Source: Octopus sinensis (lineage: Eukaryota). Taken from it: a DNA stretch of 64,000 bases. The position numbers were made by a program, and so were the translations under genes. The notes beneath the pieces were generated by a model that made no database searches, was not told the origin of the DNA, and saw only the letters and a list, made by a program, of their open reading frames with translations. The stretch lies in NCBI RefSeq assembly GCF_006345805.1, contig NC_042998.1:173724001-173788000 (forward strand). Direction: 5' to 3'. Below are positions 1 through 64,000 of the stretch, piece after piece. Every line of letters begins with the position of its first letter. Within the stretch, counting starts at the first letter, position 1.

Positions 1-575
1 CGTATTTTTGTAAGAAGTTGTATGTATGTAGTATGCTTTTATTTTTGTGTGCAGTATAAATTAACCATATAGAAGCACATGTATGAACTGCTAATTTATC
101 CAGTAGTTCTTCAGTGGTGCGAAGTTTTCGGCAGAATTCTTGGATATCATTTTTTATATCATTTAGGTTCGACCTATGTGGTGTTGCGGGTGAATTTCAA
201 TATCTTTGCTAGAATTTTGATGTCCTGATTCGAAAGAGCTTTATGTGAGAGATTTATCACCTTCGAAATCTCATATTTGGTTGGTGCCATCGAGAGTTCC
301 GGTTTGGGCCCAGTTTGTCTAAAAATTGGTTTCTCTGGTATAAGGAATTAGTGTTCCTGTTAATAGCCCTTCCACTAACTCTTGGTCTTTTGTGGGTTCT
401 TCGTTGTGGCCGTTTCTGAGTTGGGTTGTCGTAATGGTTATATTCTGCTTGGAAGCTGTGGTTATCATGGAAGAACCGACTCGAACGGGAGAAGTTCCGA
501 CTTCTTTTGTCCTGTTCGAAGTCTTCTGTATGTGAGATGTGTCTCGGACGTAGGGAGTTCGTATTTCTCGATCAC
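1..575 (-). mobile_element. Penelope-like element, N-terminal ORF fragment (disrupted; runs off the window)
   Basis: Minus-strand translation gives VINLSHKALSNQDIKILAKILKFT, then after a frameshift DIKNDIQEFCRKLR. Both match the conserved N-terminal motifs of Penelope-like polyproteins. Confidence 0.7.
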
Positions 576-975
576 AAAACATACCACTACAAGCGAAAGC
601 GTCTATTAAAAGAAAGTCAGAGAAACTGTAAATCAAATTCCCCTTTTTTTTAATATTTTCATTTCACACTTTTTTTTTGAGTATGACTTGTCGAAAACAC
701 TAAATTTATTGAACTTTGTACATTCAAACAAATTGCTAAACAGTTTTAATTTTATTGACTGTTATGAACATTCAAACACACCTTCTGTTTTGAACATGTT
801 AATTGAAACATTTTAATTTGTCAACATTGAAACATTTTAGTTTGTCAACATTGAAACTTTTACAATGCTTTTCTAATTTTACACTTTTATCATTGATAAA
901 CAAAAAATATTGTTGAAACTAGTTTTAAACATTAACGAGCTTTTGAAATTTAGGTGCATTTTCAACAACACATTT
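560..975 (-). repeat. AT-rich dispersed repeat abutting the Penelope ORF; inverted homologue at 20995-21410
   Basis: Shared blocks TGTTGTTGAAAATGC, AACTAGTTTCAACAATATTTTTTGTTTATCAATG and GGGATTTG.TTTACAGTTTC occur in both copies in opposite orientation. Confidence 0.55.
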
Positions 976-1019
976 TCCCATCCCTTTTCCTGCGTGGAAA
1001 CACCACCCTCTCTTTTGTA

Positions 1020-1024
1020 ACACA

Positions 1025-1062
<38 letters not shown>

Positions 1063-1078
1063 TACATACATACATACA

Positions 1079-1177
<99 letters not shown>

Positions 1178-1195
1178 ATATGTATGTATGTATTT
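1020..1195. repeat. Compound microsatellite (CA)n(TACA)n(TA)n
   Basis: Seen directly; explains the low-complexity ORFs here. Confidence 0.95.
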
Positions 1196-1390
1196 TATGC
1201 AAAACTAGACACTAGAAGCTAGGCATTCTCCAAGTCTAATGGAGTACCTAAGAAGAAAACCAAACAATACAAAACTAAGCGATTTTCATATATCATGGAC
1301 CCTCAAACATTTCCAATTTACAAGAATGAAGATCAGAATAATAAGACTAAGATATAGGAAATTCACAATCGGGCATAATGTTATATACAT

Positions 1391-1439
1391 TCAAGTCATC
1401 ATCAGCCCAAACGGATACCATTATGGTTTCGACACTTGA
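1391..1439 (-). ncRNA. Hammerhead-ribozyme-like motif, circularly permuted (type II order)
   Basis: Minus strand reads TCAAGTGTC-GAAA-CCATAATG-GTA-TCCGTTTGGG-CTGATGA-T-GACTTGA. It has core GAAA and CUGAUGA, a GUA triplet and pairable stems I, II and III. Confidence 0.55.
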
Positions 1440-1549
1440 TAAATATCATTTAATAAGGCGATTTCTAGGGCGTTAAGAATATAACCATTTCCCGGGATCC
1501 ATCAGCCTATTACAACGTAGAAATAAATAAATAAATATATATAGATAGG

Positions 1550-1581
<32 letters not shown>

Positions 1582-1759
1582 GAGATAGATAGAGAGAGAG
1601 GAGAGAGAGAGAGAGAGAGAATCACCATTACCTTGTTTTTCTCTCATAATCAGCAAGAATCCAACAGCGGGTGATTAACCTTACTATCTTCACCAGAGCC
1701 TTTGTTATATATATAGCAACAATAAATTTCTGATCGTGATGTAGCAGTAGCAGCACAAC

Positions 1760-2036
1760 ATAGTGAAGTGTATTTTCCACATAAATGAGGCTGACCCATA
1801 TGGGACGATGTTATTATAGGTTATATCCCCAGAAAGACATCTCCTCCAGCTGGCTAACGACGCACAGTTTGTACCCGATCACTATTTGCGGGATGATTTC
1901 CCTTCGCAAAAATTGATCGGGCACAGACAGTGTGTCGTTAGCCAGCTGGAGGAGATGTCTTCTTAGGGCTGTAAACTACAGTAGCATCGTTCCATATGAG
2001 TCAGCCATATTCAGGTGGTAAATATACTTCACGATA
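1760..2036. mobile_element. Fold-back MITE-like element (same family as 8530-9034 and 47140-47345)
   Basis: Long imperfect inverted arms (GTGAAGT..GGCTGAC..GACATCTCCTCCAGCTGGCTAACGAC and its reverse complement) around a short loop. Confidence 0.7.
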
Positions 2037-2037
2037 T

Positions 2038-2106
<69 letters not shown>

Positions 2107-2126
2107 CATATATATATATATATATA

Positions 2127-2201
<75 letters not shown>

Positions 2202-2377
2202 CGTCTAATGTGAATACGTACTTCTTTATTTTACTTGTATCTTCTCTCATACTTGCACCCCTGTATGTATATGAGTGAGTGTATGTAGGTTTGTTTTGTT
2301 TTTATTTATGTATATATGTGTGTGTTGTATATGTGTGTATGTATATAAGTATGACTGTATATCCTTATGTGTTAAGT

Positions 2378-2680
2378 AAGTGGAGGCACATGGCCTAGTG
2401 GTTAGAGCGGCGGACTCGCGTTCGAGGGAATGTGGGTTCGAATCTCAGACCGGGCGATGTGTGTGTTTATGAGCGAAACACCTAAGCCCCATGCGGCTCC
2501 GGCTGAAGGTAATGGCGAACGTCTGCTGACTCTTTCACCACAACTTTCTCTCGCTCTTTTCCCCTGCATCTGGCAGTTCACCTGCGACGAACCGGCGTCC
2601 AGTCCAGGTAGGGAACCTATATGCCAAAGAAACCGGGAAACAGGCCCTTATGAGCCAGGCGTGGCTCGAGAAGGAACGAA
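2378..2680 (+). mobile_element. tRNA-derived SINE, type D
   Basis: A box TGGCCTAGTGG, B box GGTTCGAATC, perfect 13-bp TSD TTATGTGTTAAGT at 2365-2377 and 2681-2693. Confidence 0.85.
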
Positions 2681-3980
2681 TTATGTGTTAAGTGTATACG
2701 TTTTTTCTATCACTTCTAATTTTATAGCATTTTTCTTCTTCATATGTTCGTTTTTTGTCCCTACTCTTTCCTGATTGTCACCCCTACCCCGGGCTACATT
2801 TTGAGTAAGGTATCTTGAATTAAACCGGCTGTCTTGTTTGATCGATGTTTTTTCCTTGTTAAGTTCTCTTTTTTGTTTTGTTTTTTCTCTGCATGTATGT
2901 ACATTTTTACTTTAATATTGTAACTTTTTTCAGACGTAGTCTTGCCTATCACTGTTTAGCCACGTTTAAAATATATATACATATATAATTTTTGTGTTTT
3001 TTAATATCAATATGTATATGGGTTTTTTTCTACTAGTCCACCTGTTACGCTATATTCTGTTATACACACGTGGCCCTGTTTATTATACATTGTCTCGACC
3101 TGTTACCATGTTTTTAAACATACCAGTTAGCTATTCATTCTTATTTTTATGTTACACATTACCGCACATATAGACGTGCATACACATTCATATGTCTGTC
3201 GTTTTTCCCATTCGTCTCTTACTATTATTATTACTGATATTCTTTTCCCTTTTAAAACTTATTGCAAATATCCGATTACCCCATTCTTATTCTCCCTTAT
3301 TTTATCTTATTTTAAATTACTCTATTCTATCAAACCTTTCTTGATGTCCTTACAAAACTTCCTCACACTGATGAAAATAACAGTGGATAAATTTAATTAT
3401 AATTTCTATGGTTATATTTTTTCTTACATATTTGTATTTTCCTTTGAAACGCGCGTATGTAGTGAACCTGATTTTGTAGTAAATCTAATTTTGATTCAGC
3501 ATCTTTTTCTCCTTCATTTTTCTATAATTGTTTATGGTATTTCTAAACCTATAACGACTTTTTCAGCTACTATGATGTTGTTTCGTAATTTAACATTTAC
3601 TCAAATATATTGTCGCTGATGCGAAATAATGAAATCAAAATTTATTTACAACAGTACAATATTTATTACTTTAAAGAAAACAAATTTCTAATCTCTGTAA
3701 CTTTTCTCATAGATATGTTGTCTCTCCCACCACCTCTAGCCCTCCTGCTTTTCATTATGCGTGTCTATCTTTTCTTCTCCTTCGATGTTTGTGCGTAGAA
3801 GTTCCTTAATCATTTCCTGCCAGCAAGCCTACTATGTGTATTCATCCTTCACCTCTTATGTTTACTCTCTGAATCTTCTCTTTTCCTACTCTCTCTCCCT
3901 CATTATATGATGTAAATCGGATCATGAATAAATCAAATAACGAACCAACATTTATATCAGATATTATTATTATTATTATT

Positions 3981-4582
3981 CAATAGTTTTATTTTTATAG
4001 CGTGCTTTCACTTCACTACCGAGCGCAGCTCTATGTGCCTTGGGTATGTGCTGTGATTTGTTGTGATGCTCTGATGGTTATTGTATGGAAAGTGTTCTGC
4101 ATATGATGTGTGCAGTGCCTAGTAGTGCAATTTTCTGTATGTTATATGTGTTTGTAAGTCCTGGTGTTTTTGTTATGTATTTGTCTGAATATTTTTTATC
4201 ATGCCTAATGCACCTACTATGATAGGAATTGTTTCTGTTTTCAGATTCCACATTCTAGTTACCTCTATTTCCAGGTCTTTGTATTTTGAGAGTTTCTCCA
4301 TTTCTTTTAGAGACACGTGTCATCTGCCGGTATTGATACATCAATTAGAAAGCATTTTTTTTCTTCATGATCTCTGACAACTATATCTGGTATGTTGGCC
4401 TTAATTTATCTATCTGTGTGTATCGGCATATCCCAGAGTATGGTTGCTTTCTCGTTTTCTGTGACCTTTTCTGGTGTGTGCCTATACCATCTTTTTTCTG
4501 TTGTTATTCCATAATGTTGGCATAGCTTCCAATGTATGTAGGTTCCAACTCTGTCATGTCTGTGAATATATTCCTTCTTAGC
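3981..4582 (-). mobile_element. 5'-truncated R4/Dong-type non-LTR element (RLE endonuclease C-terminus) in an (AAT)n array
   Basis: Translation AKKEYIHRHDRVGTYIHWKLCQHY...PDIVVRD...LIDVSIP...EKLSKYKDLEIEV...PIIVGALG shows the RHD and PD-(D/E)xK motifs. (TAA)n flanks both sides. Confidence 0.85.
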
Positions 4583-4588
4583 CTTCTT

Positions 4589-4667
<79 letters not shown>

Positions 4668-4709
4668 GATTATTATTATTATCATTATTATTATTATTAT
4701 TATTATTAA
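4583..4709. repeat. (CTT)n(TAT)n trinucleotide array
   Basis: Seen directly. Confidence 0.95.
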
Positions 4710-5379
4710 TATCATTCATTGTCATCATCACCATTTTTTATGCTTATATACATATGTATACGCACAAACATACATATATATATATATATATATACCTACA
4801 TAAATACATACGCTCTTGTGTGCACAAATGCAGGGGATCGATTTATATCCTGTAACATATAGACTGTTGTCTAATTTTAAGCCTCTGATTGAGTACATTT
4901 CGTTCATATATAAGGGTTAGTGTCTCATGGAAGAAATTTGCCAATATTTTATGTGGATATTTCACTTTTGATAATTTGGCAACCACTTTTATATTAGTTT
5001 GTATGCAGAAACTTCTTTCTAGTGAGAGGGTACAGATATCGGGTGGACAAATATTATGTCTCACATAAAACCCACAACAGATGAATGAAACACCCTAAAT
5101 AAAATAGATAAAACTTAATCTCAGATGCGTTTTTAATAATACACGTTTAAGAGATATTCTGTTGTGTATATACGCCAATATAAAATTCGTTGTTTATTAT
5201 TTTGTGCAGAATATATATGTACGAAGTACAGTAAGGGAAAACTTTGAAATTACTGCTACTCTCTTCTTCTAAATGTTTAATAAAGAACTACTGTTGAATA
5301 ATTTTCTCTACTTTAATGTTAATTATTTTTTATGTAACATGACAAGAGAACAAACACCATTACATATATATATAGCGCC

Positions 5380-6185
5380 CTCGCGTCGGTTCGATTGGAT
5401 TCGTTCGCTTCGTTCCGTTCTTATTCTCCCAGTACTGTTTTATATATAATTATGACGCGAAATTCCTTATCTTTTTGCTTTACCTTCCCTTGTCTCTCTC
5501 TCTCTCACTCTTCCTCATATCTCTCTCTCAGCCACTTGTCTTCCTCTATCTCGCTCTCTTTCACTCCTCCTCATCTTTGTCACTGCTAGCCAAAACTACT
5601 TTCTTTTACACACGGCCTTCAAACTGTAAAGACACACATTTGTGTTCCCATGCGCTGCCAGAACCTCCTCCGTCTAAGCCAGAAAAAGGCCTTTTCGTTT
5701 GTTTTTCTTGTTTGTTTTCTTGTTTATTTTTATTTCTCGTATTGTATTTTCTTGTACATGTATTTTTAATCTTTTATTTTATTTTGGAGTTTTATTTGTA
5801 TCGTTTTTACGTCCTGTTTGTGTTACATTTTTTCCTTGCTTGTTTTTACCCTTCTGCGAGGTAGTTTTATTTTAATTCTCTCGCGGGAAGGACTCGTTTG
5901 ACGAGTCGTGTTCTGTCTTGCCTTCGAAACACGCTAGAGTCGAACTAGTGACAGGTAATGAAGGGGATTTTTTCCTTGTGTAGTACGTCCTGTACTCTGT
6001 TTTTCTGTTGTAAAAAAATGGTTTTTCCGTTTTCGTTTCTCGTTGAGTTCTACGTCTAGTTATGGTGTCCTGTACTCACGTATATATATTTATATATGCA
6101 TGTATATATACATGTAGGTGTAGGTACGTACATATATGTTTGTATGTATGCATATATTTTATTTATTACACTATATATATATATG
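5380..6185 (+). mobile_element. Probable Penelope-like 3' tail remnant with degenerate hammerhead
   Basis: CT-rich then T-rich tail with TTGACGAG...CGAAAC near 5900. The last ~140 bp are nearly identical to 26590-26730. Confidence 0.4.
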
Positions 6186-6709
6186 TGTGTGTGTATGTAT
6201 GTATGTATGTATGTATGTATGTATGTATGTATGTATGTTGTATGTATGTATGTATGTGTGCACACGAATGGATACATCCAATAGTAATATAGGCGCTGCG
6301 AAAAGTATATAATTAGGGTTTTACTAGCAATCGGTCTCGGGGCGAAGTTAGCTATAAATATTAGCGTATAATGTATTGAATTTTAAAAAAAAACTCTAAG
6401 GGTGGAAGTGTAAGCGGAAAGCGTCCTACCGGATTCAAACCATGTAGAATCTATAAGTCAGATTGACTTGTCAATTATACTAAAACGATCTTGCGTCTTA
6501 CTTTTATTAAATCGTAGACTTTAATTTAACCCACGTGCTTACATTCAGAATGCTAACGTATGATCGAGAAACGGGCAAATAAATCTTTATTAACGGAGTA
6601 ATTAGAAGCGAATTTAGCTATAATTACTACTTACATGCATCTTGAATCTTCTACAAGCGTTACCCCTAGTAAGATTAACGCGTTTAATTCGATGGAAGCA
6701 AAAAGAAAG

Positions 6710-6744
<35 letters not shown>

Positions 6745-7344
6745 ATTATAATGTATCGCCATATATTGTCTATAGCAAAATAGTCTAATATTGGGGTATA
6801 TAAACGCCAGTGGGAGAAAAATGGAGATCAGTACGCGCGGGAATTGAACCCATACCTCTTATTTTCGTGATAAGTGTGCTGACTGGCTCTACCAATATGT
6901 CCATCTCTTCTTTCCCATTAAATTTAGGAACTCTGCGAAAATAAATTTGTGGGTCCGATTCCAATGCGTAGAAATATCCATTTTCCGTCAAGGATTTATA
7001 TGCACTAATATTAGTCTACTATCTTTTTATACTAAATATATAATGAAAGTTTATTATTGTATTTACAAAAGGTTCACTCACACTTGTGAAACACACTTAT
7101 CCAACGTTTCCTGGTCGAAATTTTAATTTATTTCACCAGTTTTCAAGCTGATATAAACAAGACGGTTTGTTGACTGCGTTCGGGGCAGTTGATGTTTGAA
7201 TGAAAACGCTTATATAGAAAACGACACTGAAAAACACAGAAAGTAAAGCATAGGGGAGATGACAAACGTTAGAACAAACATTATACGGATTTTTTAAAAT
7301 GCAGACACATAAAATATATTTACTTTCTTAGCTGATTGAGTGTT

Positions 7345-7536
7345 ATACTACGCCTAGTGAAATGCTTAGGAGTATTTCGTCTGTCTTAACGTTCTGAGTT
7401 CAAATTCCACCGAGGTCGACTTTGTCTTTCATCTTTTCGGAGTCGATAAAGGAAGTACTAGTTGTGCACTGAGGATCGATCTAATCGATTGACCCACCTC
7501 TCACCCAAAATTTCGAGCCTAGTGCCTAGAGTAGAA
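7345..7536 (+). mobile_element. tRNA-derived SINE, type B
   Basis: GAGTTCAAATTCC B box followed by the GTCGACTTTG.CTTTCATC..TTCGG.GTCGATAAA core, which resembles the MetaSINE central domain. Several copies in the window. Confidence 0.8.
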
Positions 7537-7890
7537 AAGAATAATTGGCAACGCAACATGTAAATATGCGAGAAAGCATAAATATATTATATACAAGATT
7601 TTTACATATATATATATGCGAGGTAAATATATACGCGATGTAAATACGCGATGTAAATACGCGAGGAAACATATTATGTACAAGATTTTTGCATATATTG
7701 TATACATGATTATATCATATACAAGATATATAATTTTATATACAAGATATATTACATACACGATTTTTGCATACTTCGAACATAGCTACGTATTTTGCCT
7801 CTTTAACTATTGACTATTAATTTTCTACTCTAACTTAGCTTTATGAATATAATTCATTTAGCCAAACAATTTTTTATTATACTGTTACTA

Positions 7891-8164
7891 CACTGGCGAA
7901 AATAAATTTAAGACCGATTATAAAACTTGTATTTCTTACAAAATATTTTGTTACTAACACCATACAAATTATTTTTATCTTTTACACCTTATGCAGAATT
8001 TATTTCTCTTTCGAATGATGCAGACAATAACAATTTTCATTCGAAAGAGAAATTATTTCTGCATAAAGTGTAACAGATAAAAATAATTTGTATGGTGTTA
8101 GTAAAAAAATATTTTATAAGAAATAGAACTTTTATCATCGGTCTTAAATTTATTTTCGCCAGTG
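7891..8164. mobile_element. Tc1/mariner-type MITE (fold-back)
   Basis: TA|CACTGGCGAAAATAAATTTAAGACCGA...TCGGTCTTAAATTTATTTTCGCCAGTG|TA, with ~125-bp inverted arms and a TA TSD. Confidence 0.85.
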
Positions 8165-8529
8165 TATATTAACAACAATTCACTAGTTGATATAGTAAAC
8201 TTTCTTTCTCTTTTGCTACATGTGTATTAAAAAAAATAAATTTATTTCCAGACAGAAAAAGTTTACTAAAAACATCTCACAAAAGTAAGTCTCCCTCACT
8301 TTATACTCTTACAAAATGTTTCACGTACAAATGTCAGTAATATTTTCAAAGCCCATCTATTGTGGATAAGGATAATGGAAGAGGGAGAAGCCGATAGGCA
8401 GAAACAATGGGTTGATTTTGCCGAAGACCAATTGGTGGTAGAAATTTTAATTTCATAACAATTACAAAGTTATCACCCTTGAAATATACTCTTATAGCAA
8501 ACGTATATTTGATAAAACATTTTATACAT

Positions 8530-9034
8530 AATGTGAGGTATACTAGCCATCTCAATATGGCTAACCACTAAGGGTGGGTGTTACTGTAGCTTGTAGCCCT
8601 AGAACATCGTCTCCAGCTGGCTTTAGGCACACTTTCTGTGCCCTTATGGTATTTGCGAAGGGAGGTCACCCTTCCCTCGTCAACCTGTCATCAGCGTACG
8701 ACAATCACCGGTTTTCGATGAAGGGAGGTCCCAATGCAAATTCTTATATCGTTTTTCCAGTAACTTTTTGTCACTGATTTCGAAATCAGTGACAAAAAGT
8801 TCATCGAAAACCGGTGATTGTCGTTCGCTGATGACAGGTCAAAACCTAGAAACTGCAGTCCGTGCGTATCACTTAGGTTGACGAGGGAAGTGTGACCTCC
8901 CTTTGCAAATACAATAAGGGCACAGAAAGTGTGCCTAAAACCAGCTGGAGACGAGGTTCTCCTGGGGCTACAAGCTACACTAACACCCACCGTTAGTGGT
9001 TGGCCATATTGAGATGGCTAGTATACCTCACATT
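8530..9034. mobile_element. Fold-back element, ~500 bp, with a perfect 40-bp palindrome at 8762-8801
   Basis: Arms AATGTGAGGTATACTAGCCATCTCAATATGG... and ...CCATATTGAGATGGCTAGTATACCTCACATT; centre AACTTTTTGTCACTGATTTCGAAATCAGTGACAAAAAGTT. Confidence 0.8.
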
Positions 9035-9779
9035 GTCGTGCAGTTACTGTTTATATCTCGTTCAGAGATTTATTATTCTATATATACCTTTTAAAAATTC
9101 GTATTTCCCAATCAGTACCAGCGGATTACTTTTTCGTTAAAAATGTTATGAATAGTTTAGTTTATTAAGTGGCAGAGTCTGTGAGTATCAAGGTAAGCCA
9201 CTATTAACTGAACTAGTGGGGCACATAGACTGAGCTGGAAATGCAGCCAAGATAGAGAAGGAGTGTGAGTTAGAGGTAAGAATTGTAAATACCGAGCAAC
9301 AAAAAGAGCAGACGGCATGAATATACGTTTTTAAAACAAAACTTTTATCATATATAGTAGTATTAAAAACGAACTTCTGAAGTAAAATCTGTACAGAAAA
9401 TGTTTATTAAAGCAATATTGACTTCAGAACTGTTAAATGCAATAGAAATACAATAATTTACTGAGATAAACGGAATGTAACATATTCAAGCAAATAATAA
9501 CTTTTGTATTGGCTATATTTACAATGGTTTTAAATGTTATGTCATGAAGGTATATTATTGAAACTGACAATTTCAGGCTGCAACAACAATATGTAAGAGT
9601 ATATCGGTGATTTTCTAAACAATGTTAGTACTACAATCATATGAAATAGTGATAAATGAGTACATAATTGTATCTAAATTGTAGGTGCATATATGTAGTG
9701 TGTTAAGAACGTCTGCTAAAACGAAGAATTAGGGGAAATGTAACTCGATTGAAAATATTGAAAATTGTATATCATTTGT

Positions 9780-10835
9780 AATAATTTGTTTCCATGCTCC
9801 ATTATCCGAATATCGCAATTGTACATATACAAATGAAAATATTTTTCATTAGACCTAATTTTAAGTTACTAAATCCGATTTTCAAAATTTGATTGATTTT
9901 GCATTTTGTGTGGGCAACAAGGAATTTGAAAGTATCAAAACTATACTTGTTACACTTATGTAACCTTTTATAATCAATCATAACTAACATACACGCATAT
10001 ATGAATACAAAAACTTGTATTCATATATTAAAAGTTAAAACTTAAAGATAAGTATAGGCGCAGGAGTGGCTGTGTGGTAAGTAGCTTGCTAATCAACCAC
10101 ATGGTTCCGGGTTCAGTCCCACTGCGTGACATAATAATTTGTTTCCATGCTCCATTATCCGAATATCGCAATTGTACATATACAAATGAAAATATTTTTC
10201 ATTAGACCTAATTTTAAGTTACTAAATCCGATTTTCAAAATTTGATTGATTTTGCATTTTGTGTGGGCAACAAGGAATTTGAAAGTATCAAAACTATACT
10301 TGTTACACTTATGTAACCTTTTATAATCAATCATAACTAACATACACGCATATATGAATACAAAAACTTGTATTCATATATTAAAAGTTAAAACTTAAAG
10401 ATAAGTATAGGCGCAGGAGTGGCTGTGTGGTAAGTAGCTTGCTAATCAACCACATATTCCGGGTTCAGTCCCACTGCGTGACATAATAATTTGTTTCCAT
10501 GCTCATTATCCGAATATTGCAATTGTACATATACAAATGAAAATATTTTTCATTAGACCTAATTTTAAGTTACTAAATCCGATTTTCAAAATTTGATTGA
10601 TTTTGCATTTTGTGTGGGCAACAAGGAATTTGAAAGTATCAAAACTATACTTGTTACACTTATGTAACCTTTTATAATCAATCATAACTAACATACACGC
10701 ATATATGAATACAAAAACTTGTATTCATATATTAAAAGTTAAAACTTAAAGATAAGTATAGGCGCAGGAGTGGCTGTGTGGTAAGTAGCTTGCTAATCAA
10801 CCACATGGTTCCGGGTTCAGTCCCACTGCGTGACA
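9780..10835 (+). repeat. Near-identical tandem triplication, unit ~352 bp, each unit ending in a SINE A head
   Basis: The same 62-aa ORF recurs at 9802, 10155 and 10506 (offsets 353 and 351). Confidence 0.95.
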
Positions 10836-10923
10836 TCTTGGGCAAGTGTCTTCTGCTATAGCCCCGGGCCGACCAATGCCTTGTGAGTGGATTTGGTAGA
10901 CGGAAACTGAAAGAAGCCTGTCG

Positions 10924-10974
<51 letters not shown>

Positions 10975-11195
10975 TTGTGTGTCTGTGTTTGTCACCCCAA
11001 CATCGCTTGACAACCGATGCTGGTGTGTTTATGCCCCCCGTAACCTAGCAGTTCGGCAAAAGAGACCGATAGAATAAGTACTGGGCTTACAAAGAATAAG
11101 TCCCGGGGTCGATTTGCTCGACTAAAGCGGTGCTCCAGCATGGCCGCAGTCAAATGACTGAAACAAGTAAAAGAGAAAAGAGAGTAAAGAGAGAA
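10761..11195 (+). mobile_element. tRNA-derived SINE, type A (full length)
   Basis: GGCGCAGGAGTGGCTGTGTGG head, GGTTCAGTCCC B box, internal (TA)n(TG)n, tail CCAGCATGGCCGCAGTCAAATGACTGAAAC(AAGTAAAAGAG)n. Confidence 0.9.
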
Positions 11196-11477
11196 TACAC
11201 TGAGCAATTACTAATCTTCATATGACAAAAAATGTTATTAATTAATGTCATAAAAATACAAGACAGTCTAGTAGGAAACGAACAGAAAAAACACAAGGGT
11301 GCACTTCAGCGGTTCATTTGACATTTGGCGATTCGACTATGGTGTTTTATGGGGTAAAGATACATATACATATAAAAGCCTAAGTACGCCGATTTAAACA
11401 CCCACGAAAACACCGCATTCCCTGCCGCCATCTCACAGATACCCAGTTGTTCGGTTAGCATACATACCCATATATAT

Positions 11478-11668
11478 TCTTTTATTCTTTACTTGTTTCA
11501 CCAGCTTTAGTCGAATAAATCGAACCTAAGACTTATACTTTTTAAGCCAAGTACTTATTCTATCAGACTCTTTGCCGAAGCGTCAAGTTACAGGGACGTA
11601 AATATACCAACATCGGTTGTCAAACGATAGTGGGGAGGGGGAGAAAACACAGACACACAAATACATAC

Positions 11669-11710
<42 letters not shown>

Positions 11711-11867
11711 GTGTGTGTGTGTATATATTATAATATATATATATACGACGGGTTTCTTTCACTTTCTGTCAACCACGTTAACTAACTACTATAGTAGAAG
11801 ACATTTACCGAAGGTCACACGCAGTAGGACTGAACCCGGAGCCGTGTGGTTGGGAAGCAAGCTTCTT
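11478..11867 (-). mobile_element. SINE A, 3' part (interrupted; head at 13295-13333)
   Basis: Similarity to the 10761 copy stops at GGGAAGCAAGCTTCTT and resumes at 13295. Confidence 0.85.
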
Positions 11868-13294
11868 TATTTCATTATATTGGCCATCAAGGCCTTACAT
11901 AGAGAAAGGAAGCTGCGGCATGGACATAGACATAATGTTATATGAAGTGAATAAAAGAAAATGAGGATTAATGGGGGAAACAGCGATGCCCGCCGATCGT
12001 TCTTTCCCGAGAATATTGATCTCTTAAGGTATTCATGAGGCAACAAACCTCTTACATTGTTCACAATATTCAAAACCAAATGAGGCACTAAGCCTCTTAC
12101 CTTTTTTCCCCAACTAGGAACTCTCAATCACACTGAGGCTTTTCAACCTCCTATCCATATCCCTACCCCAGATTCTTGACAGGGTCAAAACAGCTTTTGA
12201 CTCAACCTAATCAGCCGCAGGCAAACTGTTCACATTGAGGAGATTGGCTCTACTCCGACCCAGTCCCCGGCGGATACTCTCCTCTATCCACTTGGGTTCT
12301 ATCCCGGATGGCAACTCACAGACGCAAGCTCTTGTCAACTTCTTCCTACAAAACGTGGGAAGCAACAAAGTCTCTTTGCCCTCCAAGCGCTGGCTTGCAA
12401 ATTTGCGAGCCTCCTCAGGGGTGTTAAATAGCAACCATACCGTTGCATATTTGACCCCACTGGAGATGAATTTAATAGTTTTCAGATGCTCTGCCAACTC
12501 CCTTTCGATAACAGTCTTTTGAAATAGGGCGTTGGTGTCGAGCGACTTTGAGTAAGCCCTCAACACCACTGTCCTCTCTTCGAAGTTTTTCAACCACTGT
12601 TTGGGTGGTACAATTTCCCACTCCAAAACATTGTCCTTCTTCTTTGCTATGTTCTTTTTTTAATAAAAAGTTAAAAAACAGTTCAAGATAAAAATTTAAA
12701 AAAGAAAAGAAGGAAGAAAAAGAAAAAAATCAAAAGAATGTCACAACAAAAAGTAAAGAAGAAAAAAGAAAACAGTTCAATAAACAGAATGTCACAAAAA
12801 AAGATAGAAGGAAAGAAAACAACAATTCAAAAAAAACACAGCAAGCAATAAACTTCTGGCCACTCAGTAAGCAAGGACCATTTGGTAATCCAACTTGAAC
12901 CAGGAACGTCACAACTAGAATACAGCTTCCACAAAAATTGGTAAGAAGTTGTTGTATCTTCGGTGAATTCTCACAATTATTTTTTTTTAAAAACTATTCA
13001 TTTGAAATTAACAAATATTTGGATGCAAGATACATCCCCAGAACAACAATTCTCACAATTAAGTGAGAAAAACTATTCACTCAACTGTAGGCAGACCAGA
13101 GTCCAGAATCCAGTGAGGACTTCTTGTTTGTAAATAAAGAATTACGGCAAACAACAAACCCCCAATGGACTCAAAAACAAAAGTCTTACCTTACAGTTGA
13201 GCTTCTTTTTTAATCACAATTTCACCAGGTTCGAACCAGCGTCGCGACTTCAATCAGTGATAGGAATAACACTGACAACGGACGCATGCGTAGA
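11868..13294 (-). mobile_element. ORF1-only L1/Tx1-like retroelement, copy 1 (internally deleted), inserted in SINE A
   Basis: TSD GGGAAGCAAGCTTCTT (11852-11867) / GGGGAGCAAACTTCTT (13295-13310). ORF remnant 12180-12650 (LEWEIVPPKQWLKNFEERTVVLRAYS...) is homologous to copy 2, and the 3' UTR is shared, ending ATGAAATA. Confidence 0.8.
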
Positions 13295-13333
13295 GGGGAG
13301 CAAACTTCTTACCACTGTCACTCCTGCGCCTGT
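13295..13333 (-). mobile_element. SINE A head displaced by the insertion
   Basis: Plus strand reads GCAAACTTCTTACCACTGTCACTCCTGCGCC, the reverse complement of the SINE A 5' end. Confidence 0.8.
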
Positions 13334-14155
13334 GTGTATAGCGCGCGTGCACGAAAGAGAGATAATATAGGCAACGCGTGATAGCTGATTGATTATATGA
13401 GAACAGAATCGTTTCTGTAGGTTTATCAAATATTTGAAATTTTTTTTAAATGTTTCCAGTCGATCAATATTTATGAAGCACAGCATACTGGTTTGATCCT
13501 GATAAATCAAAACAAAGCACATCGAATGTAACTCGCAGTAACGATATCTATGATCAGTGAGCACTAAGCTGTCTGTCGTGTTGTATTCTCTAGATATTCA
13601 AGGCATTGTATTTGTCACGAGTATATAACAAATACGATCGTATGACCATTTGAATATTAAGTAGGAAGTTTATACAATACTGCAACACGAACAAAGTAGG
13701 TTTAACAAGAAAAGAGAAGGGAAAAAGAGAAAAAATACACGGAATATTTTCTTGCATTCGATAAAGCAAAATATACTGCCTGAAAGGTGAAATGTGATGG
13801 GAATATTCATTCTTGTAAATTATGAAAATACTGACCGATTTCACATCATTTTGAAGATAACTATAGCGTGGCATATTCTACAATCATAGAAGGTCACAGC
13901 TGACACCCTAATGCATTACAATATTATTTAATATATAATGGTTGCTACCCGCCTAATATCAACCAATGATTCTAATCAGCAAATATCTCAACTCACACAT
14001 ATATTCTTACTACTACGATTTAACAGAGTTAATCTTAAATCCATTTTCCCATCACTTTCTCTTTCTTCCTTTCCTTCTTTCTTTCCTTCTCTCTCTCTCT
14101 CTCCTCACACTCATATGCAGACACAGGTACATACATGCACACATTTTTATCTACG

Positions 14156-14202
<47 letters not shown>

Positions 14203-14335
14203 CCATGTATATATACACATAGTTATGTATACTTACATATACATTTGTGTCTGTACATGTCTATACATGCATACATACATACATGCATACATACATACAT
14301 TCATACATACATACATACATACATACATACATACA

Positions 14336-14366
<31 letters not shown>

Positions 14367-15855
14367 GAAAACTATCAACCAAACTAGTAACATCTCCATC
14401 AATGATTTGACCGTTTCCACTATATCTGACGAGGAATGTTACAGGTATCTAAGGGTGGATGAAAACATATCTTACAATGGCACCTGTAACAAAACACGTG
14501 CCGCTATAGAATATTAGAGCCGAATAAAGAAAATGTTGACCTCAGAACTCTCTGCGTTCAATGAAACAGTGGATCACAATGTGTTTACAGTGCCAGTACT
14601 CTTACCAACATTTGGGCTGCTTTATTGGACGCTTGATGAGATCCGAGCCATTGATGTAAAAACCCAAAGCATACTCACAAGCACACATAATTTCCAGATA
14701 AACGGTGACGTAGACCACCTCTACCTAAGATGAAAATAAGAGCAGACGCTTAACATTGATCCAAAATGCCTTTGAATGTCGCATCATATCCATTCGGCAA
14801 CAACTTGTAACCACCAAGTGCCGAGGTGCATCCCTTGACCAGGCTTGCATACAAGAAGCTAATGACATTATAAAACTTGGAAGGCAGCTCCTTGAGCAAC
14901 GTTCCTTGTCTGATAACATAGAATACATACCCAAAGTATCATCAGATGAAAGGATGAGCCTGTATGAGCAGAAGACTTGCATGGATATGTTAGTAGAAAG
15001 TACAGAGACGATAGAAACATCGAACATCAAAGCTGTTTATCATGGACCAATAGCCAGATTACTACCTCACACTTTGAAGTGTATGTGTTTGCAATCCAGA
15101 AACAGGAAATATTAACCAAGTACATAATGCACAAAAGGGATAGGATGCAGGAAAACCAGTAAAATATGACAACTGATGCAGAGCTTGTTATCACCGAAGA
15201 TATCACCCATATCATAAGCAGTTGTCCGAAAATTTCATGACGGTATTATCTACCAAATAGACATGATCTTGTAGCTAGGGCATTCCATAATGAAATCCGT
15301 GGGAAGGATGACCCCAAGGACAAAGAAATAAGAACCTACAGTATGGTAGAAGTCAAGTCCACTCATAATAAAAAGGAGTATTGGTGGAATGTCCTAGTGA
15401 AGACCTCAATAAGCACAACAGACATGTCCTAATGATTTGGGATAGCGAAGAGAAACTGTGAACAGCAGTGGAAATTAGCTGCCCAGCGGATGCTAACATA
15501 AAGCTGAAAATCAGTGAAAAAGAGAATACTTACGCTGACCTATTGAGAAATCTGCAGTTACCTTATCCAGATTACAAATTCATGTTTATACATGTAGTTA
15601 TTGGGGGCCTGGGAGATGTTACACACTGCCTAAATACCAATCTTGAGAAATTAGGCCTCTCAAACCAGAAAGGAGGAAGCTAATTGAAAGACTATAGATC
15701 CAATCCATCACTGGAAGTGTAAAAATCTGTAAAACTTTCTAGAACTTTATCATTTAAATATATATGAGCACGTCTAGATATGCAACTGTATGCATGAGAA
15801 TACGTACATAAAGCAAAACTTACAAATCTGCACATATACATCCACACATACATAC

Positions 15856-15902
<47 letters not shown>

Positions 15903-16108
15903 CATACATACATACATACATATATACATACATACATACATACATACATACATACATACATACATACATACATACATACATACATACATACATACATACA
16001 TGTATACTCTGTGGTTAATGTTGAAATTCTTATGAAGGAGCCTTGAATCTTGTTTAGAAACCGGATCTTTCTCTATTGGCAAGAAATCTTGAAATAAACT
16101 GAACAATG

Positions 16109-16109
<1 letters not shown>
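14367..16109 (+). mobile_element. 5'-truncated R4/Dong-type non-LTR element (RT C-terminus, zinc motif, RLE) flanked by (CATA)n
   Basis: CYRYLRVDE...WTLDEIRAIDVKT...DVDHLYLR; HIISSCPKIS*RYYLPNRHDLVA; VEISCPADANI...EKENTYADL...VVIGGLG. Multiple stops and frameshifts. Confidence 0.85.
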
Positions 16110-16163
<54 letters not shown>

Positions 16164-16475
16164 ATATATATGAGCAGAGAAAGAGAGATCAACAGCGTTA
16201 TGTGAGCCATCTTTGTTTATAATGCCTGTGCAAGAAAATTCTCTAAGATAAACATTCAAGAAGCAAGATAGATATTTCTTGCATAGCACCTTACTAAAAT
16301 CCTTGCGTATTTAGAAATGGTTGTAGATCAATGTTTACATTAGTTTAGCAATCCAGGTTTTCATTTGGAGAGAATTTCTTAGAAAAATTGCCTTGAACAT
16401 TTAGTGACCATATACTCGTATAATAGTCTTTCAATGGTTTTGTTAACTGTTTCGGGAATTCTTACGACACAGTAT

Positions 16476-16710
16476 ATTTATTTATTTATTACCCACAAGG
16501 GGATAAACATAGAGGTGACAAACAAGGACAAACAAACTGATTAAGTCGATTACATCGACTCCAGTACGTAACTGGTACTTATTTAATTGATCCAGAAAGG
16601 ATGAAAGGCAAAGTCCACCTCGGCGGAATTTGAACTCAGAACGTAACGGCAGACGAAATAGAGCTAAGCATTTCGCCCGGCGTGCTGACGATTCTACCAG
16701 CTCGCCGCGC
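16476..16710 (-). mobile_element. SINE B (full length)
   Basis: 13-bp TSD TACGACACAGTAT at 16463-16475 and 16711-16723. Confidence 0.9.
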
Positions 16711-17050
16711 TACGACACAGTATGTTGCTAGATAACATTTGACCCCATGTTGGCATTATCTGTCCTGTGACATGGTCCAATATTTTCTACTGAATTCTAG
16801 TAATACTCTTGATCAGGCTAATATGCTATGTGCACTGGATTTGTCTCCGATTTTGTAACAGGTTATACTAAATTACGTTCCCTGAGTAGCATTCATGAAT
16901 CACTTACACACATGCACGCGCGTAAATAAAAATTTTATTTACATCAATTCCTAGATATTTATACGTCGTTGCATGAGACATGAAATATTGAGAGAAACTA
17001 TATCATTTTCTTTGAAACATTCTGCTGCTCAAATATCTTTCCTATATCAG

Positions 17051-17144
17051 TTAATGGTATTCTAGATATTTCTGATGTAGATCAGAAAGTCGACAACAAA
17101 GAAATTATGGATAACATTCATGCTTCTTATTGTTGTCAAGCCAA
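17051..17144 (+). CDS. Candidate host exon (NGILDISDVDQKVDNKEIMDNIHASYCCQA)
   Basis: ctttcctatatcag acceptor, gtatat donor and an open frame; phase-compatible with a candidate at 16862-16921. Protein not recognised. Confidence 0.25.
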
Positions 17145-17344
17145 GTATATAATTGATGTATTTAAATAAAAGGGAAAAGAGTGAATTTAGACTACAACAA
17201 ATACAGCACAGATATTTTGTTTCCTTGAAATTTTCCTTTAGAAAGATTAAAATCAGGGACAACTGTTGTGCTTTTACTTACACTGATTGATCAAGTCTAC
17301 ATAATTTTTGACAAACACTAAGGCATTGGGTCACTATTAACAAA

Positions 17345-17500
17345 TCGAACTAGAGGTTAAGCTTCAGCCCAGGGTCGTAATGTTGTGAATTCAATTCCTG
17401 GACTTGGCGGCAGGTAGGATTTTTGAGCAAGGCCCTTCATTTCATTTTTACGCCAGTCTACTCAGCTGAATATGAGCATCAGCCGCGTATTGGTTGGTTC
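17345..17500 (+). mobile_element. Degenerate SINE C-like fragment
   Basis: TTTTGAGCAAGGCCCTTCATTTCA...CCAGTCTACTCAGCTG resembles the 34090-34416 copy. Confidence 0.5.
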
Positions 17501-17599
17501 GCCTTTCCCTCTCCTTCTAGCGGTTACATTCTGTGGATACTTTGGGGCTAAGGTATGAGAGAGACGAAAATATTTCTACGTCTAATCGCGAACATCGGC

Positions 17600-17880
17600 A
17601 GCAAAAGCAATTAGCGTAAGTATAGTGCAAGTCACCAGATCGAATTCATTCGCGGGTGAGGTCTGGCTCTTAGAATGTTTGTTCTCTCGTTGTAAACAAC
17701 TCATCCCTGCAAGTTTCTGAGTCAGTGTTAACTCTGAAAATTCTGTTGGTGACCTCTTTATCGATGTTTAAAACGCTTGAGAATGCTATGATGAGGTTGG
17801 AGAACCTATTAGCTGCCTGCAGCTTTTGTCCATTCACACAGACCTGGTATTATATGTATGGATTATCTCTTACACAGGCC
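17600..17880 (-). mobile_element. RTE-clade LINE ORF2 fragment
   Basis: QVCVNGQKLQAANRFSNL...LNIDKEVTNRI resembles the RTE/BovB motif VNGQKLQAVDKFTYLGS...IDDEV. Confidence 0.65.
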
Positions 17881-18689
17881 TAACATTCTTTATGTGGCCG
17901 AGTATTGTTTATTCTTATTTTAATTCCAAAATGTCCAAAGCTGTGAAAACTGATCCTTTCCCTCTATGTTTATTATTACTCATCAAAAACGTTGATACAG
18001 CAGCCGTCGTTGAAAATTATTTTCATGAGATTAGTCTCTTTTATTTTAGTCATTATTAAAAATAGTAGTTGTTGTACAGATTGTTTACCATGGGTGCTAC
18101 CATCAAACGGTTCGTTCATCATTACTACAAATGTCTTAAAAAACAACGGGGTCTACGAGACAGGTTTGTTGAACGTTACTGGGAACGTGTACTTAAATTT
18201 TGAGATTACAATACAATATGCAATATACAATGATTAATACCGAGTCAGTCTTTTTCTATACTAGTCACCTACTTAATTTTATCTTACCAAATTTCTTCTC
18301 TTAAAGTTCGCAAACATTTATAATCCCATCAATACTTCGCTCTGGATATCAGATTTTGCAAACACTGTTCCGAGATTCAAATTAAAATTCTAATTTCTAA
18401 AATTGCCACGAGATTTTTCTAGGCATATATGTAAAAGTTTTGAATATTTAAGGGAGTTTTAAAAATTTTGAATGTTTAAGGGTGTTTTAAAACAGTAATT
18501 TTTCGCTAGCCGCATATTTCATGTTTTTCCAAAGACAGTCGAGTGTAACAATCGAAACTATACTTTTCAAAAGTTATAAGGAAAGACAATGTACAAAAAA
18601 TTATGTGAAATTTTCTTGATTTCCATATAATACACATACACACACACTTACACAGACATGCAGGGAGTAAATAGATACCTTTAATTTTC

Positions 18690-19080
18690 GAAATCTTTTA
18701 TTTGATATAAATTTGTTGGAGGAGAGGTTTTCTTCTAGCTGCTCGTCCATAATACCCAAGCTACTGCAGATATGTAACACACGTTCTTGGACTAACTTCT
18801 TGCTGTTTTGCAATGTCAGAAGCCTTACAAGAGGGTTCGTTTTCCACAATTCTATTCAAACAGCGAAGTTTCATTTCCGAGGGCCCAGCTCGGCCTGGAC
18901 GAGAATCTGTTGATTCTTTTCCATGGCTTTTGAATTGCACAATAATTCTATTAACAGTAGCAAGAGGAATCTGAAGATTTTCGGCAATTTTTCGCTGGCT
19001 AAGACCAGCCTCAGATTGCCCGACAATACGACCTCTTTGAAAATCTGACAGTTGGGCTGAATTTTTTGTGCGTGGCATGG
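18690..19080 (-). pseudogene. Tc1-like transposase, N-terminal DNA-binding part only
   Basis: [46 protein letters not shown]...GRAG...ASDIA...*LGYYGRAARRKP; no DDE region follows. Confidence 0.85.
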
Positions 19081-19399
19081 TTACTCTTGCAAATGTTTAA
19101 TATAATGGCACCTGGAATGAAAAAGAAAAATTACATTGTAAATTCTACACCGCTGAAAACATAATAAGACGCTTAGATCAGAAATTTTGAAAATTAAAGG
19201 TGTCTATTTACTTCCTGCTTGTCTGTGTACACCTATACACACACATGCACATATGTGTGTGTATGCAAGTGCAAGTATGCTTTATTATCTGTATGCTTGT
19301 ATGTTTGTATGTATTTACACACACAGATACATATTTTTAGTGATTTCTGACAAAGGAACAAATCTTTAAATTTGCGAAATCTGGATAGTTAATAATATA

Positions 19400-19530
19400 A
19401 ACCCCAGTGGTTGAGAATTATATGTGCTCGATCCCGGACGATGGAAAAGAAAGACATAGGCAGGGTTTCAACTCTGAACATAAGAAGCGGGAAATACCTA
19501 CGCTGAAAGGTTTTTGCCAATTTTCCGGCT
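19400..19530 (-). mobile_element. Degenerate SINE B fragment
   Basis: Reverse complement reads GGTATTTC...TTATGTTCAGAGTTGAAA...CACTGGGG, a decayed match to SINE B. Confidence 0.5.
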
Positions 19531-20479
19531 TTGTGAATGTTTGCATACATGAGTTTTCGTGTGAGATATATGTGCGATATACGTGTATATACAATAACCA
19601 AACATGCATACTAGTATCCGTATATAGAAAACATGATATAGTCTGTAAAATGCCATACGTAATACGCAATTTTGTGTAAGAAACTGGAACCCTAAATGAT
19701 ATTAAAAATTAAATCATATGCAATGATTTGCAACTACCAGAAAAGTAGATGATTTATCATAATCCAATATATTGGTTTTAATATATTTTACATAAAACTT
19801 ACTGATATTAATACAAAAATGCTATATTAATACGAAAAATTATTAATATTTAATACATTTTTTTTTCTTGAAGAAAAGGTTTTTGGAAAATATGCCGACT
19901 AATTCTTCGTGATATGTGTCGCTTAATTTAAATTTGAGATTTTGCGAGGAAATTACACGTTACACATTGGAGTTTTACTGTATGTACATATTGAGAGAGT
20001 AATTTAAGGGGAGAATAATAAAAGGAGAGACTACTTTCTAACTGTATACGCATTTACATGCGTATGAATATAATTATAAGCACATTCATGTGTGCATGCG
20101 TTTATCTATACATATATGAATGGAAATATATTGGCATACTCAAACACACATGCATACACACAAACAGGCACTCAAATGTATGAACGCATGTGTATGTGTG
20201 TGTGTGTGTGTGCGTGCGTGTGTGTGTGTTGTGTTTGTATGTATATATATACTGATGCATATAAACTCATACAACTACACAATTCAACGCATACTCTTGA
20301 ACACGCGTGCATTCTATCCCGCAATCCCTTTCAATTCCAAATGCAAAAATATACATGCACATCTATCTATCTATGTCCTCTGTTCCTGTATGGGTGTAAG
20401 TATTAATGCTTGCTTTTATATCATGTTATATAAAAAGAACTATTTAAAACATTTTTATGTATTATCCTTGACAAGAAAA

Positions 20480-20635
20480 GGATCAATAAATGCATATAAA
20501 TACAAACATATATACATACATATATATATATGTATATATATATATATTATATATATATATATAATATATATATGTATATATTATATATATATGTGTGTGT
20601 GTGTGCGTGTGTATGTGTGTGTATGTATATATATG

Positions 20636-20678
<43 letters not shown>

Positions 20679-20708
20679 CATATATATATACACACACACA
20701 CATATATC

Positions 20709-20779
<71 letters not shown>

Positions 20780-20786
20780 TATATAC

Positions 20787-20817
<31 letters not shown>

Positions 20818-20902
20818 ATATATACATATATATATATATATAATATATATACATATATATATACATATATATATACATATAATATATATATACATAATAT
20901 AT

Positions 20903-20940
<38 letters not shown>

Positions 20941-20990
20941 GTATATATAATATATATATATAGGCAAATATATATATATATATATAGGCA
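20480..20990. repeat. Long degenerate (TA)n microsatellite
   Basis: Seen directly. Confidence 0.95.
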
Positions 20991-20994
20991 AATT

Positions 20995-21410
20995 TGTTGT
21001 TGAAAATGCGCTTAAATATGAAAAAAAACTTGTAATTGTTATAAAATAAATTTATTTACATATATACCAAACTAGTTTCAACAATATTTTTTTGTTTATC
21101 AATGGTAAAAATTTAGAATTATGAATTTTAAAAAAAACATGTTTAAAAGTTTCAATATTGACAAATTTAAATGTTCACAACAGTCAATAATATAAAAACT
21201 GTGGATAAACTTGTTTAAATGTACAAAATCCAATGGTGTTAGTAGTGATCGACAACAAAATTAATATCGTCAAAGTTTCAGTTATACTGAGTTAAGAGGG
21301 AGAAAAACAAGGGAGAAATGAAGATCGTAAAAAAAATGGGATTTGGTTTACAGTTTCCGTGATTCTCCTCCCGTCGTGTGCAGGTACTTTCTCTTGTAAT
21401 GGTGTTTTTT
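20995..21410 (+). repeat. Homologue of the 560-975 repeat
   Basis: Shares the same blocks as the 560-975 entry, in opposite orientation. Confidence 0.55.
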
Positions 21411-22399
21411 GGGAATCCGGTGTATTTATAATTTTTTTCCGAGCACGGATCTGATTTTTGATTCGTTAAAGTACAGGTGAAGTCTTGTTTTCCTGATGGT
21501 CAAGTTTGTCATTCTGCGTAGTTGGCTTCCCTGTGGGGAGCGGCCACCTGTTGGTTGATTCTCATAACACCAGTTGCTGACGTCACTTAACTCTAGGCCA
21601 ATGAAATTTGACATCTGATCAAAACCGAACTTCAGCAAATACAACAAAATGTTGCCTTATGTTTTTGTTTATACTTGCATAAAAACAAATTCTCACATGT
21701 CTACTTAATAATCTATTCTATACTTTTCATTATTTTATTACTTTACTATATTTTTGGCTTCTTGCATTTTTATCTCATTTCTATTGTATTTTTATTATAT
21801 TATAATGCACCTAAAATGTACTTTTATTAGTTCACTATAATATTAATTTAAATATTGCTTACCTATAATATTAATAACTATTTATAATATACTGCTATTA
21901 CATTCTTATAACCACATTCACAATTTCTTTTATTTACTACTCTAGAGAGATATAATGTCTTAATGCCATACTCAATTATTCATTTATATTCATTCTTTGT
22001 ATATAATAACTTCAATAAATATAGTACCTACCTCCTCTTTGTAGGGTTCACACCACATGTCTCTATACATTTATCAATTAACGGTTTGGAGCCGAACACT
22101 CAACACACTGGAGCATGAAAATCTAATGTTATATTTTTAGCTACTTCCAGAGAGATTCAGCTTTAAAATGTTTTTTATTATGCTAATTAATTTCTAAAAG
22201 TCTTGAATCGAAACAGCTGTCAGAGATGATGTCTCTCTCTATTTTCGTATATTTTCTTAAAAATATATATAAACCCCGATTTATCCAGTTACCTTACAGT
22301 TGAATATTAATTGTAATATACAACACTTCTGCTAATAAGTAATAAATCAGTAAATTCCATGGATTTTATTATTCCTTAATGAGGTTGCTAACCTTTATT

Positions 22400-23090
22400 T
22401 GAACTTATATATATATATATAGAAGATGTAAAAAACACAACAAACGGAAATCGTCAAACATAAGCAGAAAAGGGACGATAGCACAACAACGGCAAACAGG
22501 ACAAAAGAAGATATAATGATCAATCGCAGCCAATTGCTTCTTCAGTCGGTGTCTGGAATGTCCACGTAGTTTCGCCTAATCCTCTCCGATACTACTTGAA
22601 ACGAGTTGAACCAAGGACTTAAGCTGAAGGCATTAAGTTCCTGAGTAAGGCAAACGAATGTATATATACAAACACAAGGAAGTAACAAACACCGAGGGTC
22701 TTTCGACTATCGGACGAACGTAACAGAAGAAATAGAATTATACAGATACAGTGGACAAAAGCCATTTTTTCTCCACAACAAAAATAAAACAAAACAGTGT
22801 CTTTCGACTATTAGACAGTGTAGTAAGCTCACGCAAGGAAAAAGGAAATGGAAAAATCTTAACTGACCGAGTGGTGAGACAGACGAGATGCGACTGACCT
22901 CAAAGGCGATCAGCCAAAAAGGTCGACAATGCATAAACTGGACAGTGATCACGTGGTAGATGAGGGGAGGAGTTGAACAAGACAGAGGGACTAAGAAATA
23001 GGAGAGAGAGGAAAGAAAGAATGAGAACCAAATAATGAGAGGGAGGGATATGTATATATATATTAAGGTGAAAAAGGTATTTTTCATATG
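22400..23090 (-). mobile_element. Probable Penelope-like 3' tail remnant
   Basis: CT-rich to T-rich tail on the minus strand, two GTC-GAAA-GAC hairpins and a degenerate CTGAAGAAGC motif near 22530. Confidence 0.3.
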
Positions 23091-23177
23091 CTGGCCACTG
23101 ACAAAATTGAAATTTATTAGTATATATATATATGTATATATATATTGGAAGGTTTGGAGATGATGTACAGGTATTAT

Positions 23178-23464
23178 ATATTAGAAGAAATGAGGTAATC
23201 AGAAGATCGGATGGTTTATATTTACAGATATTTATTTATATATTACATTTTTTACATATATATCATATCATTTAGATCATTAGCGCTTTCTCCCATTCTA
23301 GTGGGGTTTTCAAATAATTTTTTTTAATTTGAAAACCCCACTAGAATGGGAGAAAGCGCTAATGATCTAAATGATATGATACATATGTAAAAAATGGAAT
23401 ATATAAATAAATATCTGTAAATATAAACCATCCGATCTTCTGATTACCTCATTTCTTCTAATAT
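23178..23464. repeat. Near-perfect palindrome, ~138-bp arms, 11-nt loop
   Basis: Arms match with two mismatches by eye; loop at 23316-23326. Confidence 0.95.
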
Positions 23465-24045
23465 GTATATATATATATATATTTGTAAGCTTGTACGTAT
23501 CTGTATTTATTAGAGAAATGTGGTGAATGAAAAATTAGTAAAGAGTCTATTTTCTATGGCCAATATACGGTGGAAACTTATAATTTTATTTACTAAATGT
23601 ATGTGTGTGTGTGTGTGTGAGTATGTAAGTTGTCCGTTATCAAATTCCTTATCGACTGTCCATAGTTGTCTTTTTTCTCTAGTAATATTTTTATCAGATA
23701 GACAGCACGTGAGCAATCGATTTCTACAACATATTTTTTTATTTGTCGTCCCAAACCCAATATTGAATTGGTTGTGTTTTACTTTGACTGCATATTTTTT
23801 CTTTTCTATTTTTTTCTGAAGTTCTATCATTTTTCTGTTGTTCCACCAATCTCCCTATGCCCACCTCCTTGCATTGTCATTTTTCATTCTTATTCTAAAG
23901 TACTTTACCATGGCTAAAATATAATGCCTTATGGGAAAGTTGTTTCTGAAGAACATGTTTTCGTAGTTGACAAAGATGTACATTCAGTGGTAGCTAATGT
24001 GTTTCTTGTTTGCTTTGTTTTTTTTTGTTTTTTTTCATCTAGCAG

Positions 24046-24096
24046 GTACTTAATGGAAATTTCTTCTTCCTCGATTACATGGAAGCAGCCTTGAGG
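24046..24096 (+). CDS. Candidate 51-nt phase 0-0 host exon (VLNGNFFFLDYMEAALR)
   Basis: ~40-nt polypyrimidine tract plus TAGCAG acceptor and AGG|gtgaga donor. Only the phase-0 frame is stop-free. Confidence 0.5.
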
Positions 24097-24464
24097 GTGA
24101 GATTATATAAACTCGTCGATATTGCATGACATGTTTATAGTGTAGTTTATGGTAGGTGTTTCCCATTCCAAGTAAGCAAAAAACCACCTTGTTAATGGAC
24201 TAGTCTCTTTCTTTTACTTTTTGTTACGTTTTAGCCGTCCCCTAGAAAGACAATGTCAGTTTTTATTTCATAGTTCTTCTCAAGTTACTGAACTATTAGA
24301 AACTTGTTTTAGTTTCCATGTTCACAAACTTTGTGGAAAATAGTAGCTGAACTTTTTCCTATGCTGGAGATGAGGTTACATCTATTACAATCCTGGCTTC
24401 ATACTATGTTAGGCAGATATAAAACCACAACTGACATTTCTATAAGTGAGATATATGCAAGGAT

Positions 24465-24960
24465 ACTCTCTTTTACTCTCTTTTACTTGTTTCAGTCATT
24501 TTCACTGCGGCCATGCTGGAGCACCGCCTTTAATCGAGCAACTCGACCCCGGGACTTATTCTTTGTAAGCCCAATACTTATTCTATCGGTCTCTTTTGCC
24601 GAACCGCTAAGTGACGGGGACATAAACACACCAGCATCGGTTGTCAAGCACCATGGGCAAGTGTCTTCTACTATAGCATCGGGCCGACCAAAGCCTTGTG
24701 AGTGGATTTGGTAGACGGAAACTGAAAGAAGTTCGTCGTATATATGTATATATATATGTATGTGCATGTATGTTTGTATTTGTCCCCCTAGCATTGCTTG
24801 ACAACCGATGTTCCCGTCACCTAGCGGTTCGGCAAAAACGACCGATAGAATAAGTACTAGGCTTACAAAGAATAAGTCCCGGTGTCGATTTGTTCGACAA
24901 AAGTTGGTGCTCCAGCATGGCCGCAGTCAAATGACTGAAGAAGTAAAAGAAATAAAAGAA
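24465..24960. mobile_element. Inverted SINE A dimer (- strand 3' half 24465-24649; + strand headless copy 24650-24960)
   Basis: The same SINE A 3' region is present in both orientations, joined at GTCAAGCA|CCATGGGCAAGTG. Confidence 0.85.
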
Positions 24961-25943
24961 AAAGCATGTATGTGTATATGCATGTATACATATATGTATG
25001 TGTACATATATATTATAGTCAATATATAACTTCAATTCATATTAAAAGATGGATATGTAGAGTTTCATTTTGCTACTTTAAGGAAGTATATTTATTCACT
25101 GAAAGAATAAGAAAGCTTCTATGCCGACACTATATTTGCCAAAATTATCAATATGTACTTCAACGTACAGACATCAGTCTTGAAAAAGAAAGGATACACT
25201 GAAAAATGTAGTCCTAAAATTACAAAAAGAAGGGATGATCATGATTTGAATTCTTATCATAATAGGTTTACTTCATCATTATTGAGCTTGAGTTGATAAA
25301 TGATAAGAATAAGGAAAGAACCTTTTAAAAAATAATAATAAGGAAAGAATGTTCGGATAATTGTCTGCGAAACAGGGAAAATTTTTGGCTTGACATGGTT
25401 TAAACAAAAACAACTATCATAGACTGCGGTACCTATACACACATTTCAACACATATTCGTATACAGATATTCAAAATGACATGTTAAGGAAAGAAATGGA
25501 AAATTATTAACCTTCAAATTTTATTTATTACAGTATCATTCCAATCGAATTCTAATCCAATTCGTGTCTCCGCTGGAAAAGTATCCTTTGATGTAATGTG
25601 TATGTGCATTTAGTTGATACAAATTTAGATACATATTCATCCAAGGTAGACATTCCTACGTGGTTTTGTTCAAATCCTACTCATGCATGTGAATGAGTGA
25701 ACTAACGGCTCAGCTATTAGTCCTGCTTAGAGTATATTTTAGGTGAGAGATCACAAAACTTCAGAGCATATGAAGTAGAGTTTGCGTTGAAATATATGGC
25801 AATAGTTTTCGTGTCACTTAATCTTAAGATGTGAACAGGCTGCGTCGTACGTATGCATGAATATACGCATGTATATATTTATGTATGTAAACACTACGAA
25901 GCATTGTTTGTATGATTAACACTTGTCGACAGAAATCTGAAGG

Positions 25944-25998
<55 letters not shown>

Positions 25999-26069
25999 AG
26001 ATACACATACACATATATATACATGTATATGTATATCTATCTATCTATCTATCTACATATATATATATA

Positions 26070-26713
26070 TTCATTATAGATATAGGGTAAAGAATTATTA
26101 ATTTAATAATTAATAATTTTACCGAGTAGATCGTATGGGAAAAAAACCATTATCGGTAAAAACTTATACAAATTTATTTTTTCATATAATTATAAACATA
26201 TTTAAGGGATCAGAAAAAAAGTTGCTTCACCACATACCGCAATTTAGAAATAGCAGTCAAACTACTAATTCTTCAACTACAAAATATCTCCACAGATATA
26301 TTTCGCCAATATATCACGTAGGCAAAAAAGAAGAAAAAATAACGAAACTAACCAGTCCTTAGTTAATTATGTACCCGTTTCGGGATTAGAATGGTGTAAA
26401 ATTCATTTCCTTCGTCAGAATGATATTCTAGACTATAAATCAAAAAATGCTATGTGAAATGCAAGTATTACTATCTGTGGAGATATATTGTAGGAGAAGA
26501 ATTAGTAGTTTGACTGCTATTTCTAAATTTCGGTATGTGGTGAAGCAACTTTTTGGCCGATCCCTTAATTATGTTTATATATATAGAGAGAGTTCTACGT
26601 CTATTTGTGGTGTCCTGTACACACGTATATATATTTATATATGCATGCATATATACATGTAGATGTAGGTATGTACATATATGTTTGTATGTATGCATAT
26701 ATTTTATTTATTA

Positions 26714-26730
<17 letters not shown>
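26070..26730. mobile_element. Probable Penelope-like tail with inverted duplication (arms 26191-26298 / 26472-26580) and a hammerhead core in the spacer
   Basis: Inverted arms seen directly. Minus strand 26372-26418 reads CTGACGAAGGA...TCCCGAAACGGGTA. The end matches 6047-6185. Confidence 0.5.
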
Positions 26731-26758
<28 letters not shown>

Positions 26759-27799
26759 TACAGACATACAGAAAAACTTCCGTCCATTCATCCATCCATC
26801 AATACATACATGCATACATACATACAAACATACATACATACAGAAACATGTATGCATATGTATCTAAATGTATGTGTGTGTATGCATGAATGTATGTATG
26901 TATGTATATATGTATGTATGTATGAATGTATTATTCAGAACATATATTTCTTGCTTATCGCTAGAGCAGATTTTTAATTTTGACTTAATTTCCTGTGAGA
27001 GAGTTTTTTTATCTATATTTTATTGTTTTAGATATTAAATCGCGATGTCTTCGGATTTCATTGTTTTTCCTTTGATATTTTTGGAATGAGAAGATTATAT
27101 ATTATATCATATATAGTATAATAAATTATATAGTACTATATACTTCAGCTTATAATTTCTAATTTTGTTTAGACTCCTTATCGTTTTCTACCTATATTTC
27201 TGAAACAGTCTAATTTTCAAATAACTGTAATTAATCTTTGCGAAATCTATTATCTTTATTCATATAGTTTGGTTATAATCACTGCCATTAGTATATATTT
27301 CTAAATATGCTTTCAGTTAAGTCTTCAAATATTTCTTTCTTTGTTCCTGTAATACACGTATTGTTGATTTTGTTTTAGTTTGTGTTGTTTTAAGTTTCTA
27401 GGACCATTATGCTCATCAATATATTGACTTTACGCTTATGTGTACCAACCAGATTGCTACTATGGCTTCGTTTGTTTATACTGTATTGCTGAAATAGTGG
27501 AGTTTGGTAGGCAGGGATCTGTCAATATATATTTTCAGTTCGCTGCATGAAACATATGTTGCTCTTTCATATTTCTCTTACTTTCGCTTTCATATTTTGA
27601 AAACAATATTTAATGGTAGAACATCAAAGTATTGGTAAATATTTTGACGAGAAACATGATCATTTTTTCCCGATTCTTATACATTTTAGTATTTACTAGT
27701 AACTTTATTCAAGTTACTACATTACTTTATGTTCATTTGCAGTTGTTGCTTTATAATGTTACTTTACCTATTTAGTAACTGTTTTTATCGTTGTACATC

Positions 27800-28200
27800 T
27801 TTTGTTACAGCTGACACTATTTCTCATATCTATTTAATCGGTATTCATCGGTACATTCCCGGCAGTTGGTCTACTTCTGTCTGCTATATTTATTCCATCA
27901 ATCGCAACACATATCTCTCTCAGATTATCTTCTTTGGCAACTTCAATATTCAGTAGTTCTCTTCGTTCAAGCAGACGCCCACAACGACACAGCTACTGGA
28001 CTGATTGAATATTTCGATGTTTTAAACTGTATTCACCAGATAATGCCACGCGTACTTATATTCACGACCGACACACCGCCTTTTCATACAGTGATCTTCG
28101 TTATTATAGCAAATATTTACTCAAAAATAATAGGCACCTCTGCCATCAAATTGTCTAACAATCATGACCATATACTATATATTATTTCACTGCACAGTAA
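27800..28200 (+). mobile_element. Highly decayed LINE APE endonuclease remnant
   Basis: IIFFGNFNIQ (GDFN-like) and SNNHDHI (SDH-like) motifs in broken frames. Confidence 0.35.
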
Positions 28201-28757
28201 CACCTCTAACTACCACATAGTTTAATCTAGCAAATTACACGTGTTATTGCCGGACAAATATTTTCAGAAAATGTGCAACTTTAAATTATAGGAACAAGTC
28301 ATAATAGTCAAACCGGTAGTATATCACTTGCATTTTCAAACGCTACAAGGCTTGAAAATATAAGCTGTTCACGCGCAGCAGTTATACAGACAAAAGATAT
28401 TGCGCAAAATACATTAAAAGGAAATCACTTACTAATATGTTCGCAAGATTGCAATCTTTTGATAAATTTATATATGTAACACTTGCCAGAATAGCAATGA
28501 CGAAGCAAAGTATTATCTTCAGAGCATCAAAATATTATTTCCACGAAAAATTGCTTTGTAATCCCTTTTGCAAGACTCACGTGTCATCTGCAATGGGTGG
28601 CTGATAAAGTATATGACCGTTCTCTTATTTCGTTTTGGGATTTGGTTTGTAAGATTCTTTATATGAGTTCGTGTGTTGAAGCATATTCTGTTGTGTCTGG
28701 GGAGAGTCATTTTCTTTGTGATGGTTTTGCAGCTTTAATATAAAGGTGTATATATAT

Positions 28758-28789
<32 letters not shown>

Positions 28790-28794
28790 ATATA

Positions 28795-28827
<33 letters not shown>

Positions 28828-28830
<3 letters not shown>

Positions 28831-30106
28831 ATTTGGCAACTAAGTTCCTGCTGTCTTTTTAAGTTTGAATTTATTGCAGTTTTAAATTTTAGAATCTAAT
28901 AATTTCGAGAATTCTATTCTTGAATCATTTTGGAATATATTTTGCTTTTGTTTTGTTTTTTTCTAGTTAATCTTAGTTAATTTTTGTTTATTTTCAGATC
29001 ATTAAAATGGAAAGTCAAGTTAAGAAAAGCGGGCATTTTCGACACCTCCTTCTTTTTACTTTTAATCAAGGTTCTAAGGCCGCAAAAGCTGCTCGCGACA
29101 TTTGTGCTGTGTATGGAGCGGCAGCCATATCTGAAAGAACCGCTCGTGATTGGTATGCCAAGCTCAAAAATGGAAATTTTGACCTCCAAGACGCACCTCC
29201 TTCTGGTCGTCCAGTTGAGTTCGATGAAGAGTGATTAAACCAACTTTTGCACGAAAATTCTCGTCAAACGACAAGGGAACTAGCAGAGAAAATGCAATGC
29301 TCCGACACTGCTAGAGAGAAGCATCTTCCCTCGATGGGAAAGGTTCACAAGTATGGAGCATGGTTCTGCATGCTTTTAGTGACAACAACAAAAAATCAAC
29401 GAGCCATAATCTCCGCTGGTTTGCTTGCTCGTCACCGCTCAACTCATGGACACAGGCAACGATTTCTTTACTGAATCGTCACGGGCAACGAAAAACGGTG
29501 CCTGTACATCAATATGATGCAGCGTAAGGAATGCCTTAGCCCCGGTAAACCAGCGACACCGCGTGTGAAACGTTGTTGTGCGTATGGTGGGACTGGGAAG
29601 GGATTATCCATTATGAATTGCTTGAATGGAACCAAACGGTCAACGTGGAACTTTATGTACAACAGATGGAACGACTCAACACAGCTATTCAAGAGAAAAG
29701 ACCTAATCAGTAGCATGAAGTTCTCTGCTGCACGACAACGCCCGCCCTCATATCGCCAATATGCCAAGGAAGCCATTCGAACGCATGGCTGGGAAGTGCT
29801 GCCACACCCGCCGTACTCTCCTGATTTGGCGACAACGGATTTCCACCTCTTTCGATCTCTTTCAAATGTTATGCGCGGAGTTTCGTTCGATACTGATGCA
29901 GAAATGAGAGCTTGGTTGGATCAATTTTTCGAGTCGAAATCGGGTGATTTCTACCAACGAGGTATTGAAAATGTTGTTGAATGTTGGGAAGAAGTTGTAA
30001 ACAACAAGGGTGAATACATTATTGATTAATTAATTGTTATTTTTTAATTAAACCTTTTAAAAAATATGAATTTTAAAAAAGGGTGGACAACTTAGTTGCC
30101 ACCCAA
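28828..30106 (+). mobile_element. Mariner (DD34D) element, full length, transposase pseudogene 29007-30029
   Basis: TIRs TTGATTTGGCAACTAAGTT / AACTTAGTTGCCACCCAA at a TA site; motifs SGRP, VTGNEK, HDNARPH-like and HPPYSPDLATTDFHLF; stops and frameshifts. Confidence 0.92.
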
Positions 30107-30946
30107 TGTATAAAGATAAAACTTCGTTCTGCATTCGTTTAACAAACATTTTGTTTCAGCTTTTCTATAACTACTAAACAATCCTCCTATACTTCTACTC
30201 TACATTCAATTAAGTCCATCTGCACTCTTCCTTTTTTTGCTCTATATGTTTCTCATACTTTAAATTTATTTTTAGAATTCTTCAAATGCTCTGGAGTTCC
30301 CGACTATATTGTTTAGCAACAGATGTGCTCCCACTTTATTCCCACAGTGTCGACCTAGAGAAGTTCAAACATAGCATCAACTACTGCGATCTCACCATCC
30401 TATAAATTATCACCTTTCTAATTAATGAAATATACTTTACACATTTTCTTTGATCGAGAAGGTTACTTAATACATGTGTATAGAAGGGCAAGTTTGTTTA
30501 GTGCAAGCAGACAAAGATCTTAAAGATGATTGTTTTGTTTGCTATTGTCAAAAGGAAATCGAAGAGAGTAAGAAATTGCCCTGTGTTGAAATTCAATGAA
30601 AGCATCTGCACAGAAGTATAGAACACATATATTAAGGATGAGTAACGTGTATACATGCATTCATTCATACACACACACTCACATACACTCTCATATGCAC
30701 ACATATACATATACAGATATAGATATGTATATATGTATAATGTAAAGGTGTGATACGCTATTTTTGTAAATATGTATATATACTGTAAGTTACGGGGACG
30801 TAAACATACCAACATCGGTTGTCAAGCGATGTTGTGAGACAGACACAGATAAAAGCACACAGATACATATTCATATATATATGTAAATGCACACGATCTC
30901 AGAGCAGGTTACTTGCTATGCAGGTACATCATAATATATATATATA

Positions 30947-30984
<38 letters not shown>

Positions 30985-31004
30985 GTTAGTTAGTTAGTTA
31001 TATA

Positions 31005-31210
31005 TGGAGAATTCACGAAAAAAACAATAGATGAAGACAGGTGATGTCGAAAACAAACAGATGTATTAGTATAACGCTCGGGTATTGAAAAAGTATTTTA
31101 CGTTTCGAGCCTACGCCCTTCCACAGAAAGGAACACAGAAAGTAACAGGAGAGAAACAAGGAAGAAAAAAATAAATGTGTGTAGTGGCTACCGATCTATC
31201 ATGGCGATAT
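31005..31210 (-). mobile_element. Short Penelope-tail/retrozyme-like repeat (second copy at 58305-58497, + strand)
   Basis: The two copies share GCCACTACAC...G.GC[GTAG/ACAG].CTCGAAACGT.AA...CCCGAGCGTTATACTAATACATCTGTTTGTT. The hammerhead-like core lacks canonical CUGANGA. Confidence 0.55.
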
Positions 31211-31240
31211 ATTTATATAATAAATATATATAATATATAG

Positions 31241-31286
<46 letters not shown>

Positions 31287-31461
31287 ATATATATATATAT
31301 ACATACTTTCTTTAAAAAACCCGCAAAGATATCACGAAAACAGTTACTCAGAGTTTCACGTTCATGTCCGTGATATTTTTGTTGCTTTTGAAATAAAGCA
31401 TATTATTGTACCTCCGGTATTCGAGTACTATTTTTCCCCTTGTTTGGCATGTGCTTACTCT

Positions 31462-31512
<51 letters not shown>

Positions 31513-31782
31513 ACGGCCTTTTTTTCAGTTTTCGTCTACCAAATCCACTCACAAGGCTTTGGTCGGCCCGAAGCTATAGTGGAAATCACTTGCTCACGCA
31601 CACATAAATATATATGCATACACACTCACGCACCCATATACTCACGCTCAAACACACACATACATACAGACATATGTATATATAGTAAAATTTCTTTGTG
31701 TATGGTATAGGAAGTAATTTGAAGTGCTCAAAAGTCCGAGACGGCCGTAAGAGTATCACCACCAAACATTACTTTTTCTCTT

Positions 31783-32110
31783 GGATTATACCTCCGTAAT
31801 TACCAGTCGTTTGGTTTCTTTGTTTGTTTGTTTGTCTGTGGACAAGATATCGCAAGAACCGCTGGAGGGATTCGGATAAAATTTTCAGGGATGTTTGGCC
31901 ACGTGACTGGCACGAACTAATTAGATTTTGGGATCGATTCGATACCGGACAAGGATTCTGGATTATTTACTTAATTTTTGAGAGAACGGTCGGGTTCATT
32001 TTTAGTATTCTCGTTTGTGAGAGCAGTCGAGTTTATTTCAGATATTCTCATTTTAAAAATCATCTCCGGTTAATCGTTGAGAGGACGCTGGTGTTGCGTT
32101 AGCTCTTGTT
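31783..32110 (+). mobile_element. Helentron-associated (DINE-1/HINE-like) non-autonomous element
   Basis: TTATACCTCCG start, (TTTG)n-TCTGT microsatellite, then GGATTCGGATAAAATTTTCAGG...ATTAGATTTTGG, as typical of HINEs. Confidence 0.5.
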
Positions 32111-32489
32111 TACTTATGTTTTTTGAAAAATCCAATTCCAATTACAATGCAACGATTTTTCTCTATTCGCTCTTTTCGTAAAAATTTCGTAAAAATTTTT
32201 TGCAAGGGCATATTTATTCTTAACATATACATACATACATACATACATATACATACATACATGCATGCATATATATATATATATATATTATATTAAATTA
32301 GAGACAAAACCATTATTAGGCAAATCAAACAATGAAAGACTTAAGCCAATACATAAATTTTGTCTCTAATTTAATATAATATAATATTTTACTATAAAAT
32401 TGCATTCATTCCTAAATCTGATTTTTCCCTGCAAGTTTGGATTTATTCCCTAATATTTATTATTATATATATATATATATATAGTTAAT

Positions 32490-32680
32490 CCAAACATGAA
32501 AACACAAAGAGAAAACACAACAACGCGAGGACGTGGAACAAATATAGTATTATTGGACGCTCAGGAAGAAAGGGAAGAAGGAGGGTGTAACGTTTCGAGC
32601 GGAGCTCTTCGTCAGAAACATAGGAAAGGGAAAGATCTAGAGAAGAGAAGACGGAGTAAAAAAATCGCCCACGGTACATA
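32490..32680 (-). mobile_element. Penelope-like tail with minimal type I hammerhead core (32588-32615)
   Basis: Minus strand reads CTGACGA-A-GAGC-TCC-GCTC-GAAAC-GTT. Confidence 0.6.
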
Positions 32681-32993
32681 CGCGGTCACAACACACACAC
32701 ACACATACATATTATCTGAGATGTATAGTATTAAATATCCATCGCGGCTGCATTTACCAATCGGTTTCGCGTAGAGAATACAATAGAGTGCTAGGTAAGA
32801 AACCGATTATATAACTTTACGCTCATCCGTTTGTTACTTAACACTCCATTGTATTCTTTACGCAAAACTGATTGGTTAAACCAGCCGTGATGGATATTCA
32901 ATACTATACCTTTCCGATTATATACCCACACTACTGATAGATATAGGAGTGCATTCATTCATTGACTTATGGTCTCTTAGACGATACACGCAC

Positions 32994-33030
<37 letters not shown>

Positions 33031-33433
33031 GGCGCAGGAGTAGCTGTGTGGTAAGTAGCTTGCTAACCAACCACATGGTTCCTGGTTCAGTCCCACTGCG
33101 TGGCATCTTGGGCAAGTGTCTTCTGCTATAGCCCTGGGCCGACCAATGCCTTGTGAGTGGATTTGGTAGACGGAAACTGAAAGAAGCCTGTCGTATATAT
33201 GTATATATATATGTGTGTATGTGTGTGTGATTGTCCCCCTAGCATTGCTTGACAACCGATGCTGGTGTGTTTACGTCTCCGTACCACTTAGCGGTTCGGC
33301 AAAAGAGACCGATAGAATAAGTACTGGGCTTACAAAGAATAAGTCCCGGCGTCGATTTGCTCGACTAAAGGCGGTGCTCCAGCATGGCCGCAGTCAAATG
33401 ACTGAAACAAGTAAAAGAGTAAAAGAGTAAAAG
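33031..33433 (+). mobile_element. SINE A (full length, uninterrupted)
   Basis: Matches the 10761 copy and shows the empty target site GGTAAGTAGCTTGCTAACC. Confidence 0.9.
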
Positions 33434-33464
33434 ATAGTAATATATATATATATATATATATATA

Positions 33465-33774
33465 TCACCGTGATCTCCGTGACCGACCAGGCTATCAGAT
33501 GTTGCTACACATCGCTGGTCACAATGCGCTTCGCATTGTTTTAGCCTTCAAATGACGCCACCCCACTGGCTAAGCGAGCAAGCCAACAGAAGAAAGAGTG
33601 AGAGAAAGTTGTGTCGAAAGAGTACAGCAGGTATCGCACCACCCCCTGCCAACGCCTCGTGGAGGTTTAGGTGTTTTTGCTCAATAAACACTCACAACGC
33701 CCGGCCTGGGAATCGAAAGCGCGATCCTACAACCGCAAGTCCGCTGCCCTAACCACTGGGCCATTGCACCTCAC
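33465..33774 (-). mobile_element. tRNA-derived SINE, type E (head and body like D, different tail); 3' fragment also at 37685-37790
   Basis: A box TGGCCCAGTGG; shared with D up to CACAACTTTCTCTC.CTCTTT, then diverges. Confidence 0.8.
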
Positions 33775-34089
33775 ACACACACACACAACATATATATGTA
33801 TGTGTGTGTGTATGTATGTATTTATGTATGTATATTTGTATGTATACATCGTAAGTTTTAAAAGTTAAACAGAAGCACGAGAAAGGAACAACAGAAAATT
33901 CACACACAAGACATACGAACGTGCTCTTTCCTCGTCAGTTATCGCGCAAAAAATCATTACAATTTCACACCAACTTTAACGATAATATGGTTCACCTTTG
34001 GTGGAGTCACTAACAAAAAGCAGCTGGGAACAGCGTGCGAACTTTGAGGAAGGTGACGAAAACTAACACGACACATAAATATGAATATA

Positions 34090-34416
34090 AAGGAGCACTC
34101 CGTCGGTTACGACGACGAGGGTCACAGCTGATACGATCAACAGAACAGCCTGCTCGTGAAATTAATGTGCAAGTGGCTGAGTACTCCACAGACACGTGTA
34201 CCCTTAACGTAGTTCTCAGGGAGATTCAGCGTGACACATAGTGTGACAAGGCCGGCCCTTTGAAATACAGGTACAACTCATTTTTGCCAGCTGAGTGGAC
34301 TGGAGCAACATGAAATAAAGTGTCTTGCTCAAGGACACAACGCGTCGCTTGGAATCGAACTCACGACCTTACAATCGTGAGCCGAATGCCCTAATAACTA
34401 AGCCACGCGCCTTCAC
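34090..34416 (-). mobile_element. tRNA-derived SINE, type C (V-SINE-like central motif)
   Basis: TGGCTTAGT A box, GAGTTCGATTCC B box, GTGTCCTTGAGCAAGACACTTT; 13-bp TSD AAATATGAATATA at 34077-34089 and 34417-34429. Confidence 0.85.
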
Positions 34417-35408
34417 AAATATGAATATACTAACTAAGGAAATATACAATAAACAAACAGGATAAATACCATGCAGCTCTGAGACAAGATATACGTAAAA
34501 GTGACGCAATCGGGAATGCTCTGTCGGATTGGAAGTGGATAGTGGACTGATGGTAATATAGAATGGGAGATGAAAATAAAGAACGGGGAAACAATGCAAA
34601 CCTTGTTGAAAGTATAGAATGAAGAGTGTCAGGGAGTTTCAGCGGTTAGGCGAAAAAGGAAGTTGGAAAGAGACATGTGTGTGGTCACAGGTCATATGGT
34701 ACTGAGAGGGGGGGAGAGAAAAAGTAATGGATGGGGGATGTAGAGAGACAGAAAGAAGGAGAAATAGGAAGAGAAACGAGAAAGAAAAAGGCAGTAAGCG
34801 AAGTCACACACAAAAAAAAAACGAGCAGAATATTTGTGTATTTATATGTGTATGTATGTATGTATGTATGTATGTATGTGCGTATATGCGTTCAAGTATT
34901 TTTATAGAGAAAGAAATCAAGTATCGTTGACTATTTCGTGCCGATCAGAAATTAGAGAAAAAGCGAATAAATTGTTATTCACATTTAATTATTAAATTCA
35001 GTGAATACGCATAAAATAAGAGACAGTCGACTAGAAGGCCAAATCCTCTGTTTATTCCACATGACAGTTTCTTAACTGCTTCAATATATGTAATTCTTAT
35101 GTGAAAACACTTACAATTATCCAGGAGTTCTTAATATAAAATTGATTACTGGCATTTTCCTAAATTCATACATTTATAAAGGTATTTTGTATAAAGTTCA
35201 TAGTAGATGAAGATAGTAGATACATTGTGTAAAGTTCATACTTTATACAGCGAGAAATAGTACTTTCATGTTACAAACTTTGTAATTTTTTTTGTATTGA
35301 TACATACGCGTGCATATGCACACACATATTTATGTGTGTGTGACTGTTTCTGTGTCTATACTGAGAAATATTGGCATACACACACATACACACACGCACA
35401 CACACGTG

Positions 35409-35447
<39 letters not shown>

Positions 35448-35679
35448 AGAGGAAGGATCTGATATCCACACATATCCCTAATTTCTCTGTGTAAAATGTC
35501 AGGACTGTCTGATAGTACACTTTTTGATAATCTTCCCTTAGCTCCTAAATGGCATATATATATATATATACATACATATATATATGTGCGTGTGTGTGTG
35601 TATAGATATATACATACATACACATATATACATACATTCATATAATTCTTTTAACAATAGGCACAACGCCAGCAATTAC

Positions 35680-36500
35680 GAAGGCGGGGTGGGGCAAGTT
35701 TATTGCAGTGACCCCCGTACTTGACTGGTTCTTATTCAATCGACTCCATAGGATGAAAGGCAAAGATGACAACAGTGGCATTTGAGTTCAAAGCGTAATT
35801 CTTGAAGAGACGCGGCTGAGCATTTTTTTCCGGAGCAGTAAGGATTCTGCCAATTCGCTACCTTTATACATACATGTTCAATATCAATAGTAACTAAGGC
35901 GGCAGAAACATTAGCACGCCGGGCGAAATTTTTAATGATAATCCGTCTGCCGCTACGTTATGAGTTCAAATTCCGCCGAGGTCGACTTTGCCTTTCATCA
36001 TTTCGGGGTCGATAAATTAAGTACCAGTTACGCACTGGGGTCGATGTAATCGACTTAATCTGTTTGTCTGTCCTTGTTTCTTCTCTCTGTGTTTAGCCCC
36101 TTGTGGGTAGTAAAGAAATAGATATTTCGTCTGCCGCTACATTATGAGTTAAAATTCCGCCAAGGTCGACTTTGCTTTTCATCATCTCGATTAAATAAGT
36201 ACCAGGTACGCACTGGGGTCGATATAATCGACTCAATCCGTTTGTCTATCCTTGTTTGTCCTCTCTCTTTGTAGCCCGTTGTGGGCAGTAAAGAAATAAG
36301 AAACGTTAGCATGCCGGGTAAAATGCTTAGCGGTATTTCGTCTGTCTTTAAGTTCTGAGTTCAAATTCGCCGACGTCGACTTTGCCTTTCATTCTTTCGG
36401 GGTCAATAAATTAAGTACCAGTTGCGTACTGGGGTCGACCTAATCGACTTCCCCCTTCCCCAAAATTCCGGGCCTTGTGTCTAGAGTAGAAAAGAATATT
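35680..36500. mobile_element. SINE B cluster: one - strand copy (35680-35870) and a + strand head-to-tail trimer (35896-36500)
   Basis: Three successive GAGTT.AAATTC.CC..GTCGACTTTGC cores. Confidence 0.85.
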
Positions 36501-36597
36501 AGTAGTAACTGGTTACTTGGAAGTTTCATCTTAAAGCTAATTTCTTTCTGTCCTTCTCTCTTCAAATGATGTAAATATGTATGTGTGTATGTTTGTC

Positions 36598-36662
<65 letters not shown>

Positions 36663-36664
<2 letters not shown>

Positions 36665-36775
36665 CCGCTCAGTCGAAGTCGACTCTCGGTCACTCGTTGG
36701 ATCAGTATCCTCCAGTCAGTTCTATCCTGGGCCGCTTCTTTCAGATTGGCTATGTCCATTCCGGTATCACTCTTA
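36663..36775 (-). mobile_element. RTE-type LINE 3' end in a (TA)n array
   Basis: [35 protein letters not shown] matches the RTE C-terminal AQDR..WR motif. Confidence 0.7.
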
Positions 36776-36778
36776 TAT

Positions 36779-36835
<57 letters not shown>

Positions 36836-37494
36836 ACACTCGTTAGAAAAGTAGCTAAGAGATGTTTTGACTCTTATTTCTAGCACCCTCCATCACTTTA
36901 GTGAAGAGTACATTTGTTGCCTTTCGGTGCTAAATTGTGAATAGCCACCTTAATGAATTTCTGATTCTCGCTTCAGCATTTTCGAAATCAATTAATGTTT
37001 CCTACGGTTTTCCCTATAAGAGAAAACCTCGGCGACGTAGTAAGGGGTCTCTTATAAAGGTTAATTACGTCATAGCAAAATATACTTTGCAGAACTATGC
37101 ACGAAGCGTCCGCATGAGATTGAACATGATGAATTGCGGACATTGGCGTACGCATTACGTAAGTGGTAACCATGAAACCGGGTTTGAGATTAATCTTTAT
37201 ATTTTGTATCTTTTCATTTGTCTTGCTCGCTTACGTTCTGACGTTTGCTGAATTTTCTTGAGAACAATCTTTTTTAGTGGTCAGACCATATGGATTCTAG
37301 CTCTAGCATAATGGATGACCACTTAGTGGTCATCTCTCTCTTAAATGTATATATATATATATATATATGATATAGTGTTAAGGGTCGCTAATTCGCAATT
37401 TTACAACCTAAAGACAGAAATGTTTACGTCACTAAAGTGACAAAGGGCAGTAAGCAGCCCCAGTATATAAATTGCATTGCTATATATATATATA

Positions 37495-37661
37495 CAGAGT
37501 GCGGTGAATGAACTGTCGTCTAAATTACGCAAATATCTTTTTCTGAAAGACGATGCCCACCTGACCCTACTATACTATGTAGACGAGCAAACCAAAAGCA
37601 ACCAATGCGTATGAGAGAAAATAATAATATAAAATGGCGACAATTTACCCATCACACCCTG
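37495..37661. mobile_element. Small Tc1/mariner-type MITE
   Basis: TA|CAGAGTGCGGTGAATGAACTGTCGTC ... GGCGACAATTTACCCATCACACCCTG|TA, imperfect TIRs. Confidence 0.6.
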
Positions 37662-39189
37662 TATATATATATATTTTTTTTTTCGTAACCGACCAGGCTA
37701 TCAGATGTTGCTACACATCGCTGGTCATAATGCGCTTCGCATTGTTTTAGCCTTCAAATGACGTCACCCCGTTGGCTAAGCGAACAGGCCAGTATATATA
37801 TATACACACGCACAATTGCATACACACAAAGAGACAGATTGGCGTGCACGCAAGGATATGTTGATAATAGTTTAGAAGTTTCATCAGACAATTTGAGGAA
37901 CCCAACAACGGGTGAAATTTTGCAGTTCACTCGTCAACATAGGCCTGATTCCCTTCTTGACTACCGGTATTGATATGTTTCAGTCCTCATAACTTACCGG
38001 TTCAGCATAAGACACCGATAGAATAAGTACAAGGCTTTAAAACTATAAGTGCTGAGGTCGATTCGTTCGAGTAAAAGTCTTCAAGGCAGCGACAGTGTGG
38101 CCGAAGTCCAATAACTGAAAAAACATAAAAGATATACCAATGTTCGTGAGACATTCTTGAATGCTTTGATTCTCATTTCAGAATTTTGTGTAGAATATAA
38201 CACATGGTTCCTGGGTAAAACATCAGCTTTTCATTGTGTTAAGCAGAGATGGGGAAGCACCAGACTATATGCGATACAATAGTTATTTTCGCCAATCCCC
38301 ATTCTGCATTCTAGTCACTCGCGGTTTATCATTTCAGACTATATATGGATCTTCCACTGAACCGATTTCAGCAACTCCAACCACACTCTATAAAAACATC
38401 GTCCAAAAAAAAGAAAAAAACATATTTGTGATTGTAATACAATGGTGTTGATTTTCATTTCAAATCTATTACAATCCTTTTAGCATTCTTACAACAGTTG
38501 CAGAACTAAATTCCTTTGCTAAAAGCTATTTTTATTGATACGGAAATGTTGGAAACTAGTCGATAGTGCTAAACTTAGAAAACATTCTGTACAATTAATT
38601 TTATCTTGGTTTCGTGCATCCGAAAATAATGATGTTTGAGCCAGGAAATAATTATAGACAGAGAAGCGTATATCCTGACATAATGTATTATTCGTTTGAT
38701 TAATATTTTGTGTCACTTCATATCACAGCAATCTATCATCAAAAACAGCAAGCTTCATACATCCGCTGACAATGCATTAATTTCAATGGAGACACTACTT
38801 TGCTCAAACAAATCAGATGAATTGCAAATTGAAAGAAAAAACAGGTGCTAAATAGGTGATTCTATAGAACAGTTGGTGGGCATAATTTAAACAATTATTT
38901 ACCAAATTCACTTGCCGAGACTAATATTCGGATAGATTAGATTAATCGTACGACTCTGTAAGGAAGTGTTCATATAAATATCAACATAAAGTTGAGAATA
39001 ACGAAATATTTCAACAAAACTAAATATTTTTATGCACTTTGGTGTCGTACTGTCGTTACCATATAAACTGCGTTAGTAACTGAAATACACAATTTTAAAA
39101 GAAAATAGGTTAAATTTGAGTAAATGTTTTCTAGTTACCACGACACACTTGTCCATAATATATTTTGATAAGCTTTCAAAGCTCTTGGT

Positions 39190-39598
39190 ATACTCTCTCT
39201 CTTTACTCTTTTACTCTTTTACTTCTTTCAGTCATTTGACTGTGGCCATGCTGGGGCACTGCCTTTAGTCGAGCAAATAGACCCCAGGACTTATTCTTTG
39301 TAAGCCTAGTACTTATTCTATTGAACCATTTTGCCGAACCGCTAAGTTACAGGGACGTGAACACACGAACATCTGTTGTTAAGCGTTGTTGGGTGGGGGA
39401 GACAAACACAGATATACAAACATATACACACATATACATATACATATATACATATATACGACGGGCTTCTTTCAGTTTCTGTCTACCAAATCCACTCACA
39501 AGGCTTTGGTCGGCCGAGGCTATAGTAGAAGACACTTGGCCAAGGTGCCAAGTAGTGGGACTGAACCCGGAACCATGTGGTTGGTAAGCAAGCTACTT
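39190..39598 (-). mobile_element. SINE A, 3' part (interrupted; head at 41588-41627)
   Basis: Similarity stops at GTAAGCAAGCTACTT and resumes at 41588. Confidence 0.9.
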
Positions 39599-41587
39599 TA
39601 TTTCATAAAATTTGTCATCTTAGACAGTACAAAGAGTGTGTAGCTTTGCGGGCTGGACAAACACATTAATGAATGAAAATGAAATAGAATGAATAAATGA
39701 GAGACGAAACCCAACACCCGCCGACTGGATTTTTCTCGAAAACATATTTTCTTTTTTGAAAAATCATTATGAGTTTTCAAACCTCTTACAAGAAGGAGGC
39801 ACTAAAACCTCTTACTTAACATGTTTTTCTTTTAAAACACACAATTGAGGTTATAGACCACTACAAATAATACAATAAGATGAGGTTTCAAACCCTATAA
39901 CGAGGGTCTTTCACCTCCTACTCTTCGATATATCCATCATTATTTTCAGTGCCGCTTGAGTTTCTGTATCCCGCCATTCCCATGCCTCACTCATGTAGGA
40001 CATGTAAGTCGTGTAAGGGCCACCCGGCCATATGCAACACTCCTCCCCAAATCCTTTAAGCCTTTCCCACAAGGGAAACCTTATGACCTTCACAGCTATC
40101 TGCGGAGGCCATTCGGGATCCCGTGTGAAGGGCATATCTACTGTCTCCTTCTACTATTTTTTCCACCTCCCCGCCCTTATAGAAAAAGATAATTAATTGC
40201 TCATCTTTAAGGGTGGGGGTGGTTTCTTCCACCGTGGGTGGCACAACTTCGGGACATGCAGACGGCACATCATCTCCCCGCTGAGATGACCCGTTCTTAT
40301 TTCTTCTTTTTTTCTCTTTTCTTCCTGACTTCGGGAGAGTGGAGCTCTTCCGCTTTGTCCGGAGACTCTCCCGCGCCTCCCGAAGCCTTAGGTTCCTTCG
40401 GCGGGCAACTATTGTTTCCCGCCTTCTTCCTTTTTAATCCTTTTTGAGTTGAGAAGGCTGAAGCCTCCTCGACCACATCCACCTCTCCCTTTGACCGTGT
40501 AGGGGAGGTGGCATCTAGTGACTGTTCCAGGACCTTACAATGGTTCTGGGGGCAGTTCCTTTTAATGTGGTCTGGCTGCAGGCACGAGTGGCACTTGAGG
40601 GGACGTCCCTCATGTATCACAGGATACCTGCAGCCAGCTTTTTTCAGGAAATCTGGAATAACCAGATCTTTTGCGGCCGATGGGGTCCACAGGGTCAACA
40701 TCGCTTTTGAACCTTCCCAATCGACCGCCGGCAATACCCTTACATTTAAGAGCCTGGGCCCGCCATCCCCCAGTCCCCGTCGGAGGGTATCTCCAATCCA
40801 ATCCACATATCCAGGCTCGTATTAATTTTCTTCCACAATATGACGGAAGGAACAGAATTTCCTTGCCTTCTAAAGGCTGACTCGCAAACTGGCGAGCCTT
40901 TTCCTCACGGTTGCATGTTTGACGCGGGATATATATTTTAAAGAGGACAAATATTCTTTAAGTTCATTTTTTATGACTTGTTTTGGGAAGACGGTGATGG
41001 AATTAAGAACTATAGAATAAGTTCTAAGTACCATCGTCTTCTCCTCCATATCTTTTAATCACTGCTTAGGCGGGTTAATTTGCCACTCTAAGAGAGAGTT
41101 TTTTCTTTTTAAGTTCCTTCTCTGCCATGTCAAAACCAGTTCAAAAGTAGTTCAAAAGACAGTCTGCCAAAAAATTAAACCGAATAAAAATAAAACAAAA
41201 TAAAAGACAAAACAGAAATTAAAGTAATGAAAAGAATGAAGAAAGAATTTAGAAAGGAAGAAAGAAAAATAGAAGAAGGGAAAAGTAAAAGAAACACCTC
41301 ACAAATAGCACAGACTGGGAATCCTTTGTAAATCAAAAAGGTAATCTAAATGGCTTATTCTTATTTTTCTGGCGAGATACGTCCACTAGAATTTACAATA
41401 AGCATATTTAAGCAAAAATTCTCAATTCACCGTTACGGTGGTGAGAACCCAGTATTTTGCTCGCTATAGCGAGCCACAATTGACAATTTTTCTTTTTGTT
41501 CTTTTTTTTCTATTCACGGAGCCGAAACTCACATCTTCTCACTCTAACAGTCCAGACCAACTAGTGTTGCATTTTGGTTAACCGGAA
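39599..41587 (-). mobile_element. ORF1-only L1/Tx1-like retroelement, copy 2, inserted in SINE A
   Basis: 15-bp TSD GTAAGCAAGCTACTT (39584-39598) / GTAAGCAAACTACTT (41588-41602). Disrupted ORF 41128-39911 has a CCHC knuckle CHSCLQPDHIKRNC (40552-40593); ~310-bp 3' UTR ending ATGAAATA; no RT. Confidence 0.85.
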
Positions 41588-41627
41588 GTAAGCAAACTAC
41601 TTACCACACAGCCACACCTACACCTAT
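41588..41627 (-). mobile_element. SINE A head displaced by the insertion
   Basis: Plus strand reads GTAAGCAAACTACTTACCACACAGCCACACCTACACCTATA. Confidence 0.85.
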
Positions 41628-41869
41628 AACTATTTTCACAAAGTTAGACTTCCGCAGAATTCAATAAGACATGAATCACTTTCACAGATATAATCATTAT
41701 AAACTTTCAACAAAGCAATAGTAGTACACAAGATTAAAGGAAATTTCAATATAAAAATACTACACTTAAAACACAATACCAACCGCTTCTATTTTCCCCG
41801 TGCACAATCATCCACCATTGCTATCATTATCCCACAAACCCATTCATTGATAATGTTGAATGTACAAGG

Positions 41870-44782
41870 TCTCTAACATTTCACGAATCGAACAAAAGTA
41901 TCATATCTCAGAAACCTTGCACGCGAAGAAAAGACAATTTGTGTAGCTCTGAGTGAAACGCACCTGATCCTACACATATTGGATGCGGAAGTACATATGC
42001 CAGAATTGACTGCAAAATGCAGAAGCAATGAGGTGTAGCACTCTTCATCAGTGAAGATCAAGCAACAAATGTCCCTCTCTCCTACTCCAGTACAATGTGC
42101 GATACACTAAGATACACTAAAATATGCAATTGACCTCAATTTGTTTGTAGTCATTAAGTACCGTCTTCCTAATGCGGCGAAATCCGGGGATGACTTCAGA
42201 GATGCTTTCTCGCTTATAATTCAAACTCTAAGTGAGAGTAGCAGACTAGTCAATATACTGTTAACACAATACTTTAATTTCCTTAATTCAGCTGGCCCGA
42301 CGGCTACATCCTACCTGGAACTAAACTACTAAAAAAGATATATATGAACGCTTTTCTCGATACCACTTTTTCATACAATAAATCATTACTTCTCCAACGA
42401 GGGGAAATAACATACTTTACCTAGTCTTTACTTCTAATACAGACTCTAATACAGGTCGTTCCAACAGCTCCCGCTAACCACAACTTTACACAATTACCTA
42501 TATATGGTTCAAAGAGAGCAACATACACAAATAATATCAAAAATGGTCCATCCCTAATATACGTGAATTTCACGAAGACCAAATGGAAAGAACTCGAAAC
42601 TGAAATCCACGAAACAAACTGGTCAGCAAATTGACAAACTCATTGTGACCGAGGGAATGGCGTTTCTGTACGAAGAGTTAATCAAGATCTGTTGAAAGCA
42701 TACCCATATAAATATGCCAATCCCCGTAAGAACTTGATTCCACAAGATAGACGGATACTGATACATAACGGAACCAAACTAAGAAAGCAACGGAAAGACC
42801 AAACTTACTCAACAGATGAGATTGAGAGAAAAAAGAAATGTAAAATTATTGAACTGCACCTATGATATATTATGAAATAAAAAAACTTCGCTGAAGACAA
42901 ACCGAACAGTGAGGAATGTAAAGTCTAATCCCAAGTTCTTTTCCCACTTTGCTAAACAAAACTCATCTACATACAACCATATTTGCCCTCTAATAGACCA
43001 AAGCGGAGAATCATGCACACTTTTGAACCGACAATTTAATAGTGCATTTTCTCAACCTATAATTTATAAAATAGTTTATAACTCAAACGAATTATTTTAT
43101 CCACAGAATTCAACTGAAGTAATATGTCTAGAAATTAATGACATTATGGAAGCTGCAGCTATTAATAACCTAGATTCAAACTCAACATCGGTACCAGATA
43201 GTCTCCCTATTGTTAAAAACGTGCAAAAGTAACCGAGCAGCCTAACCAAACTTTTACAGATGCTATTTCAAAAGTCGCAAGATACTAGCATATTCCCAGA
43301 ACCACCCAAAAACGGAATAGTAACAGCTATACACGAAGGAGGTCGCAGAGTTAAAAAAAATTACAAGCCTATTTTTGTCACATCTCACATCTAAAATTGT
43401 CGAACGCATTGTCCGATAAAGAATAATTACTTAACTTGACGAAAACAACTTCTTAGATAAAGAACAACGTGGTTTTCAGACTGGACGAAGTTGCCTATCA
43501 CAACTATTACGGTACCATAACACTATCCTCAATATTCTCTTGAGAGGAATGAACACTGACTGTAAATACCTTGCTTTTGCTAAAGCATCCGACAAAATTG
43601 ATCTTGGAATTATTTGTCTTAGGGATCCTAGTATCAGAAAAGAACTGGAAAAATGGTTCTTTGACTTCCTACGACGTTTCAAACGGTTTCACCTCTGCAA
43701 AATCACATGTAATAAGTGGTATACCTCAGGGCACGGTTCTAGGACCATTATTATTTATCCTCACCGGTCTAGGTATGAACTCACACTTGTACTTGGAAAA
43801 TGTAACCAGTTACGCTGATGACACTAAAGAATCGATAGCTTTCCAAAATCCCAAAGACGCCCTCACACTCTAAAATGAGCTAAACCTCATTTATCAAAAG
43901 GCAGATAAAAACAATATAAAATTTAATACATCAAGATTTCAGGTTCCCCATTGAAGAAGGGAATACACGTAAATCACATTATTTGACACCAGACAACACA
44001 TGACTGAGAGCGCTGACATACGGGATTTAGAATTAAACATGCCAAATGTTGCATCTGTCATCAGTCGCATCACCAATCTTACCTTCAAATGCAGGGATTT
44101 CATAGGATTGATGCTACGAACCTACGTGACAAGAAAACCGGTAGTTACGCCGACTCTATGAAAAGTTTAGTCCTGAGCAGGTTAGATTACAGCTCACAGC
44201 TTTGATCTCGAACCTCATCCGGCCTCATAATAGCAAGCGAAGGGTTACAAACAACGTTCACAGTAAACTAAATTCGGTTAAAATCCTTAATTACTGGGAC
44301 CACCTGAAAGCTCTGTATCTCTATTCTTTCCTGAATGCCGAAGAGAGATATATACTATCATATACACTTGGAAAATCCTGGAGGGGCATGTTCGAACTTC
44401 GGCATTATAGAAGATTTTAATGCATGAACTGGTAATTAATGTCAGCTTCCAAATATGTGACCTTCAATATCACGATCAAAAACACTGTATTGTGACAGTC
44501 TGATATTTAGAGATCTTCAATTGTTCAACTACTTACCTAAAGAAATCGAAAATATAAAACAGACTTCTACTGAAACATTAAAAAAAACACATTAATTGGA
44601 TAGACTAATACCGGCCCAGCGAATATTCAAGGATACTCTCGTGAGAGATCACTTGCTACAAATTCAATCATAGACTAACGTCTAGTCATAAAGCGACAAC
44701 AAAACTGAATGAAACTAAACTAAGGCGATACTCCAGCATGGCTGCAGTCCTACGACTGAAATCACTGAAAGAGTAAAAAGAA
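41870..44782 (+). mobile_element. Decayed CR1-group (CR1/L2/Crack-like) LINE: EN and RT remnants plus 3' tail
   Basis: ALSETH (EN), FQTGRSCLSQLL, FAKASDKID, SGIPQGTVLGPLLF, SYADDT; tail GGCGATACTCCAGCATGGCTGCAGTCCTACGACTGAAA. Confidence 0.85.
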
Positions 44783-45303
44783 TTACAATTAAGAGAAATG
44801 TTAAATGAATGACGACAACACTAGGTACAACACAAATGAAACTCAATTTCCGGAAATTAGATAAAAGAATAACATGGAAAATACAGTAAATGCCAAATAC
44901 TAGTAAATATTTGTAATTAACATTTATATAAATCAAGCAATAGATATACAAATACATACATATATATATATATATATATAGTAACTAAATGCATCAAAAG
45001 TTATAGGAATTTGAAACAATTTCATTCTACTCTAATTGTGATAACGCTTGCTGAGCATATACTCCTCAAAATCACTTGTACAAAATCTCCAAAATAGAAC
45101 AAAAACTGTACGGCTTAAGCTATGAGTGAATTTTATTGGTACCTGAGTCCTTCAGCCAATCATTACTCAAACTTAATGGCTCCATAAACAATACTCCCTC
45201 CAGACATCTGAACAAATCAATCGAATGACTAACCCAGGATATAGACGAAACCCTTCCATCACAATATATTCTTCTGAATCACTACCTCTTTTTTTTACTT
45301 CAG

Positions 45304-45605
45304 ATTTTGTCTAAAATGACTGTTATAACACAAGGTATATTCTATCCGAGTCAAGTCTGTTCTCTAGTTTGTACTATAAGGTGAAGCCATTCAATTTAAC
45401 TATACCACTAACAATGTTGAAAAAGAACACGTTAGTCACGATACATCCAATAAAATTTCCTATACTTAATCGGATACTAAATAATGGACTAAATAATAAA
45501 TGACGCACTAAATATTGCATAGCTATACTTTATGCATAACATGATTTAATTGATTGCTGCGGGTGGTAAAGTATTGTTTCCATAGGTATTGGAGAATTTA
45601 TGGAT
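45304..45605 (+). CDS. Candidate micro-exon pair 45304-45334 and 45586-45605 (spliced: ILSKMTVITQGIGEFMD)
   Basis: ttttttttacttcag / CAAG|gtatat and gtttccatag / GAT|gtatga; the phases join in frame. Confidence 0.25.
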
Positions 45606-46500
45606 GTATGACTAAGTATAAAATATCTCTGCTTATTCACCAATGCATCAATGAACAAACTATGATCGAGATTACTTGTTCGGAATAAATATGTAACATT
45701 GCTCACAGGGAAAGCCAATCTTGAACAATGAAAACGTATAGAATAATAGATTGCCAATAATCAAGTAATGATTAGATTAACATGACACGAAAATAGCTTT
45801 AGTGTTTAATGGCGAAAAGATTGAGTTTTTGCAATATCTTTCACACACACATGCGCATGACTCCCACTCTAGTTTTTATCTGGCTGTAAATTTGTAACAC
45901 AAGGCTGAATAACAGTTCAACACAAAGTTAAAGAGATATCTTTGAGGAAATGCGGTTAACTGAAAAAATACGCCAAAAACGTTCACAAAGGCAATTAGAT
46001 ATATAACAGATGTTATTTGCAATATTATCATCTAATATGTACCAAAGAATAGACGTTCGTCAGAGGTCGATATATGCTGAGGTAAATTGTAAAATCGACT
46101 GAATCAGCTGTTACTTTATCACTTGGTTAACCACAAAGACATAAAAGTCAATCTTCATCCTATACGATCCACAATCTATAATTTTGTCGCTCGTGTTATT
46201 TAACCCCGTTCAAGCATGACAGTGTAGATCTATCAACAAAAGCGTCCCAAACGTCTAGTTTTCAGTCCTTGATTATCTAAGATTATATTGTCCAATGTCT
46301 CTTTGTTTTGACGGGGAGGATTTAAGCTGGCGTGTCCTAACTTGAGATGGATCAGATTGATATTTTATCATACTGAGCCACCATGTAGAGGTCCGTTGTT
46401 GCCTCGAATATCATTTTTTATTACTTCTCGTTTTGGCTTAAAGAAGTAGAACTACACTTAACATTTGCAGTCGTACATTTATTTATTCACACACGAACCA

Positions 46501-46580
<80 letters not shown>

Positions 46581-46619
46581 TGATGCAAATAAACACGTTT
46601 GGGCTTTATATATATATAT

Positions 46620-47020
46620 TTGTACGATGTGGAGAATATACCGCCAACTTTGCCCAAACGACCTGAACATTAGTTTCAAGGTTCATTCAAGACTGGGACC
46701 ACGGGCCATACGTCCCCTGTCCAATTCAAGATCACTGCATACATGTACACTACAACATAATTTCTTTTCCTCAGAAGGCCCTACCCTATTTAACATTGTC
46801 CCGAAAGAGATCAATGAGGAACAGGATCCCATCAACTTTAAACGGAGTCTGGATAGATTCCTTCAATTGGATACAACTTACCCAACAAAAACTCACTACT
46901 TGAATGGACCATAAACAAAACTTGACTTAAACAGGATTCAAATAATCCTATCAGGTGGTGCTATTAAGTTAGACATGGCCTGGACCAATCATTGGTCGAA
47001 ACATATCTAAGTTTATCTAA
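46620..47020 (+). mobile_element. CR1-group LINE 3' fragment
   Basis: FSSEGPTLFNIVPKEI...FKRSLDRFL; tail GGTGGTGC...CATGGCCTGGACCAATCATTGGTCGAAAC plus a short tandem repeat. Confidence 0.75.
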
Positions 47021-47021
47021 G

Positions 47022-47054
<33 letters not shown>

Positions 47055-47139
47055 CTATAGGCTACAGTAAATCTCTGAGCGAGATATAAACAGTAGCAAT
47101 ACGGAACCGTAACATATAACTGTGTGGCGCCCTATACAC

Positions 47140-47345
47140 GACAGTGCTGCTGACGTTTATAGCCCCAGGAAGACATCTCCTCCAGCTGGCTACAACAGAC
47201 ATTCTGTGTCCAAATAGTATTTGCGAGAGGAAGTTATCGCTTCCATCTCTAGCCTTACGTGATACACACGGACTCGAGTTTCTGGGTGGTTACCTGTCCT
47301 CATCGTGTGTTAATGAGAAGCTTGTGATGAAAACTCATTCCACTC
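47140..47345 (+). mobile_element. Single arm of the 1760/8530 fold-back family
   Basis: AGCCCCAGGAAGACATCTCCTCCAGCTGGCTA...GTGATACACACGGACTCGAGTTTCT. Confidence 0.7.
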
Positions 47346-48826
47346 GCAAAATACTATACACATATATATTATATATTATATATTATATATTATATATTAT
47401 ATATAGTGATAAATAGAGACAGAAACATAACTGCAAATATTCAAATGAATATTCGTGTATAAGTATATTAATATTTATATATTTACAGAACAAATTTACA
47501 TAGAATAGAAAATATACAGATATCTAAGGGGAGAGGCGTTGTATTTCTGATACCTAGCAGTTCAGATCATAACGCCATAGAATTCAAGTGTAAAACAGGT
47601 GAACAAGAAATCAACTAGATAATGGTGGAATGAGTACGTAGGCATTTTAGGGGTATGGAAGGGGTGTGTTGAAACAGAGGAAGGACAAGAGATAGGAGAA
47701 GCAGCAGGGGAAAGGAGAGGGTGAGTGACCAAGGGCTTCAGAGAAGTAGAATTAGAAGTGGTAAGTCGAGAGATGAGTGGGAAGGGTTGGATAGGTAGTG
47801 TTGTGAAGGGTGGTGTCGTTGTTTGATGTGATGGGTGTGTTATCAATCAGAGATGGTGGAGGCAATAGAACTGAGAAAGGGAAGTTGGTACGATTACAGA
47901 AAAGGAGAGGGGGCTGAAATGAAGGGTAGGGACCTAGTTATAGATGCCGGCAGGGAGTCGATAGGGAAATCTCGAAAGATTACGGTGGGTTGGTGATAGA
48001 TTAAGAATACTGATGTAAGGAGAAATATATGAGTTAATAGAAAGGGGTGAGTTGAGAGCGAGAGAAAGAGAGGAATAAGTTGGGAACAATGGCAAGAGAT
48101 AGGTATTGCTAAATGGTTCTGGTTAATTATGAAGCTAGGAGTTGGCGAGGAAGGAATTCGAAGGATGAGGGTGTGTTAGGTAGGAGAAATGTGCGAAGAG
48201 AACTGATAAAAGTAGATAGACAGGCAGATAGATAAATAGATATATACATACAAACATGCATATATTTGTATATATATACATATATACATATATATATAGA
48301 GAGAGAAAGGGAGCTATAAGTAGAGGAGAACTGTTTTAGCACGTCTAAGTTGTAATTCAAGGCCGTATCGTAATTAGGGGAATAATATAGACATTACGTA
48401 ACGGAAAAACGAAGAATAAAATATGTGCTTACATGAAAGAATTACATGGCAGAGGATAGTGAGTGTTTCCCCGGAGCATAATTTACAAACTCTGAGTTTA
48501 GTATGTTTGTATTGGACGTGGAAGCCTTGCAGATAATATATGTGTGCGTGTGTGGTGAGTGTTCGCAATAAGAGTGGGAGGACGACAGAATCTATAAAGT
48601 TACGCATTGTTTGGAATAAAAAAAACAATTTAATATTGATAATTATACTTTTGTCTCAGAAAAAGGAAACGACAATGATACTGTAAGACATGGCATGGCT
48701 CCTTTTTTTTAAAGAAAAGGTGGTAGTGTTGATCTATCATAGTTTTGCTGCATCACTAAACAACTGCGCAAATAGTAATGACTGTAGAAACAATTATTAT
48801 GAAGTAGAGGCGTGTTTATTTAGCAG

Positions 48827-49138
48827 ATGCGTATAATATTCATATGCTTTTTGAAATTACATGGCATTATCATAGATTTATCTCAAACAGTGAGCAAAAT
48901 AGAATTCCAGACAGTGTACAAGTGTGCATACGGTGAAACAGCAGGTATGAAATTGATTGATATCATTAGAATTCATGTGGGATTTAGTAAGCATTTAACA
49001 ACAATCGTTAATTCATTAAAAGAAGGAGAAATAGAAAATTTACAGATGGAAATAAATATTAATTGTTTTGTGTGGAATTCTTCATTAGACAGTGAGAGGA
49101 TATTATTTAAAGCTAGGAAATTTGAGAAAGAGAAGTAA
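48827..49138 (+). CDS. 103-codon non-repetitive ORF, candidate host exon
   Basis: tttatttagcag acceptor immediately upstream and possible donors at 48945 and 49135. Normal amino-acid composition, but no recognised domain. Confidence 0.25.
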   Translation: MRIIFICFLKLHGIIIDLSQTVSKIEFQTVYKCAYGETAGMKLIDIIRIHVGFSKHLTTIVNSLKEGEIENLQMEININCFVWNSSLDSERILFKARKFEKEK

Positions 49139-49599
49139 CTAGTAAAACCTTGTGGGGTAGTTGGACGAGTTAGATCGAGAAGAAATGTCCGGTAAGGAAT
49201 ATAAAGACAAAAAAGTCAAATAAATTCTGAAAAAAGAAATCTCTTAAGTGCCAATCTTTTGTAATATTTATGGATAGACCATATTTTTTTGCCCATAAAC
49301 ATTCGCAATATTTATTTGATCTCCGCTTCTTTATTATTATTATTAGTTCATGTGTCAAGAGTTCTTTTTCCACACATTCTGTGACATCTTCAATTACTTT
49401 CTGTACCTGTTTCCTCTTAACTCTCGTCTTGTCATGTCTATTCCATTTTGTCTTCCTGTGATATGTATCCCTATCTGTGCATGTGATTACCTCTGTATCT
49501 GTGTGCATCTGTGTGTTTAGTATGTGCATGTGTGTCTTATGTGTGTGCATAAGAGTTTCTTTATAACACTGTTTGTACTGGTGTCTTTTATTTTTTTAT

Positions 49600-49810
49600 T
49601 GTCTTTAGTTATCGAGTTGCGTACTGTAGTGGAATGGGGGGTATATTATTATTTCATTCATGTTTTCTATTGAGGTTCGGTCTCTTGACTACTAAGTGTG
49701 TGGGCCTCTGTAAACTGTCTGAGTGTTGTGTCGATAATATTTTAATATCTATGTCATTAATAGAGCATCCATGCTCTAATTCAGCATATTGTATACCACT
49801 GACGATCTTT
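49600..49810 (-). mobile_element. Penelope-like GIY-YIG endonuclease C-terminal remnant
   Basis: EHGCSINDIDIKILSTQH...FTEA...KRPNLNRKHE in shifted frames. Confidence 0.4.
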
Positions 49811-50738
49811 TCTCCTCCATGAGATGCCGCCAGTGTTTACTTATCACCTCACCTATGCTCGGGGTTGCCTATCAATATTCGTCGTCGTCCTGTTTCTGCA
49901 CCGTCTCTCTGTACACCTTATATTATTAATTGCATTCCTAGTTTTGCATTGCCAATCACTTTCGAATATAAATAAATGAAAAAATACAGGGGGAAAGAGA
50001 GAGAGGGACAAAGACAGATACAGACAGGCAGACTGATAGACAAACAGACAGACGAACAGACATGCAGTCAGGTAAACATTTTTAAAAAGAAATTTAAAAA
50101 ATGAACAAACGCTTGCTAAAGGAAAGTAAAGCAAAAGATAAATATTTTAATGAAAGTATATTACAGGAAAAGTAATAAATTATTACGCCTGTCATTTGAA
50201 GAAGCAAACGAAAAAGACAAAGAGGCAAGTTGTTTAGTTGTTTACTTATATCTGTGTATTTTTGCTATCTTATTGGCAATTAAATCAATCAGGAAACTCT
50301 TTAAATGTTTCTATGAAGTTATCTACATAAAAATCAACTAATCTATTTACTGTGTAGCGCATTAAAAATCTTTAAAAAAAGGTCAACGATTAATAATGTT
50401 AGTTCATGAGTATTATATTTTCATCCGAAAATGATGGGAGATAAATATATATACGATTCGCTTTCATTTAAGTTATTGCCCTGCTGCGTAACGTCACTGA
50501 ATATTGCTAATAAGCAAGTAGATTGCTAAGTTCCCGCACCATTCATCCAACAAAAGAAATTCCATCACTTCAAGGACCATAGCAAGAAGGTAAGCGATGA
50601 ATGTGCATTGCAGTATCAACGCCATCACTGAATACAAAAATATGTTTCTTTTTTAATGTTGAGTCTTTATGAGTTCTTCACAGAAGCCCCCGGTTCAAAT
50701 GCTCATGCAGCTGTGATATGACACTTGAAGCTTGCTTA

Positions 50739-50954
50739 CGAGGGGGTGCTGAAAAGTTCCTGGCTTTTGGTAACAGAAAATAGAGGAGAATCAGTTAATG
50801 ATTTTATTCAACATATTCCTCTCTCAGATTCACACGCTTATTGCAGCAGTCCTTCAGATTTCCTAAGCCCTGTAAAAGAACATGGAAGGCTAGGCCTCCA
50901 GCCAGGCCTTTCGCGACACCCTTAAAGCCAGGAACTTTTTTCAGCACCCTTTCG
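50739..50954. mobile_element. Mariner-derived MITE
   Basis: TA|CGAGGGGGTGCTGAAAAGTTCCTGGCTTT ... AAAGCCAGGAACTTTTTTCAGCACCCTTTCG|TA. Confidence 0.9.
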
Positions 50955-51081
50955 TATATACACTAAGTTTAGCTTTGCTAGGTTCCAGATGAAAACAATG
51001 TAGCGTGAAATGTAAGTTCCGCGTATGTGCTTATTTTAAAGTGTAAGATAAAAGACGAGTGTTGCAATGAAAAATATTTTC

Positions 51082-51306
51082 CACGTGAAGAACTATGCGT
51101 TAAAATGGAATAAAAAATTATGTTAAATTATTTTTAAAATCGTAGACTCATCGTAGACGCGCGCTAATAGCCAGACGGGCTCGATATGAATCACGACTAT
51201 AAGATACCCGAATTTGGTTTAAACTGCACCGCAAAATATAGGAGGAGTTAGGAATCTAAATCGTAGGAGACAGACACTCACACAACTACAGTTTTATATA
51301 TATAGA
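51082..51306 (-). mobile_element. Non-autonomous Helitron, 5' part
   Basis: Highly similar to 62140-62365; A|TC 5' end at 51306. Confidence 0.8.
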
Positions 51307-52341
51307 TTTGGTGCTACGGACAGTTCAGGATTTATATATGGTCATAGAGGTTTGGAACTACGGTGGAAAAATTCACTTGAGGTGTGACCAGTCAGTTGGT
51401 CAGTAATTCTTCGTACAAGTATGATGGGGACTGAAATGAAACAGAATCAAAAGGGGGAATATGAACCGTTGCCAGAAAGAATAAAACAAATCGTAGCGTT
51501 TAAGCAGATTGGGGAAGAGCAAGACAAAAGGCCTCACTGTGGTCGAAGATGACTACGTAAGAAAAGAAGTATATCAAGAAAAAATATATTAGTTTTGTAA
51601 TCATATAGAATGTTTAATTTAATTCACAAATATGTACGAAAATTCTTAAGTAAACAATTAGTTAATGAATACAGAAACAATTATTATACAATTAAATCAA
51701 GTCTAATATTCTTATTTGCATTGTCATTTAAAAATTAAATCTCATTCTGTTCAAACACTTGAATATTTTCGAGAACAGCCAATTCTAGTAACTCTAGCCT
51801 AAACAAATAGCAGGCACGCCGGTTTCAATAATTAATAGATCTGCCACAACGTTGTCTAATTCTGGTGGACTCAGAATATTTATCGATGGACATTCTCCAT
51901 TAATGCAATGCCTGCATGACCAAGTCAACACTGGAATAACAATGATGTCTTTTAAACTTATACCCACAACTTCAAAAACTATAAGACATCTAACCAGGCT
52001 TCGTTAGCTATGTATACGTGGAAACTAAAATATACATCTCTCTACACACCGACTTGAGTTGAAAATCAGAATGAAATTAAAATTGCACTTATATGAAGAA
52101 CCATTCGGCCTCTAGGAATGCTCTTTCATAAGACTTTTCTTCTGGGAAAACATTCCGAATTTTTTTTATCATACATGCATCGAATTTTTAAGAAGTTAAA
52201 CACACAAGACCCTCAAATAGACTGATTTATTATAAAGATGACGGTTGACTTAAAAATATTCACAAGTTTTGGTTAAATTCACTTTCCTATTCTACCTACG
52301 TATATTTTCTCCTCCGACTGTATTTACAAATGTTTGCATTA

Positions 52342-52575
52342 CCTATTTCTTACTACCCACAAGGGGCTAAACACATAGGAGACAAACAAGGACATACAGA
52401 CGGATTAAGTCGATTATGTGGACCCCAGTGCGTAACTGGTACTTAATTTATCGACCCCGAAAGGATAAAAAGCAAAGTTGCCCTCAGCGGAATTTGAACT
52501 CAGAACGTAACGGCAGACAAAATACGGCTACACATTTCGCCCGGCGTGCTAAAGTTTCTGAGAGCTCGCCGCCTT
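52342..52575 (-). mobile_element. SINE B (full length)
   Basis: 14-bp TSD AAATGTTTGCATTA at 52328-52341 and 52576-52589. Confidence 0.9.
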
Positions 52576-53092
52576 AAATGTTTGCATTATCTTTTTATCA
52601 CTAATTCCTTACCTATGACAGCTTATTCTAATTCTCGTATCTACATATTATCTAACGTATATGCAAATTATACCATTTCCCATTTATTACTTCTTATTGT
52701 CCACGTAACCTTATAATCTGTTACTTTACTCTATAGCGGATATTGTTTGTTATATGAATATTCTTAAGGCCATTATTACCAGCATTTTCGTTTAACATTC
52801 ATTGCAAGTATTCTTCGACTACTCTTTATCCCTGATAATTATTAACAAAGGTGTTTTGTTCTGTTATTAATTAAGTTCAGCTAACGCTTACTTCATATTT
52901 GGGTCCCCAAGCACTAAAACAGTAAAAACACAAATTGCTTCATTAATAATAATGAGGACTGTAAGTAAAATTGCGTTTTGGAGAGAAATATTCTTAGAAA
53001 ATTTAATGAAACCCCCTTCAACTATGCATTATATCCTTTGACCTGAAACGTTTTCTTTCCGTGGTCTTAATTGAAAATACTCAAGAAACACA

Positions 53093-53139
<47 letters not shown>

Positions 53140-55089
53140 CCATATATCTTTACATAAATACACAGATATATATTGGTGTATCAGTTTATAAATATTTTGA
53201 ATGCATAAATGCATAAATACGGAAGTGCATTAATATACCAAATATAAAAATATATAAATACGGAATGACTTTTTAATGACTGTTAAATCAGAGTATTTAA
53301 CATATAAAGAATTTTAAAATGCGAAAATTATTTTTAAATAATTAGAAAATTTATTGAGGATATTAAGACTTCTTTTTAAAAGAACAGAAAAATTTCATTA
53401 ATGCAAAAATGTATAATTAATATTAAATTATCACATTTGTATATTAATTAATGGACAATGGTTGTGTAATTTCAAATATTAAGTAAAACAGTTAAAGTCA
53501 TAGAAACATGGTAATGCTTAAAAATAGTAACATATGTAACATAAGACTATAAAATGAAAGTCTACCAGCGTAGTTCTGTGGTATGAAATGTGCTTCCGAC
53601 CCACATAGTGCAGAGTTCAGTCCAATTTCGTAAGGCTTCAATTAATATTACTAGAACCACTGCACAAATTCAAGTTAAGGTGCAGGAGTCTTAATATAAG
53701 ACCAGCAGAATGTATAATAAAATGATTAAAAGGAGGAAGGGAGAAGTCAAATGGACATTGCAAATATTTCCATAAACGGACGATTTCATTAATTACACAC
53801 AATATTATGCAATTCCTACAATGTTATGTATTACATGCCACAATATATGGAAATGAGTTATAATAATCCTATAGCCCATTCGCTTCCTCAGATCTCATGA
53901 TTTGAAGACACGATCGACTATATTGAAATCTTGTATGAGTTCATTTGGGCGTATTTACAATGTGCAGATAGAACATTTAAAGCTTGAGCGTAACAGCTGA
54001 AGACACCTGTTCAAGATTTCACAAAGTGGGACTGAATCTGGTACCATGTGGTTGAGAAGCAAACTCCTTACGACACAACCATATATATATATATATATAT
54101 ATATATGCGTCTGCGTGTGTGTGTGTGTGTTAAGTAAAATGAAACAACGAAACCAAGGCAGTGTGAAATTTCTAGGACATTTTATAAAGAGAAAGGTAAT
54201 CTTACAGCTGTTTCAGGGATATAAAGTATATCCCAGCAACAGAGACGATATGAGCGCGTTAAATAGAAGAAAATAGTTGAGATCAATATAAGAAATTATT
54301 TTGGAAAGTGAGAGATATAGGACGTATAAAGGGAAATATAAAAGTAAAAATAAAAAATATCTGTTGGTTGTTAAACTTGTAGTTTCATTATCCAAAGAAT
54401 GTGTAAAGCGGTTTCTTGTCCATGGTATGTAATGTCTGACAGTAGTTCATATTTTGTCATTACAAATGGATATTTTGCAGGTATCAATTCCATGTGGTGT
54501 TCATTGAACGGGATCTTGTATATGAAATTTTGAGAATAGAATAGATAAGTATGTTAGGAGAGAGAAAAAGATATTGGTCAAAAGGATTGGGGGAGGAAAG
54601 AGGAAAGAAAGAAAGAAAGAGGTAGAGAAAATGACAATGAGTGCTTGATGGTGGCCAAGATATTGTGAGAGGATGGGGGAGGAGAGCTATGTGTAGATAA
54701 AAAGAATAGAAGGAAGAGATAAGAATGTAAGGAAGGAATATTTGTGAGAAGTGAGAGATGAGGTAGTATGTTTCAAAGGCACTAAGGTGGAGGGATAGAT
54801 AAAGAATGCGATACGGAGAAGAGTCTTAAAAGTGAGTAGTAAACCTCAAAAAGAAGAGAAGAATAAGAAAATATAATGGACAAGTTTCTAAAAATAGGCG
54901 TAGGCACTTGTATGAGGTCAGAGGCTGTACTATCTAAAGTGATAGTGGGAAATGATAAATCAGTGAGAGAAAGAAGAATATACATATCTAAGATAAACTT
55001 ACTTGGAAATGGATGCGTTGTGTTCGATCATATAATAATATAAATTATATATATATGCATATATAAATGCATATATGTACATACCTACA

Positions 55090-55470
55090 TATACTTATAT
55101 ATATATATGCATATATGGGTACAGAACGTTACAAAATGTAAACAACATGAAATATGAAAACGATATGTAATACGAAATACGAAAACAACATGAAATACGA
55201 AGACAAACTTTCGTATGCGAACAACGAGAGAAATAAATGGAAAACAAGACAAGTAACATAAAAACTCGACCCTTCCTCGGTTGTCGGTTGTCCATCTACT
55301 CCTCATTTCGAGTAATTAACAACAATATGAGGCATCGAAAAGGCAGTTGCTCCCGCAAACCAAAATAAAATTTGGAATTTCCGGAGGGTCAAAGTTGGTA
55401 AGAAAAACAGGGGAGTGGAGACATACAACAAACCAAATGAAAAGAATCAAGGAGTGTCGTTAGATGAGGC
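55090..55470 (-). repeat. Penelope-tail-like repeat; inverted partner at 57290-57640 and partial copy at 55490-55600
   Basis: Shared GCAACTGC.TTTCG...CTCGAAATGAGGAGTAGATGGACA...GTTTTCGTATTTCGTATT. Confidence 0.7.
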
Positions 55471-55620
55471 GAGCTAAGGTAGCGAGCGCTTTTCTTGTTG
55501 TTTTAGTATTTCGTATTTCATGTTTTTGTGACGTCCTGTACCCATATATGCATATACATTTATACCTATACGTATTTATGTATTTATGTACATATCTCTA
55601 TGTATACAGACATAAATATT

Positions 55621-56940
55621 TTTTATTTTATTTTTTATTTTATCTAGTTTCAGCTCGCGAGCTGTGGCCATGCTGGGGCACCGCCATTTGGTGTTGCTAC
55701 ATAATTTTACTTCACGAATGCTTTTTAGGAATTGACATTTGGTGCATGAGAGAATTTGATGCAGCTGCCCTCATATGCACCTCCTGCCGCGAAGTTGGTT
55801 CATCTGTGACACTTGACAAGAAGATCCAGCTTTAGTTTGAAGACACCTACATCCACCCCAGGCAGGTCTCTCAGGTTCTTCTGAAGGATATTGAAGATCA
55901 GTGGGCCTCTGAAGCCCAGGCTATTGCAGTATCTTGTCCTACATCTTGTGGCAAATTTGGAATCCTTGGCACAATACAGTGGCGCCCAGTTCTAGTATTT
56001 GTGTAACTCTCCATGCCAAAGTTTGGGACAATTCCTTCCAGGATCATCCAGATCTATATTATGGCATAACTTTCTCGCCTACTCTAAGGAATAGAGTCTT
56101 AATCTCTTGAGTCTTTCCCAATGCCGCATAGAGGCTATCTACATCGTGTAGCTTCGTTGGATTACCTCAAATTCTGAGATTAATTTGACGCTGGTTGGTG
56201 ACCATAGCTGAGAGCAATAGTGTAAGTGGCTTAGGACAAGTGTTCTCTAGAGGACCATCATGGTTTCCTGATCTCTTGTTCTAAGAGTTCTAAGGATCCA
56301 TCAGGTCAGCCGCCTGCATTTCATTGCTAATTTAGCAACATGCACATGAAAGGATGCACATTACTATGAAAATGCCCAGGTCTCGCACTGACTGTGCCTC
56401 TGGGATTGCAATTCCTCCAGGTCCAGTGTATTTAATGGGTATTGCACTTAGTTTTGCATGCTGATAGCACAAGGCTTAAAACTTTTCAGCATTAAACTGC
56501 ATGCTATTCTTTTCAGCCCACTTGTATATTTCATCCAGCTCACATTGCAGGTGCATAGTGTCTTCAGTGTTCTGTATTACCTGTGAGACTTTTGTATCAT
56601 CTGCATAACTTGTGATCGTGGTTCTCTGTGTGGCTAAGGGCATGTCTGAGAGGGCCATTATGTGGTCCCAAAACAGTGGCTTGCATTTTAGTGATCCCAA
56701 AAGAGTGCCTTGCTGAACACCGCTCACTATTTGCGTGTCATTGGAGGTGGTCCCATTGGCTACTACCACCTGATTTCTATCCTTCAGAAAGTCATGAAGT
56801 CATTCTCCCAATTTTCCAACTATGCCGAGATCACGCTGTTTGGGATATATCATTCCATGGTCGACTTTATCAAAAGCCTTTGCAAAGTCGGGATATATCA
56901 CTTCCAAATTTGAATGGTTGAGCAGCTCTTTCAGCACTAA
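55621..56940 (-). mobile_element. 5'-truncated CR1-group LINE (RT domain to 3' tail)
   Basis: DFAKAFDKVDHG, SGVQQGTLLG, SYADDTK, WAEKNSMQFNAEKF; tail GGCGGTGCCCCAGCATGGCCACAGCTCGCGAGCTGAAACTAGATAAAA. Confidence 0.9.
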
Positions 56941-57289
56941 CGCCACGCATCTATTTCCAAGTAAGTATACCTTAATCATTTTGATGCGACACTATCCTGT
57001 ACCGTTCTCTCTCTACTCCCCCTTTCGTTTTATCCTTTCTCTAATTCTTTTCCTCCCCTTCACCGTTTACTATCTCTCTCCCCTTTGCTCTCCCTCTCTC
57101 TCCTTTACTCTCTCTCTCTCCCTCGTTGCTCACACTTGACCATTGTCCATATTTGTTTCCTCTTGTGATCATCTTTCTTTTCTTTCAGTCTGTCTTACAG
57201 ACCGGGAGACATTCTTACCTGTCTCCTCTTCTATCTTTTCCCTTGTCAAAGACAATATTTCACCCTTCAAGCGTTCACTACCTTGCCAC

Positions 57290-57627
57290 ACGTGGCCTAA
57301 CGGCCCTCCTGTTTCTTTTTATTTGGTTTGTTGTATGTTTCCACTGTCCTGTTTTTCTTACAAACTTTGACCCTCCGCAAATCCAAAATTCTATTTTGGT
57401 TCGCGGAAGCAACTGCTTTTCGTAGCTTCATATTGTCGCATAATGCTCGAAATGAGGAGTAGATGGACAGCCGACAAATGATGAAGGGTCGTGTTTTATG
57501 TTATTTGTCTTGTTTTACATTTGTTTCTCTTGTTGTTTGCATACAAGAGTTTATCTTCATATGTCATGTTGTTTTCGTATTTCGTATTTCATGTTGTTTA
57601 CGTTTTGTGACGACCTGTCCCCATATA

Positions 57628-57640
<13 letters not shown>
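57290..57640 (+). repeat. Inverted partner of 55090-55470
   Basis: Reverse-complement match to 55090-55470 over the shared blocks listed there. Confidence 0.7.
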
Positions 57641-57685
<45 letters not shown>

Positions 57686-58097
57686 TATTTAGGTATCTAT
57701 ATATGCACATATATATTATTTTTATTTATATCATTACATATATATATGTATATATACTAGCATAGATAACCGACGTTGCCCGTGTTACATACAATTGAAG
57801 AATTAGACTTTTCTGTTATATTTTCTCTAATGAACTGGAATAGCTATGTTTCGAATTTCATAAAAATTGCAGATCAGTGTTACTTCCCTCTTTACACGTC
57901 AAGATGTTGCCTCAGCATGGCCGCGGTCTGATAAAGTGAAACAAGTAAAAGACGAAAAGAACATATACACACAATCTAAGTTTTTCTTAGGCATGACAAT
58001 ACTAATGACCAGTTGTTTGAATTCAGTATCCGCTGACTACAGAGCGTTATGTTACTTATTGAAGGACAGGGAAGAGGAACTACGTTATATATATATA

Positions 58098-58155
<58 letters not shown>

Positions 58156-58304
58156 GTGTGTGTGTGTGTGTGTGTTTATGTACATACACACACTCACACG
58201 TCAAGGTCACCAGCCCTCTTCCACACGTACATATATACTCTTATACACACGCACTTTATTATTTCCCCTTCTTCCTAGCTCTCTTGTGTTACCCTTTTGT
58301 CCGG

Positions 58305-58494
58305 CATTCGCCAAGATAGATCGCTAGCCACTACACATTCTTTACTTTCTCTCCTTGTTTCTTTCTGTGTTCCTTTGTGCGGAAGAGCACAGACTCGAAA
58401 CGTTAAAGACTTTTTGACTTCCCGAGCGTTATACTAATACATCTGTTTGTTGTTTACACCACCTATCTTCGTCTTTTGTTTTTTTATGAATTCT

Positions 58495-58497
<3 letters not shown>
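58305..58497 (+). mobile_element. Second copy of the 31005-31210 repeat
   Basis: Alignable by eye across its length. Confidence 0.6.
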
Positions 58498-58549
<52 letters not shown>

Positions 58550-58696
58550 GTGAAGTAGAAAGATGAATAATCTTGTTGCAGATTAATCAAAAGTTTAACC
58601 GATACCTTGGTAGCAAAAATCACAGCAGAAGACAGCACGGTTGGAGGTACAACCATATGGTGTTGCAACCGTGCGTTGGTTTGGATAATTGAATTT

Positions 58697-59856
58697 TAAT
58701 ATTATTAGTGAATTGAAGAAATGGAGTTGAACGAAGATTGAACAGAAATCGTTTTATTGCATTCTACACGTGTTTCGAAAGCCACAATTTACCAAATTCC
58801 GATTGAATAATGAGACCATATTGTGTCTTTCTCTTCAGGAAGAAATAGGAAATCCGTTGGAAAAAACAAAAACAGAACAGAGGCGGAGCAAAACAAATCG
58901 AACTAGGCTCCTAAGAGCCCATGGCCAAACTGTTTATCAGTGTATGTTGAAAACGGGTGGTGGGTGCGTTGAAGATTTTAACGGGTCAGGCAGCGGTCAT
59001 TCCGGTGGGTGAGGGCACGGGGTGTGTAGATGTTCTTTGTGACCGAGAGTAAAGTTCTGACTATTTAAAGAATATTAGATGTATTATATGGGGCGGGACA
59101 AAATCTACTTAGAGACATGTGTGTGTTTACTGTTCTATATATGTGTGCGGGCGCAAGTTGGTAAGAAGCGCTACATTCCGGTCACTGCTGAGAAATCCGT
59201 CAAGGGGTAGAAAACATTTTATGTGTACGTGTGTGTGTTTGATCGCGCGGCTGTCAGTTGGTAAACAGCTCTACACAATGGTCACTGCTGTAAAATCCGT
59301 CGGGCGGCAGAAAAATATTTTATGTGTGCGTGTGTTCGTCTAATCATGCCTTGTCAAAGAAACGCCCCCGTCGTCAAAAACAAAGCCCCATTCATCTCAC
59401 AGGAGTAATTCCCCTTGCAATGGTTAATCATATTTCACTTAAAGGCTTTTTCTGAATTTATTACCAAGGGCTATTTTCATATAAGTAGTGTAACCGGGTG
59501 CAGGTATTATTTATAAGCGTTATTTATAAGCAAGATAAGTATAACGCCGCCAATGGGGGCATCGAAAAGCCGACTGTAAAAGTCCGTTTACCATCCGGTC
59601 TCTGGCGAACAATATATGGAAGAGTTCGGAGACACAAAGGTTGCACTTCCTCCTGCCCCTATCAAATGGGAGGGCCAATCTCTCTAAGATTTTGTTTTTT
59701 CCAACGGATTTCCTATTTCTTCCTGAAGAGAAAGACACAATATGGTCTCATTATTCAATCGGAATTTGGTAAATTGTGCCTTTCGAAACACGTGTAGAAT
59801 GAAATGAAACGATTTCTGTTCAATCTTCGTTCAACTCCATTTCTTCAATTCACTAA

Positions 59857-59864
<8 letters not shown>
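58697..59864. mobile_element. Non-autonomous long-TIR element (~170-bp TIRs, internal ~105-bp tandem duplication 59130-59340)
   Basis: TAATATTATTAGTGAATTGAAGAAATGGAGTTGAACG... matched by its reverse complement at 59690-59864. Confidence 0.85.
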
Positions 59865-59913
<49 letters not shown>

Positions 59914-59941
59914 GTGTGTGTGTGTATGTATACATATATAC

Positions 59942-59988
<47 letters not shown>

Positions 59989-60245
59989 TGTGCGTGTGCG
60001 TATGTGCGTATAAAAATATGGATGTATAGTAGGTGAGCGCAAATAATCTTCAGCTGACACACACGAAAACCTTACGTACAATCACGTACGCATTCACATC
60101 ACGCACATACACACATATTCACACACACGCGCGCACACTGTCTTTCCCCCTTTTCACTCCTTCTTTCTCTCTCTTCCTCTTTCCCTTTCTCTCTCTCCTC
60201 TCTCTCTCTCTTTCTCCTTCCTTCTCACATACATTCTACACACAG

Positions 60246-60442
60246 ATTTCACACCAAAAATCTTGCAGACGATACACACAGCCGCCAGAGTAACTTTGCG
60301 GTGTGATGACAATAGCATAATTGACAACTTTGGAAATCCAAGCAAAAGTATGAATACAGAAGCAACAATAAAAACACGGGTAAAGCTTCCTCCTCTTCAA
60401 CAACAACAACAACAACAACGACTTGCAGGTCAACAGTATTAA
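60246..60442 (+). CDS. Candidate host terminal exon (FTPKILQTIHTAARVTLRCDDNSIIDNFGNPSKSMNTEATIKTRVKLPPLQQQQQQQRLAGQQY*)
   Basis: Long CT tract plus CAG acceptor, 65 open codons, CAA repeat in frame as poly-Q; an alternative donor CGG|gtaaag lies at 60379. Confidence 0.45.
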
Positions 60443-61180
60443 ATACAATAACAATGCCCCCAAAATATATAGAATTTTTCTTTTTTGCATAGATATAGGA
60501 AACTTGAGTCATCTGCTCATAGGTTTTTTTTTCTTGTCTCCCAATCTATTTATGTATGTGTGTGAATACAGTACATTTGCTTGTATATGTATGCATATGC
60601 TTCTAGATGGAAACATCTACACCTGCGTGATTTTATGTGTGTGTATACGTACATACTTAGACGCACATATGCGCTGTTTATATCTGTATACACAATAATG
60701 TGTATATATATATATATATACATGTGTGTGTGTATGTGTGTGTGTGTGTGCATTTATGTATTTATATGTGACTACTCTGTAAGAATTTCCTAGAACGGTA
60801 TACACACATACACACATACTGATAATAGATATTTAACACATTGCCTACCATGAGCTCCATTTGGGTATCTGCTAAAAACAGTATCACTGCCGGTTGTTCG
60901 TTGTGCTTAAAGTGAATTGCTTATGTACATTGCATTTGCAGAGGTGTGTTTAATAATATTTAGTAGTTAAAGTTTGTCATTTTTAGCTCTAGCTAATTCT
61001 AGAGGACATTTTATGTCATAAATCGCAATTTTTGAACTACAAAAATATTGACTGCTTTGAAAATATTTTTCCTTTTTCTTTTGGCATTCATTGATTTTTC
61101 ATACTCATTCGCATTCGATACTATAGTTTTAAAAAAACTAAAATGTTTAATATTTCAGTTGAATAGAAAAGGATAAATAT

Positions 61181-61525
61181 GCTTACGAACCACATGGTTC
61201 CGGGTTCAGTCCCACTGCGTGGCACCTTGGGAAAGTGTCTTCTATTATAGCCTCGGGCCGACCGAAGCCTTGTGAGTGGATTTGGTTGACGGAAACTGAA
61301 AGAAGCCCGTCGTATATATGTATATATATATATATGTATGCTTATGTTATGTTTGCCCCCCCCCCCCATCGCTTGACAACCGATGCTGGTGTGTTTACGT
61401 CCCCGTAACTTAGTGGTTCGGCAAAAGAGACCGATAGAATAAGTACTAGGCTTACAAAGAATAAGTCCTGGGGTCATTTCCTCAACTAAAGGGCGGTGCT
61501 CCAGCATGACTGAAACAAGTAGATG
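61181..61525 (+). mobile_element. SINE A lacking its first ~30 nt
   Basis: Matches the 33031 copy from GCTTAC.AACCAC onward. Confidence 0.9.
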
Positions 61526-61705
61526 AGAATGAGTATGCTTTTTTTTTTCAGCTATCCCCATTTGGGACTTTTTGAAAAAATTATAAGTTTCAAAATTATC
61601 CACATATGAAGAAAATTTAAATATATATATCATTTTAACTTTTAAGACATCTGGCAAAGCCAAAAAAAATATGAATAAAATAACTTCGCAGTTAATGGGT
61701 TAAAC

Positions 61706-62476
61706 CAGTGCTACTCAAAGTGGTGGCCCACGAGCCATCAGCTGCCTGTACGTAGCGAGTTTCCAGAAAAGAAAGAAACTTAACATGATTACAAAATGCT
61801 TATAAAATAAATAAAAGATAAAACAAAATTGTCAACCTCTATTATATTCATTACTAGCAGTATCGCCCGGCGTTGCTCGGGTTTGTAAGGGAAATAACTA
61901 TATAAGCATTTTTAGAGAGTTACTTCCCTTATAGATGCCAATTCGGGCTTTCTTAGCCAGTTCTGTTTTGGTGTCTTCAAGCCATGAAGTTGTTCTAAAA
62001 GAACGCTGGTCTCCTTGACAACGCTTTACGACGTTGATTTCCTTACACTCCCTTCCCCACAGCTTCACGAGGGAGGGAAGAAGGGGGAGAAGCAAACAGG
62101 TGCAGGTGTGACCATGGACGCCAACTCCGCCGCCATCGACACACGAAAAATTATGCATTAAAATGGAATAAAAAATGATGTTAAATTATTTTTTAAATCG
62201 TAGACTCATCGTAGACGCGCGCTAATACTCAGACGGGCTCGATATGAATCACGACTATAAGATACGCGAATTTGGTTAAACTGCACCGCAAAATATGGGA
62301 GTAGTTAGGAATCTAAATCGAAGGGGACAAACACTCACACAACTACAGTTTTATATATATATGGATATACATTGTCTCCGGTATAAGTTAATATTACTAA
62401 GAAATATTACTGGTCCCTGGCACATTGGAGAAAAGAAACTGCCGGTGCCCCACATCAGATTGTTTGAGAAGCACTG
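61706..62476. mobile_element. hAT (Charlie-like) MITE interrupted by a Helitron
   Basis: TIRs CAGTGCTACTCAAA / TTTGAGAAGCACTG; 8-bp TSD GGTTAAAC at 61698-61705 and 62477-62484. Confidence 0.9.
61854..62365 (-). mobile_element. Complete non-autonomous Helitron
   Basis: Minus strand A|TC ... CCCGAGCAACGCCGGG hairpin ... CTAG|T, with no TSD. Confidence 0.9.
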
Positions 62477-62519
62477 GGTTAAACTACTATTCTGCTGATA
62501 CTATTTCTCTCTCTATTTG

Positions 62520-62709
62520 AATCTTCCAAACCAGAGTGGTTCCTATCATCTTTTATCTCTTACATCCCCTCCCTCAAACACTGTTTTATCTGGGCTTACT
62601 CTTCTGCAGTTCTCTTTCACTCTCACACATCCTTCTTTCTTATCTAGCTTTTCTTCCAGTCTCACTCTCTCTCTCTCTTTCTCTCTCTCTCACTCTCTCT
62701 CTTTCTCTC

Positions 62710-62751
<42 letters not shown>

Positions 62752-63125
62752 TCCCTCGTACTCTTTCTTTTATTTTCCTACTTTCAGTCACACTTTTCTA
62801 TCGCTCTTGTGACACAGCGATTTTCCCTTCGTTTTTATCAATCTCTCTGTCTCTCTGTTTCTGTCTCTGTCTGTCTGTCTGTCTCCTTCTCTGTCTGTCT
62901 CTCTGTCTGTCCCTCTGTCTGTCTCCTTCTCTCACTCTCTCTCTCTCTCTCTCTCTGTTTCTATTTCTGTCTCTGACTTTGTCTGTCTGTAATCTACGCA
63001 TTTCTGCCTATGTTCATTCACTTATCTCGAACTGCGCCTCTTGGTTTCGTTTTAGTTTTGTGTCTCTAAAACTTTACTCTCCTTCTTTCTCACTCACAAA
63101 CTCTCTTTATCTATCTATCTATCTA
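62520..63125. repeat. CT-rich low-complexity tract ending in (CTAT)n
   Basis: Seen directly. Confidence 0.9.
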
Positions 63126-64000
63126 TCTATCTGCGAACCTGGACATCGACGAGGAATACACGACCCGCCTGCTCAGAACGACTTTCGGACCAGGGCCCAT
63201 GGACAACTTTCAGAGATCCCTGGCCTGGCAGTGCTACCGAGAAGACCTACCCGTACGGGATAAGCTCTACAGACACGGCTAGAGAAACACGGGGCCAACC
63301 TGCACGAGATGCGGTCAGAGCGACGAAACCGTTCTGCACGCACTCGTGTAGTGTCCAACAATTTCCGACCTGTGGGCTTATGTCGAACGACTGCTGTCAC
63401 GTGTGGGACGAGTCGGTTTATCAGCCGAGTCTATCGTCAATATTGTTACGCTTTCTTCCTTCAAACGGGAAGGAAGAGCTATTTTCATCATCCTTGTGGC
63501 TATGGCGAAAGAATGTATCTGGTGGACGCGTCTGAAAGGATTGGAGACAAACACATTCTTCTCTGGTCAATCTCTCATCAACTTTTTCAAGTATCACTTG
63601 AAAAGGAAAGTGAGAGTAGAGAGGCAAGTTTTGTCTAGCGAATGTTTCAAAAAAAGATGGGTGAATGTAGCAAGGATGGCACGTATGAATGACGAAGCCA
63701 ACTTGAGCATAATCCTATGAACCCAGAAAATTTAAAACAGAGGGTTACCTACTTGCAAACAAATGTGGTAACATGTAACATCATTGACCGAGGTTACCGT
63801 GGTCTTTTCCGTAGGCTTTTCTTCCCATGGATAAACCTTATCTGCTTCCCCTTTACACTTTACACCATGACAATGTGATACATGATCCTTATTGATCGTT
63901 TTCCCCCTTTTTTCCCTTTTTTGTTCTTTCCCTTTTAACGATCCCTCTTGATCGAAAACCTAACCCACCTTTTTTTTTCTCTCCCCCCAAAAGAAAAGCT
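63126..64000 (+). mobile_element. 5'-truncated L1/Tx1-clade LINE: ORF2 C-terminus (to 63720) and 3' UTR running off the window
   Basis: FQRSLAWQCYREDLPVRDKLYRHG...CTRCGQSDETVLHALV*CP (zf-RVT-like CCHC)...AKECIWWTR. Confidence 0.85.

What the first reader, a model, noticed from the sequence alone, without database searches (positions are those of the whole stretch)
11852..13310. Retroelement lineage that inserts site-specifically into a tRNA-derived SINE (two independent insertions at the same nucleotide)
Seen: SINE A is split at the same position here and at 39584-41602. Both left junctions read GCT(A/T)CTT|TATTTCAT on the + strand. The displaced SINE head resumes after a duplicated 15-16 bp target (GGGAAGCAAGCTTCTT / GGGGAGCAAACTTCTT here; GTAAGCAAGCTACTT / GTAAGCAAACTACTT at copy 2). 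Both inserts lie in the same orientation as the SINE, between its A and B boxes. The inserts are homologous but clearly diverged, and the host SINEs have different flanks and subfamily variants, so this is not one duplicated locus. Known: Tx1-clade non-LTR elements often target multicopy sequences (Tx1L in Tx1D, Keno in U2 snRNA, Mutsu in 5S rRNA, Dewa in tRNA arrays, Kibi/Koshi in microsatellites). Inference: this is a Tx1-related system using an abundant SINE as a renewable safe harbour, which also disables the SINE's Pol III promoter. I know of no description of it in cephalopods.
Basis: partly seen in the sequence, partly recalled or inferred. Interest (0 to 1): 0.9.

Follow-up and report, generated by a model that had tools for sequence, protein, structure and literature searches.

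The report
Retroelement that targets an octopus SINE
Two diverged copies of a small LINE-like retroelement, which carry a nucleic-acid-binding gene but no reverse transcriptase, were inserted independently at the same nucleotide of an abundant octopus SINE, so this is a new target for a known kind of site-specific mobile element.

Summary
SINE A (sense on the - strand) is split at GGT^AAGTAGCTTGCTTAC(C) at 11852-13310 and at 39584-41602. The inserts are 1,427 bp and 1,989 bp, flanked by 16-bp and 15-bp target duplications, and both end in ...ATGAAATA.

The two insertions are independent events:
- Both duplication copies at locus 1 share two private variants that both copies at locus 2 lack.
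- The unique flanks are unrelated.
- Host SINE 2 groups with ordinary SINE copies (JC 0.09-0.15) and not with host SINE 1.
- The inserts are far more diverged than their hosts (non-coding JC 0.75-1.0; synonymous sites saturated), yet ORF1 shows dN/dS of about 0.22.

A third lineage, in Octopus sinensis (LOC115225585, intact 281-aa ORF1), has the SINE head at the same 5' junction.

The element has no LTRs or terminal inverted repeats. It has a conserved 3' end and a CCHC-knuckle ORF1, which fits a non-LTR element inserted by target-primed reverse transcription. No copy carries a reverse transcriptase or endonuclease, so the Tx1 assignment could not be tested; it is only the best guess by elimination. 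Genome-wide enrichment could not be measured.

Verdict: a real new member of the known class of target-specific LINE-like elements, with a SINE as target.

The parts
11478..11851 (-). Host SINE 1, from after the target site to its 3' tail. It is a divergent SINE A copy with a different central block.
   Evidence: JC 0.21-0.50 to every other SINE A copy. The left end is approximate.
11852..11867 (-). Locus 1, 3' copy of the target-site duplication (- strand AAGAAGCTTGCTTCCC).
11868..13294 (-). Element e1, 1,427 bp: 5' UTR 12651-13294, ORF1 remnant 12180-12650, 3' region 11868-12179 ending ...ATGAAATA. About 625 bp is deleted internally relative to e2, from after ..AVLTL to RIWG.
12180..12650 (-). 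e1 ORF1 remnant, 157 codons, 69% amino-acid identity to O. sinensis P0001. The start codon is ATG->ATA; there is one stop and no frameshift.
   Evidence: dN/dS 0.23 against L001.
13295..13310 (-). Locus 1, 5' copy of the target-site duplication (- strand AAGAAGTTTGCTCCCC).
13311..13330 (-). Displaced head of host SINE 1 (- strand GGCGCAGGAGTGACAGTGGT), containing the A-box-like motif.
39200..39583 (-). Host SINE 2, from after the target site to its 3' tail. It is an ordinary SINE A copy.
   Evidence: 87-91% identity to the uninterrupted copies at 10749 and 33027 (77-89% to the copy at 61180).
39584..39598 (-). Locus 2, 3' copy of the target-site duplication (- strand AAGTAGCTTGCTTAC).
39599..41587 (-). 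Element e2, 1,989 bp: 5' UTR about 41110-41587, decayed ORF1 40297-41109, about 700-nt 3' region 39599-40296 ending ...ATGAAATA. There is no room for an ORF2.
40297..41109 (-). e2 ORF1 remnant, 2 stops and at least one frameshift. It includes a canonical CCHC knuckle (CHSCLQPDHIKRNC).
   Evidence: (zf-CCHC E=0.002, 18.6 bits, below the 20.8-bit cut-off).
41588..41602 (-). Locus 2, 5' copy of the target-site duplication (- strand AAGTAGTTTGCTTAC).
41603..41624 (-). Displaced head of host SINE 2 (- strand GGTGTAGGTGTGGCTGTGTGGT).
33027..33431 (+). Uninterrupted SINE A copy, used as the empty-site reference. The target hairpin GGTAAGTAGCTTGCTAACC is at about 33050-33068.

Best explanation
The two inserts are copies of a non-LTR (LINE-like) retroelement family of octopods that integrates site-specifically into the head of SINE A.

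Shown:
- Each insert lies in the SINE's own orientation.
- It sits inside a perfect 6-bp-stem palindrome, GGTAAG-N7-CTTACC, which is the anticodon-arm-like hairpin between the A-box-like and B-box-like motifs.
- Each insert is flanked by a 15-16 bp duplication of that hairpin.
- The two window insertions are independent events by lineages that had long diverged under purifying selection on ORF1.
- A third lineage in O. sinensis has the same 5' junction.

Inferred mechanism: target-primed reverse transcription.
- An endonuclease nicks the antisense strand at 5'-..AGCTACTT^ACC-3'.
- The freed 3'-OH primes reverse transcription from the conserved 3' end of the element RNA (...AUGAAAUA, preceded by a small hairpin).
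- The sense strand is cut 15-16 nt downstream, at CTTAC(C)^, and fill-in produces the duplication.

The copies seen encode only an ORF1-type protein with a CCHC knuckle. They have no reverse transcriptase or endonuclease, so those activities, and therefore the specificity, must come in trans from an autonomous partner not present in the data.

That partner is most plausibly an endonuclease-bearing LINE of the L1/Tx1 group. I put this step at about 0.4. The confidence given below is for 'site-specific LINE-like retroelement targeting SINE A'.

Splitting the A-box and B-box motifs by 1.4-2 kb should inactivate the hit SINE copy as a Pol III unit. This is inferred and was not tested.
For: Independent events:
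- Both duplication copies at locus 1 carry A at position 4 and C at position 14 (AAGAAGTTTGCTCCCC / AAGAAGCTTGCTTCCC).
- Both copies at locus 2 carry T and A at those positions (AAGTAGTTTGCTTAC / AAGTAGCTTGCTTAC). The duplications were therefore made from SINE copies that already differed.
- The flanks are unrelated.

Divergence:
- Host SINE 2 is JC 0.09-0.15 from the uninterrupted copies at 10749 and 33027 (0.12-0.27 from the copy at 61180).
- Host SINE 1 is JC 0.21-0.50 from all SINE copies, including SINE 2.
- The e1-e2 non-coding distance is JC 0.75-1.02.
- ORF1 has dN/dS 0.23 (L001-e1) and 0.22 (L001-e2). dS is 0.76, 1.5, and saturated for e1-e2.

Third copy:
- P0001 of O. sinensis is 62% identical to a composite query joined from the e1 and e2 ORF1 pieces.
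- Its locus reads ..GGCTGTGTGGTAAGTAGCTTGCTTCC|TGTGCATGCG.., and its 5' UTR is homologous to that of e1.

LINE-like anatomy:
- The duplications are 15-16 bp, with no LTR or terminal inverted repeat.
- The last 8 nt are identical in e1 and e2, and a 4-bp hairpin upstream shows 2 compensatory pairs.
- ORF1 has a CCHC knuckle.

Specificity beyond chance:
- SINE A covers about 5% of the window.
- The junction pattern is expected 0.04 times by chance.

Tx1 by elimination:
- The LINE superfamilies reported as recently active in O. vulgaris are RTE, Dong-R4, CR1, L1-Tx1, Hero and R2 (PMC13282606).
- L1-Tx1 is the one known (my own knowledge) for ORF1 proteins with CCHC knuckles.
- Tx1 families are known to target other transposons (PMC4494074).
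Against: - Only three copies could be examined. Genome-wide flanks could not be tabulated.
- The O. sinensis copy has lost its 3' junction: homology ends at L001:10969 and no SINE body follows.
- No RT or EN domain exists in any copy, in long ORFs of the window, or in any of the ten family proteins scanned singly or the 30 members of alignment A2. Clade and nuclease type are therefore unknown.
- The RRM fold of ORF1 is not demonstrated: the AlphaFold model has pLDDT 37.
- In both window loci the 5' duplication copy has T where the 3' copy has C at position 7. This shared difference is unexplained.
- All three copies are full-length at the 5' end. The classic sign of separate TPRT events, 5'-truncated copies with the same 3' junction, was not seen.
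Confidence: 0.8

Rival explanations
1. There was one ancestral insertion into one SINE copy. The composite (SINE head + insert + SINE body) was then multiplied by retrotransposition of the whole composite, by segmental duplication, or by ectopic gene conversion between SINE copies. The identical position would then be inherited and not chosen anew.
For: All three copies have the SINE head at the same 5' junction, and all look full-length at the 5' end. Both window loci share T (5' copy) against C (3' copy) at duplication position 7.
Against: - Two locus-specific variants are present in both duplication copies of locus 1 and absent from both copies of locus 2. Under this model that needs four parallel substitutions.
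- Host SINE 2 is much closer to uninterrupted SINEs (JC 0.09-0.15) than to host SINE 1 (0.21-0.50).
- The inserts are at JC 0.75-1.0 with saturated synonymous sites. Hosts and inserts therefore do not share one history.
- The unique flanks are unrelated.
- The insert's sense strand has many T runs that would stop Pol III.
Confidence: 0.05
2. The family is site-specific, but its machinery is not Tx1. The partner could be another endonuclease-bearing LINE clade, or an undescribed one. Alternatively, position could be set mainly by pairing of read-through element RNA (carrying downstream SINE sequence) with the nicked SINE, with the nuclease contributing less.
For: - There is no RT or EN to place.
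- The ORF1 family is detectable only in octopods among named hits (Octopus spp., Argonauta hians) and is not linked to any named LINE.
- The element has no poly(A) tail and ends directly on the target, as in co-transcribed site-specific elements such as R2 (PMC4494074).
- Dong-R4, Hero and R2, which are restriction-like-endonuclease clades rich in target-specific families, are also active in O. vulgaris.
Against: - Elements with restriction-like endonucleases normally have a single ORF and no separate CCHC ORF1 (my own knowledge).
- A 15-16 bp duplication is typical of APE-type staggered nicking (my own knowledge).
- Tx1 is the clade with documented transposon targets.
Confidence: 0.35
3. This is a chance coincidence, or a generic hot spot. 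An ordinary, non-specific LINE derivative happened to land twice in a very abundant SINE, at a sequence or structure that many endonucleases like.
For: SINEs make up 11.6% of the O. vulgaris genome. SINE A has about 10 copies in this window. The target is a palindromic hairpin that might be generally nick-prone.
Against: - The same nucleotide, the same orientation and the same duplication length (+/-1) occur in two independent events, plus the same 5' junction in a third lineage.
- With about 5% SINE A coverage and about 440 positions x 2 orientations, the joint probability is below 1e-8.
Confidence: 0.02

Closest known systems
Tx1-clade target-specific LINEs that insert into other transposons: Tx1L in the piggyBac-like Tx1D; Tx1-Mar in Mariner-N4_AMi; Tx1-8_Crp and Tx1-4_AMi in LTR elements; Tx1-9_AMi in Harbinger (PMC4494074)
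   Same: The element is inserted at one fixed position of another interspersed repeat. Several diverged lineages keep the same target. An ORF1 lies upstream. The L1-Tx1 superfamily is present and recently active in octopus (PMC13282606, PMC8967140).
   Different: The target here is a SINE, in its tRNA-like head, which is not among the targets listed in those papers. No RT or EN is available, so membership is unproven. The copies seen are ORF2-less. There is no poly(A) or microsatellite tail.
LINEs that target tRNA genes: Dewa (Tx1 clade; named in the finding, and the Kojima & Fujiwara 2004 attribution is my recollection, which I did not read); NeSL-1_TV in tRNA-Pro, LIN15_SM in tRNA-Arg and LIN25_SM in tRNA-Glu (PMC4640811)
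   Same: The target is a Pol III-type, tRNA-shaped sequence. The cut site lies in what folds as the anticodon arm.
   Different: The sequence hit here is a retroposed SINE head that ARAGORN (default) and Rfam no longer recognise as a tRNA. It is not a functional tRNA gene. The NeSL and LIN elements are single-ORF elements with restriction-like endonucleases. Whether genuine tRNA genes are also hit was not testable.
HAL1 'half-L1' and other internally deleted non-autonomous LINEs (Bao & Jurka 2010, as cited in PMC4494074)
   Same: The copies have LINE 5' and 3' ends and an ORF1 kept under purifying selection (dN/dS about 0.22), but no ORF2. They must use ORF2 protein in trans.
   Different: HAL1 is not site-specific. 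Only e2 shows the complete ORF2-less architecture. e1 has a further deletion and the O. sinensis copy is cut short, so a stable ORF1-only family is not proven.
R1/R2-type rDNA-specific elements
   Same: They have precise junctions, no long poly(A), multiple old lineages sharing one target, and possible dependence on co-transcription with the target.
   Different: Their target is a host multigene family under selection, not a selfish repeat. R2 has a single ORF and a restriction-like endonuclease. R1 is an arthropod clade.

Membership tests
Non-LTR (LINE-like) retroelement inserted by TPRT | Target-site duplication of variable length at each insertion, with no LTRs and no terminal inverted repeats | tested here: met
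   The duplications are 16 bp and 15 bp. No terminal direct or inverted repeats were found.
Non-LTR (LINE-like) retroelement inserted by TPRT | Conserved 3' end that abuts the target, with the sense strand running from 5' UTR through ORF1 to the 3' region | tested here: met
   Both copies end in ATGAAATA. A hairpin about 15 nt upstream has 2 compensatory pairs (n=2 only). The ORF1 orientation is as expected.
Non-LTR (LINE-like) retroelement inserted by TPRT | Encodes a reverse transcriptase and an endonuclease (ORF2) | tested here: not met
   There are no RT or EN Pfam hits in e1, e2, P0001 or the relatives scanned. e2 is only 1,989 bp between its two junctions. The copies are therefore non-autonomous derivatives at best.
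Tx1 clade | RT domain groups with Tx1 in phylogeny | not testable with these tools
   No RT sequence was found in any accessible copy, and octopus genomes could not be searched by DNA.
Tx1 clade | APE-type endonuclease N-terminal to the RT | not testable with these tools
   It is absent from the copies. The 15-16 bp staggered duplication is compatible with it but not diagnostic.
Tx1 clade | ORF1 with an RNA-recognition-like domain plus CCHC knuckle(s) | tested here: inconclusive
   The CCHC knuckle is found: e2 zf-CCHC E=0.002, below the Pfam cut-off, and 14 of 30 relatives hit zf-CCHC. The RRM fold is not shown; the model has pLDDT 37. This architecture is also not exclusive to Tx1.
Target-specific (sequence-specific) retrotransposons | Independent insertions at the same nucleotide of the same target sequence | tested here: met
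   There are two independent events in the window, shown by private variants duplicated within each locus, unrelated flanks and discordant host and insert divergence. A third lineage has the same 5' junction.
Target-specific (sequence-specific) retrotransposons | The majority of genomic copies lie in the target | not testable with these tools
   Three of three copies are in SINE A, but no eukaryotic genome collection is searchable by DNA. The metagenome scan with the junction pattern gave only chance hits.
HAL1-like ORF1-only non-autonomous LINE | ORF1 maintained by selection across lineages that lack ORF2 | tested here: inconclusive
   dN/dS is 0.22-0.23 and P0001 is an intact 281-aa ORF. Only e2 shows both ends with no ORF2. 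The selection could have acted in autonomous ancestors.
tRNA-derived SINE (the target) | Head recognisable as a tRNA, with A and B boxes | tested here: inconclusive
   A-box-like and B-box-like motifs are seen by eye. ARAGORN at default settings and Rfam find nothing. ARAGORN at 80% threshold gives a Ser(GCT)-like cloverleaf that uses flanking bases.

The most novel reading that the evidence does not exclude
An old octopod lineage of ORF1-only (HAL1-like) retroelements has kept strict specificity for the anticodon-arm hairpin of a tRNA-like sequence, using an autonomous partner's nuclease in trans. It may have begun on a genuine tRNA gene. It then gained a very large number of new landing sites when SINE A expanded in octopuses. 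It would be a parasite of a parasite that knocks out SINE Pol III promoters each time it inserts, and could therefore influence SINE dynamics.
Probability: 0.2. Interest if true: 0.7.

Novelty: new member of a known kind. Interest (0 to 1): 0.5.

Why it matters
Target-specific LINEs are models for how mobile elements find safe harbours, and they are candidates for targeted gene delivery. Their documented targets are rRNA, snRNA and tRNA genes, microsatellites, telomeres, DNA transposons and LTR elements. A SINE head would add a target that is itself a fast-expanding selfish repeat.

Octopus genomes are unusually rich in SINEs (11.6% of O. vulgaris). A lineage that lands only in SINE heads would have a very large and renewable target pool, would do little harm to host genes, and would inactivate the SINE copies it hits.

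It would also give a defined 19-bp palindromic target for biochemical study of an invertebrate LINE endonuclease. The ORF1 kept under selection without an ORF2 raises the question of long-lived non-autonomous, site-specific LINE derivatives.

Tried and rejected
1. Default blastn between the inserts found nothing. Sensitive settings and tblastx were needed.
2. All three word-index protein searches returned only P0001 and P0035. P0035 has no contig on record. The many octopus relatives found by exhaustive HMMER therefore could not be traced to loci.
3. Exact look-ups of the window's own ORF1 fragments found nothing.
4. The metagenome scan with the 3'-junction pattern gave 34 hits. None contained the SINE or the element, so all are chance.
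6. Structure prediction of ORF1 from the shallow permitted alignment gave pLDDT 37, so no fold search was run.
7. A PDB profile search found only CCHC knuckles.
8. Pfam on the two ORFs downstream of e2 ORF1 and on seven long window ORFs gave no RT or EN.
9. Idea rejected: SINE A is the element's own SINE partner. Their 3' tails share no similarity beyond shuffles.
10. Idea rejected: the match at 34310-34328 is a third insertion. It lies inside a different SINE family.
11. Idea rejected: the two loci are a segmental duplication.
12. Idea not followed up: the shared T/C difference between duplication copies means the 5' copy is templated from donor RNA. The 5' copy at locus 1 shares the local private variants, and the O. 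sinensis head has C.
Full report
**What is at the coordinates.**
The window is AT-rich (35% GC) octopus-type DNA. It holds about ten copies or fragments of one SINE, 'SINE A', about 440 bp with an internal microsatellite, which cover about 5% of the window.

At both loci the SINE sense strand is the - strand.
- Locus 1, read on the - strand: SINE head GGCGCAGGAGTGACAGTGGT (13330-13311), AAGAAGTTTGCTCCCC (13310-13295), a 1,427-bp insert (13294-11868), AAGAAGCTTGCTTCCC (11867-11852), then the rest of the SINE.
- Locus 2, read on the - strand: head GGTGTAGGTGTGGCTGTGTGGT (41624-41603), AAGTAGTTTGCTTAC (41602-41588), a 1,989-bp insert (41587-39599), AAGTAGCTTGCTTAC (39598-39584), then the SINE body.

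Uninterrupted SINE A copies carry this 15-16-mer once. The 19-nt 3'-junction pattern is expected 0.04 times by chance.

**What the inserts are.**
The two inserts are homologous but very diverged.
- Default blastn sees nothing between them.
- Sensitive blastn gives 61% identity over 681 nt and 67% over the last 214 nt. tblastx gives E=8.5e-41.

Both carry, on the SINE's strand, a 5' UTR, an ORF1-type reading frame and a 3' region ending in the same eight bases, ATGAAATA. A 4-bp hairpin about 15 nt upstream keeps its pairing through two compensatory changes, though with only two sequences.

The state of each copy:
- e2's ORF1 has a canonical CCHC knuckle (CHSCLQPDHIKRNC; zf-CCHC E=0.002, just below Pfam's cut-off). 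It also has two stops and at least one frameshift.
- e1 has lost the start codon (ATG->ATA), has one stop and no frameshift over 157 codons, and lacks about 625 bp from after ..AVLTL to ..RIWG.. relative to e2.
- Neither copy has LTRs or terminal inverted repeats.
- Neither has any reverse transcriptase or endonuclease. e2 has both ends intact and is too short to hold an ORF2.

**A third copy.**
One word-index search found a single close relative: Octopus sinensis LOC115225585 (P0001), an intact 281-aa ORF1. It is 62% identical to the query, which I had joined from the e1 and e2 ORF1 pieces.

Its locus (L001, chromosome CM016886.1) reads ...GGCTGAGGCATGGCTGTGTGGTAAGTAGCTTGCTTCC|TGTGCATGCGTT.... 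The SINE head therefore ends at the same position (+/-1 nt), followed by a 5' UTR homologous along its length to that of e1. Homology to e2 ends at L001:10969 and no SINE body follows, so the 3' junction is lost.

P0001's knuckle has Phe in place of the first Cys.

**One event or several?**
This is the central question. Four results point to independent events.

1. Both duplication copies at locus 1 carry A at position 4 and C at position 14. Both copies at locus 2 carry T and A there. A duplication made once and then inherited would need the same two changes to arise in parallel in both repeats of one locus. Duplication of already different SINE copies explains it directly.

2. The unique flanks of the loci share nothing but another SINE fragment.

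3. Host and insert histories disagree:
- Host SINE 2 is 87-91% identical (JC 0.09-0.15) to the ordinary uninterrupted copies at 10749 and 33027 (JC 0.12-0.27 to the copy at 61180).
- Host SINE 1 is a divergent variant with a different central block, equally far (JC 0.21-0.50) from every copy including SINE 2.
- The inserts' non-coding parts are at JC 0.75-1.02.

4. ORF1 comparisons show purifying selection:
- L001-e1: dN/dS 0.23 and dS 0.76.
- L001-e2: dN/dS 0.22 and dS 1.5.
- e1-e2: synonymous sites saturated.
Most of the divergence therefore arose in functional lineages, long before the host SINE copies diverged.

The composite-propagation rival is therefore unlikely (about 0.05). Chance is negligible. 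With two independent hits plus a third lineage at the same nucleotide and orientation, in a repeat covering about 5% of the sequence, the probability is below 1e-8.

**Mechanism (inferred).**
The target is a perfect palindrome, GGTAAG-TAGCTTG-CTTACC. At a relaxed threshold ARAGORN folds the SINE head as a cloverleaf with this as the anticodon arm. At default settings ARAGORN and Rfam find no tRNA.

The junctions imply the following steps:
- A first nick on the antisense strand at 5'-..GCTACTT^ACC-3'.
- Priming of cDNA synthesis on the RNA's ...AUGAAAUA end.
- A second nick on the sense strand after CTTAC (locus 2) or CTTACC (locus 1), 15-16 nt downstream.

Both nicks fall in or at the CTTACC arm as read on each strand. 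The nuclease and reverse transcriptase must be supplied in trans.

The insert separates the A-box-like motif (TGGCTGTGTGG) from the B-box-like motif (GGTTCAGTCCC) by 1.4-2 kb. The insert also contains many T runs. The hit SINE copy should therefore be dead as a Pol III unit, but this is an inference.

**Which family?**
Exhaustive HMMER with the ORF1 profile found 62 relatives. Nine reach E<=1e-10, counting P0001 itself. Every named one is an uncharacterised octopod protein, from O. bimaculoides, O. sinensis, O. vulgaris or Argonauta hians. Pfam sees only zinc knuckles in them, and the PDB profile search likewise. The AlphaFold model was too poor to use (pLDDT 37).

Tx1 membership is therefore untested. 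The arguments for it are indirect:
- The LINE superfamilies reported as recently active in O. vulgaris are RTE, Dong-R4, CR1, L1-Tx1, Hero and R2 (PMC13282606).
- L1-Tx1 is part of the old coleoid repeat set (PMC8967140).
- L1-Tx1 is the group known (my own knowledge) for CCHC-type ORF1 proteins.
- Tx1 families are documented to target other transposons: piggyBac-like Tx1D, Mariner-N4_AMi, LTR elements and Harbinger (PMC4494074).

Target-specific LINEs as a class target rRNA, spliced-leader and tRNA genes, transposons, microsatellites and telomeres (PMC4640811). I found no paper describing a SINE as the target, and none describing this system in cephalopods. The library is limited to open-access text, and Repbase and Dfam could not be consulted.

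**Limits.**
- Only three copies were accessible. No eukaryotic genome can be searched by DNA with these tools, and the one metagenome scan gave only chance hits.
- No 5'-truncated copy was seen.
- In both window loci the 5' duplication copy has T and the 3' copy C at position 7, which I cannot explain. The O. sinensis head has C.
- Whether the family is constitutively ORF1-only (HAL1-like), or these are separate deletion derivatives of autonomous elements, is open.

**Verdict.**
The Tx1 label is a reasonable but untested guess (about 0.4).

This is a new member of the known class of target-specific LINE-like elements, notable for its SINE target and its ORF2-less copies. Interest is moderate at 0.5.

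Noticed in passing
window 9779-10836: A 353-bp unit is repeated three times in tandem at 99% identity. Each unit contains the first ~87 nt of a SINE A head (heads at 10045, 10398, 10749), and only the last runs on into a full SINE. It looks like a very recent tandem duplication spanning a SINE 5' junction.
   Followed up: partly
window 11852-11867 / 13295-13310 and 39584-39598 / 41588-41602: In both loci the 5' copy of the target duplication has T and the 3' copy has C at the same position (- strand AAGTAG[T/C]TTGC). The O. sinensis head has C. The chance of this coincidence is roughly 0.03-0.1. It might reflect damage or repair of the exposed strand during integration, or nothing at all.
   Followed up: partly
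window ~33466-33780 (-) and ~34090-34410 (-): Two further SINE-like elements with tRNA-like heads, of other families, lie next to the SINE A copy at 33027-33431. The second contains GCAAGACACTTTATTTCAT, a 17/19 chance match to the insertion junction.
   Followed up: partly
L001 10001-10846 (O. sinensis LOC115225585): The only intact ORF1 of the family (281 aa) has FHLC..H....C where e2 has the canonical CHSC..H....C, so the first zinc ligand of the knuckle is lost. The gene lies inside a larger annotated gene (L001 3129-20846). Downstream homology stops abruptly at 10969, next to microsatellite-like sequence.
   Followed up: no
protein P0011 (XP_029639579.1, O. sinensis 'K02A2.6-like'): This is a chimeric gene model. 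Residues ~83-128 are an ORF1 N-terminus 77% identical to e1, closer than P0001 is. They are fused to an integrase-like C-terminal part. It shows that further e1-type copies exist in O. sinensis.
   Followed up: no
window 11746-11867 (host SINE 1): This SINE copy has TAGTTAGTTAACGTGG where ordinary SINE A copies have CCTCGGGCCGACCAAAGCCTTGTGAGTGGATT. It is either a distinct SINE subfamily or a replaced block. No second copy of this variant is in the window.
   Followed up: partly
window 39599-40296 (-) and L001 10846-10969: Just after the ORF1 stop, e2 and the O. sinensis copy share a peptide-like stretch in another frame (ACPE..V.P....D(E/D)(Q/-)L(I/V)IFF(Y/H)KGG). This could be the start of a lost second ORF. 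It has no Pfam match.
   Followed up: partly
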